Source of the DNA: Octopus vulgaris
Lineage: Eukaryota
Reading direction: 5' to 3'
DNA length: 64,000 nt
Assembly (NCBI GenBank): GCA_951406725.2
Contig: OX597825.1
Location: 3,968,001 to 4,032,000, forward strand
The translations under genes were made by a program, and so were the position numbers. The notes beneath the pieces were generated by a model. It was given only the letters and a program-made list of their open reading frames with translations, had not been told where the DNA came from and did not search any database. This document shows positions 1-64,000 of the stretch, piece by piece; position 1 is the stretch's first letter; each line of letters opens with the position of its first letter.

Positions 1-450
1 ATACAAGCCGGAGTCGGAAAAGCTGATGCGACAACAACGAGGTCAATAAAGATGATGACAACTGTGGCAAAGAAACAAAACAACATATGAGTGTTTAAGA
101 AATAGTATGAATTTGATTTATTCACATTACACTCTTGACTCGGTCTGATATCAGTATGATATCAGGCTGCACGAATTGATGTAAACTCTTTCAACACCAC
201 ATTCCTTCGGCATTTTTATGTTTATGTTTTGCTTTCAACAATGAAACACAGCTTGGGCATCTTCTATCAGAAGCAATGAACCTCTTCTACACCTTATTCA
301 CTGAATGAGAAGACAGGGAAAAATCTCTTTGAAACTAAGCATTGCGTTTCTCAGTAGAGACAAGGATATTCTTAGGGCAGCTCCCAAGTACCAGTAAAAT
401 AGAACCTCTGCTTCGTCGTTATCTTTTGGAAAGTAAAAAAGCACATCGTT

Positions 451-592
451 ATGATCATCATAATAGTCGTCATCATCGTGTTCGTCATTGTCGTCGTCAT
501 CATTATCAACTTAACCATCACTACAACCACCACTACCATCACCAACACCATCATCATCATTATTATAATGAACATCAACAGCAACAACTGCA
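451..592. repeat. Compound trinucleotide microsatellite (CAT/CGT/CAC/CAA)
   Basis: Imperfect triplet repeats; they explain the low-complexity ORFs 342..611, 372..596 and 451..633. Confidence 0.85.
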
Positions 593-980
593 ACACACTA
601 TTCTATTATGAAGCCAAGGTAATTTCATATTAATTACATACAATCGTCCTCTGTAGAAGAGCAACACAGATTAATTCTATACATCCTTTCAATAATTGCA
701 TGCGTATAATCTAACCATGACTGGGTGAACTGAGTCTTGTAATATGCGTTGCACGTAATGTCTTGTAACATACACGAGTTGCTGTATCCAGTGTTTATGC
801 ACCATATGTATCATTCACTGGAATCAACATGTTTATTAAGTAAAATATTCTCGGATCAATATTAAAAGAACAGTCGTGAAACCTTATAAATCATTAGTAA
901 ATAGATTAATCGGGATTTGAGCGTGACATCATTCGAAACACATCACCTCATTCTTTGGTATTTTTTATTTTATTTTGTAA

Positions 981-1210
981 GGAGGCGAGCTGGCAGAAAC
1001 GTTAGCACGCCGGGCGAAATGCTCAGCCGTATTACGTCTGCCGTTACGTTCTGAGTTCAAATTCCGCCGAGGTTGAATTTGCCTTTGATCCTTTCGGGGT
1101 CGATAAATTAAGTACCAGTTACGCACTGGGGTCGATGTAATCGACTTAATCCGTTTGTCTGTCCTTGTTTGCCCCCTCTGTGTTTAGCCCCTTGTGGGTA
1201 GTAAAGAAAT
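981..1210 (+). mobile_element. tRNA-derived SINE, family A
   Basis: Head GGCGAGCTGGCAGAAACGTTAGC, B-box-like GAGTTCAAATTCC, core GCCTTTGATCCTTTCGGGGTCGATAAATTAAGTACCAG. Close match to the copy at 61002. The core resembles the Meta/MESC-type SINE domain (from memory). Confidence 0.85.
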
Positions 1211-2682
1211 ATATATATTTTGTATTTTGTGTTAATTCTATACCATGATGTTGAATATATTCTCGATTGTTAGCGTAGAGATTTGCTTTGCCCGTTCTGA
1301 TATCAGAGGCCTCGACAATTTTCAGACATGTTTTCCTTCATTCCTTTTGTAAACTAGAAATATAAACATTAAGAAGAAACAGGCAGATACTCTACGATAA
1401 GATCAACTATTGTCAAATTTTTAATTATCTTCCTCCAGAGAAGATCCTTAAATTTCAGAGAAATGGCAATGAGAATCTCAATTAGGTGTTATTCAGTTTA
1501 ATCCCAACAGCATATGGCATCACACACACACAATATTACATGTATATATGCATTTGTATATTTGTATGGATACGCATACACATACACACTCACATGTTTT
1601 GCAATTATGAGAACGTTTAACTTGCCGCATTCAATAAAACATTGCTAATCAATTTTGAACCAACAAACTATATATTTACTCATTTGAAATAAAGGCGGAA
1701 TGATTTTTAGACGAAGTTCGTAACCCCGTATTTAACACATTTCAAACGATGCGCATGTATGTTTCTTGACTCCGACAAAACTTCACAAATTTTTATTTTG
1801 AGGCCTTATTGAATTGAGGATAATTACCGCAAAATGTATTTACTTTTATATATTTTACCAAGACATTAAACGATGAAAAAGCACCGTGGTTGCACAATAA
1901 GCTGTAAATCTTCTGAAATTATTCAGATGAAAGGCAATGCAACCTACCTATTTTCCTTTCATTCCATTTATTTTTCATCGACATCAGTGAATTTTAATTA
2001 AGAAATATGAGTATTATGGTTAATGATGCTTCATTTCAATTCAATACTTGTGTGATTATTATTATTCCAAGTATACATATATGTTTTGCCTTTGATCGCC
2101 ACGTTCAAAAGCTATTAATTTACAAGGTCGTATAATCAAAGATCCAATATCAAGACCTCGAATTCAAATGAAATAGTATAGCATGAAATGATGGAGCACA
2201 ATACTCGATATATTATACCATGTCATTGCTTTAATAAAGTGACGTAACCATTTACTTTTAAACAAAACCAATATCGACGAACAATCTGGTTCATATCGAC
2301 AGGAAATTGAATTTCTAGGAGTATTTCATCAACAAGATTCCACATTCCTCCATTGAATCATGCCGAAGACGAATTGCCGTATAATATTAATGTATATTTT
2401 ATTTTACCAGCCCAGCAAATGAATATATCGTTACGTTAGACGAATTAGATTTCATTGATCATTACAGTCTGACATAAATTTTATAATAGGGAAAATAATT
2501 CTGGTAAGTTTGTAGCATGTTACGGCTTTAATGTTTTAAGGAAAACTTTCACTGTGCATGTATGCGTTAGGCATTTCCATTATGGATTATGAGGGGGAAA
2601 CCGCGTGTTTTTAACTGTTTGCACATATTGACTCGATACACGGTGAAAAGTAATTTTTTAAAAATAGTAAGAACGACTACAC

Positions 2683-2684
<2 letters not shown>

Positions 2685-2751
<67 letters not shown>

Positions 2752-2790
2752 CATCATCATTGTTGTTGTTGTTGTTCTTGTTCTTGTTGT
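2685..2790. repeat. (TTA)n/(TCA)n/(TTG)n microsatellite at the 3' end of the Dong-like LINE
   Basis: Reads as a (TAA)n-type tract on the minus strand directly after the LINE 3' UTR. Confidence 0.9.
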
Positions 2791-3740
2791 CTTTGCACAG
2801 CTTCTAATGTTGGGGATGTACTACAGTGTCAGCTGTTCACTACCAGTGAGCTAAGGTAACACCTCTTATTTTGCGAGCACCTTCCGGAGTTTTCGAGCGG
2901 TTCCAAGCAGTTGTGTTTTCGAGATTGTTGCTCACTGTACCCAGGGCTCCGATAATTATTGGCACTATTGCTACCTTTTTCATCGACCACAACTGCTTAC
3001 CTTCGCAAGCTAACCTGTCATATCTCAACTTTTCTTTCTTCCTTATTGCATACAAGCCTGATCTTCTTACTTCTAGTAAAATGATCTTCAGTGACATTTC
3101 TAACATATGTATGTTTTCTTCTGCTCTAATGCAGTGTGTCCCCATCAACTCAGTCCTCTTCCACCTACTTTCCGGGATATATACAATGTGTTTGTGTCAC
3201 TTTTTGGTTGGACTCTCCCATATCTAGTTAGCAACTTCCTTGTCTTTCTGTCTAAGCTGTTTAGTTCGTCTACTGTCCATGCGATTACCCCTGTTCCATA
3301 TCTAAAGAGTGGAACTGCCCATGTGTTGATAGCTTCAATCTTATTCCGTCCATTTAATTTCGATTTAAGGATCTGTCTCAGTCTGCGCAAGTACTCCACC
3401 TTAAATGTTTCTGTAATTTCTTTCTCCATTAATTTATCCATATCCCAAATCCCTAAGCACATATAGCCCGTCTCTTGTTTCTGTTTCAGAACCTCTTCCA
3501 ACGGTATCCCTACTCCGTCCATACATTTGATTTTGCCTCTCTTCAATACTAACACATCGCACTTTTTTCTGTCCGAACTCCCTTCTTATATCAGCACGGG
3601 AGGTATATAATGTATCAACGAGGGAACTGACTTGGGATTCATCTTTACCATAAGGTTTGAGGTCATACGTGAATAACAAATGGTTGGCTTTTTGTTGGCG
3701 GCTCTTGAATACATAACCAGCCTTTGCTTTCCTCAGAATC

Positions 3741-3743
<3 letters not shown>
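2791..3743 (-). mobile_element. 5'-truncated, internally deleted R4/Dong-clade non-LTR retrotransposon
   Basis: Minus-strand peptides NHLLFTYDLKPY (degenerate F/YMDD motif), GYMCLGI, KSKLNGRNKIEAINTWAVPLFRY...RKVGGRGL (RT thumb) and KEKLRYDRLA...LW...VPIIIGALG (RLE C-terminus). Frameshifted; flanked by TAA repeats on both sides. Confidence 0.9.
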
Positions 3744-3744
<1 letters not shown>

Positions 3745-3779
<35 letters not shown>

Positions 3780-3869
3780 GTTGTTGTTAGTAGTAGTAGT
3801 AGTAGTATTAGTAGTAGCAGTAGTAGTATCATTATCATCATCATCATCATTATCATCAGCATCATTATT
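3745..3869. repeat. (TTA)n/(TAG)n/(TCA)n compound microsatellite
   Basis: Directly visible; abuts the truncated 5' end of the LINE. Confidence 0.9.
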
Positions 3870-3870
3870 T

Positions 3871-4073
3871 AACTGCCACAAGCGTTAGTACTCCGGGAGA
3901 AATGCTAGGCTGCATTTCGTCTGTCTTAATGTTCTAAGTTCAGATTTCGTCGAGGTGGACTTTGCCCTTCATTGTTTTGGGGCCGATAGAATAAGGACCG
4001 ATGAAGCACTGAAATAAATTTAATCGACTTGGTCCATCGTCCGAAATTGCTGGCATTGTGCCAAAATTTGAGA
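3871..4073 (+). mobile_element. Diverged SINE family A copy
   Basis: CGTTAGTACTCCGGGAGAAATGC...GACTTTGCCCTTCATTG...GGGGCCGATAGAATAAG aligns with 981-1210; it ends in the alternative tail GCTGGCATTGTGCCAAAATTTGAG. Confidence 0.75.
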
Positions 4074-4299
4074 TCATTATCATAACCATTTCTATTCCCC
4101 TTGGTAGTCCTCATATATTGCAATCAAATGCTGATTCATACCTTCTTTACATGCAGTATTTTTCTATTTCTAATTCTCTTTCAGATATTCTATATGTTGT
4201 ATGTGACGCTATGCTATGCGTGTGATATTCATTAAATATTTGCCTTCATCCCTTTTTATTAATTTTCAAACGATTGTAACTATACGCACTGTTCTGTGT

Positions 4300-6100
4300 A
4301 TAATCTCCTACACGCTCGTTATTTCTACATCCAGATCGAATATTTCAATAACTGATTTAATTATTTTGAACTGATGCTTGAATTACGTTGTATATTTTCT
4401 CTTGGTAGTTTTCAATAATATTCTCTATTCAAATTTATTTCAGAATTTCGGCAACATATTACGCCTGATGATATACATCTGGAAAATTCTTTCTAGTAGA
4501 CATTGATCCTGAGCTGTAATTCTCTTTTAACCTTTCATTTTGCACAATCATTTTTTATTATTGTTATGTCGCTATCCGGTCTATTGAAAACTTTCGGGAG
4601 TTATAAGGGTTCGTATTCCTTCCCCATACCATTACAATTTTTCTGTATTAATCACTGTTTTAATTCGTTCAATTAAATTTGAATCATCATAACCTGTATG
4701 GAATCTTTCCGCTGTTTACATCAGCTTAGTAGGCATTTGGTTTTTGAGGTAGATGCTAAAAGTATGTATGCCCTTTGTTATACGATCACAACAATTTGTT
4801 TCCTCCGCGCTTAGCAACTTTTTTCGATGTTTGTCTAGTTCATCAGCGTTAGTGTTATAAAATATTTCAAATTGTAATCGATCCCTCTCTACATTATGCT
4901 TACTGCAAAGTGATTCATGGCAAAGTTTGGGTCATGCAATATAAATAATATCAAATTTAATATAAACAATATCAAAATGTTTATTCTACCTTATTTTCTT
5001 CTCTGTTGCACCTTAGAACGAATCCTATTCAAGTTATATATTGCTGTTGTGATATCTAAGGTGTTATCCGCTTGAAACTTACTGTTAGACTTGAGTTCAT
5101 ATTTAAGATAATTCTCAAATATCTTACAGATTTATCGATCTTATTGTATCAATCTTAGTTTATCCAGGATAACACATTTGTAAAAATTGTTCATATTTAG
5201 TAAAAATTGTTGGTATTTTCAATCACCACTTTATTCTTACTGCATGTTATCATGTATTAATCGGAGTAGAGAGGATTCCATACTACAGTACTACATGTGT
5301 CTTTTAATATTCAACATGCCTTGATTTTGTTTGAACTACTTTTGCGAAACGTAGCCCATCGGCAAATAGTTGCAATGCTTCTGATGCAAGAAGACTGCGT
5401 TGATTTAGTAAAATGCAATATAATATTTCTTTATCAATTAAAAACAAAACTTACCTTGTTTTATTTAAAAACCAAGAAAGTAAATATTTGCTGAAGAACC
5501 ATTAAGCGACACAGCTTTCCGATTTTTTTTCTGCTTACTTGCATACATGTATACCAATATGTCAATGTTAAAAAGCGAACGTTCTGCAATCGCTTCCCAA
5601 CATTGACATAACCATTAACAGTTATTTGCTTTCAAGCAGATGTCAATTTTATTCTCATTATATATATATGATCTCACCGTTTCTATTTTTTTGTTTTACA
5701 GCGTTTGAATTTTTTATTTTTTAAATATACCACTCTTAGTCTCCAATTATATTACTATGATGAGTACAATTCTGGAGGTTGTCTTCTAAAACACACAATA
5801 TAATATTCTGTTTATTAATAAATTTCAACTGGTATCTCCAATTTCCAGTATTAGTTTAAATATTTGCCATCGCTATGAGCTTAGTGTGCATTTAGTATCT
5901 TCTGTTATTAATATACATATGTAAAACCAAATTCATTTTTTTACATTTCTGTGATATTTTAAGTACCTTTCTTACACCGAACTTGACGTTTGATAGAGAA
6001 AGCAGAATCCATTTCACATAGTTATGGTCCTTTAAGTAGGTGACCAATGTCATAATGAGGCATTGCAAAATTCTATTATACGTTTAGTATATTAGAACGT
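4300..6100 (-). pseudogene. Ancient, heavily decayed R4/Dong-like LINE ORF
   Basis: Minus-strand fragments in the expected order: LKYELKSNSKFQADNTLDI (about 5050-5110; compare LKSKLNGRNKIEAINT), KCLLS*CKQRKDSI (about 4700-4740, zinc-knuckle position) and NRPD (about 4575-4586, RLE motif). Boundaries approximate. Confidence 0.55.
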
Positions 6101-6184
6101 ACGCATGTTATTTCAGATTTGAATGTTTTACCTTCAGTTTAAATATTCAACTCTGTAGATTACAGAAGCCAGATTTCCATAGAG

Positions 6185-6614
6185 ATTATTGGTTATTTTT
6201 TCAGCGACCACAACTGCATAACCTCCCAAGCCGACATGTCATATCTTTCGACCTTTCTTTCTCATCACATGTCAGCTGGGTATGCTATATGTATGATTCG
6301 GCATAGTTTGTTTTCTTTCTCAATTAACACTATGTCTGACTTCCTATTCTCTATCTCATGGTCGCACTGAATCATAACTATTAATTATAATTGCCTTTGA
6401 ACAGCTTCTAGCGCTGGAGATGTACTACGGTGTCAGCTGTTCACTACTAGTGAACTAAGGTAACACCTCTTATTTTTCGAGCACCTTCCAGAGTTTTCGA
6501 GCGGTTCGAAGCAGTGCTGTTTTCTGCACGTGCTCCACCCTTATTGCAGACACTATTAGTTCCACGTACTTCTCGTGATGTTTTCTTACTGTTTCCAGGC
6601 TCTGACAATTATTG
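6185..6614 (-). mobile_element. Dong-like LINE 3' fragment with permuted segment order
   Basis: 6396-6614 encodes ...IRVEHVQKTALLRTARKLWKVLEK* plus a 3' UTR matching 2791-2900. 6185-6377 encodes the preceding segment IQCDHEIENRKSDIVLIEKENKLCRIIHIAYP...LWSLKK. Confidence 0.85.
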
Positions 6615-7557
6615 TTCTTAATTGTACTTAGTTGTTTTTTGTCTGAAGTGAGCTTAGGTGGCTTTACTTCAACTGGCTTCAGCTGCGATGAACGGAATAG
6701 ATTTACACCCGATCCTTCTCGCAAATTTGGTTTCAAGACGCGCCTGAGAGACAGGGAGATGGTAAGAGAAAGAGAGAGAGAGAGAGATAGGGAGAGACAG
6801 GAAGAGAAATAGATTGAGGAGTACATATCTTAATGTGAGAAAGAGTTCGGGTTGTTCCCATTGAGTTTTCATAGAAATATCCTGCTAATGAGTCTTTTCT
6901 ATCAGCATGTGTGTGATTTGGAGTAAATTTGCCTATTCCCTCTGTGGAAAATGTGCATATTGATGTCACTTTGAAGTGTGTGACTGTGGTCATGGCATTG
7001 AGAAAAGAAATATACGACGCGATGCACATCAGCAATATATATTTTGCGTAAATTAAAAACGATGTAACTTTCATCAAAGACTACTGGGCAATTCTTGATG
7101 CAGCATCCAGTAACTTTGAAACTGCTTGTATTCAAATTTAACGTTGTCTAATGTGTCGTCGTCGTTCTAAAATCTCAGCAATAAATACGTATACAGTTAT
7201 GACTCATTGAATTTCTTTTGTCTTAAACTAAATTAAGCAACATAGTTTCCTTTGCATTAAAATACACTTTCAGATGGCTCCCTCTACTGCATTTAACAAT
7301 GATCAAAATATTTTCACAATAATATTAGTCCTTAGATTTTATACGCACACCAGAACATATATACGTACAAGTTCATACAGATGTACACACGGGTGTTTGT
7401 GTGTGTAAACGAACAAACATGAACATATATAAAAGCAAGCACATATATGCAAGTATATATAGATACCTATACACATGAATGTTAACGTTATATGCTTGTG
7501 TATATACGTATAGGTACGTGTATTTGCGTGTGTGAAGTAAATTTAGTCTCTCTCGTG

Positions 7558-7595
<38 letters not shown>

Positions 7596-9192
7596 GTCCG
7601 TCGCGCTCTCTGAGTATATATGTGTATATATGTATATATGTATACGCGCACATACACACATACATGTTGGGTTTGCAATTAACGATCAAAGAGCTTCAAA
7701 CGATGTGTTAGCAAATGATTCCTAGCGAATAAACGACTCTTTGTCATGGAAACCTACTTAATTAAAATGTATTTTTCTATTTCCTACCGACTTATTTCTC
7801 TTCTGTATTGCTTTAGCTTCTTTCTTCCTTTCTTTTTTTTTTTGTCTGTTGTTACATTTACATCGTTAAATTTACATCCATTTTCCATTCATTGAACTTA
7901 TTGTTATTGCAAATTGCTGATTCCATTTAAAGCTCTTTGCTTGTTAGTATATTTCGTTTAACGTTCCTATGTTTTAATGACTTTTATTGCATTTCAAAAT
8001 TAATTGCAATTATTTGTAGTTTTGTTTGTTTATACGTACTTGTATTGTAGAATGTTTGCGAAGCATTAACCATATCAAGCTAATAATCGAGTGATAATAA
8101 ATATAATATAAATCATTAAGATTACCGTAGCTTTTTCATGACTTTTAAATAGTGTAGATAGATGCGATGTTACGGAGCTTCAATATTATTTTGTGGAAGT
8201 GGCGCTCTGCGTATATTATATTGATTAGCACGAGATTGTGTGTAGTGCCATGAAATCTGTCTATAACAAATTGGTTTGTAACTATGTTCACTACATTACC
8301 ATCCAGTTTAAATTACGTCGCCGTCCATCACAATGGTGACAAATTTGGTGAAATTATTACTAGTCAGTATTTTTTAAAACTCACATCTATTTCGTTAATT
8401 TTTTTCTTTTAAACTGGAGCCTGTGTTTTGCTTGAATTAATTGCTCCTTATGTGGTTACTGGTAAAGCAACTCAGCAAGGCTTTAGCATTTTCAATAACA
8501 TCATTCTTAATAAAAGAGATAGTTTCTATAATAATATTATTGCGAATGTATGAAGAGTGACTTTATAATAAATAGAAAAATTCGACAGCTAATGATATCG
8601 TATAAAGTGTATAATGATCATTTACTTTCAGACTTCAAATGTAGCTTCTTTCAAATTTGCATGTCATTGTCGATAGCAATATGTGTTATACGTATGGTTG
8701 ATCCGAAATGACCTACAATAACTCCCCATTGCAATATAAGTGTCAGTTTTATATGATACAAATGATATCATTTATGTTCATGGAGCAATACTTTTTGTAG
8801 ATTGACTAACAGACGTGGGAATGCACACGTTATCAAGGATCCCAAACATTTTTAGTATTTCAGACTTGTTCTTTATACTTAGATATTATTTTGAGGCATT
8901 GCCCTTATACTTCAGCCATAATATGCAATGTAAAATATATCAATCGAATCATATGTGCAATCATCCAGACGCACATATCTATACATTCGGGATTTTGTTA
9001 ACCGCTTGTATACACACCATATCAACATAATTATACCGCTTCCTTATAAAACATGACGGTGTCCGAAAGAGACGAGCTTATTTCCGTTAGTATTTATTTA
9101 CTCTTTTCATTGGCCAACGTAATAAAAGTAATTAACAAATGTATTTGTTTGGAAAAAAAAATCAATGTTTCAGAGCCAGAAACCAAATGGAT

Positions 9193-9197
<5 letters not shown>

Positions 9198-9264
<67 letters not shown>

Positions 9265-9277
9265 AGTATATGTATAT

Positions 9278-9336
<59 letters not shown>
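9198..9336. repeat. (TA)n/(CA)n microsatellite, representative of dozens in the window
   Basis: Direct observation. Similar tracts lie near 11360, 12860, 13075, 13860, 14300, 19100, 24910, 26750, 30880, 33860, 38180, 50250 and 58570. Confidence 0.95.
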
Positions 9337-10231
9337 CCTGTGGTGGGGTGTGTGCTTACGTATGTATTTATAAAATACAATAAGTTCATTGAAATGTCAC
9401 ATACACTATTGAAAATCACACATTATATTTATCAGTATTTTCAGTTGTGCGTTGTTTGCTATAAACTACCAAATACATTAATAACACTTCTATGGACTAT
9501 TCATTAACATTATTTTATTACATTAATGTATGACAATGTGTCTCTGAACCTGTCACAAATGCGCCGACAATTAATATATTTGTCTCTTTGCCACGTTATT
9601 GCTTCATGCCTTTTTTCTTATCTCCTTTATTTCCCCATCACCGCAAAATATTATTATAATATCTCAGTTCGCATAAGGAAGGGTATCCCCAGGCAAATAT
9701 ATTTATTTTCGCATCGAATATTCCAGCTTTGCAGACGCTAGTATTCTCTAAACTGAAGTAGAAATAGCTGTGTCATATTTCTTATGTGGTATTTATTTTT
9801 GCATTGGCTTTGCAGTTCCCAAACGCCATTGCAATAGTGTACGAAAAATAAAGGAAGATCCCTTGAAAATACACAGATCTTCGCCGTCGTGTTTGGCAGG
9901 AATGTACAAGAAGTGCCAGCAATGATTTGAATTCTGTTCTCCAAACAAAGCAAAAAGGCGAAAACTGAATGAACAAAATCTTGCAAAATTTTCAAGATCT
10001 TAATAGAATACTCAGATTTCTAGTTATTTAGAGCAGAGCTGCCTTCTCAAGCAAACGTTTCAGCTCTTTAGGAAAATCCAAAGTGAACTTACCCTGAACA
10101 CATCATAATGCCTATACAACAACATCATAACCGACGATCCTTTGCGAGATTTATACAACCGTAGCAACAGCACCAGCGGTAGTAGTAGCAGTAGCACTAA
10201 ATAATAATGATAATCATATCAACTAAGGTAA

Positions 10232-10307
10232 AACAAAGCCTGAAGTACTGTGGGGTGGGTGTAGCTGATTGGTATTTATTTTATCAATCCTGAAGGATGA
10301 AAGGCAA
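10232..10307 (-). mobile_element. SINE family A fragment (core)
   Basis: TGGTATTTATTTTATCAATCCTGAAGGATGAAAGGCAA is the reverse complement of the family A core. Confidence 0.6.
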
Positions 10308-11355
10308 TTGGACGGATGGAATAAAATCCAGGTAGGTAATCACTATTGTATGGCGCCGGAAGTATGACATATCAAAAAAGAAAAGTGAGGAAAATGGGTA
10401 CAAAGACAAGTAAAATACTTACAGTACACGGAGCCTTCCACTCTGAGAATGGCACCGATAGACTGTACTTGTCCAGAAGAAAGAGTGGGAAACGTTTGAC
10501 CAGTTGCCAGGACAGAATCGAAGTAGAGGAAACCACGTTAGTGTGGTATAAAAAAATGTCACGGAGCTATTGTTGAAACATACGAAGGAGGCCGGCGTCA
10601 CCAAATCTGAGAATTGTGTAATGCAAGAAAAACTTTAAGAGAAATGAACACCGAAATAAATAACATGGGAGTAGAAACAAATTACGGGTAGTTTTGAAGT
10701 GAGGCGAACGCCAAGACGGATGCAGTGGACCGGTGGCTATGACGAAGAAGACTGATCTGGTGATAGAGAGTGAAGCATTCCTATGAGCAGCTTAAGAACA
10801 AGCATTAAGGACCAACGATGTGAAGTGCCGAATAGACAACACTACCGACAGCAACAAATGGCGAATGTGTGGTGAGCAGAGTGAAACGGTATGACACATC
10901 GTTAGCGAATGGCCGAAATTGGGTGCTCTGTAGGATTCATGCCGTACACAGAGCAAAGACGTGATGAGATCAAATACCTGAAGGAGTCACGGAGAATAAG
11001 AATCGCAGAATCCTGTGGTAAGCATTAGTTCAGTGGGATCACCTGACCAGATATAGGAAACGGACGGCGTGGTGAATAAAAAAGAAAGTGCATTCATAAT
11101 ATTCGACATAGCATGCTCCTTTAAGAATAGGATTAATGAGAAAGGAGAAGGAAATATAAACAACTATAGGCGCAGAAGAAAAGATAAAAAAGGCGCAGCA
11201 GTGGCTAGTGTGTACTAAGTTGCTTGCTTACCAAAGACATTGGTCCGGGTTCAGTCCCACTGCGAGGCACCTTGGGCAAGTGTCGTATGCTATAGCCTTT
11301 GTGCGTCCAAAGCCTTATGAGTGGATTTGGTAGACGGAAACTGCAAGAAGCCCGT

Positions 11356-11398
<43 letters not shown>

Positions 11399-11401
11399 TG
11401 T

Positions 11402-11452
<51 letters not shown>

Positions 11453-11932
11453 TACTGTTTTTTTATATAATTTCCATCTATCTTGCCCGTATATTGTTCT
11501 GGTGTCCTCTAAATTTTCCTCTAGAGAACATTCTTTTCTTTGTAGTTTGATCGTAGGTGATCTACTTCTAGCATACGGCTGATCACCTAGTGGTTTTTAG
11601 CTCTTTAAATATATATATATATATGCATATAACCCTATGTCGACTTAAAGTGGGAAATACGAAGGTTGTGGTCAACGAGGAGAGTTGACGTGATATCAAT
11701 AGTAAATGGTTCACCTGGAATTATCAGCTCTCAACTACCAGCATGGTTGAATAAAATTGGGGCAAGTGTGATTGTAGAACACCTACGAAAATTTGCTTTA
11801 TTTGGAACTGCAAGAATTCTTCGGAGGTTTCTTGAAACGAGACCTATAAACAAGTATCACCTTAGTCTGCTGGCTGTGCACAGCCGACACTTTCCATCAT
11901 ACCCAGTAAAATAAGGTGTGAGTTTTGATATA

Positions 11933-11933
<1 letters not shown>
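10308..11933 (+). mobile_element. 5'-truncated R4/Dong-clade LINE, interrupted at about 11168-11635
   Basis: RT thumb (VHGAFHSENGTDRLYLSRRKSG), EQALRTN...KWRMCGEQSETV*HIVSEW (decayed CCHC knuckle), RLE C-terminus (LWSTRRVDVISIVNGSPG...GTARILRRFLE), then a (TAA)n tail. Confidence 0.9.
11192..11358 (+). mobile_element. SINE family B, 5' half, nested in the Dong LINE
   Basis: GGCGCAGCAGTGGCT...GGGTTCAGTCCCACTGCGAGGCACCTTGGGCAAGTGTC...GGTAGACGGAAACTGCAAGAAGCCCGTC followed by (TA)n. Confidence 0.85.
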
Positions 11934-12012
<79 letters not shown>

Positions 12013-12027
12013 TATTGATAATAATAA
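11934..12027 (+). repeat. (TAA)n tail or target of the Dong LINE
   Basis: Near-pure TAA run directly after the LINE 3' UTR. Confidence 0.9.
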
Positions 12028-12861
12028 TCGTCTGTAACAACAAAACACACGATGGCAACAAGAATCGCATTTACCAGGAATATATCAAAAGCTTAGCAAA
12101 TAAACAATATGACACATTTGATTAAAATATACATGCATTCAAGTTGCATTCGGTAATTCAATCGAATACAATGCACAATAAAATGTGCTTACATTTCCAA
12201 TTATAGCTATGTGAATAAAATAAAAGATTCTTTTCTAAATATTATCTACTAATGCCATTATTTACTATGTCTTCTTCTGTCTTTATTACTTGCATCAGCA
12301 AAAGAAAGCATTATGTATATAGAGTTATACATTCTGATGTACAGTGATATTTCTTACCATTATATTTTGTTAATTTCAAAATTCTTGAGGCAAATTTACG
12401 TCAATTTGAAGATGCCATATATATCAATATTTTTATAATGGTTTATCATTTTGTTTGACCTACATTTTCTTATCTAGATATGCATTGATATGTGTTCTGC
12501 AGATTACATCATTATACGTAATGTTGAAAACACGTATTATTCGATTTAAACTATTTTGACAGCAATAAAGTTTGTGAATAGTATATATTTTAACTAATGA
12601 TGAGACATTACACTAATATGTGTGTGTGTGTGTGTGTGTGCGCGTTTGTGTTTGTGTGATGATAGATGGTTAGATACAAACGGATATATAGATATATAGA
12701 CACATGTATATTACAAAATATAAACACACATTCATATATATATATGCGTGTGTGTGTGTGTGTGTGTAAATGAATACATATCCATACAGAAAATAAACAC
12801 ACACACTCACAAAGTACGTACGTGTATATATAAATATATATATTTGCATATATATATATAC

Positions 12862-12926
<65 letters not shown>

Positions 12927-13070
12927 CACATAAATGTCAAACGTATATTTGTGTGTATAGGTGTGTGTATGTGGGGAGAGAGAGTCTGCCTCTGCATTAT
13001 TCTATTTTCCTCGAATGGATGAATATATATGAAGCCTTTTTTAGAACATGTATTATGCAGTATATCCATA

Positions 13071-13142
<72 letters not shown>

Positions 13143-13616
13143 CACGCAGTCATTCAAATATATGTAGGTGAGGAATAACATTCGTTCATGACTCACCAGC
13201 TAAGATGTGTAATCATACGTAATCCGAAATAACTTTATATTATTTGTTTATTTTCCTCTGAAACGTTGCTTGTGACGTTATCAAACTGTCTTAAAATGCG
13301 CTGAAACTGTAAGAAATCTATTTCGAACAATATAGTCGCGTTTTGTTTTCTTTTATATTTCCCTGTAGGAGTATTTATCCACATATTATTTTTGATCACG
13401 TTACGTATTACACTTTTAAACTGCTATAATTATTGAACCACATGTATTCATACATACTTATGAGTAATCGCACACATGCACACCTACAACACACAAACAC
13501 ACACACACAAAATGTGTGTGTGTATGTGTATGTATGTATATATATGTATATATATATATATGTATGTGTGTATGTATGTATATATATGTATATATATATA
13601 TGGGTGTGTATATATA

Positions 13617-13652
<36 letters not shown>

Positions 13653-13850
13653 TGTATGTATGTATATATATATAGATACATAGATATATAGATATATAGG
13701 TTTGCAAGACAAATAGCCCATATATACGTATGTTTCAGAGTGGCGTGTTGGCTGAGTATAGAACGGTAATAAAAATACATACATGCATACACACACATAT
13801 ATACACACACAAGACACACATACATACACATGTGTATGTATGCATGTAAG

Positions 13851-13902
<52 letters not shown>

Positions 13903-14001
13903 CATTTGATGAACTCTCCCGTCGTTAGACGACGTATGAGGATTCGGCAATTCCTTATCGAACAACCACACAGATGATATGTTCGTAGTGATCAAATATT
14001 T

Positions 14002-14210
14002 GTGTTCCCCATCAGATCACTCCCTGCATCAAATCCATATTACCTGTACAGGTACAATGGATACCACATGTCAGATGACAAAGTGATCGCAGAGGACCCT
14101 AAATTGATGTGCTTTGCTCTAGAACAAAAGCAACCCCCAGTGTAGGAATCGAACCCACGATCTTGCAACTCTGAGAGCAATACCGAAGCCAATGGGTCAT
14201 GCGCTTTCAC
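14002..14210 (-). mobile_element. Diverged tRNA-derived SINE, V-domain-like
   Basis: Minus strand: GCGCATGACCCATTGG...GTGGGTTCGATTCC (B box)...TTCTAGAGCAAAGCACATC. Confidence 0.65.
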
Positions 14211-14215
14211 ACAAG

Positions 14216-14257
<42 letters not shown>

Positions 14258-14295
14258 AATACGTACACACACACATACATATATATATGTACAAA

Positions 14296-14355
<60 letters not shown>

Positions 14356-14456
14356 TGCAAATCTTTGGAAGTTAGTCAGAAGTTTATTATTTAAATATAT
14401 ATGAGCATGTGTAGATATGCAAGTATATGCATGAAAATATATACATGAAACTTACA

Positions 14457-14593
14457 AATCTCCCCAAGGACTACGTTATGTGTATACCGGTCTGTGGAGT
14501 GCTCAAACACTTGCCCGTTAATTTCACAAACAAGCTGTTCCGTTGATCGCAGCAGCTGGGACCCTCACCGTCGTAACCGATGTAGTGCTCGTT
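14457..14593 (+). mobile_element. 3' part of SINE family D
   Basis: GCTGTTCCGTTGATC...CGTCGTAACCGA matches 51157-51205. Confidence 0.65.
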
Positions 14594-14609
14594 ATATATA
14601 TATATATAT

Positions 14610-14645
<36 letters not shown>

Positions 14646-14669
14646 GTGCGCATGTGTGCGTATATATAT

Positions 14670-15062
14670 TTTTTTACTCTTTCAATCATTAGTCTATGGC
14701 AATGCTGTGACGTCGGCTTGAAGAATTTTAGTGAAATGCATAGATTCTAGTTCCTATTTTTGTGTAAAACCTGCTAATTAGTCTGTCGGTTTCTTTTGCC
14801 GAGCCTATAATCTTGGGAGACTTAAACACACCAACAATAGTTCTAAGAGGTGAGAGGGGGGACACCGATGAAAAACAGACACACATATTGGTATTCAATA
14901 ATATATGCGACGTATTTCTCTCATTTTCTGTCTACCAAACCCATTAACAAGGATTTGGTTGGCTGGAGTCTGTAGTAGAACTCATTAGCTGAGTCTGACA
15001 CGCAGAGGAATTGAAACCGGAAGAAATATTTGCTGGGAAGCAAACTTCTCATGACTAACTGG
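14670..15062 (-). mobile_element. Diverged SINE family B
   Basis: Aligns with the copies at 18878-19436 and 44983-45390 (TGTCTACCAAA, GCTGGGAAGCAAACTTCT). Confidence 0.7.
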
Positions 15063-16937
15063 CTGACGGACTAGTGTGGTGGATAAACGATTAAGTAGAT
15101 TCAAATATGGTCGGATTTCTGAGTGGTTTAACAGATAATTAGACATTGTTGTAACATCAGCATTTGTTAGTTAAGTAGATATTGTTACAATATCAGCACA
15201 CGGCAAAATAGAAATGCTCTCTTTATGTGGCTCTTATGTGTGTACCTCAAGCCACAGAAGAATTGCTTGCTTGAAATGATCTTTATTCAAAAAGCAGTGT
15301 TTATACTCGAAGTTCTACATATGGGAAATTGCACAATTACATACGTATGTGACTTTCGTTTAGAGAACATTCACACGGTAACGAACCTCGTAAATTCCTA
15401 TGAAATATTTTGGTTTTGGTGATGTCCACTTCACGATAAATATTAACCATTACATTTGATATTACTTGCATGCCTTTTATTTCTACTCACTATATAACTG
15501 CACCTTGTGTCATCTGTTATTTTTTATATTGAATTGTTTTTATAGCATGGGCTAATCATTAAATCAATGTAGAGAACAGTAAAATATTCCTTGGTGAATC
15601 TGGAAATAAGAGGAATATTGGTTATATGATAATGAGATAAAAGTTCATTTTATATCCCGCAGTAACATTTTATGATACAATACTTTGATCAATATTCACT
15701 AGATTCTACTAATATTCCGGCAGTTCTCCGACAATGGAGAGGAAGGTCCTATAAATTGCCAATTAAACGTTTTTGTTCTTAACGATATTATTCTGGAGAA
15801 ATTGATAATAATCCCCTCAATGACGTGGTTATATTCCTCTGTATACTGACAATTAACGGATCAAATAGTAACATTTGAACCATCGACATCAAAGGCAAAG
15901 TAGAAATGTAACTTATTTCTGATGCATCTCCGTTTATTCCACATGATATGCACTTAGATGAACCTTTTCAGCTTTCCTAACAAAACCAGTACGGTATTAA
16001 AAAATGTTATTCACACTGTAAAGAACCATAATCTTACTGATTATAATTATTTTGCAACGTGTTAATATTAATGTCTTGAGATTTGAAAGAAATATATTAT
16101 GGGAAGCAATTACAAACTAATGAACACACATAACTTACTTTCTAATATGATATTCTAAGTTTCAGAAATGAGTTATGAATCAATGTCAGAACTAAACACA
16201 CATGTGATGAAATACTGAATAAACCTTATATCTTATATCTGCTGCTCTTGCAAAAGTTTAAGCTTACATAGGTTAAGAAAGATTTACAATGCCATTTACA
16301 TTCGCCAAAATAATATGTATATCTAAAGACGAAAAAAAATTATGTTTGCTTCAATATAAAGCTAAGACTTGCGAAATTGTCATTTCCATAAATTGTGAAT
16401 AATTCTTTATCGAGTTTCAAATAAGAAATAAATTATTGGTTTCTCTTCCTAAGACCAATTTTCGGATACGAAGCATACTTGCTGAAACAAAATTACAAAA
16501 AGTCATATTATGTGGTTTTTAATAGTAATACTAAGATATATTATTTAACAGTCATTTATTTCGCATTTGATTCATCTCCAGGTGAAGTAGTAAAGATATT
16601 CTGGGAATGTGTAGGCGACTAAAAATTTCAAAGAAATCGTATTGTTTATGTTCCTGCCTTCTTCTTTCTATAGTTTAGAGCTCTCAGTTATTATACAAAA
16701 AACACACACACACAAATAAAACATTGGTTAATACTGTACATGACGGTATAATCATTTGGCCATACTTCAGAATCGTAGAGTATTGTTTTCCGTGAAATAA
16801 GAACTATACCTTAGTGTTGTGTCCATGTACAAATATAAAGAAAATGGAGAAGGCAATATAATTATGTTATAAATTACAATACAGATATTTGTTCACTGAC
16901 TCATACATATATAAACATACGTACATACATACATATA

Positions 16938-17280
16938 TTTGATTTTGATTTTGATTTGATTTCGATTTTTCTAGTTTCAGCTAATGAGCTTTGGCCATGC
17001 TGGGGCACCGCCATTTGGTTTGCCACACGATTTTACCTCACGGATGCTTTTTAGCAAACGCCATCTGATGCATGAGAGAGTTCGATGCAGCTGCCCTCAT
17101 CTGCACCTCCTGCCGTGAAGTTGGTTCATCCGGGACACCTGACAGGAAGAGATCCAGTCCTACTTTAAAGACATCCGCATCCACACCATGCAGGTCCCTC
17201 AGGTTCTTCGGGAGGATATTGAAGAGCTGTGGGCCTCTGAAGCCCAGGCTATCACAATATCTTGTCCTACATCTTGATGG

Positions 17281-17281
<1 letters not shown>
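16938..17281 (-). mobile_element. 3' end of a CR1/L2-group LINE with an AATCA-like repeat tail
   Basis: Peptide SLGFRGPQLFNILPKNLRDLHGVDADVFKVGLDLFLSGVPDEP...KKHP* (stop at 17038-17040), a short 3' UTR and a tandem AAAATC/AAATC tail. Confidence 0.8.
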
Positions 17282-17325
<44 letters not shown>

Positions 17326-17384
17326 GCGTGTGTGTGTGTGTGTGTGCGTACGTATATATGTGTGTGTGTATATAGATATATATT

Positions 17385-17423
17385 CTAGCACTATGACCTG
17401 GCAACGCCGGGTCATAGTGCTAG
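17385..17423. repeat. Perfect 14-bp inverted repeat with a Helitron-type 3' terminus
   Basis: CTAGCACTATGACC-TGGCAACGCCG-GGTCATAGTGCTAG. The inner GGC-AAC-GCC hairpin plus terminal CTAG matches the Helitron end at 27109-27140. Confidence 0.8.
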
Positions 17424-18800
17424 TTTTGTGCAAAATCATCTTCTTTGTTTTCGAAATTATGTTCACCTTTCTATCGCATATGTTTTTTAATGCGTTTGAC
17501 TGAGCCTCTGCAGATTGTGAGCCCACCCAGAGGTGCAGCTGCACTGGTTAATTAATTATCGAAAATTTGGCGGGTTTGCTGAAGATGAAGGTGGCGCATG
17601 TTAGAAAATCGATAAAGACCACCAGGAAAGCAAACCTTCACCAACAAAATGAAATGAATAATCAGGGCTGACAAAGTTTTCAAATTTCCTAGCGAGCAGG
17701 AAAAAGTGACTGGAAATTAATTAGCATCTCAATTCTCACTCGTATCTCAAAATAGAAAAGCATGAAGTTTCACTTAAGAAAATCTTTGTATCTTACATCA
17801 ATCGAACCTCAACTTAGGGCTTAAAGAAAAGTTTGCAGTCAATTCAAATGTGGAAACCCACAAGGAATAGTTTTATTGATTTTCCACTGATTGATTGGCA
17901 ATTTTGGTAGACTCGAATCAAATTAAGATTTCTTGCACCAAAAGGATCACCCTGATAACCCTATGACCCTACTGAGTGGGTAGCAAATGATTCGATCTGA
18001 GGATGAATGCAAACAAGTAAAAGTGTTTTTATCATGAAAATCCCTTGTGGCGGGGTGTCAACTTAGAAATTTTTCATTTTTAATCCTACTAGAATAAAAC
18101 ATCCTGGGTTATCTCGCTGGTTAACTTAAATCAACTGAAAGCATAAAAGTAAAGCCCTTCCTAAGTAAATTCATTGAATAGGCTCAAAATCTTTTATCGC
18201 ATACTTAAGGAATGTTAGCATATCAAGCATATTTGGTCTTTCATGAAAATCCCGATCTCTTGTCATTCACTTCGTCTGACTCGTTAATTATTCCTTGCAT
18301 TTCTCAAATCAAAAAAAGCGCGCACGTTTGAAAGCCAACTCACATGATAACGCGTCTTCGCAAAACGCAAAAATGCGCTGAGTCATACAGACCGTCTGCA
18401 AATGCGCTCGCGCATTCAACTGTCAAGTGTAAAATTCTGTCAGTCCAATTAAAAAACAGCTGGCAGTGTATTGGCGTATCTAGCTGTGCGCACGCACCGC
18501 ATACAAATTGGTGTTTTAGCGATTTTGAATGGATATGCCCATAACTTAGGGGCATAAGGGGTCGGTTTCTCGATTTTTTCAATGGGTTTCTGGGAAGACT
18601 AGGGAAATGAAAATATCTTCACGATTACCCTCATACAGTTTTGAAAGCCCACAGGAAAAACTGTGGATGGAGATTCGTGACCGATTGAACTTGTGTAAAC
18701 TGTATGCAGTTTGTAGCAATAGCTGCTAATTATTTGCACGTGCGATTGCTTCAAATCGCATTTGAAATCGTCAGCTTTGCTTAAAAATAATACATATCTG
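17424..18800 (-). mobile_element. Putative body of a non-autonomous Helitron
   Basis: CpG-richer, microsatellite-free block that starts right at the CTAG hairpin. No 5' TC end was identified, so the right boundary is approximate. Confidence 0.35.
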
Positions 18801-18877
18801 TTTTTATTCCTTCCATTTTAAGAATCGCCTTCACATGTCATAGATTAAGTAATGTTGTTACAATGTTTCTCGTACGC

Positions 18878-19096
18878 TTTTACTTGTTTCAGTCATTTCA
18901 CTACGATCATACTGGAGCAGAGCCTTGAATGGTTTCAGTCACAAAAATCTAGCCCAGGGCTTATGTCTTTCAGTCAAGTACATATTCTATCCTCCAGTTT
19001 TGCCGAACGGCTATGTTTGGTAGCTTAAACAATCTTACACTGTCAGGCAGTGATAGGTGGGTGGGGACAAAACAGACACCATACACACACAGATAA

Positions 19097-19180
<84 letters not shown>

Positions 19181-19239
19181 CTATGCGGGCGTATATATAC
19201 ATATATATGCATATATATATGCATATATCTATCTATATA

Positions 19240-19286
<47 letters not shown>

Positions 19287-19436
19287 GGCTTTCCGTTTCC
19301 CTCTACAAAATGCACTCACCAGAATTTAGTTGGTCCGAGGCTATAATAGGGGTCACCAGCCCAGTGTGCACGCGGTAGGACTGAATCCCGAACAACGTGA
19401 TAGGAAAACAAGCTTCTTACCATTCAGCCAAACCTG
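18878..19436 (-). mobile_element. SINE family B, full length, with expanded internal (TA)n
   Basis: Tail TTTTACTTGTTTCAGTCATT...CTGGAGCA, body TTTGCCGAACGGCTA, head GGACTGAATCCCGAAC...AAGCTTCTTACCA. Confidence 0.8.
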
Positions 19437-20519
19437 AACTTTTCATATATTTTCTGTAGCCCGTCAGTACACCGAAAAGGCAATCTATGGGAGAGTTTAC
19501 CCTGAACTGTACGGATATACAATGTGAATAAACACGTTGAAATCTGCCGGAACGTCTTAAGTAGGTGTACGCATATATTTGTTTCGATACCCGCTGTTTC
19601 ACGCGCTCGGAACGAAGCATTCATTACACGCTTCTCGCACAAAAAAGAAATATGCAGCCAAGTATTAATTGAAGTCTGCAAGAATGCTTGTAGTTCAAAC
19701 TGTGTTTGTAAAGTTAGGACAGAGCGAATGAAAAATTTGTGTTACTGCCAATATTTAACAGGAATTCGTTTTCATGACCATACCAATTCTATTATGCCCA
19801 TATAACATTCCACATATACAGAGAATTCCTTCAATATGCAATTCTAGGTAATTTGAACCCCTGTGAGTTTTATGCTATTATCTATCATAAACTTTGGTCT
19901 GTTCTTATTAATTTAAATATAAAACAAAGTAACAGTATAACTCTATAACAGTATTTTACCTACCACAAAATTTGTAACAATTTCTGAAAGCATTATACTT
20001 GGCAAAGCTCATAAAGTACAGCAAAGAACACCGATTATTCATGTACGTCTTATCCTATCACACTCATTCTTTTCTTTTTTCCTATTCATTTTTCATTTTA
20101 TAAACGATTTTGTGTTCGTTTTTGTGCGCAATGTGTACACACACATTCGTGAAGTTTTTCTCCATCTACGCAATATCATCACGTGGTAAGTAGTAAATAA
20201 CAATGTATTCAGGTTATAAATAATCTTACTCGAGACTATATTCTATAGTCACTCGATCTCTGTGTATTTATCTGTATATACATTAATATGAGTATCCAGC
20301 ATACGTCCAAACACCATACCACGAGCCACGTTACCTGGATATATTGCACCTTGAAATCTGTTTTAGCTATTACTAGCGACAGCTGAAGTCCTTCAGATGT
20401 ACGTCGGTGCTGAAACGAACCATCATTTTCAAATACTGCACTTCTTTTTCTTTTCTTTGATACTGTCTTTTTCAGTTTGTAGAATTATACAATTCTATAT
20501 GTAAGAGATGAGGAATTAT

Positions 20520-20802
20520 GTACATTATTTACAATTGATGGATATTTGTCCTCATCTTGTTTGTTGTTAACACAACTTTTCGGCTATTATACCCTCCAGT
20601 CTTCATCAGGTGTCTTGGGTAAATTGCGAACCCTGTTTCGAACTTTCCCCAAGACACCTACTGAAGGCTGGAGGGTATATCAGCCGAAATTTCCCCAAGA
20701 TACTTGATGAGGATTGGAGGGTATATCAGCCGAAAGGTTGTGTTAACAACAAACAAGATGAGGACAAATATCCGTCAAATGCATTTAATGTAAATAATAT
20801 GT
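20520..20802. mobile_element. Penelope-like terminal fold-back with three degenerate minimal hammerhead motifs
   Basis: Inverted arms of about 100 bp. The minus arm reads GACAC-CTGATGA-AGACTG..TAGCC-GAAAAGTT-GTGTT. The plus arm has a 46-bp tandem duplication of the same motif (20644-20689 and 20690-20747). Confidence 0.7.
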
Positions 20803-21208
20803 GAAATTATAATTTTCTATAATACATCAGGCATAAACGTTCTCTGCAGAAACCCTTATATAATGTAATTCAGTCGCAATATATTAAGCAAATAACCACA
20901 AACTATATACAGTAGTCCAGTTCTACATAATCTTTTTATTTGCATTCAGCCATTTTAATACAATGCACTACTAGGTGCCGAGTGATAAAAACTACTGATC
21001 GAGTTAGACAGTACGGAAACGACGAAAATAGGCAACATCATGAAATAGCAGTAACAATTAGGAAAATTCATATTTATTCATATATATATATATATATATA
21101 TACGTAAAATACTTGTTTTATTTATATTCCTGAGCGCCATACTAATACAATTGTTTGTTTGTATTCCACCTGCCTTCGTCTTTTGTTTATTTTCATAAAG
21201 CTTCCTGT

Positions 21209-21240
<32 letters not shown>

Positions 21241-21367
21241 TGTGTTTCAGGTCGGTCGTTTTATTTTCTTTTGCCAAATGATCACACACACTATGTTTTT
21301 GTTTTTCTTCACTCGTTTATTACTGTTCGCATTTTATTATATATATTTTTTCTTAACGCATCTCCAT

Positions 21368-21535
21368 TGTCCGGTAATCTTTCGTCACACACCTGTGACA
21401 TCTTCAGCGACGCTTCCGCGTGTGTTCTTGTTCCACTTACTCCATTCTGTTTTTTTAACATACGTATGTTTATGTGCGCATCCAGGAAGGAAACGTGTCG
21501 CAGAATAGGTTACGAATGTATGACGAAAGATTTCC

Positions 21536-21540
<5 letters not shown>
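21368..21540. mobile_element. Penelope-like terminal fold-back with a hammerhead-like core
   Basis: Minus strand of 21368-21413: GTCG-CTGAAGA-TGTCACAGGTGTGTGAC-GAAAGATTACCGGACA. A degenerate inverted mate lies at 21494-21540. Confidence 0.55.
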
Positions 21541-21591
<51 letters not shown>

Positions 21592-22688
21592 ATATACGTA
21601 CATACATACATGGACACGCATACATGGACTTATTAACACACGAACACACTCCTGCGTATGTATAGTGCTTGCGTGTTTGTGATTAACTTGTGCTCCCTCT
21701 GAAACTTTAACCAGTTACAAAATAAATCTTAGCGTTATAAAATGAGCGCAATATATAATATATTCCATGATTAAGATGCGTGAAGAAAAATAAAAGAAAG
21801 GCACGGTGCTCCACGACGGCTGCTCTCTAATTATTGAAACCCGGAAAACAATCTACGCAGAAAGAAATTGTGATTTGTCATATACGTCATTTAATAATTC
21901 GAGGTATTACTGTTCCAGTAACTCTGTAAGAACTCTATGAGGCATAACCAATCCTTTTGCGCTCTATGAATCACCGGAGACTGATACCACCCGGTTGGGA
22001 AATAATTCTGTCACTGGCATTCAGCTTATTTAAATGCACTTAGATGGCTAATCAAATAGATACGCCGTTAATTTACACAGTTCATAATTCACATTAGATT
22101 TTTATTAATCACGTAACATTAACTATCTCACCTGGTACTTATCAAATCACTTTACACTGTATGCACACATTTTAATGCATAGAGTAATTCTTCATTTCAG
22201 TGACACGCATGATCTCTCATACCATTTAACAATACGATCTTGTTGAGAATAATTATATCGCTTAATGTAACGTGATATTTACTCTGCTAATACATATTTC
22301 CCGTGTTTCATAATGCGGATTGTTTCTATCCTGTTTTCTGTATTCTCTCCTATGTTTGCAGTGTGAAGAATTGTCTTTACTTAGACCGACATTATTCTAA
22401 ATACATACTTTATTAATTCTCTGACGAATCGCTGTCAGATTTGGACTAACTTAACTATAGCTTAATAAACGTTTAACTCAGCAATTTCTGATATTCCATC
22501 CATCCTGTTCCATAAGTGCCGCCTATCATCCGACTGCAGATTAGACTCAAGTTTGACAAACGAAATATACCTCACCATATGATGTTTAAAGACGTCTGAA
22601 AACAATTATGGTTTTTCAGTCTTGTCTGCTGCATTTCAGGTTAAGTAATCATAAAAATGTTGAATGGCAATTTTCATATTTCACAACG

Positions 22689-22735
<47 letters not shown>

Positions 22736-24312
22736 CGTATTTCACACAGGTTATATATATATAAAGTGAGATATCATCGTTGCTCATGGAGTAGTCAATT
22801 TCAGCAGACTGCAAGAACTCCTTGTGAACGATTGAAAGGTGAGATAAACATAAAAATCTTGAAACAAGGCCCAAACATGTGGAAATTTAGATTGACAAAT
22901 CTGTCAGTGGTTATTGGTATTTTAAGGATAATATACATGCTATCAGGAAATCAATGATCAAATGAGGAAAGAACTTAAATGTATCAGTATATACGGTCAC
23001 AGACAGCATCCTGATAGAACACTTCTTAGAGATATATTGAAATATCAAATTATTTCAAGGTCGTTTGTTTATGACAAGCATTTAAATTAAACTCGTTTCC
23101 CAGTATTTCGCTTTCTTGCTCAAGTTAACCACAGACTAAAATCTTTCTGTGAGTGACTTTAGAAGCAGCTCGTATAAAACAGACTAGCAGCAAAGAAAAC
23201 GTTTTGATGAGTATAACGATGATGATGATGAAGAGGGTAAAGATAACGAGAATGAACATAATCAGGATAATGATGATGGCGATGGTAATAATAACGATAA
23301 TCTGCAAGAAGAGATGTAATTTTTAAAGAGTAATTGTGTTAGAGAATTACAGATACGCATGGCACGTTAAAGAGCAGGCATCTGTTAAGCAACATTTGCG
23401 AAAATATACAGTAACGATATTTTACCGAACTTATCATTCCTGAGAATTATAATGAAGCGCTTACCATATTTGTTTTTTCCCCCAGTTTTTTCTTTTATTT
23501 TGATCTGTTCGTTTATTAACGGATTGTTTCTGTTACGAAACAGATAATATTATCATACGTGAGCAGTATTTTCCCCAAGTAGCTCTATTTCGCAGTTGTT
23601 TGTTGATAACATGTTATTTTACCATTCCGAAATTAACAAAATGTACGCAGGTTTGTACTTTTTTATCAACAACTTGTAATTTATACATTCTATATATCAG
23701 TATGTTAATATAAAATGTATATGCAGAAAAAACCCAAAGGAAAACAAATACTGACACTCAGAAAATGCGTCCAGACATACACGCAAGCTAAAACACAACA
23801 TAACGCATGGCTTGTACGTCAGATCGAATGATCGTAAGAATGAGTAGAGAATTTTAATAAACAGATGCAGATTTAGTTACATGCATCTAGAGTATCTGTT
23901 CGATACCGACCGATATAAGCTTTCCATTAATCATTTATGGTTGGTGTAACACAGTATTCATTAATTACTAGTATTAGATTTTATAAATTTACAAAAGTTC
24001 TCTATAAATTAATGAGTTTGAAAGATATGTGAAACATGCAAATCTACATTTCTCTGAACAGTGAACTGTGGTGTGCTATCATTTAGTATACGAAATGATG
24101 GAATAATTGTCTGCGGTTGTGAACAAAACTAGTTGTGATATGTTCTGCCCCTTCTTTCAAATTATTTCTTGGTTTAAACGCTCCTCAATCTGTGATCCTT
24201 ATCTGCTAACCCTGAATAACGTGCACGCACGCACACACACACATACACACACAAGAATTTTATATATATATTTATACATGAGTAGCGAGTGGCGATTTTC
24301 ATCACTATTTTA

Positions 24313-24716
24313 GGGAGTGACGAACCTGCCTGATACGAGTCCCCAGCGCAGGTGGCTCCGGCTGACAGTACCCGGTATGGGACCCTATCCAGTGTTACGG
24401 AAAGCACACAACCTTCAAAGAAATCCGTAGTGGGCCGACTCCACTACGGATTTCTTTGGAGCCCCGTAGGCGATTTTAGTGTTCGAATCGACACTCTTTC
24501 GGCAGCTCCTACAACCAAGATGGTGCCAAACGTAATATTCTGCCCTCCTTGGAACTACGTCAGCAAGGTCGAGAGAGGGATCTCGACGATTGGACTACCC
24601 AGGATTGACTTATTTCTAGCCCAGGCCTGCACAAACTGGAGAGGAAAGTTCGACTTGCATCTCCAGATACGCAATTCCAATGTATCCCGAGACAAAAGGA
24701 TATCAATAACCGCAAA
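24313..24716 (+). other. GC-rich island with several hairpins, probably a retroelement remnant
   Basis: Much more GC-rich than its flanks and bounded by AT-rich simple repeats; contains a perfect 18-bp stem at 24416-24458. Confidence 0.45.
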
Positions 24717-24903
24717 TATAATATTATATATATTCTATATAATATCGTATATATGACATATATCATATTATTTATCTACCTAACTCTCTATTCATCCCTG
24801 TCTGTCTGTGTGTATGTCTGTCTGTATCTCTCTCTCTCTACACACACACACATACAATATATATTATTTAATTGAAAGCCACACACCCATTTCCAAGTAT
24901 ATA

Positions 24904-24967
<64 letters not shown>

Positions 24968-26741
24968 TACATACATACATACATACATACATACACAGTT
25001 AGATAGGCTTTTTTGATAGTTATATATATATATTACAAATTAGGGCGTAGCAATAGGGATTTAAATTTTGTGCTATCCACGTGACTCTCACAAACCATGA
25101 ATTTGTTTGCCTCACCGATTACTTTTATCTTCTCCCAATTTCATTATTTGTTAAATTTAATAATACTCAAATGTAAATGAAAATAATATCCTAAGTTGTT
25201 TTCTTTGCATCCAATAAATAACACTCTACTTAGAGATAGAAAAATGGTTCTAGACATCTTTTCAATAATATCCTATATTTTATGGTTATTTACCTACATC
25301 ATATATATTGATAGAAAACGATGGATGTGTTTATAAAAGACGGGAACGAGACGACATTTCTGTTTTCTTTTCCCTAAGGTACTTAACGTTGAAAACAACC
25401 ATTTAATATATTCTATAGTTTAAGCTATAAATCGGTTAAGACTTGGGAATTTGCTATCAGTGGATATGTTTTCTGTTCATTAACCGACATAAAATGGGTA
25501 TTTGTATATCAAGATCCTAATACATGGATATAATAAACACGGTTGCATTTCCAAATGCATTTCTGTGTCGTGTCTCCTAGAACGTTCACATGTTAGTGAG
25601 ATGAATGGCGATCGATTTTACAGCTTACACAGCTGTAACCATAAGCAGTAAATCTATTTTAATATAACAAGCTCTCAGTGAGGATTATTTTCAACACAAG
25701 AGAAGATTTATTAATACATATCTTTCCCTCTTAAATAAAATTATAATCCATATGACGCTGTGCACCGTTACGGTCGACTCAATTTTGATTGAGGTTTATT
25801 ACATGCCTACCCACTGGAAAAGCATGAAACAATAAACTTCCAAATATATTGAAAGTTATTCACATTATAATAAATCAATAATCCATGTGAGATTATATGA
25901 TATCGAGTAAGCAGCCTATATGTCTTCATGAACATAACATTAATATATGGTCTTGTGTTGCCACGGAAATCCTCATATAACCACTGCCCCTCTGCTCCTT
26001 TCTGTATTTGCATTTGTATTGCGTCATAAGTTCATGAAGTAAGATCATATGCAGTTTTTTTCTGTCCATGAAAATAATTTGAAAATTTCCATTCATGTTT
26101 ACTTTACTGATTGAATTTCCTCCTAGAATTATATTTCAAATGAATATACCTTGTGTGAAATTTCGACAAAAATTAACTCGCTTAAAGAAATTCTGTTGGG
26201 CCCTAGAGATATGCGTATGCTTGCTTATCCGGAGTATATGCACCTTGGAAATACATTTTATACACTCTTGGTTAGGTATAAAATGTTTTGCCCATATGTT
26301 TGACCATTTAGAGCTGCTATAGATTCTTATCCCACGGGAATTCTAGCTTTGTATAACTTGTCATAGACACATTCTGTATTTTCCAGCCACTTCATAAGAG
26401 ACAGATTTCCTAACATAAACTCTCCGGAGAGGTAGATTTGTGACTAGGTATGATTTAGGTCACCTCTTTTATACCTTGTATCAATAATTGTCTCATATTC
26501 TTGAGATTTGAATTATCTTACAATGCTTATGGATATTTATTGAGGCAACACAATTCACGTAATCTATGTTTTTTCAATAGCAGATGTGACGATCCTGTGA
26601 AATTCCTGTCAAATATATACTTTAGATAACTCTGTTATTTAAAGTAGGATTAACTATTTTTGATATTTCTTGTTAATATTATGCGTATTCAGAGAGAGAG
26701 GGAGAGCCAAAGACAGAGAGAGATCGAGAGAGTTTGGTGTA

Positions 26742-26809
<68 letters not shown>

Positions 26810-26951
26810 TGTTAATGAAGAGGAAGTGGACATTTATTCACATCAAAAAAATCACATATAACACTGCAATATGATTTGACAACCAATATCATAACAGATA
26901 ATACGCGTATCCAACTGGATGATGCATTCATTTATAAAATGGCATAATTTG

Positions 26952-26991
<40 letters not shown>

Positions 26992-27014
26992 TATATGATA
27001 TATATATAAATAAA

Positions 27015-27108
<94 letters not shown>

Positions 27109-27109
<1 letters not shown>

Positions 27110-27506
27110 TAGCAGTATCACCCGGCGTTGCTCGGGCTTGTAAGCGAAATAACTATATAAGCATTTATAGAGAGTTACTTCCCTTATATAAACCGAGGGA
27201 AAATGCATTAAAAATGCGGAAAAATTATGGAAAATTTTTTTTAAAATTGTAGCCTCATCGTAGACGCGAGTTACTTGCCTTATATAATAGCAAAAAAAAA
27301 ATGCATTAAAAGTGGGAAAAATATGGTAATTTTTTTTTAAATCGTAGACTCATCGTAGACCCGCGTTAATACCCAGAAGGGCGCGATATGAATCACGACT
27401 ATAAGATACCCGCTTTTGGTTAAATTGCACCGCAAAATGTGGGAATAGTTAGGAATCTAATTCGTAGGAGACAGACACCACACAACCTCACTTTTATATA
27501 TATAGA
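27109..27506 (-). mobile_element. Complete non-autonomous Helitron (about 400 bp)
   Basis: Minus strand starts TCTATATATATAAAAG and ends CCCGAGCAACGCCGGG-TGATACTG-CTAG. Inserted between A and T in (AT)n; has an internal direct repeat of about 95 bp (27174-27267 and 27268-27362). Confidence 0.85.
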
Positions 27507-27529
27507 TATATATACATACGTGCACATAT

Positions 27530-27924
27530 TTATAGGTGAAAATGGATTAAGAGTCCATACAAATTAAAAATAATAGTTAAAATAGTAAAGAAATTTGTTA
27601 AAGAGAATGTTAATATTTTTCTTACAGAGCGTGGTTTAAAATAAAACGGGTTTCGATATATCCATCTCATTAAATATTAAAAGGAATGATTCGGGTAGTT
27701 AAAGAGACAAAAATAAAACTGGAGATTAACAGTTCGTACCCATGTTATATTTTTAGTGAAATTTTACTTTACAGTCACTTCCTATGTTTTGTCAATGTTG
27801 GTTTTGTGTGGCGTTCAAGAGATCAAGATTCAGGAATTCTATTGAAAAGAAGGCTTTTGAATTGAATACATGTGTGTGCGTGGCGTGTGTATGTTTGTGT
27901 GTGAATGTGTTTGAGCGCATGCGG

Positions 27925-27988
<64 letters not shown>

Positions 27989-28800
27989 GTATGTTTCGGA
28001 ATGTATTGTCAAAATATTCATCCTTCATTCCTTTTTCTCTTGAGAGAATATAGTTTCGTGGTTATGTGATTCTTTTCTGGAATGCCATTCGAAGAATTTG
28101 AGAGGAATTATTCGCCATTGACTTTGTTGTGTGAATGTGTGAGTATGTGTGCGTGTTTGTGTGTGTATATGTGTGTGTGTATGTGAGTGTGTGAGTGTGT
28201 GCGTGCACGTGTGTGTGTTGTTTTCTGTGTTAGATTAGAGTGTCTATGTGTGTTGCATTTGGATTTCGGAAATCTGATTTGGCGTGTATATGTGTGTGTG
28301 TATGTGTTGTTTTTTCATTTGTGTGTGTAGTTTTGTCGGTGTGTGTGATTATCTTTAGTGGTATAAGTGTGTGTATGTATGTGTTTTAATTTGATTTTTG
28401 ATGCTGTATGTTTGTGCATATGTATGAGTGTATTTTTATTTTTGTAAAAATCCTTCCTGGAATTTGTGGTGTGTGGTTTTAAGTTGTATGTTTTGGTTTT
28501 ATGGAAATGTATCTGTGTGAGTGTGTGTGTTTGTGTTTATGTGCATTTAATCTCTCGCTAATAACTCTGTTATCAGTGAGGGATTATCTATCCGGGTAAA
28601 ATACTTTATGAGTTCTCAATTAGTACACCAGGTTAACAATATTGTTTAGATTAGAAAAGAACTCTACGTATTCTTGTGGCAGTGTCCGAGTCCGAAGTTA
28701 TAGTCCATCACCATTTTATATTGTAAATTCATGGCTTTAATCTAGCTCTGCTGTTTCTTTGCACAGTGGTACAGAATAAAGGGATTACTGGAAACAAGTA
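27530..28800 (-). mobile_element. Possible decayed Penelope-like remnant with a (TG)-rich low-complexity core
   Basis: YNIKW on the minus strand near 28710-28725, reminiscent of the PLE GIY-YIG C-terminal region; otherwise weak support. Confidence 0.3.
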
Positions 28801-29006
28801 TGAGTTACATTTAATATGTACAACAAAACAAAAATACTGAGGATTATTTATACCTTGTCAAATATATATATATATTGCAACCCATTCGGGGACTCGAATG
28901 TGTACCGTATTTATAACAGTAAAATACACATTCCCTCTGCTATTCTTACGGATATACTACCCTCGAAACGTTATATTTCTATATACATATATATACATTC
29001 ACATAC

Positions 29007-29170
29007 ATGTTTGTGTTGAAAAGTCCTTAGCTTTGAGTAAAAGTAAACATAGATGGATCACTTAAATAAGTTACACACTTATAACAGCCGTCCTTCGGTT
29101 TTTGGAAGGCCCGAAGATCTGTGAAAGAACTCGGAACGTTGCCTTTCGCGATATCCTTAAAGGCAGTGCA
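29007..29170 (-). mobile_element. mariner/Tc1 terminal fragment with TIR
   Basis: TGTGTTGAAAAGTCCTTAGCTTTGAGTAAAAG...GGATCA is a reverse-complement homologue of 35300-35356. Confidence 0.6.
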
Positions 29171-29194
29171 TTTCCAACACTCTCTCGATATCTA

Positions 29195-29410
29195 TATGTG
29201 CGTGTTTATGTGTTTGTCCCCCACCATCATTTCAGAACTGGGATTAGTGGGTTTTTGTCCACGTAAGTTACGATTTCGGCAAAGAATCCGTTAGGATGAA
29301 CATCAGGCTTAAAAGAAATGAATACTGAGATAGGTTCGTTCGACTATAAGTATTCAAGGCATTGAGCGTTCGTAATGGCAGTGTAATTACTGAAGCAAAT
29401 AAAAAGTTAA
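29195..29410 (+). mobile_element. SINE family B, 3' half, diverged
   Basis: GTGTTTGTCCCCCACCATC...TTCGGCAAAGAATCCG...TTCGACTA...ACTGAAGCAAATAAAAAG. Confidence 0.65.
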
Positions 29411-30876
29411 AAATCATTATATCATATTCCTCAAATGTTAATTAAGTTTACAAATTATTCTTGCTTAATTATGTGAGTTTACTGCGTATATTCCATGTAA
29501 CGAGCAGTGTTTTATTTATATCATCTTTCTTTTTCTTCGTTCTGCCATAATTACACACTACTATTCTCTTTTGAGATCTCATCTGATAATAACACTAATA
29601 TTAGATTCCAAACATCATTGATATCTTGTAAAAATCTTTGATTCATGAAGTGAAAGTGGTATGTATTTTATCATTTGTATCTATACGTATTGGCGACTTC
29701 TCTTAAAAATCTATCCAACATAGTATGAGGTAGAAAACACTTTGAGGGTTAGGATGGCAAGAGAAAAATTCTAACTTTTATGAATACCAAAATTTTAACT
29801 ATAATGATTACGAAAATTTTGATAATTTCCATGCAAATTTTCACTATTTTACTTTGGTTATCTTCAGGAATCTTTAATAGCGAAAGTGCTTAGTTTATAC
29901 AGTATAATTGCAATATCAATAATAAAATTGAAGCATGTTACGATTTTTTTCTCCCTATTCGCCGTTGTTTATCCTATCCTTAACCCAACTGAAATGTATC
30001 TGGCCCCTACAAGAAAGCTGTTCCTTGTGAAATGACGTTTTACTCGTCCGCTAAGCAAATAGTTTGCTGTAGAGATTAGCCATCATGATTTTGAGCAATA
30101 TTACAATCATGTTAGAGGTCAGTAGTTTTAGATACCTGTGGTGTTGTTTGAGGGAATTAATGTTATTTTCCTCTTCAGCAGCCATGGAAGTGTTGATTCT
30201 GCTTTGCAGGCTGGTAATTGGTAAGCCTCAGTCTTTGGAATTCACATGATTCAATATAACTGTCACATAAATTTTATTAATTATTCTCTTGTGAGACTTC
30301 ATTCACTGCAGCTAATAATTCAAACCATATTTTTCATTTTTGTTTTGCTTCAGTACAAAGAAAGTATTGTGAATGCCAATGCTACTTTGCTTCAACAAAA
30401 TCAACTAATATGGAATTCGCCTTGTTTTTCTTTCGATAAGCATTCAAATGTTTAATAGAATACAGATATTCCGAAGACAAAATATTAAGTTTTCTAACAA
30501 AAGCAATTATAAAGCACTTATAAAGTATCAACTGTCACGTCTACAGAGCACATCAGAATATAGTTATTTTCTTTTTCAGTTGTATCATTAGGTACAGGTG
30601 GGTGTAAAGCGGTGTGGTTATAAATATCATGTAGATAGAAGATATCTGTTTACGAAGTTATTGCATAATAGCAAGTGATTTGCCTCTATGCATGTATATA
30701 TATATGTGTGTGTGTATGCGCATGTGCGTATGTACGTATGCACACATATGTATATAACTATCTATGTGTGTGTATTTATACATATACACATACATGTATA
30801 TAAATATATATTGACACACACACACACACATATATTATATGCATCTACGTATATATGAATAAATAGATAAATAATA

Positions 30877-30924
<48 letters not shown>

Positions 30925-30955
30925 TATGTATATATATATTGTTGCATATATATGC

Positions 30956-30990
<35 letters not shown>

Positions 30991-31003
30991 CACACACACA
31001 CAC

Positions 31004-31055
<52 letters not shown>

Positions 31056-32584
31056 GCATATATATATATATATATAACGAAAACTTGAATAATAATTTTC
31101 TCTTGGACTTTTCGTTGGTGTCCTATTCAGTCTTAGTGAAGCACCTTTAACTATATCAAATTTTTTTATGTGAATCTATAACATTAATGTTAAATCGGTA
31201 ATAAAAAGACTTCACTCTTCAGGAATGGAATTTATTTTAATTCACATTTATTTGCATAATTTTGTATCGATTTGGTTAAGAAAAACAGCAGCTATAATAT
31301 TTTTATCTTGCTTCCACGTCTCATAATACTATAGGAGAAAATGAAATAAATGAATGAGAGTAATATGCAAGAAATAACAGCCAAAAATCTTTCGAAAATA
31401 CTTCATCGTCTCAAATATGGAAGAACAAATTTCATACAGCGACTATACGATACGGTTTAATATCGTGAATTTAGACTCATTATGAGTTTCAGTCAGTATT
31501 ACAATGTAACATTTGATTATGAATATAGACGTGTCTCCTGATCTCACATACATGACAACACGGATACGGTATAATAACTTATATACACATCGTAAGCAGT
31601 AATTGAATATAGCATACTTATACCTAGGCCTACAAAGTTCATTCGTTTGTGTGACAAGGACATTTTTCTATGTCTAATACACATACACACGCATATACAC
31701 ACAAATACACACACACGCATACATACATACACATACTTATATCTCTTCCAACTCAACTCTTCTCTATTTGTATAAAAGTCGAGGCTCTTTCTATAAATTT
31801 CATTTTGAAAAATCCCCATGAATGGGTGAAAGCACTAATAAAGTAGTATTCAAAATTCTGACTGCATCGCTTGTCTTAATGTACAATATATATACACACA
31901 TATGTATATATGTGTGTATATATAGAGTATATTCATTCTTTAGATTTATGACTGTTACTTGTTAACTACGAAATGTTCCATCAGACATTTCCCTTCTAGC
32001 CTCGTGGTGTAGTTACCACTTTACTTAGTAGTATTACTGGTTATAATATACAGAACAAATGTACGTGATATTATGATAAAGAACGTTATTTTGATAATGC
32101 GTATCATTTTGAGCGGATTTTCCAAGGGAAATTGGATGCAGAAGCAAAATACTTCATCAGAGTATATGTATTACAGCATCTTATACAGTTTCTTTGAAGT
32201 AGAGCTTCACAATTTGAAAGGAATCCATCGTTTAATATTCAAGGTCCAACCTGGGGTAAACGATGTCGTTTTTTCATTCAATGTCAGAAATTACATTAAA
32301 CATTTTCGAATACTCTTGGTATTCGAAAATGTTATTAGATACGATACAAGAACCACTAACATTAATGATAAATATCTTCTCCAAATCTAAAGACAACTGT
32401 AAATTAGAAATGCAAATGTGGCAATTCTGAAAATAACATTATGGAATAAAGTCAAAAACAGAAACAAATTCCTAAATGAAACAGAGGTATTATTCTATTT
32501 GTGATAATCTAAAGATTTTGTTTCTTTAAATTTTTCAAATCAAATGCTTCTGTTAATGAAATATTTCTGTCATTTATTAATAAA

Positions 32585-32966
32585 CCAGCTGAATAACCCA
32601 GCGTTGCCCGGGTTAATGCTGTTCCTGCTCAGATTAGCAAACAATAAATATAAAGATATATTCACTTAATTATTTCAAAATATCTCTATTTTAAAAATAT
32701 TAAAAAGCTACGTTGTAATGATAATAGAATATCGAAATGGAAATCCGTCAATGTTGCTGCACCTCAGGGTAAACAATATTCAGTGTATAATGTTTTGTTG
32801 GTGTCGCGACTATGCAGTAGAGATCAAGTGCAACTACCTTGAGGGATTGACCCTGAGATCTTTTAATTGAAATTCCAAAATTTAGTTTCACTGGAAATTG
32901 AAGCGTTTTAAATTCAAATGGAATATGTATAGGTATGAGAGGAATTTTAGGAATAAAGACATTTTC
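32585..32966 (-). mobile_element. Helitron 3' end with a PIF1-like helicase C-terminal fragment
   Basis: 32966..32748 translates to ENVFIPKIPLIPIHIPFEFKTLQFPVKLNFGISIKRSQGQSLKVVALDL...NIVYPEVQQH*. The 3' hairpin AACCCGGGCAACGCTGGGTT is followed by CTGG (mutated CTAG). Confidence 0.85.
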
Positions 32967-33851
32967 TTCACTGTGAAGAAACTGTAACAGAACGTGTATT
33001 TCAAGTCATGTAGAATATGTTAATTAGGGTAAGGTGAATTTGGAGTCTTACAGACGTTTCTGGGATAACCCAACTGGAAGGGCTTCGTCTGAAACACTCT
33101 CTTCCGCCCTACACTGACCCGTATAGCACGACATCGAAATTCCAGCTGATAAACAAGCATTAATCCCGCAACTCTCATCTAACAAATACTAAAGATTGTA
33201 CTTCCACTATGATGTCTAACAAAAGCAGCAGGGGAAGATCGATTCTCTGGATTACAACCATATCGCTTTAAGCATTAAGGGCTTTAGCCAAAACCTTCTT
33301 CCCACGTCACCATCAATCCCATTCAATCTTTAAATAGATCTTCCCTAATCTTATCCTTCTCCTCTCCGCCCAATGTAGAATCTATTGTTACCTCTGCAAC
33401 AAGCGTAAACGTACCTCCTCCTACCTAAATGTATATAATCATTACATAAGTCAAAACCACGGAAATATTAATGGCTATATTGATCGCATACACCACATCC
33501 ACAACCCTAGCACTAAAACCAGAATTAACCAAGATACTGACATCCCCGTTTCTTACCAAGGTCGAAGTATAGCTGACACGAATGTTGATACTAAGAGTAA
33601 CACCACTAATACTAAGATTAATAACTTTAATAGGACCGTTAATCAGTGCTGCCCCTGATTAATATCAAAATATAAGCACTTTATCCCAGTGTTATCTTTC
33701 TATTATAAATTCCTTTCTCTTTCAGACAAATTTCTAATGGAATATTCTTTACATGTCTACCTGTAATGCAAAACTTTTTAATTCCTATTAGCAAATGAAA
33801 TACGTGTTATGGAGAATAAACATTATCAAAATATTGCCTCATTCCTTTGAG

Positions 33852-33947
<96 letters not shown>

Positions 33948-35256
33948 ATGTATGTGTGTGCATATATGTAAGCATGTATATATGTATGTATATATTTATA
34001 TGCGTATACATAAAATTAAACTAGAATTTTTGTTCACCTCATTGTGATGATTTAATGTGAGTTTCACATTAAATTACCTATGATTATATTTATATAATAC
34101 AATTTCAAAACAGTTTTTTTTCCAATATTCTAGTGAGAAATCTCAATGCAACATAGCTTATATTAACTGAATTTACACTCATTTTGTCACTTCAACGTTT
34201 GATGTGATAATGCACAAAGGGCCATAGCTCTAGTGATTGGTAAACCTGTGCTTATTTAACAAAGCGTTATATTAGTAAGTCTTGGAGAGTGTTAAGTTGA
34301 CTTACTTTCAATTTTCTCATATATTAAAATTTTTTCTGTAATGTGATACAGTGTTTTCAATAAATTTCTCAACACGCGAACAATTTTCGAAATTTTATAA
34401 AAAAATATATATATAATTCATAAATTTTTCGATTAATATTTTCACAGAAAAATTATTAGTTTTTAAGAGAGCTTGCACGTACTAATATCTGTTGCGTTAG
34501 AAAAATATTTTAAATATTTCTAACTCTTCTTTGGTTAGAAAAATGATCCGTTTTTAGTTTAACGAGAATATAGAATTTCAGACAATTTTCAATTTACACC
34601 TTTTCTTTGAAGATACGCAACCTGTGTTTTCAGAATACACTTCAAATTTATACTATGAATATATCGTGAAGAAACTAGATATGGTTGGTTTTCATAAATA
34701 ATTGCCTTTCGTATAAGAATCAAATTTATAATACTAGTGACGACTCTATGGGAAGTTGTAACGTTCAAATGTTTCTAATGTTACACATTATATTATTAAA
34801 ATCAACCAGTGAGATGAAGGAATGAAAGAGAAAAGAAGGATTCAATTTATCTGTAGACACTTATATAACTCTAAAGAAAAATCAAAATAATATATCTCAA
34901 GTGGAAATGGAATGATGGTAAAGGGGACCCTTGATTAAAATGAACATATTACGTTCAAATGATTATGTTACATTACGAGGGAATAAAAGTTCACAATTTA
35001 CGAACGTTTAACGCATTTATTACAGTTTATTGTTCTCTTCACATGATAATCTGCTGGTTACAGAAGCCTTAACTTTGTTTATAAAAATTTGTTTCGAGAC
35101 TATGCCGTTCCATGTTTCGTAAAACATTTTGGCACCATTAAGTGGAACAAAAGTAAATGTCCTGGATTTAACTTTATCGAAAAGGCCTATTTTGAGACCC
35201 AACATTCCGAGTTATTTTACATGGGTTATGGGAAATGAAGAAGCGCTACAATCAGT

Positions 35257-35356
35257 TTGTGAATTTGAGAGGGGAATATGTCGAAAAAGTTGTAATTAAC
35301 TGATCCTCCGGTATTTTCTTTTACCGAAATACAGAACCTTTTCAACACACCTCATA
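35257..35356 (+). mobile_element. mariner transposase C-terminus plus right TIR
   Basis: FVNLRGEYVEK followed by the TIR-like AACCTTTTCAACACACCTCATA. Confidence 0.65.
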
Positions 35357-35783
35357 TGTCCGAATAGAACCTCGTTAAGACCGAAAATATAAGGATGCGC
35401 ATTATACACGTACATGCACAAAGCTATATTTGTAAACAAGCACACACACACACATAATATGTATGTATATTTATGGGATTATGAGTAGAATACGTAGAAT
35501 ATAGGTTACGTATATTATTTCACTGTGTGTGTGTACATGTCTGTGCGTATAACCTTTAAAACAGATTTTTATATATGTAGATAATTTCAATATTAATTAT
35601 TAAAACATTACAGCCACCATATTTAATTATCACCAGGAGAAAATATAATCCATTTCTGAGCGTTTCTCTGTCTGTTTAGTGTCTGTTTCAATGCATGTGT
35701 AGAAACGATGAAATATATCTACCCAGATAAATAGCAGTACACGAAAACACGCACACACACACATACAAACCCACCCACGAACG

Positions 35784-35829
<46 letters not shown>

Positions 35830-35899
35830 TATATATTATTAGTAGTAGTACTCTGTATATATGCATATACTCACACATTTCAAAATGTAAACACATGTG

Positions 35900-36080
35900 A
35901 ATCGTTGGCGATTTTCTTCCTCCGCCTTCCTCTCTATTGAACTTACCTATTTCTGAAGAAGTGCGTTGTCCGAAACGTTAAACCATCTTTCTTTCCTTCC
36001 CCGAGCGTCTGCTACTACTTTACATGTACTACATCCTCGCGTTGTTGTTTTTGCATTTGTTGTTCCTTCTTTTGGATTTA
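35900..36080 (+). mobile_element. Penelope-like terminal fragment with a degenerate minimal hammerhead
   Basis: TTT-CTGAAGA(35953)-...-GAAACGTT(35972)-AAA, then a pyrimidine-rich tail running into (TA)n. Confidence 0.55.
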
Positions 36081-36082
36081 CA

Positions 36083-36164
<82 letters not shown>

Positions 36165-36259
36165 TGAGAAAGATAATGTTAGATAGATAGATATAATATC
36201 TATAATACGCATATATATATATAAATATATATATACATGTGTGTGTGTGTGTTCGATCA

Positions 36260-36790
36260 TAAAATACTTTCCATAAATATGAACCCTTAGGTATCAGTCA
36301 ATAATACCTTTGTACTGAAAGACTTTCCAACGTTTCTTTAGGTAATCGCTCAACTCGGAGAATGTGTTGGAAGCAGTTGGTCATCCTAAACGAAATACTC
36401 CGACGTGAGAGGAATCATTGTCATGTTGAAGAAGCACCGTGTGTTGCCGATCATGTCGGTTCATCTGGACTGCTTATTCATTGGAAGAGATTGGAGCCGG
36501 TATTATGAAATCTTCTATGCCGATGGGCGAATTCCCTAGTTGACTTGCAAGTTTCCTCTGGTATAGACTCATTTAATCAATTCCCATTGAACAGAACAGA
36601 TCATCTAGAACAGTGGGGGCCTTTTAGTTAGAGTTTCACCTCCTTGAATGATGAACCCAATTCTGTTCAATTCTTTCATTCATAGCCCAATATCTGTTTA
36701 ACAGCTTTGGAAGATTGTTGGAAATTGAGAGTAAGTTAATGCTCATTTTCTTCCACTTGGCTTCATTTGTATTTAATAGTGAAATTTATT
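36260..36790 (-). pseudogene. Decayed mariner transposase
   Basis: Minus strand TVLLQHDNDSSHV (compare the HDNARPH motif) near 36405-36442, and RWKVF near 36320-36332. Confidence 0.55.
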
Positions 36791-36978
36791 CAAATTTCAA
36801 AAAAGATTTTACATCATTTGAGGGGGAAGAAATAGAGCTACAATCCAAACATACAACACTGAAGAAAAAAATAATACTTTTCTGGTGAGGGACGTTAACA
36901 GGAATAATGTTAGAAAGAAAAGGGATATATATATTAGAGCCCCATATAAATACACATATGTACATATAAACGCATATA

Positions 36979-37491
<513 letters not shown>

Positions 37492-38183
37492 TATATATAT
37501 AAGGCATATCTACATATATATGTATGTATAATATATAATGTATCAAGTATATATGAAAATATATACATACAGATATAACTTTCCGCTCACGTTCATTCTC
37601 ATTGTCGTTCAACTGTACACTCTAAAGTTTTAAATCTAAAATTTTTATTCGAGATCGAACTGTACAAACTGTCAAATAACGCAAAGATTTACAAATAAAC
37701 ATTACACGAAGATTTTCTTCGTGGAATAAAAGTATACTTTCTGCCTTGGCATGAAGCCTGCTATTTGTCTATCGGAAATCCATTACAGAGGGCAAATATT
37801 TTATCAGCGTGCAATATCCGGAGAGATTTTCAAGTATAAAATAACACGTCCAATACATTGTCATCAAATACTAACGCTGGATTACGAGAGAGAGTATCGT
37901 TTTATTGGTAAAATCAGTAATATATTTGCATTTCACTTGAATACACAATGTCTATTTTAATTCTATTCTGAAGTTTTACGTAAATGTAAATGGACATTAG
38001 ATAATGTCGAATACCAATTTAGAGGATTATACCAACAAAGAGGCTATCTCGTTTGGTTTACAGAGAAAGAAACCCTTTACAGGTCGCGTCAAAGAGAGCA
38101 GAAAAACCCTCTGATGCACACAGTCACCACACAAAGACACACACACAAGAAAATACATATTTATACGTATATATATGTATATA

Positions 38184-38256
<73 letters not shown>

Positions 38257-38489
38257 TCACTGGACATACACTTATGCTCTCTCTCTACACACACATATAT
38301 ATATATGTATGTCATTCTTCAAAAGATTGGAATAATGTGTCACACCGTTGACCCATTGCCCTTAGACATCCAAATGTCCATTCAACACTGAGTTCCAAAC
38401 TACTGTCATCGTGAATCGTACGTAAGAACTAATAAGTTGTATTTCTGCCTATTTTAATTCTTTCCTCTACATATAACCAGAAAAGATGG

Positions 38490-38716
38490 TGCTCATAAGT
38501 CATTTAAAACATACAAAAATCGTTAGATTCACTTCAAAATTTTAATTTAATTTGCCAAAATATTTCCGTCGCTGTCAGACCGCAACCTGTTCACTGACGA
38601 AACTCCTTGCTATCAGTGAACAGGTCGCGGTCTCAAAGCGACGAAAATATTTTGGTAACTTATATTTAAATGTTAAAGTGAATGTAACGGTTGTTTTTTT
38701 TAATGGCTTATAAGCA
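38490..38716. mobile_element. Fold-back element with about 105-bp imperfect arms, Penelope-terminal-like
   Basis: Arms 38490-38597 and 38613-38716. The right arm reads GTGAACA-GGTCGC..GCGAC-GAAA, a decayed hammerhead-like core. Confidence 0.6.
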
Positions 38717-38804
38717 TTTTCCATGCTGCAATTGTTTACGTTCCAGTACACAAACTAAGATCAGGCCGCTTGCTACGCAAGTACATCTCCGTAAGATCTA
38801 TATA

Positions 38805-38855
<51 letters not shown>

Positions 38856-38974
38856 ACAATCAAGGAACGGCCATAATAGGCCATTCACCCACTAGAAATA
38901 ACAGCCAAAGCTTCAACCGCAAATAAAAATTAATTCCGTAAACCAGGAGAAAATTTAAAAACATTTACCCTGTA

Positions 38975-39081
38975 ATTTCTTATACGATGTACCGTTTCAT
39001 CTGCTGATTAATGGTAAACTAACCTGATTAAATTAAATCAAGCCAATCTTCCAAAGGCCCTCAGATTCTTCAGTAAGAAAT
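38975..39081 (-). ncRNA. Type I hammerhead ribozyme (inverted copy)
   Basis: Reverse complement of 39809-39915 with an intact core. Confidence 0.85.
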
Positions 39082-39808
39082 AGCCCAAGTCGGAACAGAT
39101 ATTTTCACGAGGCATTTCCGACCTTGCCAAGGTTATATCTGACCTAAAATTTTCAAATCGTCGCACTCGCGCCAAATTTATCGGCAGCAAATAAATATAA
39201 GCCGTCGATTCCATTACGGAATTAACCAGAAAATTCATAATTAATCAATATAGGGTGCCAAAAAAATTTTGTAGAATTTTTTTGCCACCAGCGGCCTAGT
39301 GGGAAAAAATTAAATAGTCATAGACCATTTTTAAGTTCAACATCAACAATCAAGGAACGGATTTAATTTAATCAGGTTAGTTTACCATTAATCAGCAGAT
39401 GAAACGGTACATCGTATAAGAAATTACAGGGTAAATGTTTTTTAATTTTTCTCCTGGTTTACGGAATTAATTTTTATTTGCGGTTGAAGCTTTGGCTGTT
39501 ATTTCTAGTGGGTGAATGGCCTATTATGGCCGTTCCTTGATTGTTGATGTTGAACTTAAAAATGGTCTATGACTATTTAATTTTTTCCCACTAGGCCGCT
39601 GGTGGCAAAAAAATTCTACAAAATTTTTTTGGCACCCTATATTGATTAATTATGAATTTTCTGGTTAATTCCGTAATGGAATCGACGGCTTATATTTATT
39701 TGCTGCCGATAAATTTGGCGCGAGTGCGACGATTTGAAAACTTTAGGTCAGATATAACCTTGGCAAGGTCGGAAATGCCTCGTGAAAATATCTGTTCCGA
39801 CTTGGGCT

Positions 39809-39915
39809 ATTTCTTACTGAAGAATCTGAGGGCCTTTGGAAGATTGGCTTGATTTAATTTAATCAGGTTAGTTTACCATTAATCAGCAGATGAAACGGTA
39901 CATCGTATAAGAAAT
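39809..39915 (+). ncRNA. Type I hammerhead ribozyme, predicted cleavage after 39907
   Basis: Stem I ATTTCTTA/TAAGAAAT; CTGAAGA 39817-39823; stem II ATCTG...CAGAT; GAAA 39892-39895; stem III CGG-TACA-TCG; GTA 39905-39907. Confidence 0.88.
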
Positions 39916-40299
39916 TACAGGGTAAATGTTTTTTAAATTTTCTCCTGGTTTACGGAATTAATTTTTATTTGCGGTTGAAGCTTTGGCTGTTATTTCTAGT
40001 GGGTGAATGGCCTATTATGGCCGTTCCTTGATTGTTGATGTTGAACTTAAAAATGGTCTATGACTATTTAATTTTTTCCCACTAGGCCGCTGGTGCCAAA
40101 AAATTCTACAAAATTTTTTTTGCCACCCTAAATTGATTAATTATGAATTTTCTGGTTAATTCCGTAATGGAATCGACGGCTTATATTTATTTGCTGCCGA
40201 TAAATTTGGCGCGAGTGCGACGATTTGAAAATTTTAGGTCAGATATAACCTTGGCAAGGTCGGAAATGCCTCGTGAAAATATCTGTTCCGACTTGGGCT

Positions 40300-40406
40300 A
40301 TTTCTTACTGAAGAATCTGAGGGCCTTTGGAAGATTGGCTTGATTTAATTTAATCAGGTTAGTTTACCATTAATCAGCAGATGAAACGGTACATCGTATA
40401 AGAAAT
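40300..40406 (+). ncRNA. Type I hammerhead ribozyme, predicted cleavage after 40398
   Basis: Same sequence as the copy 491 bp upstream (CTGAAGA at 40308, GTA at 40396-40398). Confidence 0.88.
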
Positions 40407-40628
40407 TACAGGGTAAATGTTTTTTAAATTTTCTCCTGGTTTACGGAATTAATTTTTATTTGCGGTTGAAGCTTTGGCTGTTATTTCTAGTGGGTGAATG
40501 GCCTATTATGGCCGTTCCTTGATTGTTGATGTTGAACTTAAAAATGGTCTATGACTATTTAATTTTTTCCCACTAGGCCGCTGGAGGCAAAAAAATTCTA
40601 CAAAATTTTTTTTGCCACCCTATATTGA

Positions 40629-40660
<32 letters not shown>

Positions 40661-41630
40661 ACCAAGAAAAAAGCAACAATAACGGATCGGTAGTCTAGTA
40701 CAAGTGTTTCATACCATAAACATTTTATTTAAAGCTGCAAATATTACAGCAAATATAATGTTAAGTATTCATCAGCTAAATCACATATAGGTTTTCCAAA
40801 CATCTTAGAGAGTGTAAATATCCTTATGAAGTTATAGTAGTGAGTTCCATGAATCTGAAGTAAGATTCCAAGCAGACTCTATATGTTTTTCCAACAATAC
40901 AAAGTTTTTAAATTGATTATTAACATCCCAGAGAAGATAAATCTACTCATAAAGATGTGGATATAAGTTCCAAGAGACATGAGGAAAGATGCTGGTCATA
41001 CCATGGTTAAGTTCGCATCTAACTGTTGCAGGCAAAATTCTATAGTAGCAAGTAAGACAACGGTGGGTAGGTTTAGCTAAAGCAAAGGACATCAGGAGGA
41101 AAGAAATGGGGATGTAAGAAGGAATAAAGATACCACAGACACAGGTCAGTCTATATTTGTGGTGACAGAAAATCTAGGTCAGTGTAGAAGGAATCTTAAA
41201 TTCTTAAAAGAACTGTAAGTTTGACCACCACTAGCTCTGAACTGAGAAACTCACAGAAATAATGGTGGAATTAAGAATACAGGAAGATCAAAGGAAAGCA
41301 CTAAAGGGGTCATAGGTTATCGGTAGGGCGAGATACAGTAAGAGAATTAAGGTTAACACTAGAATAGAAGGTTATTTATTTATTATTGTTTCTATTTTAA
41401 CTTATGTTTATATATGGTAAGAAGGAATTTAGGTCAACATCTAGAGGTCAAATGAATTCAATAGCAACTGGTAGGGGAATCTTACTTATTCAAAATTTAT
41501 AGTGAAAATCAAATGTATCACTAAGGGAATAGTATTACATGTTAAATTCAGAATAGAGTTAGGAAAGATTAGCAGTTTATATGCTTTAAGTAATGTTAAT
41601 TAAATTGTCTATAAAGTCAATTAAAAAATT
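40661..41630 (-). mobile_element. Decayed Penelope-like element (GIY-YIG region and terminal repeat)
   Basis: Minus strand PWYDQHLSS and KLCIVGK recall the RWxxHxSSF and CxLCxxEK motifs of PLE endonucleases. AGCTGATGAA near 40770-40778, then a T-rich tail into (TA)n. Confidence 0.45.
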
Positions 41631-43698
41631 ATATATATATATGTGTGTGTGTAGAAGAATCAAGGGAATAATTTCTAGAAGGAATATGATTATTATTGTT
41701 CTTCTTGATTATCTGAAGCTGCACATTTCTTATTGCAAATTCTAACTTACGCAATCACTTGAGTGTAATTTAGCAAAACTTAATGAGATACTTGGTCTAA
41801 CTGAGATACTTCGCACTAACATGACTCGAACTTCTAATGAAATTATTTAACTGTGAGTATTCGTTGGAATTTCACAAAAAATGCACCTTTATCTCGTATG
41901 AATGTGAATTAAAATGGATTTGTTTATAATGTTCATTTCTAAGTTAGACACTATTGGGTCCAAACTGCTTCAAGAATGATTACCAAGTATTATATTATTT
42001 AGTTCCCACTTGAGCTTAGATTGTGATTATTCAACATATTTCTCTTTCATGTAAACAGTACTCTCATAAGATGGCCGTTTCCTAAATATATTGCTATGGT
42101 ACAGATCGATAAAATGATTACAGCAGGCTTTAGTAGCAGATACATATGACATAAAACTTGCATTTAGGATTCATGAGTTATTATATTATACCAGATATGG
42201 GAAATCGCCAAATTAATTCTGAAGTGAGTAACTCTACACTACAGTAAGTATTTATTAAGAGGTTGCATTTCAGCGTCTTAGATATTATTAGATATTAATT
42301 TGTGTGAAACCATTGTTGTTGATATTGGATGAGCTATTTCAGCCCTGATGGAGCAGGATTCTGATAAATCGTATATTCATTTTCATACATAAGTCTGTAA
42401 TTGAAATCCCTATGATTATTTCATAACATTTATACGAGTGATTGCGAAGACACACCAATTACAAGTGAAGGTGATTGTCTAAAATCATGACTTAAATTCT
42501 AAAGAACAAGCAGAATCTTTTATTTCTAGTCTGCTCAGTTATACAGCGTATCGCTTGCGTACAGCTACAAACTTTTCTTCTAGGAGTTGCATCCAAGAAA
42601 TATTCAAACGTGCCAAGTGGAAGGAGACCTATATAGAGTCTGTGTCTGGTCGAGACTAACTTACACACTTCAAATAATTAACGAGAGCAATGTGCGTATT
42701 TCTAAGTTCTATCAACTTGCAAGTAGCGGTTATCTGTGCTATGTAAGAAATTTTGAAGATAATTTCAACTATAATTTTAACACAGCAATTTATCTGTCAG
42801 TTTAATACTAAAATTGTGAGCCGCTAATAAACCACACAACTCACACACACATATACATATACATACATAAATTCATACACACATACATATATATATTCTA
42901 CTTCCACTGATAAGCATTGGATTGACATTGATACTTTCCCTCAAGGCGGGTCTGCATACGTTCCTCAAGCTACCGTAATCTAACTTTAGTATCTACTCAA
43001 AAATTTTATTATTCCTTAACTTTGTTTCCTCCGACAGACTGCAAATTTCCCTCTGATTAATCAGTTGATAAGTTTCTCAAATAGAGAATAGTAATAGTTG
43101 TTCCGCCATTTTGCTTGAAATGTAGTAGAAAAATAAAACGATTATTAGTATTTTCAGAATAGTAAGATGTATTCAAATCAATGCCACATATATGTTAAAT
43201 CAGATAATCTTAATGTTATTAATTACAAATAACATAGTTACGATCAGACATATTTTTAATGGTTAAATTATGACTACTTGGGGAATATAATTTTCCTTAA
43301 AATCGAATCAATAAATCATGTTTTGTTGCCAGTACAGCAGATACTTAAACAATAGCGTATCCATTTTTAATACGATGTGGCAGATTGAAACCCGTATATG
43401 CTTATTACTTTCATTGAAACACATCTTCCTTTCGACAATATGTGTTCCTAACACAGTCCTTGCATTAAAGTAAAGGTCTTTGAGGTTGTGCAGTTTTTAA
43501 TTTATTGCAAGTTATTTTAATCAAAACTACTCAATCAAAAAATCTAACGAAAGTGATTAATCGTGCTGAGAGAAACCAGCTGATTTCTTTTTACTTTCTC
43601 GCAGATCCACCTACTTCCCCATAAATCATTATTAACCATAAAACATACACCTGCAAATCATTTATTTTTCGTTATCTAAAATTAAGAGCTATGTTTCT

Positions 43699-44166
43699 TG
43701 TAGAATTCATTGATCGGAATGTCGTTGACGAAAGGCGCGTAGAATTAAGTTCGTCGCACCACGGTGTCTCAATGAACCCTTATGTCAGTGAATTGCATGT
43801 ATTAGGTACACCCGTTCTCCAGTGATGAATTACAACTGCACAGAACACAAATGTTAATTCTGCATGGTGTGGCATCCAGAAGAAACCTCCAAATTCTGAA
43901 GAAATCTGGCTGCTTCGCACCAGTCGAAGCGCTCACCGTGACTTGTCTGAAAACACCCATTCGCTACTGATCATACCCAGGACCACCGACTTACCATCTG
44001 AGTCCAGGATGATCTACCTACTTCGAGATCCAGGACTTTCTGAAAAACCACCGCTACCGCGCCTCTCATTTCAGGCCTACTAACTCATGCCTACACAATA
44101 AAATCTTCAGACTTAGGAGCTAGATCATGTGTGTTGGAAATCCTGGTTTCGCTGACGGACGTCACA
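43699..44166 (+). mobile_element. Possible solo LTR
   Basis: GC/CpG-enriched block of about 470 bp with TGT...ACA ends and AATAAA at about 44097; no TSD found. Confidence 0.3.
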
Positions 44167-44982
44167 TACATGCTTTCAAGAGATAAACATGCGTTCAACT
44201 ATTCTGATTAAGTATAATTCGTCAATCGTTAAGTAGACTATGAGTCCGTATTTCAAGATATAGCCTCACAAAATTATTGCAATAATGTAATTGCATATCT
44301 CTACATTCTCATTTTAGAAGGCGGAGTGACCAAATTAAGAATTTGTCGTAAATTAATGTACTGTACATATTTGATGTACGAAATATTACGATATATTTGA
44401 TTACATTCGGTTGATATATTTCAAATATTAGTTTTGTACTGGAGCTTGAATAATGTCTAAAATATGCTGTTAATATGATTCAAAGTATGAATGGTTCTCC
44501 AGAATTTAATATCAGTGGATCATATGTACAGTTCGATGCAGATCCAACAACATGCATTTTCCTTCAGTAATATTCATGAATCAGAACTAGAAATTCAGTG
44601 TTTCGAAACCTGACAGTGAATGGTTAAGTAATATGTAAACAACCGCATTTCTTTACCCATCATTTCTAGCATGCTCAGCGAATTCATTGGGATATGTTGC
44701 AGATATGATGAAGGATACATCCATGGTGATTGCAACAATGGTAAGATATCGGTTGCCTTTTAAAGCAATGAAGTGGATCGTATGTCTCTATGGACGGAAT
44801 CATTAAATGAAAAACTTTTCCCATAAGCTACAAAGAGTATATATTACTGTCTAATGAAACTTTTACAAGTAGTCATATGTCAGTGATGGGTTTAAGGTCA
44901 TAAGACCTAAACTAAACCCTTTTTCCATGCTATATAATAGACTAAGATACATCGCAGAAATTGGAGTCCTGTTAGATTTTAT

Positions 44983-45390
44983 TTTTTACTTTTATTGTTT
45001 CACTTATTTGACTGCGGCCATGTCGGAGCACCGCCTTAAGGGAATTTTCTTGAAGAAATAAACCGAAGGACTTATTCTTTGTAAGCATAGTAGTTATTCT
45101 CTCGGGAATTTCTTTTTTTTTTTTTTGCTAAACCATTAAGTTGCTGCTACATAAACACACTAGCATCGGCTGTAAAGCGATGGTAAGGGGGTGGGCAAAT
45201 ACATATACGAACACAAATACATACATTTATAAATATATATATATACGACGAGCTTCTTTCAGTTTCCACTCGCAAGGATTTGGTCGACCCAAGGCTGTAG
45301 TAGAAGGCACTCCCCCAAGATTCCATGCAGTGGCGCTGAAGCGGAAATTGTGCCGTTGAGAAGGAAGCTTCTTACCACACGCCACGCCTG
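44983..45390 (-). mobile_element. SINE family B, full length
   Basis: TTTGACTGCGGCCATGTCGGAGCACCGCC ... AAGCTTCTTACCACACGCCACGCCTG. Confidence 0.85.
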
Positions 45391-48300
45391 ATCCGTAACT
45401 TCTCCGATGGTGTCCGAAATGGAACACATTTTCTACCGATCCGGTATGTATTTACCGGTATGTATAATTTCCACGTACAGCAGCTGATATCCTCGCAGTT
45501 TTAATTTATACCAGCTCGTTTTGAAATGATATTTGCCAGTTAGGTTTATATCTAAGGCTTGTATAAGGGCAGCGCTTAGTCCTAATGACAGTATACCTCT
45601 CTTTGCTTCCTCGCGAAATACTTGTAGTTATGTATATCTTAAGTTAGCCGCTTAATATTTGAGTTCACTTTCATTTGAGCATAAATTCTTCTTTTGTAAA
45701 TATTTCATGTTTACCAAGTCTGGAAAGTTTCGACTTCAACTCTATCGCAAAATGTTTGAAGCAAATTACTTGAGGTTCTTCAAACATATGGACAATATCT
45801 CACTCTTTAAGACTGAGCAGAATATCCATCACTGGAGACAGTAAGAGCAGAAAGAGAATAAATGCTCAGCTTAGCCTAGGTTGGCCGCCATTGACTGAAG
45901 TTGAATCAAAATCTTTGGAACACTTTATAGAAAAGTGCCTTTCCTATATCATACAATAAACACAAATTTTCTTTCTTTGCAGCCAAATGTTATCATTGAC
46001 ATGTACAACTATGCCAAAAGAAAATAGAATGTTTGGGACTGAGGATTTTAGAAAGTGAGGACAACAATTTAGCTATCACTTTTCCTAATATCTTTAAAAC
46101 TTACCGTTCTTGTTCATAAAATTATAAAACCTTCCGTAACGTACTGTTTTCTAAGCTTATTCAATATCAGGCCGATCTCCCCACATAAATCTAAGATGAC
46201 AGGATCAGTATTTTCTGGCAGCTGCACTGATGCAAAAATCTCCGAAATCCAGAACAGATGCATATGACTCTAAAATAATGCAGTATTTTATTTCGGAATA
46301 TCTTAACACAATCACGCCTTATATATTTGTTCTAATTGACAACCAATAAATAGACACACCGCTGTATGTAAACGAAATTAATCACGAGACCGGCTTTCAC
46401 AATTCTATTATTCATTTATTGACGTGAGGTGTGGCGTCGGTTCTTTATCCTCCTGTTCGGTTTGTAATGTTTGTTTGGTTGTGATTCGATTCATAGCAGA
46501 AACAATATATGGCTTATTTACATTAAAGTAAACTTTCAACTACCCCTAGCACTAATAACAGAGGTTTCTCAACTCAGCATCATAAACAAAACTGATTTAT
46601 CGAGCCCACTAGCTGTCACAATAACCTGTGATTCTGTTCTTACATTGGGTCGGATTATTTAAATTTTATAATATCCCATTATTCCTCTACGGTTTCTGAC
46701 ATCCCAGATGATTCGCATTACGGTTGTATATCAAAAGTTGCCAAGTCAGTAAACTGACACCTCAAGCAGTATTTGCTTTGCAGAAATTTATTAGATTCGT
46801 TCTGTATTATGCGATATTCCAAAGTACATAATTCATTCATAAATACTTCCCTGTTTATAATGCGTTATCCGTTTTAAAGTAATCAATCCGCATTTCCAAT
46901 ACATTCCAGAAAGGCCCTTCTGCTTGAATGCATAAGACGTTTTCCATCCAGAAGTAATTATTGTTCTCAGTTGTATATTGTATATCTGTATTTACGTACT
47001 GCTATTATGCAAACGAGGCTTATATTTTATTTGGATATTGTCTACAATCCCGGTATATTGTCCAGAGTATGTGTCGACAAGGTCGATCAATTTCAGAACC
47101 ATTGACACCACTTCTTCCCACTCATCGCCATCTTTGCTTTATCCCTCTGGCCACCGCCACAGCCGATACGTTTTTCTTTCCTCTTTGTTTTCTTTTCAGA
47201 GACGGAAAAAGAATTTTAGTCGAATTCTTCAATGTTTGGCTTATATATAATACAGGCAAGCCCATCCTTTTTGTTCTGACTTTGAATTGTATCTCCGTAC
47301 CGTTGCTGTGACTGAATCTCACCACATACGTCAATTATTTATTTATTTATCTATGTATTTATTTATTGGATATTGTTTTGCATGGTTATATTATAGGTGT
47401 CCGTGTTCATGTTCTGACTGATCCTAATTTATCAGAATTGAGTAAAGGGGAGAGTTTGGAATCCTATTTCTCGCACGTAAATTATACATAATATGTCGAG
47501 GGAAAGCTAATTAATAATGTTGCTGTTGTTCTTTCCACTGCTATTGTATAGACGTAGGTAATCTAAGAACGAATGTACCAATCACGAAAGAGATTCCTCT
47601 GTATTATTTCACGTTAAATTTCCCACCATTAAGATACTATGGTATGACTTAAAAGAGCTTTGGCTGCTATTTATCACACGTTTATGCATCAGTTTGGATA
47701 TTTCTGTACGGTGTTTTTCTCCTTTCTTTTACAATAGCCGGTTAATAATTTTCTAACACAACTAAGATTAACATCGCGTCGCTCATGACAGTCATAACTT
47801 AATTTCAGGTTTTGGGTAATATTCCTGTTTTAAACACAGTGATAATTCAGGAAATATGTTACTGCTAATTTTAGATCGTGGTGTTATATTGTGCATGGAG
47901 ACCGCTACAATAATATTTATCTCTGTTAATTTCAAATATTTAGGGCTTCGCTTTCTATTTGTTTTCTCCAATAATTCATAACATTCTTTATAGTTATGGC
48001 GAAATGGATTCATGTAGATCTTATTGCCGCTGCTAAACTTATGCAGATGAGGATAGCTACTTTGTTTCTACTAGAAGCTTTCATCTACCATCAGAGCGCA
48101 CTTCTTCCATTAACATAATCTTTGCAAAGATGTGAAGTTGCTTTTAAGGCATTCGCTGCAGTACTGTTTGATATATCGCTCAATAAAAATGAACATCACT
48201 CGGATTGATATTTTCTGCGCATACCCTTCGCTCAGCAAAATACTTCTTATTGAAATTTAGTAGACGGGAAGATTGGAAAGTGTGGAATTCATTCAAATGG

Positions 48301-49572
48301 TAAGTTTCGTTTATTGTTTAGTAGAATTGAATCGTAACATAACTCGGTTGAATACCACTAACAGAGCTAAAAATGTACGTAGCACAATCAAATATTTGCG
48401 ACCACTCAGCACAACTCTACGGTCTGAATATGAATACTTTATATCTTTTTTTTCACTAGTCACAGACGCTCTGAGAGATGCCATACATACTCTGATGTCT
48501 TTCATATGTTAAGGAATTACAAAAGAGAATATACTTCTATGTCACTCAATCTGCACAAAAAGTGGCTTCTACTTTAGGGACAAGGCAGTCATTCCGGCTG
48601 GAGTCTTCAGATGATAATATTGACTCGAATATCGAATGTTAGATAAATCCGTCGAGTCCGGAGAGCTAAACCGCTAAACTGAAACAGGTATAATTTGAAC
48701 TAAGTATGCAGATAATTACATGTAGCGATTCTTAATACCACATGTAACACAAGCAATATATGAAATACGTTTCACATTTACACTTTCATTTATGAATATG
48801 ATTTAAGCAACGGAAGAAAAGATTCTTCATTGCCATTACATTTCCGATCTTTAACTTAGAAATATTTAATGTTTCTTTTGAATGCTCTCCGTTACATTTT
48901 GAATAGAATTTTGCACGTAAATATGGGTCATGTGTAATTCCATTTGGAAACTGAAATATTGAAAAGAAATTTGCATTCACAGCTTTCTTGGCAAAATATT
49001 TCGAAAGATACTAGCTCATATCTCCAATCTAAATTGTTCAATAACAATCGCCTTTCTTTCAACATTTATTTGTATAATCCTTGTTATAATTAGCAACGCA
49101 ATTGTGAATGAACGCAATGTATTTACAGTATGTGCATTATTAACAGATAAATATAAAACATTTTTGAATATGCATATCTGAAATATTTCAAAACATACGC
49201 AGCGATAGTTGGCATTGAATACATATTTTGTTTCTTAAGCGACATATAGGCATTAAGTTCGTTTTAATGATTTATTACATATTTTGAATTTTATATATAT
49301 ATTTCATGAGTTTTGCAATAAAGGATCGGCTTACAATATTTTACGTAACATTCAAGGATTGATATGAAGGAGATAGCATTCATATTTATTTATATTCTAC
49401 TTAGAATTGTTTTCTGCCTGTTGAAAGTTAACTACACTGATGTAGTTTGAGTCTTAGAGGAAGAATTCTGTAATATTATATTAGAGGATTGGGGATATAC
49501 ATGCATACATTTCACAAGACCCGAGAAATACTACGGTTCTACACATAAGACACGCAGTTATTAGTAAACATG

Positions 49573-49674
49573 GAAGAAGAAGAAGAAGAAGAAGAAGAAG
49601 AAGAAGAAGAAGAAGAAGAAGAAGAAGAAGAAGAAGAAGAAGAAGAAGAAGAAGAAGAAGAAGAAGAAGAAGAA
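49573..49674 (+). repeat. Pure (GAA)34
   Basis: Direct observation; it accounts for the poly-E ORF 49570..49758. Confidence 0.95.
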
Positions 49675-50248
49675 AATCTCATTTACTCCAGCAAAGTGGT
49701 GTGTCCCAGGATGACAGTAGTTTTAAATCTGAAACACTTTAAAGAATTTGAAGAATAGTATTGGAAATTTTGTCTGCGTATATTCGAGAATCAGACTGGA
49801 AATAGTTTGCTCTAATTTGATCTTTCTTTTATATGACAAAACACGATATTAGGAAACTTTCAAAAACTGCACAGGAAACCGCGTTTCAGTTTAAATCTAT
49901 ATGTAGATGCGTCTTCATGAAGCTTAGCTTTTGATGAATTCTCGGAAAAATGCGTTGCTCTATAAATTTCGAATTTTGAATGTCTGCGTTGAAATTTCCC
50001 CGTGGTAGGTCTTGTTCCCATCACCCGGACAACCTGAGAAAAAAGTAAAAGTTACGTACTGGGGATAATTCTAAAGGCTGCTAGCCTGTTTTAACCAGTT
50101 TGAAACGAAGGCAGATCCGGACATACCATACAAACTACGGCATTGACAGTAACTTATGGACCACATCTTTGAGTAAATTAGTCTGCGTCAAGATTCTCTA
50201 TGCCAAAGACTATATAAACAGACACACACACACATACACAAACACACA

Positions 50249-50309
<61 letters not shown>

Positions 50310-50884
50310 TTGATTATTCATTTTTTGTAAGAAGGATCTGTGGCAGACTTTATACCAAATCAATTACCTTTTCTACAGATGTCCGACCTCCTAGTGAAAG
50401 GGAGATCCGCAGTATCAAAGACAGATCGACATGAAATGGAATCAGTACAGGAAATATAGTTCTGTATATGGTAATTCCACATACATGATTTGGTTACAGT
50501 TCAGTTATCTTCAGTCATAGGGGTGAATGGTCAGTTAGAAATTGTACAACATTATTATTTCAGATCTTCCTTATAAGTAAGTAAATGTATTGTACAATAA
50601 AAAGAAGAATATTGAAACATGAAAAGTGAAATTAGAATCATATATCTCTTTTTGTTTTTCATTTCCTGACTTATTTAATGGAAAAGAAAACATTCTGACT
50701 GTTGGGAAACAGTCGTCTGGTATACTTTTTAAAATAGTGTTCTTGATTTTAGGATTTCTGGAAAGCCATATACAAGTGAAAAAACAAATTACCCGTTGCG
50801 TTACTATGAGTGTGAAAATGATTTACAGAACTCATACATTCATCATATTTGGAATAAATTCACTTTTATGTGATAATATATTGT

Positions 50885-51217
50885 GGAATCGCAATGGCCC
50901 AGTGGTTAGGGCAGCGGACTTACGGTTGCAGGATCGCAGTTTCGATTCCCAGAGCGAGCGTTGTGAGTGTTTATTGAGCGAAATCACCTAAAATATCCAC
51001 GTGGCTCCGGCAAAGGGTGGTGGCGAACCCTGCTCTATTATTTCACCAAAACATTCTCTTCTTGCTGTTTCTCTTGTACCTATATTTCAAAGGGCCAGTG
51101 TCGCCACACTCTGTGTCACGTTGAACTACGAGAAGTACGTTAATTTTACGAGAAGGGCTGTTCCGTTGATCGGATCAACTGAAATCATCGTCGTCGTAAC
51201 GGACGGAGTGCCACGAT
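50885..51217 (+). mobile_element. tRNA-derived SINE, family D
   Basis: A box TGGCCCAGTGG, B-box-like GTTTCGATTCC; its 3' end is shared with 14457-14593. Confidence 0.75.
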
Positions 51218-53139
51218 AAAATATAATTTACAGACCTTTTTATTTATTTATTTATTTATTTATTTACTTATTTATTTATTTCGTGACCGGCGATATTCCC
51301 TGATATATATAGATTTCCTGTTTTGATTATATAATTATGTTATGTGACAGAAAATATTTTGTCTCGATATAATCCCATTTCAGAAACATAACATTTCATT
51401 TATTTCCCTTTTTACAATATGCGTTTTTACAATATGCGTTAGTGAAGTAATGGAAACTGGTGCAAAATAAAGTATTTGCTTTTTGTTCAAATTTACTTTC
51501 TTTTTGTACTTAGACATTTCTTGTAGTTTTCTAGGAAACCCACTGAAATTGCGTCCTTTCAAAGAAAGTGAAAGAATAAAGTGAAGAATAAAAACTGATG
51601 CAGTCGTCAACCGTTTGGGAGAGAGAAATGTTTGTGAAGGAATATATTGTTTCTGTGTTTATATTTTTGTTGTATAAGAAGACACGAACACACTTCTTCA
51701 CACGCAACTCTACTTTCCACGTATACAAACGCCCACACATAAACACACACACTATATATATATATATATTTAAATATGTATATGTGTGTGCGAATATATT
51801 TATATTTGTATGGATGGATATATATACACTAACATATATACATATATACACAGATATATAAATCCGTTTATCCGAGTGAGAGGTTCTGTGAATGGGAGCC
51901 AGAAGAATGGAAAGAAGATGCTGCGTGTTATGTATATTCGTTTGTATAGGAAAATATATTTGCCTATCAATTATGTGCTGTTGCATTACACATTGTATAG
52001 GAATTCACAAAAGCACGTGGTTGGTTTTGTCCCATCGTCTACATCTCACACAACGCTACTTACCACTTGATCAAAATAGAAATTATTTGAGAAAGTACAA
52101 GAAATGATGTTTATATTCCCTGACTTAGTAAAAACAACCTGACATATGATGCATTAGCTTTCTGAAAAACATTTCTAAGCATTTTTCTTGTGTTAGATTT
52201 TTTCTCTAAAGTTACATTAAATGGAACCTTTTTTCACAACTTTTTTGTTAATGATGGAAAACCTACGTTATTTTAAATTCAAATTCCAATACATGAGAAA
52301 TGCATTATTTTTCTTTTGATACGAAAATCTATGTTACAATTACCAGCAACTATTATTCATATACAAAACTGGTTTGTTTCCGAATAAACACTATAAGATA
52401 TTGTTCAAAAAGCAGCTAGCTTTCACGCTTTTAAACTTTTTGAGGCAGTAAACAAAATACATATCTTTGGTCTATATTTCAATATGGATTTTCATAATAA
52501 CATTTCCCGTGGAAATGCTGTATGTTTTTAATTTTCTATATACATTTTTCTCATATCTAATGCTCTATGATACATTGTACATCTTCAATAAAATATATAT
52601 ACGATATGGAAAGTTATTTAAGTATATATACTGTATAGATGCAATTTGCAACATGTTCGCTATAGTATATTTCGATGCACACGGCATAATTCTACATTAC
52701 TTTAGAAAACCACATTACTGATCATCTAAAATATTTAACGGGAATAGAATTATGCTTATGGATCTAAGCAATATAAGGTGACTGCTTTTTGTAAAATAAA
52801 AAGCTGAGCACATGAGAGCAAGCACTCTCTTGTACACAGAGTATGATCATGTGAAATAAAGAAGATAGGCATTCTAAAGATAATGTAATCGAATTTTGGA
52901 AACTTTTATTTTAACATCAGAATCGTGTAAATATATATTCTTTGTGTAAGAGTGCACTAACAAATTCGAACTGTTTGACCTTCCAGGAAATATTTAGTTT
53001 TCGCTAGGTCAGCTGTATGTTCCAATACACGTGCAGAAGCTAACTAGTGTTAATTCAAATATCTTTCGTATTATCCACGAAAAATAGCGCAAGGCATCTT
53101 CATCTATGAATTGTATTATTAATGTGAACTTAAGGCAGG

Positions 53140-53285
53140 AAACTGATGAACTCATATATATGAGCGTAGGCTCGAAACGTAAAAGACTTTCTCACTTCCC
53201 GTGCATTAAACTAATACATCTGTGTACACACTCGTCTTCGTTTTTACTTGCATTTTGTTTTGTAAATTCTCACTATATATATATT
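53140..53285 (+). mobile_element. Penelope-like terminal fragment with a hammerhead remnant
   Basis: CTGATGA(53143)...GAGC-GTAG-GCTC-GAAACGTA(53174); the tail is homologous to 21103-21210. Confidence 0.55.
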
Positions 53286-54169
53286 ACTTTGGACTCTGTG
53301 ATCCGGCCTGCCCTGCATTCAACATTAGAATCCTTGCTATCATTTCGATATATTTCAAGGAATATACATCTTGTATATTTTCTCTCTGGTATCCTGGAAA
53401 TTATATCTAAAACACAAACATTATATCTTGTCTCGTCTGGAGAGAGTCATTACGACAATAATTATAAACACACGTACTGGTTCAATACCATTTCTTTATT
53501 TTTAGTCAATCCATACATATCAAACGAACTAATATATTGATTGTGTGTCGCATATATTAGTTAAAAAAAAACTCAAACGGTTGATTCTCCAAGAATGTAT
53601 AAATAGTTTCTATCTCATTAGTTGTATTTATTTATCTCATCTTTAATATTCGATGTCATTCCCGTTGATATCATTTCTGATTTAATCATACTTAGAAGAT
53701 TGATGCTCAAATTTTCGAAGAAACGCAATGCAAATTTCCGCTGTACAGTTTTTCTGGTCGTCCACGGAAGAATTCGTGGAATGCTGAAATTGCTATGGAT
53801 TGTTGGTTGGCCTAGACGGCGTTACGCATCACTGAACTAGAATATTAAAGAAATGCCAATAAGCACCAAATTTCATTTAGATTTCTATACATAAAAAGGC
53901 TGCCATTTGCTTTCCTTGATTTTCACTAATATACTGTGAACATAAGGGTATCTTGCTATTTCTTGGAATATATTCTGAAGCTAGCTGCTCTGTAGAATAA
54001 CATATTTCTCCATGACAATTTAATATGAAAATAGAGGTGTGACAACAACAACACATATTTTTGTGTGTGCATGTGTGTGAACGTACGTGTATGCGTGTGT
54101 GCGCGCATGCATTTACATTTGTAAGATTCTCCCTTCCCCTCTTTCCCTTATATACAGGCACACGTGCAC

Positions 54170-54231
<62 letters not shown>

Positions 54232-56015
54232 ATTTCTGGTCAATCATCATTATGAGCATTAAGATCATAGTGCACACAAATTTAGTCTTTACACATGTGG
54301 TTCTCGTGATGAGTAATCAGCTTGGCTCTTGATTAGCACACACGCTCAGGGATATGGCAGGAGAAATGTTCCTCATTCACTACACAGCTTGCTTAAATTG
54401 AAGCGTATTTTACCGAAAATATGCACTCCTTTATTTTCTTCTGTCCACCGGTAGTAACGATGAAAAACATTTTTTTGGCCTTATTTTAAATGGCCCACCC
54501 CCCACGCAACATACGCAACATATATGTATAAGTACATATATATATACATAGAGAATTATACATGTATAACATGGACTGTGCCCTTTTCCGATTAAGCGAG
54601 TATGACCTCTCAATGACAAACTGCAGTGAAATGTATTTTCCGGGTTCACATCTCTTACAAACAAATATATTTGAACTGGTCTTCAGCCTCTTTAACCTCA
54701 GTCACAAAAGAAAGAAAATACTCCTTGTAACCAAATCATTTAATAGAAATGAATACGGCAGGTAATGTCTTTAAGTACTAATTTCGAATATTTTTGCAAA
54801 TATATGAAATAATATTTGTAATAATATTTTTTTAATGTGGGATCTCTCCAGATACTGGAATTGAATTTAATAATTTCATTGTGAAAACGGAAATGGATAG
54901 GCGTCGAATGTAACTGTTGGAGATTAAATCGTTCACCAATGAACCTTGACGTGTATATTATGATATATTTTTAAGTAAGTTGAGAAATAACGGAAACAAA
55001 TGAGAATAGTTTCGTATATGCATATATTCAAGTATAAATACATATATAAACTTATGTCTGTGTGCGTGTGTGCATATGTGTGTATAAAATAACACTAACC
55101 TATATACATATATGAAGCAGATATATGCCTATACTTATCCACAGGAATGTACGGTCTTTCTTTCAAATATTTATTAGGGAGTGAATTCAATCGGTATATT
55201 TTGCGCATTATATTAGATTTCCGTTGAAAAGAATTTGTTAATACATAATTAAAGCGGAAATGCTTTGCTAGAAACAAATGTATATATTAATATATATACA
55301 ACAATAAACTCCATGCACAATGTACAAAATTGAATTCAATATTAATAGAAAATAATATACTGGCATATAAGCGTGTAGATATTCTCGAAGATACGTATGT
55401 AAGACACGGTGCGTTATAAATGCCTCGATGCATAGAAAGAAAATGTGTTTATAAGCCATGGCACCTGAAATGTAAACATGCGATTAAAAAAAATATTGCC
55501 AGATCAATACGTCTCACAAGCTTCTTTAATCTTGCTAACATTCGTGTTCCAAAATCTGCTATATATACATACAGGCATCTGTCTGTCCCCCCTCTCTCTC
55601 TATATATATATATATATCTTTCTCTCTCTCTCTCTCTCTTTCTATATATATATATAAAGTGTTATTTTTATATATATGTATATGTGTGTGTGACTGTGTG
55701 TTTTGCATAAGTATTTGTATAGCATCAACATACGCACCTAATTATAACGTGGTGAGTTGCAAAATAGAATTTATACACTTCAGATGAAGGAAAAATCCTT
55801 CATAATACAAATGTTATATTAAATTATGTGTCTGTACCTATAACTCTGAACTCGGGAAGAACATTTATATGTTTACGACTGAAGTTAAAAAGAGGCATGA
55901 TAAGACTTTGTCAAATGTCAACTGTTCTTGCTGGTTTATGTAATGTGTTTAAAATAGCAAGAACATATGGCTATACAATTCGTAAAAGTAGTGGGTGTTG
56001 TCTTTATATTTTCGC

Positions 56016-56279
56016 TTTTACTTGTTTCAATCATTAAAGTGCAGCCATGCAGGTGCGTCACCTTGAAGAATTTTTAGTGAAATGAATCGACCCTTGTACA
56101 TATTTTCTTAAATAAAATGTGACAGGTTTCGTTCAGGTTACTGAAACAAATCTACTCACAAGGCATTGGTCAGCAATAAACTATAGGAGAAGGCATTTTA
56201 CCGAAGATGTCACCATGTGCGACTGAACCCGACGTTTATAGTTGAGAAGCGAGCCTCTCATCACAGATCCACGGCTGCA
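56016..56279 (-). mobile_element. SINE family B with an internal deletion
   Basis: TTTTACTTGTTTCAATCATT...GCAGCCATGC and GACTGAACCCGAC...GAGAAGCGAGC. Confidence 0.7.
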
Positions 56280-58564
56280 GTAATGTTTGATGGATATATG
56301 GTCGGCTTTCTCTGTCATACAGGCGATATGCTTTCGTTCGTCTCTTTTGCTAGTTATCATGTATCTATATCCAGGATTATTTTCATAACTAAGCATATCT
56401 TACAATTATCCATACTCAGTCTGACAGTCGTTTAGTTATATCAGTGAAGATGGTGATATGGAAACAAGTGGAATCACTTCTGGTTATCCACAGTATAGAT
56501 TAAACAACTGTAATTTATGTCCTGCTTTTTTGTAAAATAATTCTTGATGAAATGGCAAAAGGCTAGGTGAATGAATATTTCTCTCTTCTAAACAAGATCA
56601 CGTTAGCAGTTGTAAAACAGGGCGTGTAGAAATGCCGAATAGATGCCGAAATTGTTTCTGAGCAGACGTTTCACCTGCAAAATCGTCACCGATTGAGAGA
56701 TTTTGGCGCTGTTTTATCCCTGGATTTCTTTAAACCCAAAGTCAGTTTGGCATACACGAGTGTTCATCTAGTGCCACTCCTAGACCGTAAAGGCAGAACA
56801 ACAGTAGGACTAGCCTTTCGCGTATTGATGGCCGCTCAAAACATAAAAAAAACAAGTTGTATGGATGTTCACTGCGTCTAGGAATAAAACGGAAGCTAAA
56901 GAAATACTTGTGTTTATAAACTGAGGCTAAATATCACTTTGTTAAATGTACATATGGAAATATACTTAAAGTTTGTCCACAATCACTTTATATCAGTTTT
57001 AGATATGTGAGTATGTGAATTTGCGCGCGCATGTACATTTGTTTGTGATTGTATGCATAGGAATGCGTTTTCATGTGTGTGTGAGATTTGCCGTGCTCTT
57101 CTGATGTTTAGATAACCTTCAAAACCTATCCTTCATTAACAGAAGCTGATAAATTAATTCATATATTTTACTTGATACAGATTGGTTGTAAACGATACCT
57201 CCCGGATGGTAGTATTCAGAATTGTATGCATATCATACATATTGTAAAGCAATAAAATATGCATAAATTATATTTGATATTTTCGTTCTTAGTTCTGCAA
57301 CGCATTTTTAATATTTTAAAAGAAAAACAAAAGGTAGCTTATGGGGATATGGAAGTCGAAGTCTGCATCAAACAATGGAATGATAAAATATGCATTATAT
57401 TGTGTGAGATAACCAGTAGAATCAACGATGCGTAAAACAACCACAGTAATGGTTTATGAAGCAATTATCATATGGAACCGAACACGAGTTATTGATTAAA
57501 TGTGACAGAAAGAACTGTAGCAATTAATAATGCATAAATTAACATATTGGCAAATGTTAGACGTAGATTTGCCGAAAGCAATTCTTGGATAAAGCCATGC
57601 TTTTCAGAAGCAAATGGATTACTTGTCAAGAATTATTATAATTATTAATTTTAGAAAATTAATATGGAGTCTAAAAATTGATGTAATCTATAATATTAAT
57701 GCAGAGTGGATATGGATATCCAACTGGATATATAAGGAAATACTGTTGTAACACTGTTATAGTATAGTTTTCTGTTGCATCTATAATTGATATAGTTATA
57801 TCATAGTTATATATTTCCGATAGTTTTCTTGATATACGCATCGTATAAACCTAAGAAGATCTCATTGTAGAGCATCCTCTCAATTACAATCGGTGTTGTT
57901 GATCTCGCTTCTTAATCCCGAGTAATTATAAAACAGAGTTCTACATAGACCATTATTGCTAGCAATACATGTATCTATTTTATCTCCGAACGAATTACCT
58001 AATTAATATAAATAACGTTCTATAATGAGCTAATTATTACAGCAATTATCACTGAGTTGTGCTTAATTCGTTCATGACGAATATGTCCCCTATTTAATTA
58101 CCATCACTGTTAATTTTAAACATGTTTTATAGTTACATTTATTATTGTATACTGCTTTCATTTCATTCGTTCGTTGGCTAATATTAACTTATTCTTATAC
58201 CTTGCTTTATTCCTTCTTTCTTACCGATTGTGCATAGTTGTTAATGTTTCCTTTCATTTAATATATTACGACTAGCAGTGAAAGCCATTGGGCAAATTAA
58301 TATGCAATTAATTACATGACATGTTGAGGTGGGAAATGTTATATTTATTATGAAGATGAAAGCCTGATCACCTCCTTGTTTAGAAATTTTATTAATGTAT
58401 TCCACACTATGTTTGAAGTTATTCAAAATTTATCGCTAATTCTCCCCTAGAGGAGCATTATACTGTGAAGATTACGACGTAGTTATAAAGACAGTTGAAA
58501 GAGAGATTACAGAATCATACCTTTAGACCTGTTTAGGCAACGCTATTGAATATAACAGTGCTAG

Positions 58565-58635
<71 letters not shown>

Positions 58636-59556
58636 TATATATACACATATGCATACAGATTTGTGTGTGTATGTGTTTATGTTATGTATACATACTCATA
58701 TTTATATGTGTGTGTGTGTGTGTATATGCTTGTATGTTTGTATGTATTGTTTGCATTTATTGAATACACATCTTGTTTAATAACCTGATACACATATTTT
58801 TCCAAGTTGTATAGCCCCGGTAATCTTATTATTCGGAAACTTTATACCTCATATTCTTGATCGGAAAATAAAACCGATACGGTTTATAAATTTTGTATTG
58901 TCAGTATATTAAGATTTCAGAAACAACAATTATTCTAAATGGCTCAGTAATTTCTAGAATATAAAAGGAATATTTCCATAACAAAATTTGGAAAATAGAA
59001 TTCGAGAGAATGTAGTTCACACGTTTCAAAGTTTTTTTGCAGAAATGCTATTTCTCTTTTGGCTTCCTGTTATTTACTATAATTACTCGGAAGACAATTA
59101 ATGGTTGAAATCAGTTATGTTTAACGTAAAGAATTATACTAATTCTGCCTAATAGTCAGCATGTCATCGTACTCTCAAAAAGTATCTCACTCAAAGAATT
59201 TATTGCACATTAGAATATCGATGAATATAGAAATGTTTTTTTATTAAATGAGTCAAATACTTGTTCTCTAGTAATGAATAATAATTCAATTTTATTCAAA
59301 TAGAATTTCCTCTTAAAATTTAATTGTATTACTGAACTTATAATAATACTCTAGTGTATCCGGTCTATTATTTCTCACCATTACATACTTAACAACGGGA
59401 ACTGATTATCGATAACTTTCAATAACTTACAAGAAAAGAGAAGAAAATATCTGGGCATGGCTCATCACATACATTCCTATATAAATGTAGTATACTTGTA
59501 CTGAGGCCAGTAATCATGCTTTATAACACCACAAAACACAACATATAGTTTGTCTG

Positions 59557-59750
59557 TTACTTGTTTCAGTCATTAAACTGCGGCCATTATAGGGCACAGC
59601 TTTGAAGTGGTTTCTTCGGACGAATTGACCCCAGTACATATACTCATTCGGTCTCTTAAACCACTTAATGTAGCGCCTAAAGTGCGCAAAATAACAGAGT
59701 TATTTAGAGAGTTGCACAGTTGTGATAGGGACCTACAAAATCACAAACAC
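59557..59750 (-). mobile_element. SINE family B, 3' half
   Basis: TTACTTGTTTCAGTCATTAAACTGCGGCCAT...GACCCCAGTAC. Confidence 0.65.
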
Positions 59751-60168
59751 ACACATGCACACATGTGCGCGCGCACACACACACACGTGTATAAAGAGAA
59801 ATGGAAAGAGAGAGAGAGAGAGACATAGAAAGGTAGCTAAATGCACTTAGGAGGCTTCTGCCAACAAAATACAAATCATGAAAATAAACAGAAAAATATA
59901 TAATATATATTTTGTGTGCTTTGTGCATATAATTCTGAAGGCTAACTGTATTTATATACATTATCACCATCATAATAGCTCGATGTGTACTGCTCCTATA
60001 GACAAAACTATGTCATGGGCCCGAATTTAAAGTTCACATTCGTTTGAGCATTACTGCGTATTATCTATACTGAGATAATTTTGCTCTTCCTCACATACTC
60101 AGTACTTCTCTCTCACTCTCCTTATCTCTCCCTCTGTCTCTCTTTCTCTCTCTCTATCTCTCTCTCTA

Positions 60169-60205
<37 letters not shown>

Positions 60206-60664
60206 CAAATGTAAGCGATTGAGCTGAGTATCTTTGTTAGAAACCAGATCCTTCCCCGAAGAAAGCCCTCAAAATTTATAAACTGGAGAGTACATACACA
60301 CCTATAACGCTTTTCTTTCAGCACTCGACCAGCAAATCTGCTTCGATGCTCTTCATCGCCTCGGGGTTCTGCTACAAATTCAACGCAGAGGGACTGCACC
60401 GATGAACATGGGGCCATGAGGCTGGAAAGCAGCGCCCTCTCTACACACAATTATGAACACATCACATCATGAATACAAGATACTAAACTTATGCTTAAGA
60501 AAATGTGCAATTAACTTCACATAATAATTAGTGACCGGCTTAAAACTTATACTCTAAATCTAATATAAACAAATTCCAAACAAGTATCATTTTATAAAAT
60601 TAAATATATTTCTGGATTCTTTTGGTCTCTCTCTTCTTCCATATGCTAAACCAGCATTGCTAAG

Positions 60665-60724
60665 GACAATGTGTTATCCTATGCAAACAACGACGACAAT
60701 GTGTTATCCTATGCAAACAACGAC
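60665..60724 (+). repeat. Perfect 30-bp tandem duplication
   Basis: GACAATGTGTTATCCTATGCAAACAACGAC twice. Confidence 0.95.
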
Positions 60725-60798
60725 GTCCTTTCAATAATCTCTGACATTCGGTTAGTTTTAAAACATAACACAGGCGATTGAATGAAATAGGCACATTT

Positions 60799-60819
60799 GT
60801 AGTAGCAGCAGCAGCAGCT

Positions 60820-60905
<86 letters not shown>

Positions 60906-60968
60906 CGTAGTGGCGGTGGTGGCGGTGGTGTTGGTGGCAGTAGTAGTAGTAGTAGTAATAGTAGTAGT
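60799..60968. repeat. (GTA)n microsatellite with GCA/GTG variants
   Basis: Direct observation; it explains the poly-V ORF 60778..61128. Confidence 0.95.
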
Positions 60969-61001
60969 ATACTATATTTCAGGCATTATATTTCAGGCAA
61001 A

Positions 61002-61569
61002 AGGCGACGAGCTGGCAGAATCGTTAGCGCGCCGGGCGAAATGCGTAGCAGTATTTCGTCTGCCGTTACGTTCTGAGTTCAAATTCCGCCGAGGTCGACT
61101 TTGCCTTTCATCCTTTCGGGGTCGATAAATTAAGTACCAGTTACGCACTGGGGTCGATGTAATCCACTTTATCTGTTTGCCTCTCCTTGTTTGTCCTCTC
61201 TGTGTTTAGCCCCTTGTGGGTAATAAACAAATAGGTATTTCGTGGGTCGCTACGTTCTGACTTAAAATTCCGCCGAGGGTTACTTTGCCTTTCATCCTTT
61301 CTATGTTGATTAAATAAATACCAGTTTCGCACTGGGGTCGATGTAATCGTCTTAAACCGTTTGTCTGTCCTTGCTTGTCCCCTCTGTGTAGCCCCTTGTG
61401 GGTAGTAAAGAAATAAGTATTTCGGCTGTCTTCACGTTCTGTATTCAAATGCCGCTGGAGTCGACTTTGCTTTCATCCTTTAGAGGTCAATAAATTAATT
61501 ACCAGTTGTGTACTGGGGTGGATCAAATCGACTGCCACCCTCCCACCAAAATAGTGCCTATAGTAGAAA
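61002..61569 (+). mobile_element. SINE family A trimer: one headed unit plus two headless tandem units
   Basis: GTATTTCG...GCCTTTCATCCTTT...CTGGGGT recurs about every 185 bp (61050, 61235, 61417). Confidence 0.85.
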
Positions 61570-62091
61570 TCGATGCATATACAGATTTCTTAAAGAGAGT
61601 CATTAATGATATAATTCTGCATATGCAAGTGTTTTATTGATATATTTTATGATTCTATTCCATAATCGTTTTGAAGAATGAAAATTATTAATGAAATGTT
61701 GCCAAAATTATTCTAAATATTAAATAGTTTTATACTTCCATGAGGGAATTATAAAGCGAGACAATATTAGTTTAAAGGGAGAAAACTAACAGTTGGTTTT
61801 TGTCGTAGCTTTTTTTATATTACCGAAATTTTTATGTACACTGTGAATGTGCCCTTTGAATGACATTTCTCTATTTTAGCTTTTTCAATACCCTGATAAT
61901 GTTTTAATGTATACCTTGACCAACAAAAATATTGTAATCGACCATATTTAATCTGGACGGGATTCTAATTTGCCCTATAACATGATTTCTATATTTGTCT
62001 GTCTCTTACTTTCACTAACAATGGTCTGTATTTATTTAGGTCCTTCCTTCAAATTCATAGCCATGTGATTGAATCAGAAAACAAAAATTAC

Positions 62092-62235
62092 CGCGTGTAG
62101 TAAGTAATTCCGTGTTGAGTCCCATCGCGATGAAAATGGGACAAGTGACTTCTGCCATAGCCTTGGGTCAATCAATTCCTTGTAAGTAGATTTGGTAGAC
62201 GTAAACTGAAAACACGTCGTGTATATATACGAACA

Positions 62236-62278
<43 letters not shown>

Positions 62279-62452
62279 ATGATTGCTCCGCCATCAAAGC
62301 TTATCAAAGGAGACCGACGGAGTACCAAACGGACCAGACTGTTTAGGTCAGGTAAGTTGGAAGAAGGAGTATATCGGTCGATTCATTCTATTAAAATTCT
62401 TCAAGATGGCCTCCCAGCATAGCCGCAGTCTTATAACAGACACAAGTAGAAA
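62092..62452 (+). mobile_element. SINE family B, diverged
   Basis: GATTTGGTAGACGTAAACTGAAA...(TA)n...CCCAGCATAGCCGCAGTC...ACAAGTAGAAA. Confidence 0.7.
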
Positions 62453-62933
62453 TGCAAACCAAAAAACATGCATAAAATAAAATATATACCACGTTACTAT
62501 GGCTTGACATGCGAAACGTCACATTTTCCTATAATTGCTGTACTGTTTGTTCCGAATAGCTTTTGGTTATGTCTCTCATCCGAAAATCGTCTTACCTCTC
62601 TGATCACCCTATCGAAGTTATTGTTTTAAAAAATTTACCATGTTTATACATTGAACTTGTATCATATAAAAACAAAGTGTTCGTTGTAGATTACAAAATC
62701 GGCCATTTCTTTTCACATAAAAGTGTTTAATGGTAAACAATTTCTCTGAAGTTATAAATATGTAGGAGGTGCATTAGCTATAAAGGCTGATAAAAATTAA
62801 TTTTAATAAAGTGTATTAAATTTACAAAACAGAGATAGAACATTCTTAGAACTATAAAATATGTACTAACGTCTAGTGTTGAATTCCTTTGATCTTTAGT
62901 CTTTCGAGATCGACAGGTTTGGTATATGTATAG

Positions 62934-62934
<1 letters not shown>

Positions 62935-62978
<44 letters not shown>
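62935..62978. repeat. (TG)n microsatellite
   Basis: Direct observation. Confidence 0.95.
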
Positions 62979-62980
<2 letters not shown>

Positions 62981-63839
62981 ATTGTGTCTAGGAGATTGCC
63001 TAATATAATTTATTAGGTAAAGAGTGCATAATCTAATGTTCAATTTTATGTAATTAACATATGCACAGAAAATGAAATATGATGATAAGAAATTGTGATT
63101 TAAACCTTCGCAGACAACTTCAATGCGTCTCGTCAGAAATTGCTATGGCCTCATGGGCATCGTCTATACACACGGCTGCTAAAACAATGGTAAGACTTTC
63201 TCTGTTTTTATGATAGAATTTTGGTTATCACAGTGTTTTAGACACGTCCGGTTAGAGTTGGTCATTACAAAATGATTATCTTCACATAAGTGGGTGGTTT
63301 TAACTATCAGTAACACCTCGCCGAATTGAATTCACAGCAGGAAAATAATGTTACTATGATAGTCTTCTGTTTTGTTTGTTAATGGTGTTTGGATATATAC
63401 TCATTCGTAATATCGAAATGTCTTTGTAAAGTCAGAAGCATTATCTTTTACTGACTTCATCTCATGGTATGAGAAAAGAAAAGACAATAGTTAGTCCGCG
63501 CAATTTACCTGGTTCAATGTGCAGAATGTGATCTAATGACTAAAACCTGTAACAATGTGGACTATAAATAAAGGTGTGTGAATAGATGTGTGTAGGGACA
63601 AAGGAAATGGGAACTTACATCATAATTGATGCATCACTATCCCGTTTGAATTGGTTTTTATCTGCAGTTAACTACCTGCATGAAATAAAATCTACGCAAC
63701 GTATATTGCAAGGGAAAGTTTAAAAGATATGCACTAAGAAAAGCATATTGATGCACCAGCTCCTTGAATTGCAAAAGCGCTACACTATAAATTGTTTAGG
63801 TTTAACTTTCTTTAATTGCTTTTTGTTTTTACACTGTAA

Positions 63840-64000
63840 GGCTGTGATGTGGTTGAATAAGGTAAAATGCGGGTCAAAGCATCGCCAGTTTTCCGTTTTT
63901 ACATTCTTATTTAAAATTCTTCCGGATTTGACTTAGCCTTTTATCAATTCTGGGTCGATAAAATAAGTTCCAATTGAACACCGGGGTCGATGTAATCGAG
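63840..64000 (+). mobile_element. Diverged SINE family A, cut by the window end
   Basis: GCCTTTTATC...GGGTCGATAAAATAAG...GGGGTCGATGTAATCGA. Confidence 0.6.

Follow-up and report, generated by a model that had tools for sequence, protein, structure and literature searches.

A dispersed type I hammerhead retrozyme family of Octopus vulgaris with two-ended, Penelope-type insertions

RESULTS

A two-armed array of a 491-bp repeat

The stretch of DNA analyzed here (the window) comprises 64,000 nucleotides of Octopus vulgaris contig OX597825.1. Within it, TRF finds a plus-strand tandem of period 491 (2.6 copies, 98% matches; 39360-40633), in agreement with the initial annotation, which had also reported one copy on the minus strand. 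That copy forms an inverted arm running from 39360 down to 38852 (511 aligned columns, 98.8%). With unit position 1 set at 39908, the first nucleotide after the predicted ribozyme cut, the inverted arm consists of unit positions 114-491 followed by 1-132. The 3' end of the direct arm, at unit 234, is the ~237 end described below and leaves a 105-nt tail beyond the 132 end. The array is flanked by (TA)n at both ends (Table 1), and no reading frame of at least 200 aa was found across the arrays.

The insertion site is the TA tail of an older Hydra-type Penelope-like element (PLE), a neighbor that lies outside the retrozyme. This older element, of the Hydra clade, has 46 matches outside the window (79-96%) and carries its own complete type I hammerhead at 40694-40780, with 58 nt between the core halves. 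Elsewhere in the window, at 20639-20735, lies a 46-bp tandem of 2.1 copies, which we take to resemble a decayed minimal PLE hammerhead.

Table 1. Features of the array, its neighbor, and the young PLEs of the same genome
Feature	Coordinates	Strand	Remarks
Left half of (TA)n target	38799..38853	.	TRF
Inverted arm	38852..39360	-	5'-truncated at unit 114; fixed 3' end at unit 132 (38852)
Type I hammerhead 1, intact	38975..39081	-	Predicted cut 38983/38982
Direct arm, 2.6 units	39360..40633	+	5'-truncated at unit 435; 3' end at unit 234
3' half of hammerhead	39360..39424	+	Without CTGAAGA; alone predicted inactive
Type I hammerhead 2, intact	39809..39915	+	Predicted cut 39907/39908; loop III TACA
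Predicted cut-to-cut monomer RNA, 491 nt	39908..40398	+	-136.4 kcal/mol, z -4.04
Hairpin between the two fixed 3' ends	40092..40127	+	Unit 185-220; ~17 nt upstream of long end
Type I hammerhead 3, intact	40300..40406	+	Predicted cut 40398/40399
Right half of (TA)n target	40632..40660	.	TRF
Older Hydra-type PLE, 3' end	40661..41500	-	Neighbor, outside the retrozyme
Young Hydra-clade PLE	L264:2796-5747	+	~980-aa frames; also L265-L277
Neptune-like PLE	L070-L099; L053:6300-8731	-	Inserts in (TA)n; degenerate minimal hammerhead-like motif near 3' end

The hammerheads are complete and their helices are conserved

As initially described, the array holds three full hammerheads of 107 nt each. They are letter-identical and contain the complete core (CTGAAGA, GAAA, CGG-TACA-TCG) together with GTA, in RNA a natural hammerhead cleavage triplet, GUA (PMC1636495). 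Stem I is ATTTCTTA/TAAGAAAT, and the core halves are separated by 68 nt closed by ATCTG/CAGAT. The CUGANGA, GAAA and UH core elements, three helices and an open helix I place the motif in type I. The Rfam hammerhead models, proposed at the outset as a check, returned no match at the gathering score or at E≤10, and the hammerhead of the neighboring older element was missed as well; the long helix II likely explains why the retrozyme motif escapes them. An Rfam match to MIR869 reflects the inverted arms and was discarded.

The predicted monomer folds more stably than all 100 of its shuffles (z -4.04); stem III does not form in the MFE structure of the 107-mer taken alone. For covariation, 16 representatives were picked from 93 distinct motifs. 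Among these representatives, 96.3% of 562 cells were paired, compared with 30-45% in slid-partner controls, and both sides had changed in 9 of 36 pairs. Compensatory change was found in helix I (4 of 8 pairs), helix II (2 of 5) and helix III (1 of 4), mostly as one event separating two families and thus as few independent changes; the observed value for double-change pairs was reached in 51 of 500 shuffles. Co-variation of stems I to III and of the palindromic loop III extends to subfamilies with identities as low as ~75%, and core position N7 is A, T, C or G across copies. Judged from these comparisons, the ribozyme is under structural constraint.

Loop III is palindromic in most loci, reading TATA in 51 and TGCA in the other large classes. 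The window's TACA, which occurs in 4 loci, is non-palindromic and lies one step between the two. A palindromic loop III permits dimeric cleavage (PMC4209133), and in the available text of Li et al. (10.64898/2026.07.22.740005) only one of nine Xenopus dimers was cleaved in vitro. With a non-palindromic TACA loop and an MFE fold lacking stem III, the window copies may cut poorly.

The array belongs to a dispersed retrozyme family

A genome search with the unit, suggested in the initial annotation for copy number, revealed hundreds of scattered, dispersed copies with no ORF (228 matches in the species' own 2.8-Gb genome, from 40 scored of 1164 candidates). Most genomic units are 492 nt long, compared with 491 nt in the window. 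The young family accounts for 98 of the 120 loci examined, and a subfamily of 88-95% identity for 22. Divergence among units is 0.37% inside one arm, 0.40% across arms and 1.08% between loci. The 228 matches, the monomer folding (z = -4.04) and the compensated helices indicate that the array is not a product of chance.

An older sister family (L112-L141, first encountered at L061:2204-2580) has ~75% identity, a CCGAUGA core and a GUC triplet, and its stem III alternates between a fully palindromic CTATGCATAG and CAATGCATTG. At L053:6377-6462, on the minus strand, a long-stem-II hammerhead-like motif ends a TA-flanked repeat beside a retrozyme insertion. The family is also present in contigs of four organisms (A, C, D and E), and its depth is very high in those of A and C. 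Contigs from four runs whose RNA origin is a guess span 27-29 of 30 bins; ends, strand and circles are not readable from contigs. Differences between contigs of runs X1 and X3 and window positions 39780-40420 are skewed, with A>G at 17 of 27 places in X3 and T>C at 15 of 42 in X1. This skew resembles dsRNA hyper-editing and comes from low-depth contigs with many changes, in runs that are only guessed to be RNA and lack matched DNA.

The earlier assignment to non-LTR retrozymes, with one type I hammerhead per unit, is consistent with all tests run. At least two consecutive units contain a complete type I hammerhead (39809-39915 and 40300-40406), which is the definition of Li et al., and the family is non-coding, non-autonomous and dispersed, as retrozymes are; the unit lacks the RT plus GIY-YIG ORF of an autonomous PLE. 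The retrozyme class is already known, and the window family belongs to it. The unit had been thought long for the class, which holds against a range of 170-400 nt (PMC7229834) but not against the 51-972 bp given in the available text of Li et al. Our literature search, whose scope excluded subscription journals, Repbase, Dfam and supplements, listed neither a paper on a cephalopod retrozyme nor a study of where retrozyme insertions end, and entries for this or similar families may exist in those sources.

Insertions share two fixed 3' ends in TA targets

We compared arm ends across the family. In 30 of the 40 best-scoring loci the arms are opposite, with one end at 126-132, the other at 232-241 and a variable 5' truncation. 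The genome contains at least 236 exact junctions of the 132 end with TATATAT, compared with 0 for the reversed control, and a TA run follows the long end in 72 of 73 loci. The same two ends recur in the ~75% sister family. Junctions between arms mostly show an overlap of 1-9 nt or short filler. These loci therefore display 5' truncation, an inverted adjacent copy, a tail at one end and a microsatellite target, and the published PLE signature is an inverted truncated copy with a one-sided tail and a TA target (PMC8557442, available text). In vitro, such a tail is bounded by two internal RT start sites that serve both DNA strands (PMC11167929). By this footprint, the array is a single Penelope-type insertion with two back-to-back arms. 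The 491-bp tandem of the initial annotation stands, but what had been taken for a young array is one two-armed insertion and no local satellite.

Two priming sites on RNA are not the only conceivable source of opposite arms, as the inverted arm could be a fold-back copy of the first cDNA. Such a route would suit the 14 of 70 loci in which both 5' ends lie within 10 nt of one unit position, as well as apparent DNA-templated copying in L036, but it leaves the exact stop at 132 in at least 236 junctions unexplained. In addition, the 132 arm is often longer than the 237 arm (1040 versus 120 nt in L146) and hence was not copied from it, and the PAc RT uses two internal start sites on RNA and extends both DNA strands in vitro (PMC11167929). 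We consider fold-back copying highly improbable and retain two-site priming.

It is more improbable still that the family is an ordinary satellite, or a set of decayed PLE pseudo-LTR (pLTR) fragments in which the ribozyme is a passenger. Li et al. (10.64898/2026.07.22.740005), in the text available, do trace retrozymes back to pLTRs and leave room for local expansion of tandems, but here young insertions are dispersed with their own ends, a PLE frame is continuous with the unit in none of the screened loci (40 in one screen, 93 in another), and the helices are compensated across 25% divergence.

Several loci show further peculiarities at their ends and junctions. In a lineage with a change at unit 131 (L222-L233, L068 and L069), the short end is called at ~130, which suggests that the surrounding sequence influences where priming starts. 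The junction filler of L171, L172, L157, L163 and L177 consists of repeated TTTAAAAA units copied from unit 20-33 and resembles iterative snap-back synthesis. In L036, the same rearrangement, including ~27 nt from the right flank of this same locus, is present in both arms (3595-3660 and 6537-6600), and reflects either arm-to-arm DNA copying or an assembly fault.

Arms stop at, or pass, the predicted cut together

A 5'-end test on the 40 best-scoring loci (11/73) was set aside as biased by query phase and replaced by a sample of 93 loci chosen by 3' end (80 new, 13 earlier), which covers 96 of 100 listed 132-end junctions (of at least 236). On the first pass, 21 of 78 arms reaching a 21-nt window at the cut stop there, against a background of 3.3% per 21 nt (p = 7e-14; the window width was fixed after the first sample had been inspected). 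The remaining first-pass windows hold 0-8% of stops, and the one directly 5' of the cut holds 0/57. Twelve ends fall at positions 1-8 and 2 at 484-491 (p = 0.006, with the rearranged L036 dropped), and 7 of 70 later passes also stop at the cut (p = 0.008). Long-end arms cluster at 19-23 and not at the cut (5/72 in the 21-nt window, p = 0.19), frequently with AT-rich filler, which we read as end trimming.

The two arms of a locus behave alike. Among 70 two-armed loci (L180 and L218 excluded as rearranged; 21 of the 93 had no called partner), both arms stay 3' of the cut in 27, yielding short inserts, and both run across it in 35; the remainder are discordant, four in each direction (Fisher 4e-11). 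All partners of arms that stop at the cut likewise stay 3' of it (19/19). Because arms stop or pass together in 62 of 70 loci, crossing the cut appears to be a property of the template. Both arms were likely copied from one RNA, and templates were likely of two kinds, a cleaved linear RNA and an RNA continuous across the cut; the window insertion is of the continuous kind. From the many copies that end at the predicted cut, retrozyme RNA likely self-cuts in germ-line cells; these copies also indicate that a considerable fraction of templates were linear molecules whose 5' end lay at the cut.

The same pile-up might arise if the RT stalled at stem I on uncut RNA, in which case it would say nothing about cleavage in vivo. 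Half of the 24 clustered ends (positions 1-13) do lie at 9-13, the foot of stem I, and in the L152 and L196 flanks very short partner arms apparently terminate at the 185-220 hairpin. The other 12 ends, however, fall within stem I (1-8), where they break off sharply at 1, and the next 21 nt hold 0/57 ends; stronger hairpins show only 0-8% stops, and independent stalls would not couple the arms. Stalling is thus an improbable source of the pile-up, and self-cleavage remains our preferred explanation.

A circle or a multimer as the continuous template

An RNA continuous across the cut could be a ligated monomer circle or an uncleaved multimer. Seven of 120 loci together carry ten locus-private changes that are fixed in both arms, over 3-7 segments; clean partial private changes number two. 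"Private" is a sampling-dependent term here, as two of three initial both-arm private changes proved to be shared once more loci were included. Haplotype sites behave in an all-or-none manner, being fixed in 59 of 66 carrier cases and mixed in 7. On these patterns, we lean toward the ligated monomer circle.

The reading that does without a circle, in which long arms come from linear, partly cleaved multimers and arrays are homogenized later at the DNA level, is possible, though we think it rather unlikely. It could accommodate the cut-site stops on later passes (7/70), the partial variants that are common to both arms and in register in L048 and L062, and the apparent DNA-level arm copying in L036; in the available text on PAc (PMC11167929), moreover, the enzyme uses uncleaved RNA in vitro, with no need for a ribozyme cut. 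This reading fits poorly with the excess of fixed over partial private changes, with the all-or-none haplotype sites and with the 120 singletons in young loci that remain unhomogenized. Assembly polishing can itself homogenize or blur inner units. An ordered mixture in L068/L069 (T-A-A-A-A-T), once considered as the trace of a shared multimer template, was dropped as a probable polishing error: as such an error predicts, it affects only inner units in the two longest arrays, and the other 12 carrier loci are fixed. We also looked for RNA edits fixed into copies, which was unconvincing (A>G in 4 of 18 private fixed changes versus 7 of 120 singletons, with T>C also 4 of 18). The ligated circle is the template we carry forward.

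Candidate driver enzymes in the same genome

Starting from the older element that flanks the array (40661 onward), we reached a young autonomous Hydra-clade PLE family with open frames of 941-984 aa in 8 of 14 loci, all selected on the basis of a long frame or of paired copies. The L264 frame contains RWK, DKT, a CxCX5C linker, CxxC and CxH, matching the Hydra-clade criteria (PMC8557442, available text), and shows RT homology (E 1e-8) and no Pfam match; by its motifs, canonical hammerhead and (TA)n target, we assign L264 to the Hydra clade. Family members have a long asparagine-rich linker, a ~1.6-kb 3' UTR, a ~117-nt tail and a long-stem-II hammerhead. Their two TA-joined ends lie ~117 nt apart, with opposite arms in 6 of 14 loci. 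The endonuclease region yields 19,595 first-look candidates.

A second young PLE is Neptune-like, with an RVT_1 match; 148 of 150 scored matches are 100% identical over 175 aa. We rejected it as a driver, as it has no similarity to the unit and a single 3' end in 34/34 copies (counting ends downstream of the anchor motif only). Comparison of the unit with 30 Neptune-like and 44 Hydra-like loci found no sequence kinship or pLTR homology. Three apparent links were discarded as well. The likeness between retrozyme and Hydra ends does not exceed that of shuffles (495 and 254 of 500), the 35 nt that the sister family has in common with Hydra 3' UTRs are AT-rich and outside any ribozyme, and a PLE frame beside an arm in L195 is separated from it by a TA run, as expected for insertion into an old PLE. 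The ~117-nt end spacing of the Hydra-clade family is the closest to the 105 nt of the retrozyme. On this purely architectural resemblance, the Hydra-clade element is the leading candidate for the driver, at about even odds.

DISCUSSION

A model for retrozyme spread

We think it probable that this family is a self-cutting, dispersed, non-coding repeat, one RNA of which is copied from both ends of a DNA cut made by a Penelope-like enzyme. Arrays would be transcribed, and the ribozyme would cleave after GUA or GUC, as the copy end points suggest, probably in dimers formed via the palindromic loop III, in line with published models. An RT-endonuclease would then cut both (TA)n strands and prime inside the RNA at 132 and ~237, a step that fits the fixed ends and published in vitro behavior. 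On a cleaved linear RNA, both cDNAs would run off at the cut, leaving a short, ribozyme-less insert that is a dead end. Where the RNA continues across the cut, most probably as a ligated monomer circle, they would run on and form new arrays, such as the one in the window. The cDNA ends would be joined by microhomology.

A stricter version of this model is tentative and on balance doubtful. In it, one twin-priming Hydra-clade enzyme inserts both RNA forms, recognizing shape and spacing rather than any common sequence; self-cleaved linear monomers end as ribozyme-less dead ends, and new arrays arise solely from the ligated circle, by rolling reverse transcription from the two fixed internal starts. 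If it were true, ligation after self-cleavage would be the gate to propagation. Mobilization of retrozymes by PLEs through circular RNA has been put forward as a hypothesis only (PMC7229834; 10.64898/2026.07.22.740005), and the role of hammerheads in PLE biology is called unclear in the text available. The present family provides testable coordinates, with priming sites at 132 and ~237 and a cut mark in about a quarter of arms. The mechanism itself becomes testable through the two classes of template and through a candidate enzyme, young and intact, that this genome also encodes. Since long-stem-II hammerheads escape Rfam, such families are likely undercounted.

Comparison with known systems

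Like metazoan non-LTR retrozymes (PMC7229834; 10.64898/2026.07.22.740005), the family is built of non-coding tandem units that each carry a single type I hammerhead; its GC content is low, the monomer pairs with itself, PLEs co-exist with it, and it has no LTR features. It differs from those published, as far as the available text goes, in its 491-492-nt unit (against 170-400 in Cervera, and within the 51-972 of Li) and in core halves that lie 68 nt apart and are missed by Rfam. The two-ended TA footprint and the cut-site pile-up are absent from the available descriptions of Cervera 2020 and Li 2026. Homology to pLTRs was not found here among the Neptune-like and Hydra-like loci compared, against 24 of 57 Xenopus families in Li et al.

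With EN+ PLEs of the Hydra clade (PMC8557442), the family shares 5' truncation, partial tandems, an inverted adjacent copy, a tail at one end, a (TA)n target and a hammerhead near the 3' end. Unlike those elements, as described in the available text, it has no ORF, and the whole element is the repeat. Its tail measures 105 nt, compared with 30-40 bp in that source and ~117 nt in the young Hydra-clade family described above.

As in PAc Poseidon in vitro (PMC11167929), two internal starts downstream of the ribozyme would define the genomic ends, and both DNA strands would be extended. For PAc, the available text reports that ribozyme cleavage is dispensable and that no RNA-seq ends lie at the cut, whereas here 27% of arms end there. 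Finally, the motif shares with dimeric type I hammerheads (PMC4209133, available text) a short helix III capped by a palindromic loop, and is set apart by a helix III of 3 bp plus A15.1-U16.1, a helix I of 8 bp and a greatly extended helix II.

Follow-up and report, generated by a model that had tools for sequence, protein, structure and literature searches.

Paired, fixed ends of an octopus retrozyme family point to twin priming by a Penelope-like enzyme on one hammerhead RNA

The window, i.e., the 64-kb stretch of Octopus vulgaris DNA that was analysed, contains a real, young retrozyme insertion, which is one copy of an abundant non-coding mobile repeat. Copies of this family have 3' ends at two fixed sites that occur in pairs, the two arms of a copy are coupled in how far they extend, their 5' ends show a sharp edge at the predicted ribozyme cut, and variants are shared between the arms of a locus. 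It is very likely that these copies arose by twin priming on one RNA. As an explanation of the whole, insertion by twin priming of a Penelope-like (PLE-like) enzyme on one hammerhead RNA is the reading that we consider probable.

Organization of the Locus

Positions in the repeat unit (u) are counted from the predicted hammerhead cut, with window position 39417 as u1. The left arm (A-arm, 38852..39360, minus strand, 509 bp) runs from u114 to u132, which corresponds to 1.04 units, and the right arm (B-arm, 39360..40633, plus strand) from u435 to u234, or 2.6 units; TRF reports a tandem period of 491 with 2.6 copies at 98%. The arms meet 5' to 5' in an inversion junction at 39360, where a single G common to both blocks represents a microhomology of 1 nt. 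Depending on whether it is counted from 39360 or 39361, the plus block measures 1274 or 1273 bp. An earlier, sequence-only reading had described two blocks of 509 and 1273 bp that meet at 39360/39361 with 1 nt of microhomology, and all its coordinates for them hold.

As that reading also stated, both outward 3' ends run into (AT)n, with target tracts (neither assigned to a strand) at 38799..38853 on the left (27.5 copies by TRF) and 40632..40660 on the right (14.5 copies); a target-site duplication is unreadable within (AT)n. The ends fall at different positions of the unit, u132 and u234, both away from the predicted cut sites. The A-arm ends at fixed site A (priming site A, 38852..38883, minus strand), where a short hairpin (u101-115) is followed by the end at u132, the ends being observed and the hairpin taken from the predicted fold. 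The B-arm ends at fixed site B (priming site B, 40583..40633, plus strand), where a long A/T hairpin (u186-221) precedes the end at u234. Within the A-arm lies a complete type I hammerhead (38975..39081, minus strand) with a predicted cut between 38983 and 38982. The B-arm contains a complete type I hammerhead at 39809..39915 (plus strand, predicted cut after 39907) and a second complete one at 40300..40406 (plus strand, predicted cut after 40398), and a further plus-strand cut is predicted after 39416. The hammerhead of the A-arm and the first of the B-arm are assigned by motif position together with stem and core conservation, the second of the B-arm by motif position.

No further match to the 491-bp unit was found anywhere else in the window. 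In contigs from four DNA runs, and from four others presumed to be RNA, the junction is unbridged and no empty site was found, with the restriction that contigs cannot show absence. The right flank (window 40660-41300) is repetitive and has a high contig depth, and no long ORF was found in it. Elsewhere in the window, at 61050-61533, a 184-bp unit occurs in 2.7 tandem copies; we presume that it resembles a cephalopod SINE.

The Repeat Unit and Its Ribozyme

The hammerhead of the unit is of type I and consists of a stem I of 8 bp, a CUGANGA core, a stem II of 5 bp, GAAA, a stem III of 3 bp and a GUA cut site, with stem II closed by a long hairpin extension of about 58 nt. The core and the three stems are kept in 79 distinct sequences, in which variation occurs at N7 and H17, and the 11 core ribozyme positions show a mean of 0.4 deviations, compared to 4.7 elsewhere. 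Rfam gave no hammerhead match for the unit and returned only sub-threshold matches of a fold-back miRNA type, a miss that is probably explained by the long stem II; a search for a relative of the ribozyme with a short stem II yielded 0 matches. The antisense strand lacks a hammerhead core, other ribozyme types having been checked via Rfam only, and the unit is thus without the ribozymes in both polarities that characterize a viroid-like ambisense replicon. The circular monomer is predicted to fold with z=-5.0 relative to 60 shuffles, which speaks in favour of a circle.

Neither the unit nor the arms contain the RT and GIY-YIG ORF of an autonomous PLE, and among the 40 longest frames listed there is none of at least 150 aa from the unit. 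Contigs of the four runs guessed to be RNA cover the unit, though ends, strand and circles are not readable from contigs. Judged by its sequence, the unit has the features of a non-LTR retrozyme: its tandem units are low in GC, measure a few hundred bp and each carry a single type I hammerhead, and they are non-coding, dispersed and mobile.

Paired Ends Across the Family

A search of the octopus genome itself (2.8 Gb) returned 1117 candidate places on many contigs, of which 40 were scored. Exact-pattern counts gave 238 site-A ends with a strict motif and 667 site-B ends on the forward strand, which corresponds to roughly 1300 in all; the reverse-strand count for site B is inflated by gap lengths. 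The stretch is present in runs under three species labels. A total of 158 loci was taken in listed order, comprising 40 best matches, 80 loci from the A-end list and 38 from the B-end list; the longest arm among them spans 9 units.

In the 40 best-match loci, which were not chosen by their ends, 75 of 79 blocks adjoin (AT)n, in line with the Penelope-type insertion into (AT)n that had been proposed from the window alone. Of the 75 AT-flanked arms, 36 have their end at A (u124-137, in almost all cases u132) and 35 have it at B (u228-242, with the site itself placed at u232-237), while 4 stop elsewhere. Permuted ends at AT dinucleotides had been expected, but 71 of these 75 arms stop at A or B despite the presence of 48 AT dinucleotides in the unit. 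Site B is located 105 nt downstream of site A, a hairpin precedes each priming site by 11-17 nt, and the ends could pair with an (AT)n primer over only about two bases.

The inverted junctions predicted to be frequent are so indeed, with 120 tail-out pairs among the 158 loci. A and B are combined in 113 of these 120 pairs (27/32, 62/63 and 24/25 by sample): loci selected for A have B as the partner in 62 of 63 cases, and loci selected for B have A in 24 of 25. Since the partner rule holds under both selections, independent RNAs cannot account for both. The different ends of the two arms in the window locus are accordingly a rule of the family and not chance, and the fixed pairing agrees with the earlier proposal that priming took place twice, internally and on opposite target strands. 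All other chains consist of one arm; in several of these, the flank contains a B end that is inverted and very short, and (AT)n is found on the 5' side as well in 27 of 43 single arms. An inverted 5'-truncated copy, a one-sided tail and an AT-rich or microsatellite target, the signature of PLEs, are thus all observed.

Coupling of the Arms and Structure of the Junctions

Among 234 arms not chosen for length, 61 of the 200 at risk stop at the first cut site (u-3..u40), versus about 6% per equal upstream window. The edge is sharp, with 8 arms ending at u1-5, 11 at u6-10 and 0 at u-4..0. This edge would represent the in vivo footprint of hammerhead cleavage, and about a quarter of the arms would have run off an RNA whose 5' end is the cut site. 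In the 93 pairs not chosen for length, both arms stop in u-3..u40 in 23, both cross in 47 and 6 are mixed (Fisher p=3e-13), while in the other 17 one arm ends earlier. A pause caused by folding would hit the arms separately, yet the arms are coupled, which argues for two primers on one molecule that was either 5'-cleaved or not.

The junctions of 109 simple pairs show an overlap of 1-5 nt in 49, a larger overlap in 10, a blunt joint in 9 and inserted bases in 41, where the overlaps are BLAST-extended and therefore approximate. Outside the cut-site class, 5' ends are scattered among copies. The plus block of the window locus had been said to start inside stem II: u435 does lie in the hairpin extending stem II, but with the 5' ends of other copies scattered this position is incidental. 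Four junctions (L092, L101, L106, and L131) carry inserted patchworks of the u21-34 A/T run between the arms, reminiscent of repeated slip-and-copy joining.

The tail-out arrangement could also be the result of a single first-strand cDNA that folds back or switches template onto itself, with the inverted arm as its second strand (the self-priming idea, PMC3846280). In 27 of the 109 pairs, neither arm falls within the other, which excludes fold-back copying for those 27. In addition, the A-arm is the longer-reaching one in 40 pairs and the B-arm in 39, and hundreds of bases are jumped at most junctions. The A-arm of the window locus is contained in its B-arm, as fold-back copying would have it, and outside the cut-site class the 5' ends of the two arms lie within 10 nt of each other in 9 of 86 pairs, compared to 1.3 expected; coincident ends are, however, also expected from a common RNA end or from one RT catching the other. 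Overall, we regard fold-back copying as highly improbable, and two primers on one RNA as the very likely source of the arms.

Template of the Long Copies

Arms longer than one unit are present in 44 of the 93 pairs, including 23 in which both arms are of such length. The sequence-only reading had deduced copying over more than one turn of a circle from the window locus. Copying past unit length is evident, up to 9 units, but the circle is likely for the family only, and the fraction of about a quarter of arms derived from cut-site-ended RNA falls outside it.

Shared variants were assessed in 107 pairs, leaving out L033 (a locally duplicated complex locus) and 91 homopolymer or hairpin positions. 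Divergence is 0.32% within arms, 0.53% between the arms of one locus and 3.3% between loci, and in 282 of 307 informative cases a common variant is fixed in every pass of the two arms. Rare variants compared between arms, small in number, are fixed in 6 cases, register-matched in 1, of other patterns in 6 and single in 88; within arms, they are found in all passes in 21 cases, in some passes in 7 and in one pass in 113. Transcripts of a genomic array predict register-matched variants, whereas a repeated monomer predicts fixed ones. A few pairs (L035, L037, L076, L122, and L167) have different alleles on the two arms. In L035, L040 and L175 rare variants alternate every second pass, as from a dimer circle, in cases too few to count.

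Twin priming may also have made the long copies from linear multimeric RNA, either by read-through of an uncleaved array or from circle-derived concatemers produced by a host polymerase. Uncleaved RNA is the main substrate in vitro (PMC11167929), and multimeric retrozyme RNAs exist in axolotl (PMC7229834). In our data, a mild excess of arms stops where the cut site is crossed for the second time (13/72 versus 8.9%, p=0.01), which is what partly cleaved linear dimers would give. These stops are not common to both arms, however: among 9 A+B pairs, the two arms stop together in 0, and in 4 the partner extends further. Array transcripts should moreover bring unit-private variants into both arms in register, and there is 1 such case against the 6 fixed ones; no long master array was found among the first 100 listed internal matches, with 9 units as the longest arm in the 158 loci. 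The window locus itself fits a linear multimer, in that its minus arm shares the hairpin variants u207 and u216 with only one of the three plus passes. A single circle does not predict this pattern, so that the locus is ambiguous; its mosaic may have come from a mixed multimer, from gene conversion across the junction or from hairpin errors, and u216 varies sporadically in 6 loci. Taken together, linear multimers appear unlikely to us; the evidence against them bears on array transcripts, and circle-derived concatemers may have served as templates. A monomer circle is likely the foremost template of the long copies at the family level, and we favour, with moderate confidence, a circle as their main template.

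Arrays could also be formed in other ways, none of which convinces us, and which even combined we judge to have very little chance of being correct: linear cleaved monomers copied with precise end-to-end template jumps, later expansion of single units by unequal exchange, or a chimera of the assembly. Cleaved monomers would clearly act as templates, but the cut site is crossed seamlessly, without indel, in 326 of 329 cases, whereas template jumps of RTs usually add or lose bases, as in R2. Some partial variant patterns (L031, L175) could stem from later duplication, a process that would not make both arms cross the cut site together. In the case of a chimera, a strict A+B rule at more than 100 loci with locus-specific variants on both arms would be unexpected, and many minus/plus joints of the unit are found in contigs of independent DNA runs.

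Coding Families and Other Fold-Backs

The genome also contains two abundant coding families with open frames of up to 774 and 869 aa, both of which we take to be PLE-like on the basis of motifs and geometry. Pfam gave a sub-threshold GIY-YIG match for one of them and nothing for the other. As to a coding partner, the 3' regions of the two families (60 loci) show no homology to the unit. The 3' region of one family loosely resembles site A, which was rejected as a link, with no end located there. The GIY-YIG-like family shows the signature of the retrozyme: at (AT)n, one end is short and the other extends about 37 nt further, and the two are paired in 7 of the 7 loci with both arms in view. This family (L219-L248), with frames up to 869 aa and tail-out pairs whose tail measures about 37 nt, is very young, as all 150 of the 150 scored matches show 100% identity over 107 aa, and active protein for in vitro studies might be obtained from it. 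In the second young PLE-like coding family (L189-L218), frames of 727 aa recur and the 3' region is long, at about 1 kb.

At L241:2315-2700, at the end of a coding PLE-like copy, there is a fold-back from a sister family that resembles u9-u254 at 65% (E 1e-14) and has equivalent long and short ends in (AT)n. In the window, the fold-backs at 20515-20798, 21368-21540 and 38490-38716 are true inverted repeats, 76-80% alike, that belong to other, older families. The same tail-out geometry had been attributed to the fold-backs at 20520, 21368 and 38490; their polarity is readable at the first two from hammerhead-like motifs, and the geometry is only plausible at 38490. Hammerhead-like cores are present in the first two, and many of the loci retrieved contain the first and the third again.

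Discussion

For metazoan non-LTR retrozymes, mobilisation by PLEs with circRNAs as templates has been proposed (PMC7229834; bioRxiv 10.64898/2026.07.22.740005), as have circles as templates for more-than-unit cDNA (PMC4209133, PMC7229834), and retrozymes have been tied to pLTRs (Li, Clavereau and Pollet, 2026, bioRxiv 10.64898/2026.07.22.740005). The octopus element resembles these metazoan retrozymes in its non-coding, low-GC unit, which is a few hundred bp long, contains a single type I hammerhead and is dispersed as monomers to multimers (Cervera and de la Pena, 2020, PMC7229834). Compared to the published non-LTR retrozymes, as far as their accessible descriptions go, the octopus family adds paired ends that are fixed at two sites, an edge of 5' ends at the cut site and a stem II with an extension. 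Insertion ends, inverted arms and (AT)n targets are unmapped in the accessible parts of the retrozyme accounts (PMC7229834; bioRxiv 10.64898/2026.07.22.740005). Li et al. favour local tandem expansion after insertion (bioRxiv 10.64898/2026.07.22.740005), against which the coupling of the octopus arms argues.

EN+ PLEs are described with an inverted copy, a one-sided tail of 30-40 bp and a preference for (TA)n, a geometry that has been ascribed to self-priming or to endonuclease resolution (PMC3846280, PMC8557442). In vitro, the PLE protein Poseidon of Anolis cleaves and extends both strands, with two internal start sites that bound the tail, prefers uncleaved RNA and shows no difference in start site between the strands (PMC11167929). 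According to the accessible part of the same report, ribozyme cleavage is not needed and no RNA-seq reads end at the cut (PMC11167929); in contrast to these in vitro and RNA-seq data, the genomic record of the octopus has the ribozyme cut setting the template's 5' end. The octopus family shares with EN+ PLEs that have an inverted pLTR the inverted 5'-truncated copy, the tail at one end only, the (TA)n preference and the two internal initiation sites (PMC3846280, PMC8557442, PMC11167929). It differs from the EN+ PLEs, as described in the accessible sources, in that the element is without an ORF, the tail is about 105 nt instead of 30-40, and both arms may be multi-unit.

In twin priming of L1, two target 3' ends prime on one RNA, and microhomology joins the 5'-to-5' inversion that results. 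This occurs occasionally, as a by-product that involves the poly(A) end and a variable internal site and yields non-overlapping segments. In the octopus family, by contrast, most insertions would have arisen in this way; the two sites are fixed and internal, and the sequences of the arms overlap. A literature search, mostly at the level of titles and abstracts and with few subscription journals, found no account in which twin priming is applied to PLEs or the insertion ends of retrozymes are mapped; relevant data may be contained in Fig. S2 of PMC11167929 and in Fig. S9 of PMC7229834. The element class and the PLE link are already in print, and the mechanistic record is new as far as this search reaches.

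On the basis of the paired ends and coupled arms, a Penelope-like RT/endonuclease likely cuts both strands of an (AT)n tract, and both target ends would be extended on one RNA, one from site A and the other from site B. On an RNA that is cleaved by the ribozyme and unligated, both cDNAs would run off at u1. On an RNA that is covalently continuous over the cut site, most likely a ligated monomer circle, both cDNAs would go one to nine turns, as in the window locus. Tail-out arms would then result from the joining of the 3' ends of these two first-strand cDNAs, via a short microhomology or with a few bases inserted. In this scheme, the enzyme, cleavage, ligation, strand displacement and end joining are what we infer. 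It may further be that PLE integration is programmed twin priming, a generalization for which we see the prospects of being right and wrong as evenly balanced. One RNP would keep one RNA bound at two fixed sites and extend the two ends of a double-strand cut, and the retrozyme template would usually be a ribozyme-made monomer circle round which two polymerases chase each other. This one process would account for inverted pLTRs, one-sided tails and tandem arrays alike, with hammerhead cleavage and ligation setting the length.

How PLEs make inverted one-tailed copies, and whether retrozyme circles template retrotransposition, are questions left open in the accessible literature (PMC8557442, PMC11167929, PMC7229834). 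In the octopus, hundreds of young copies record the reaction, with two exact priming sites, a putative in vivo cleavage footprint and a small substrate of 491 nt. The priming sites and the 491-nt substrate make the models separable in the existing in vitro assay.
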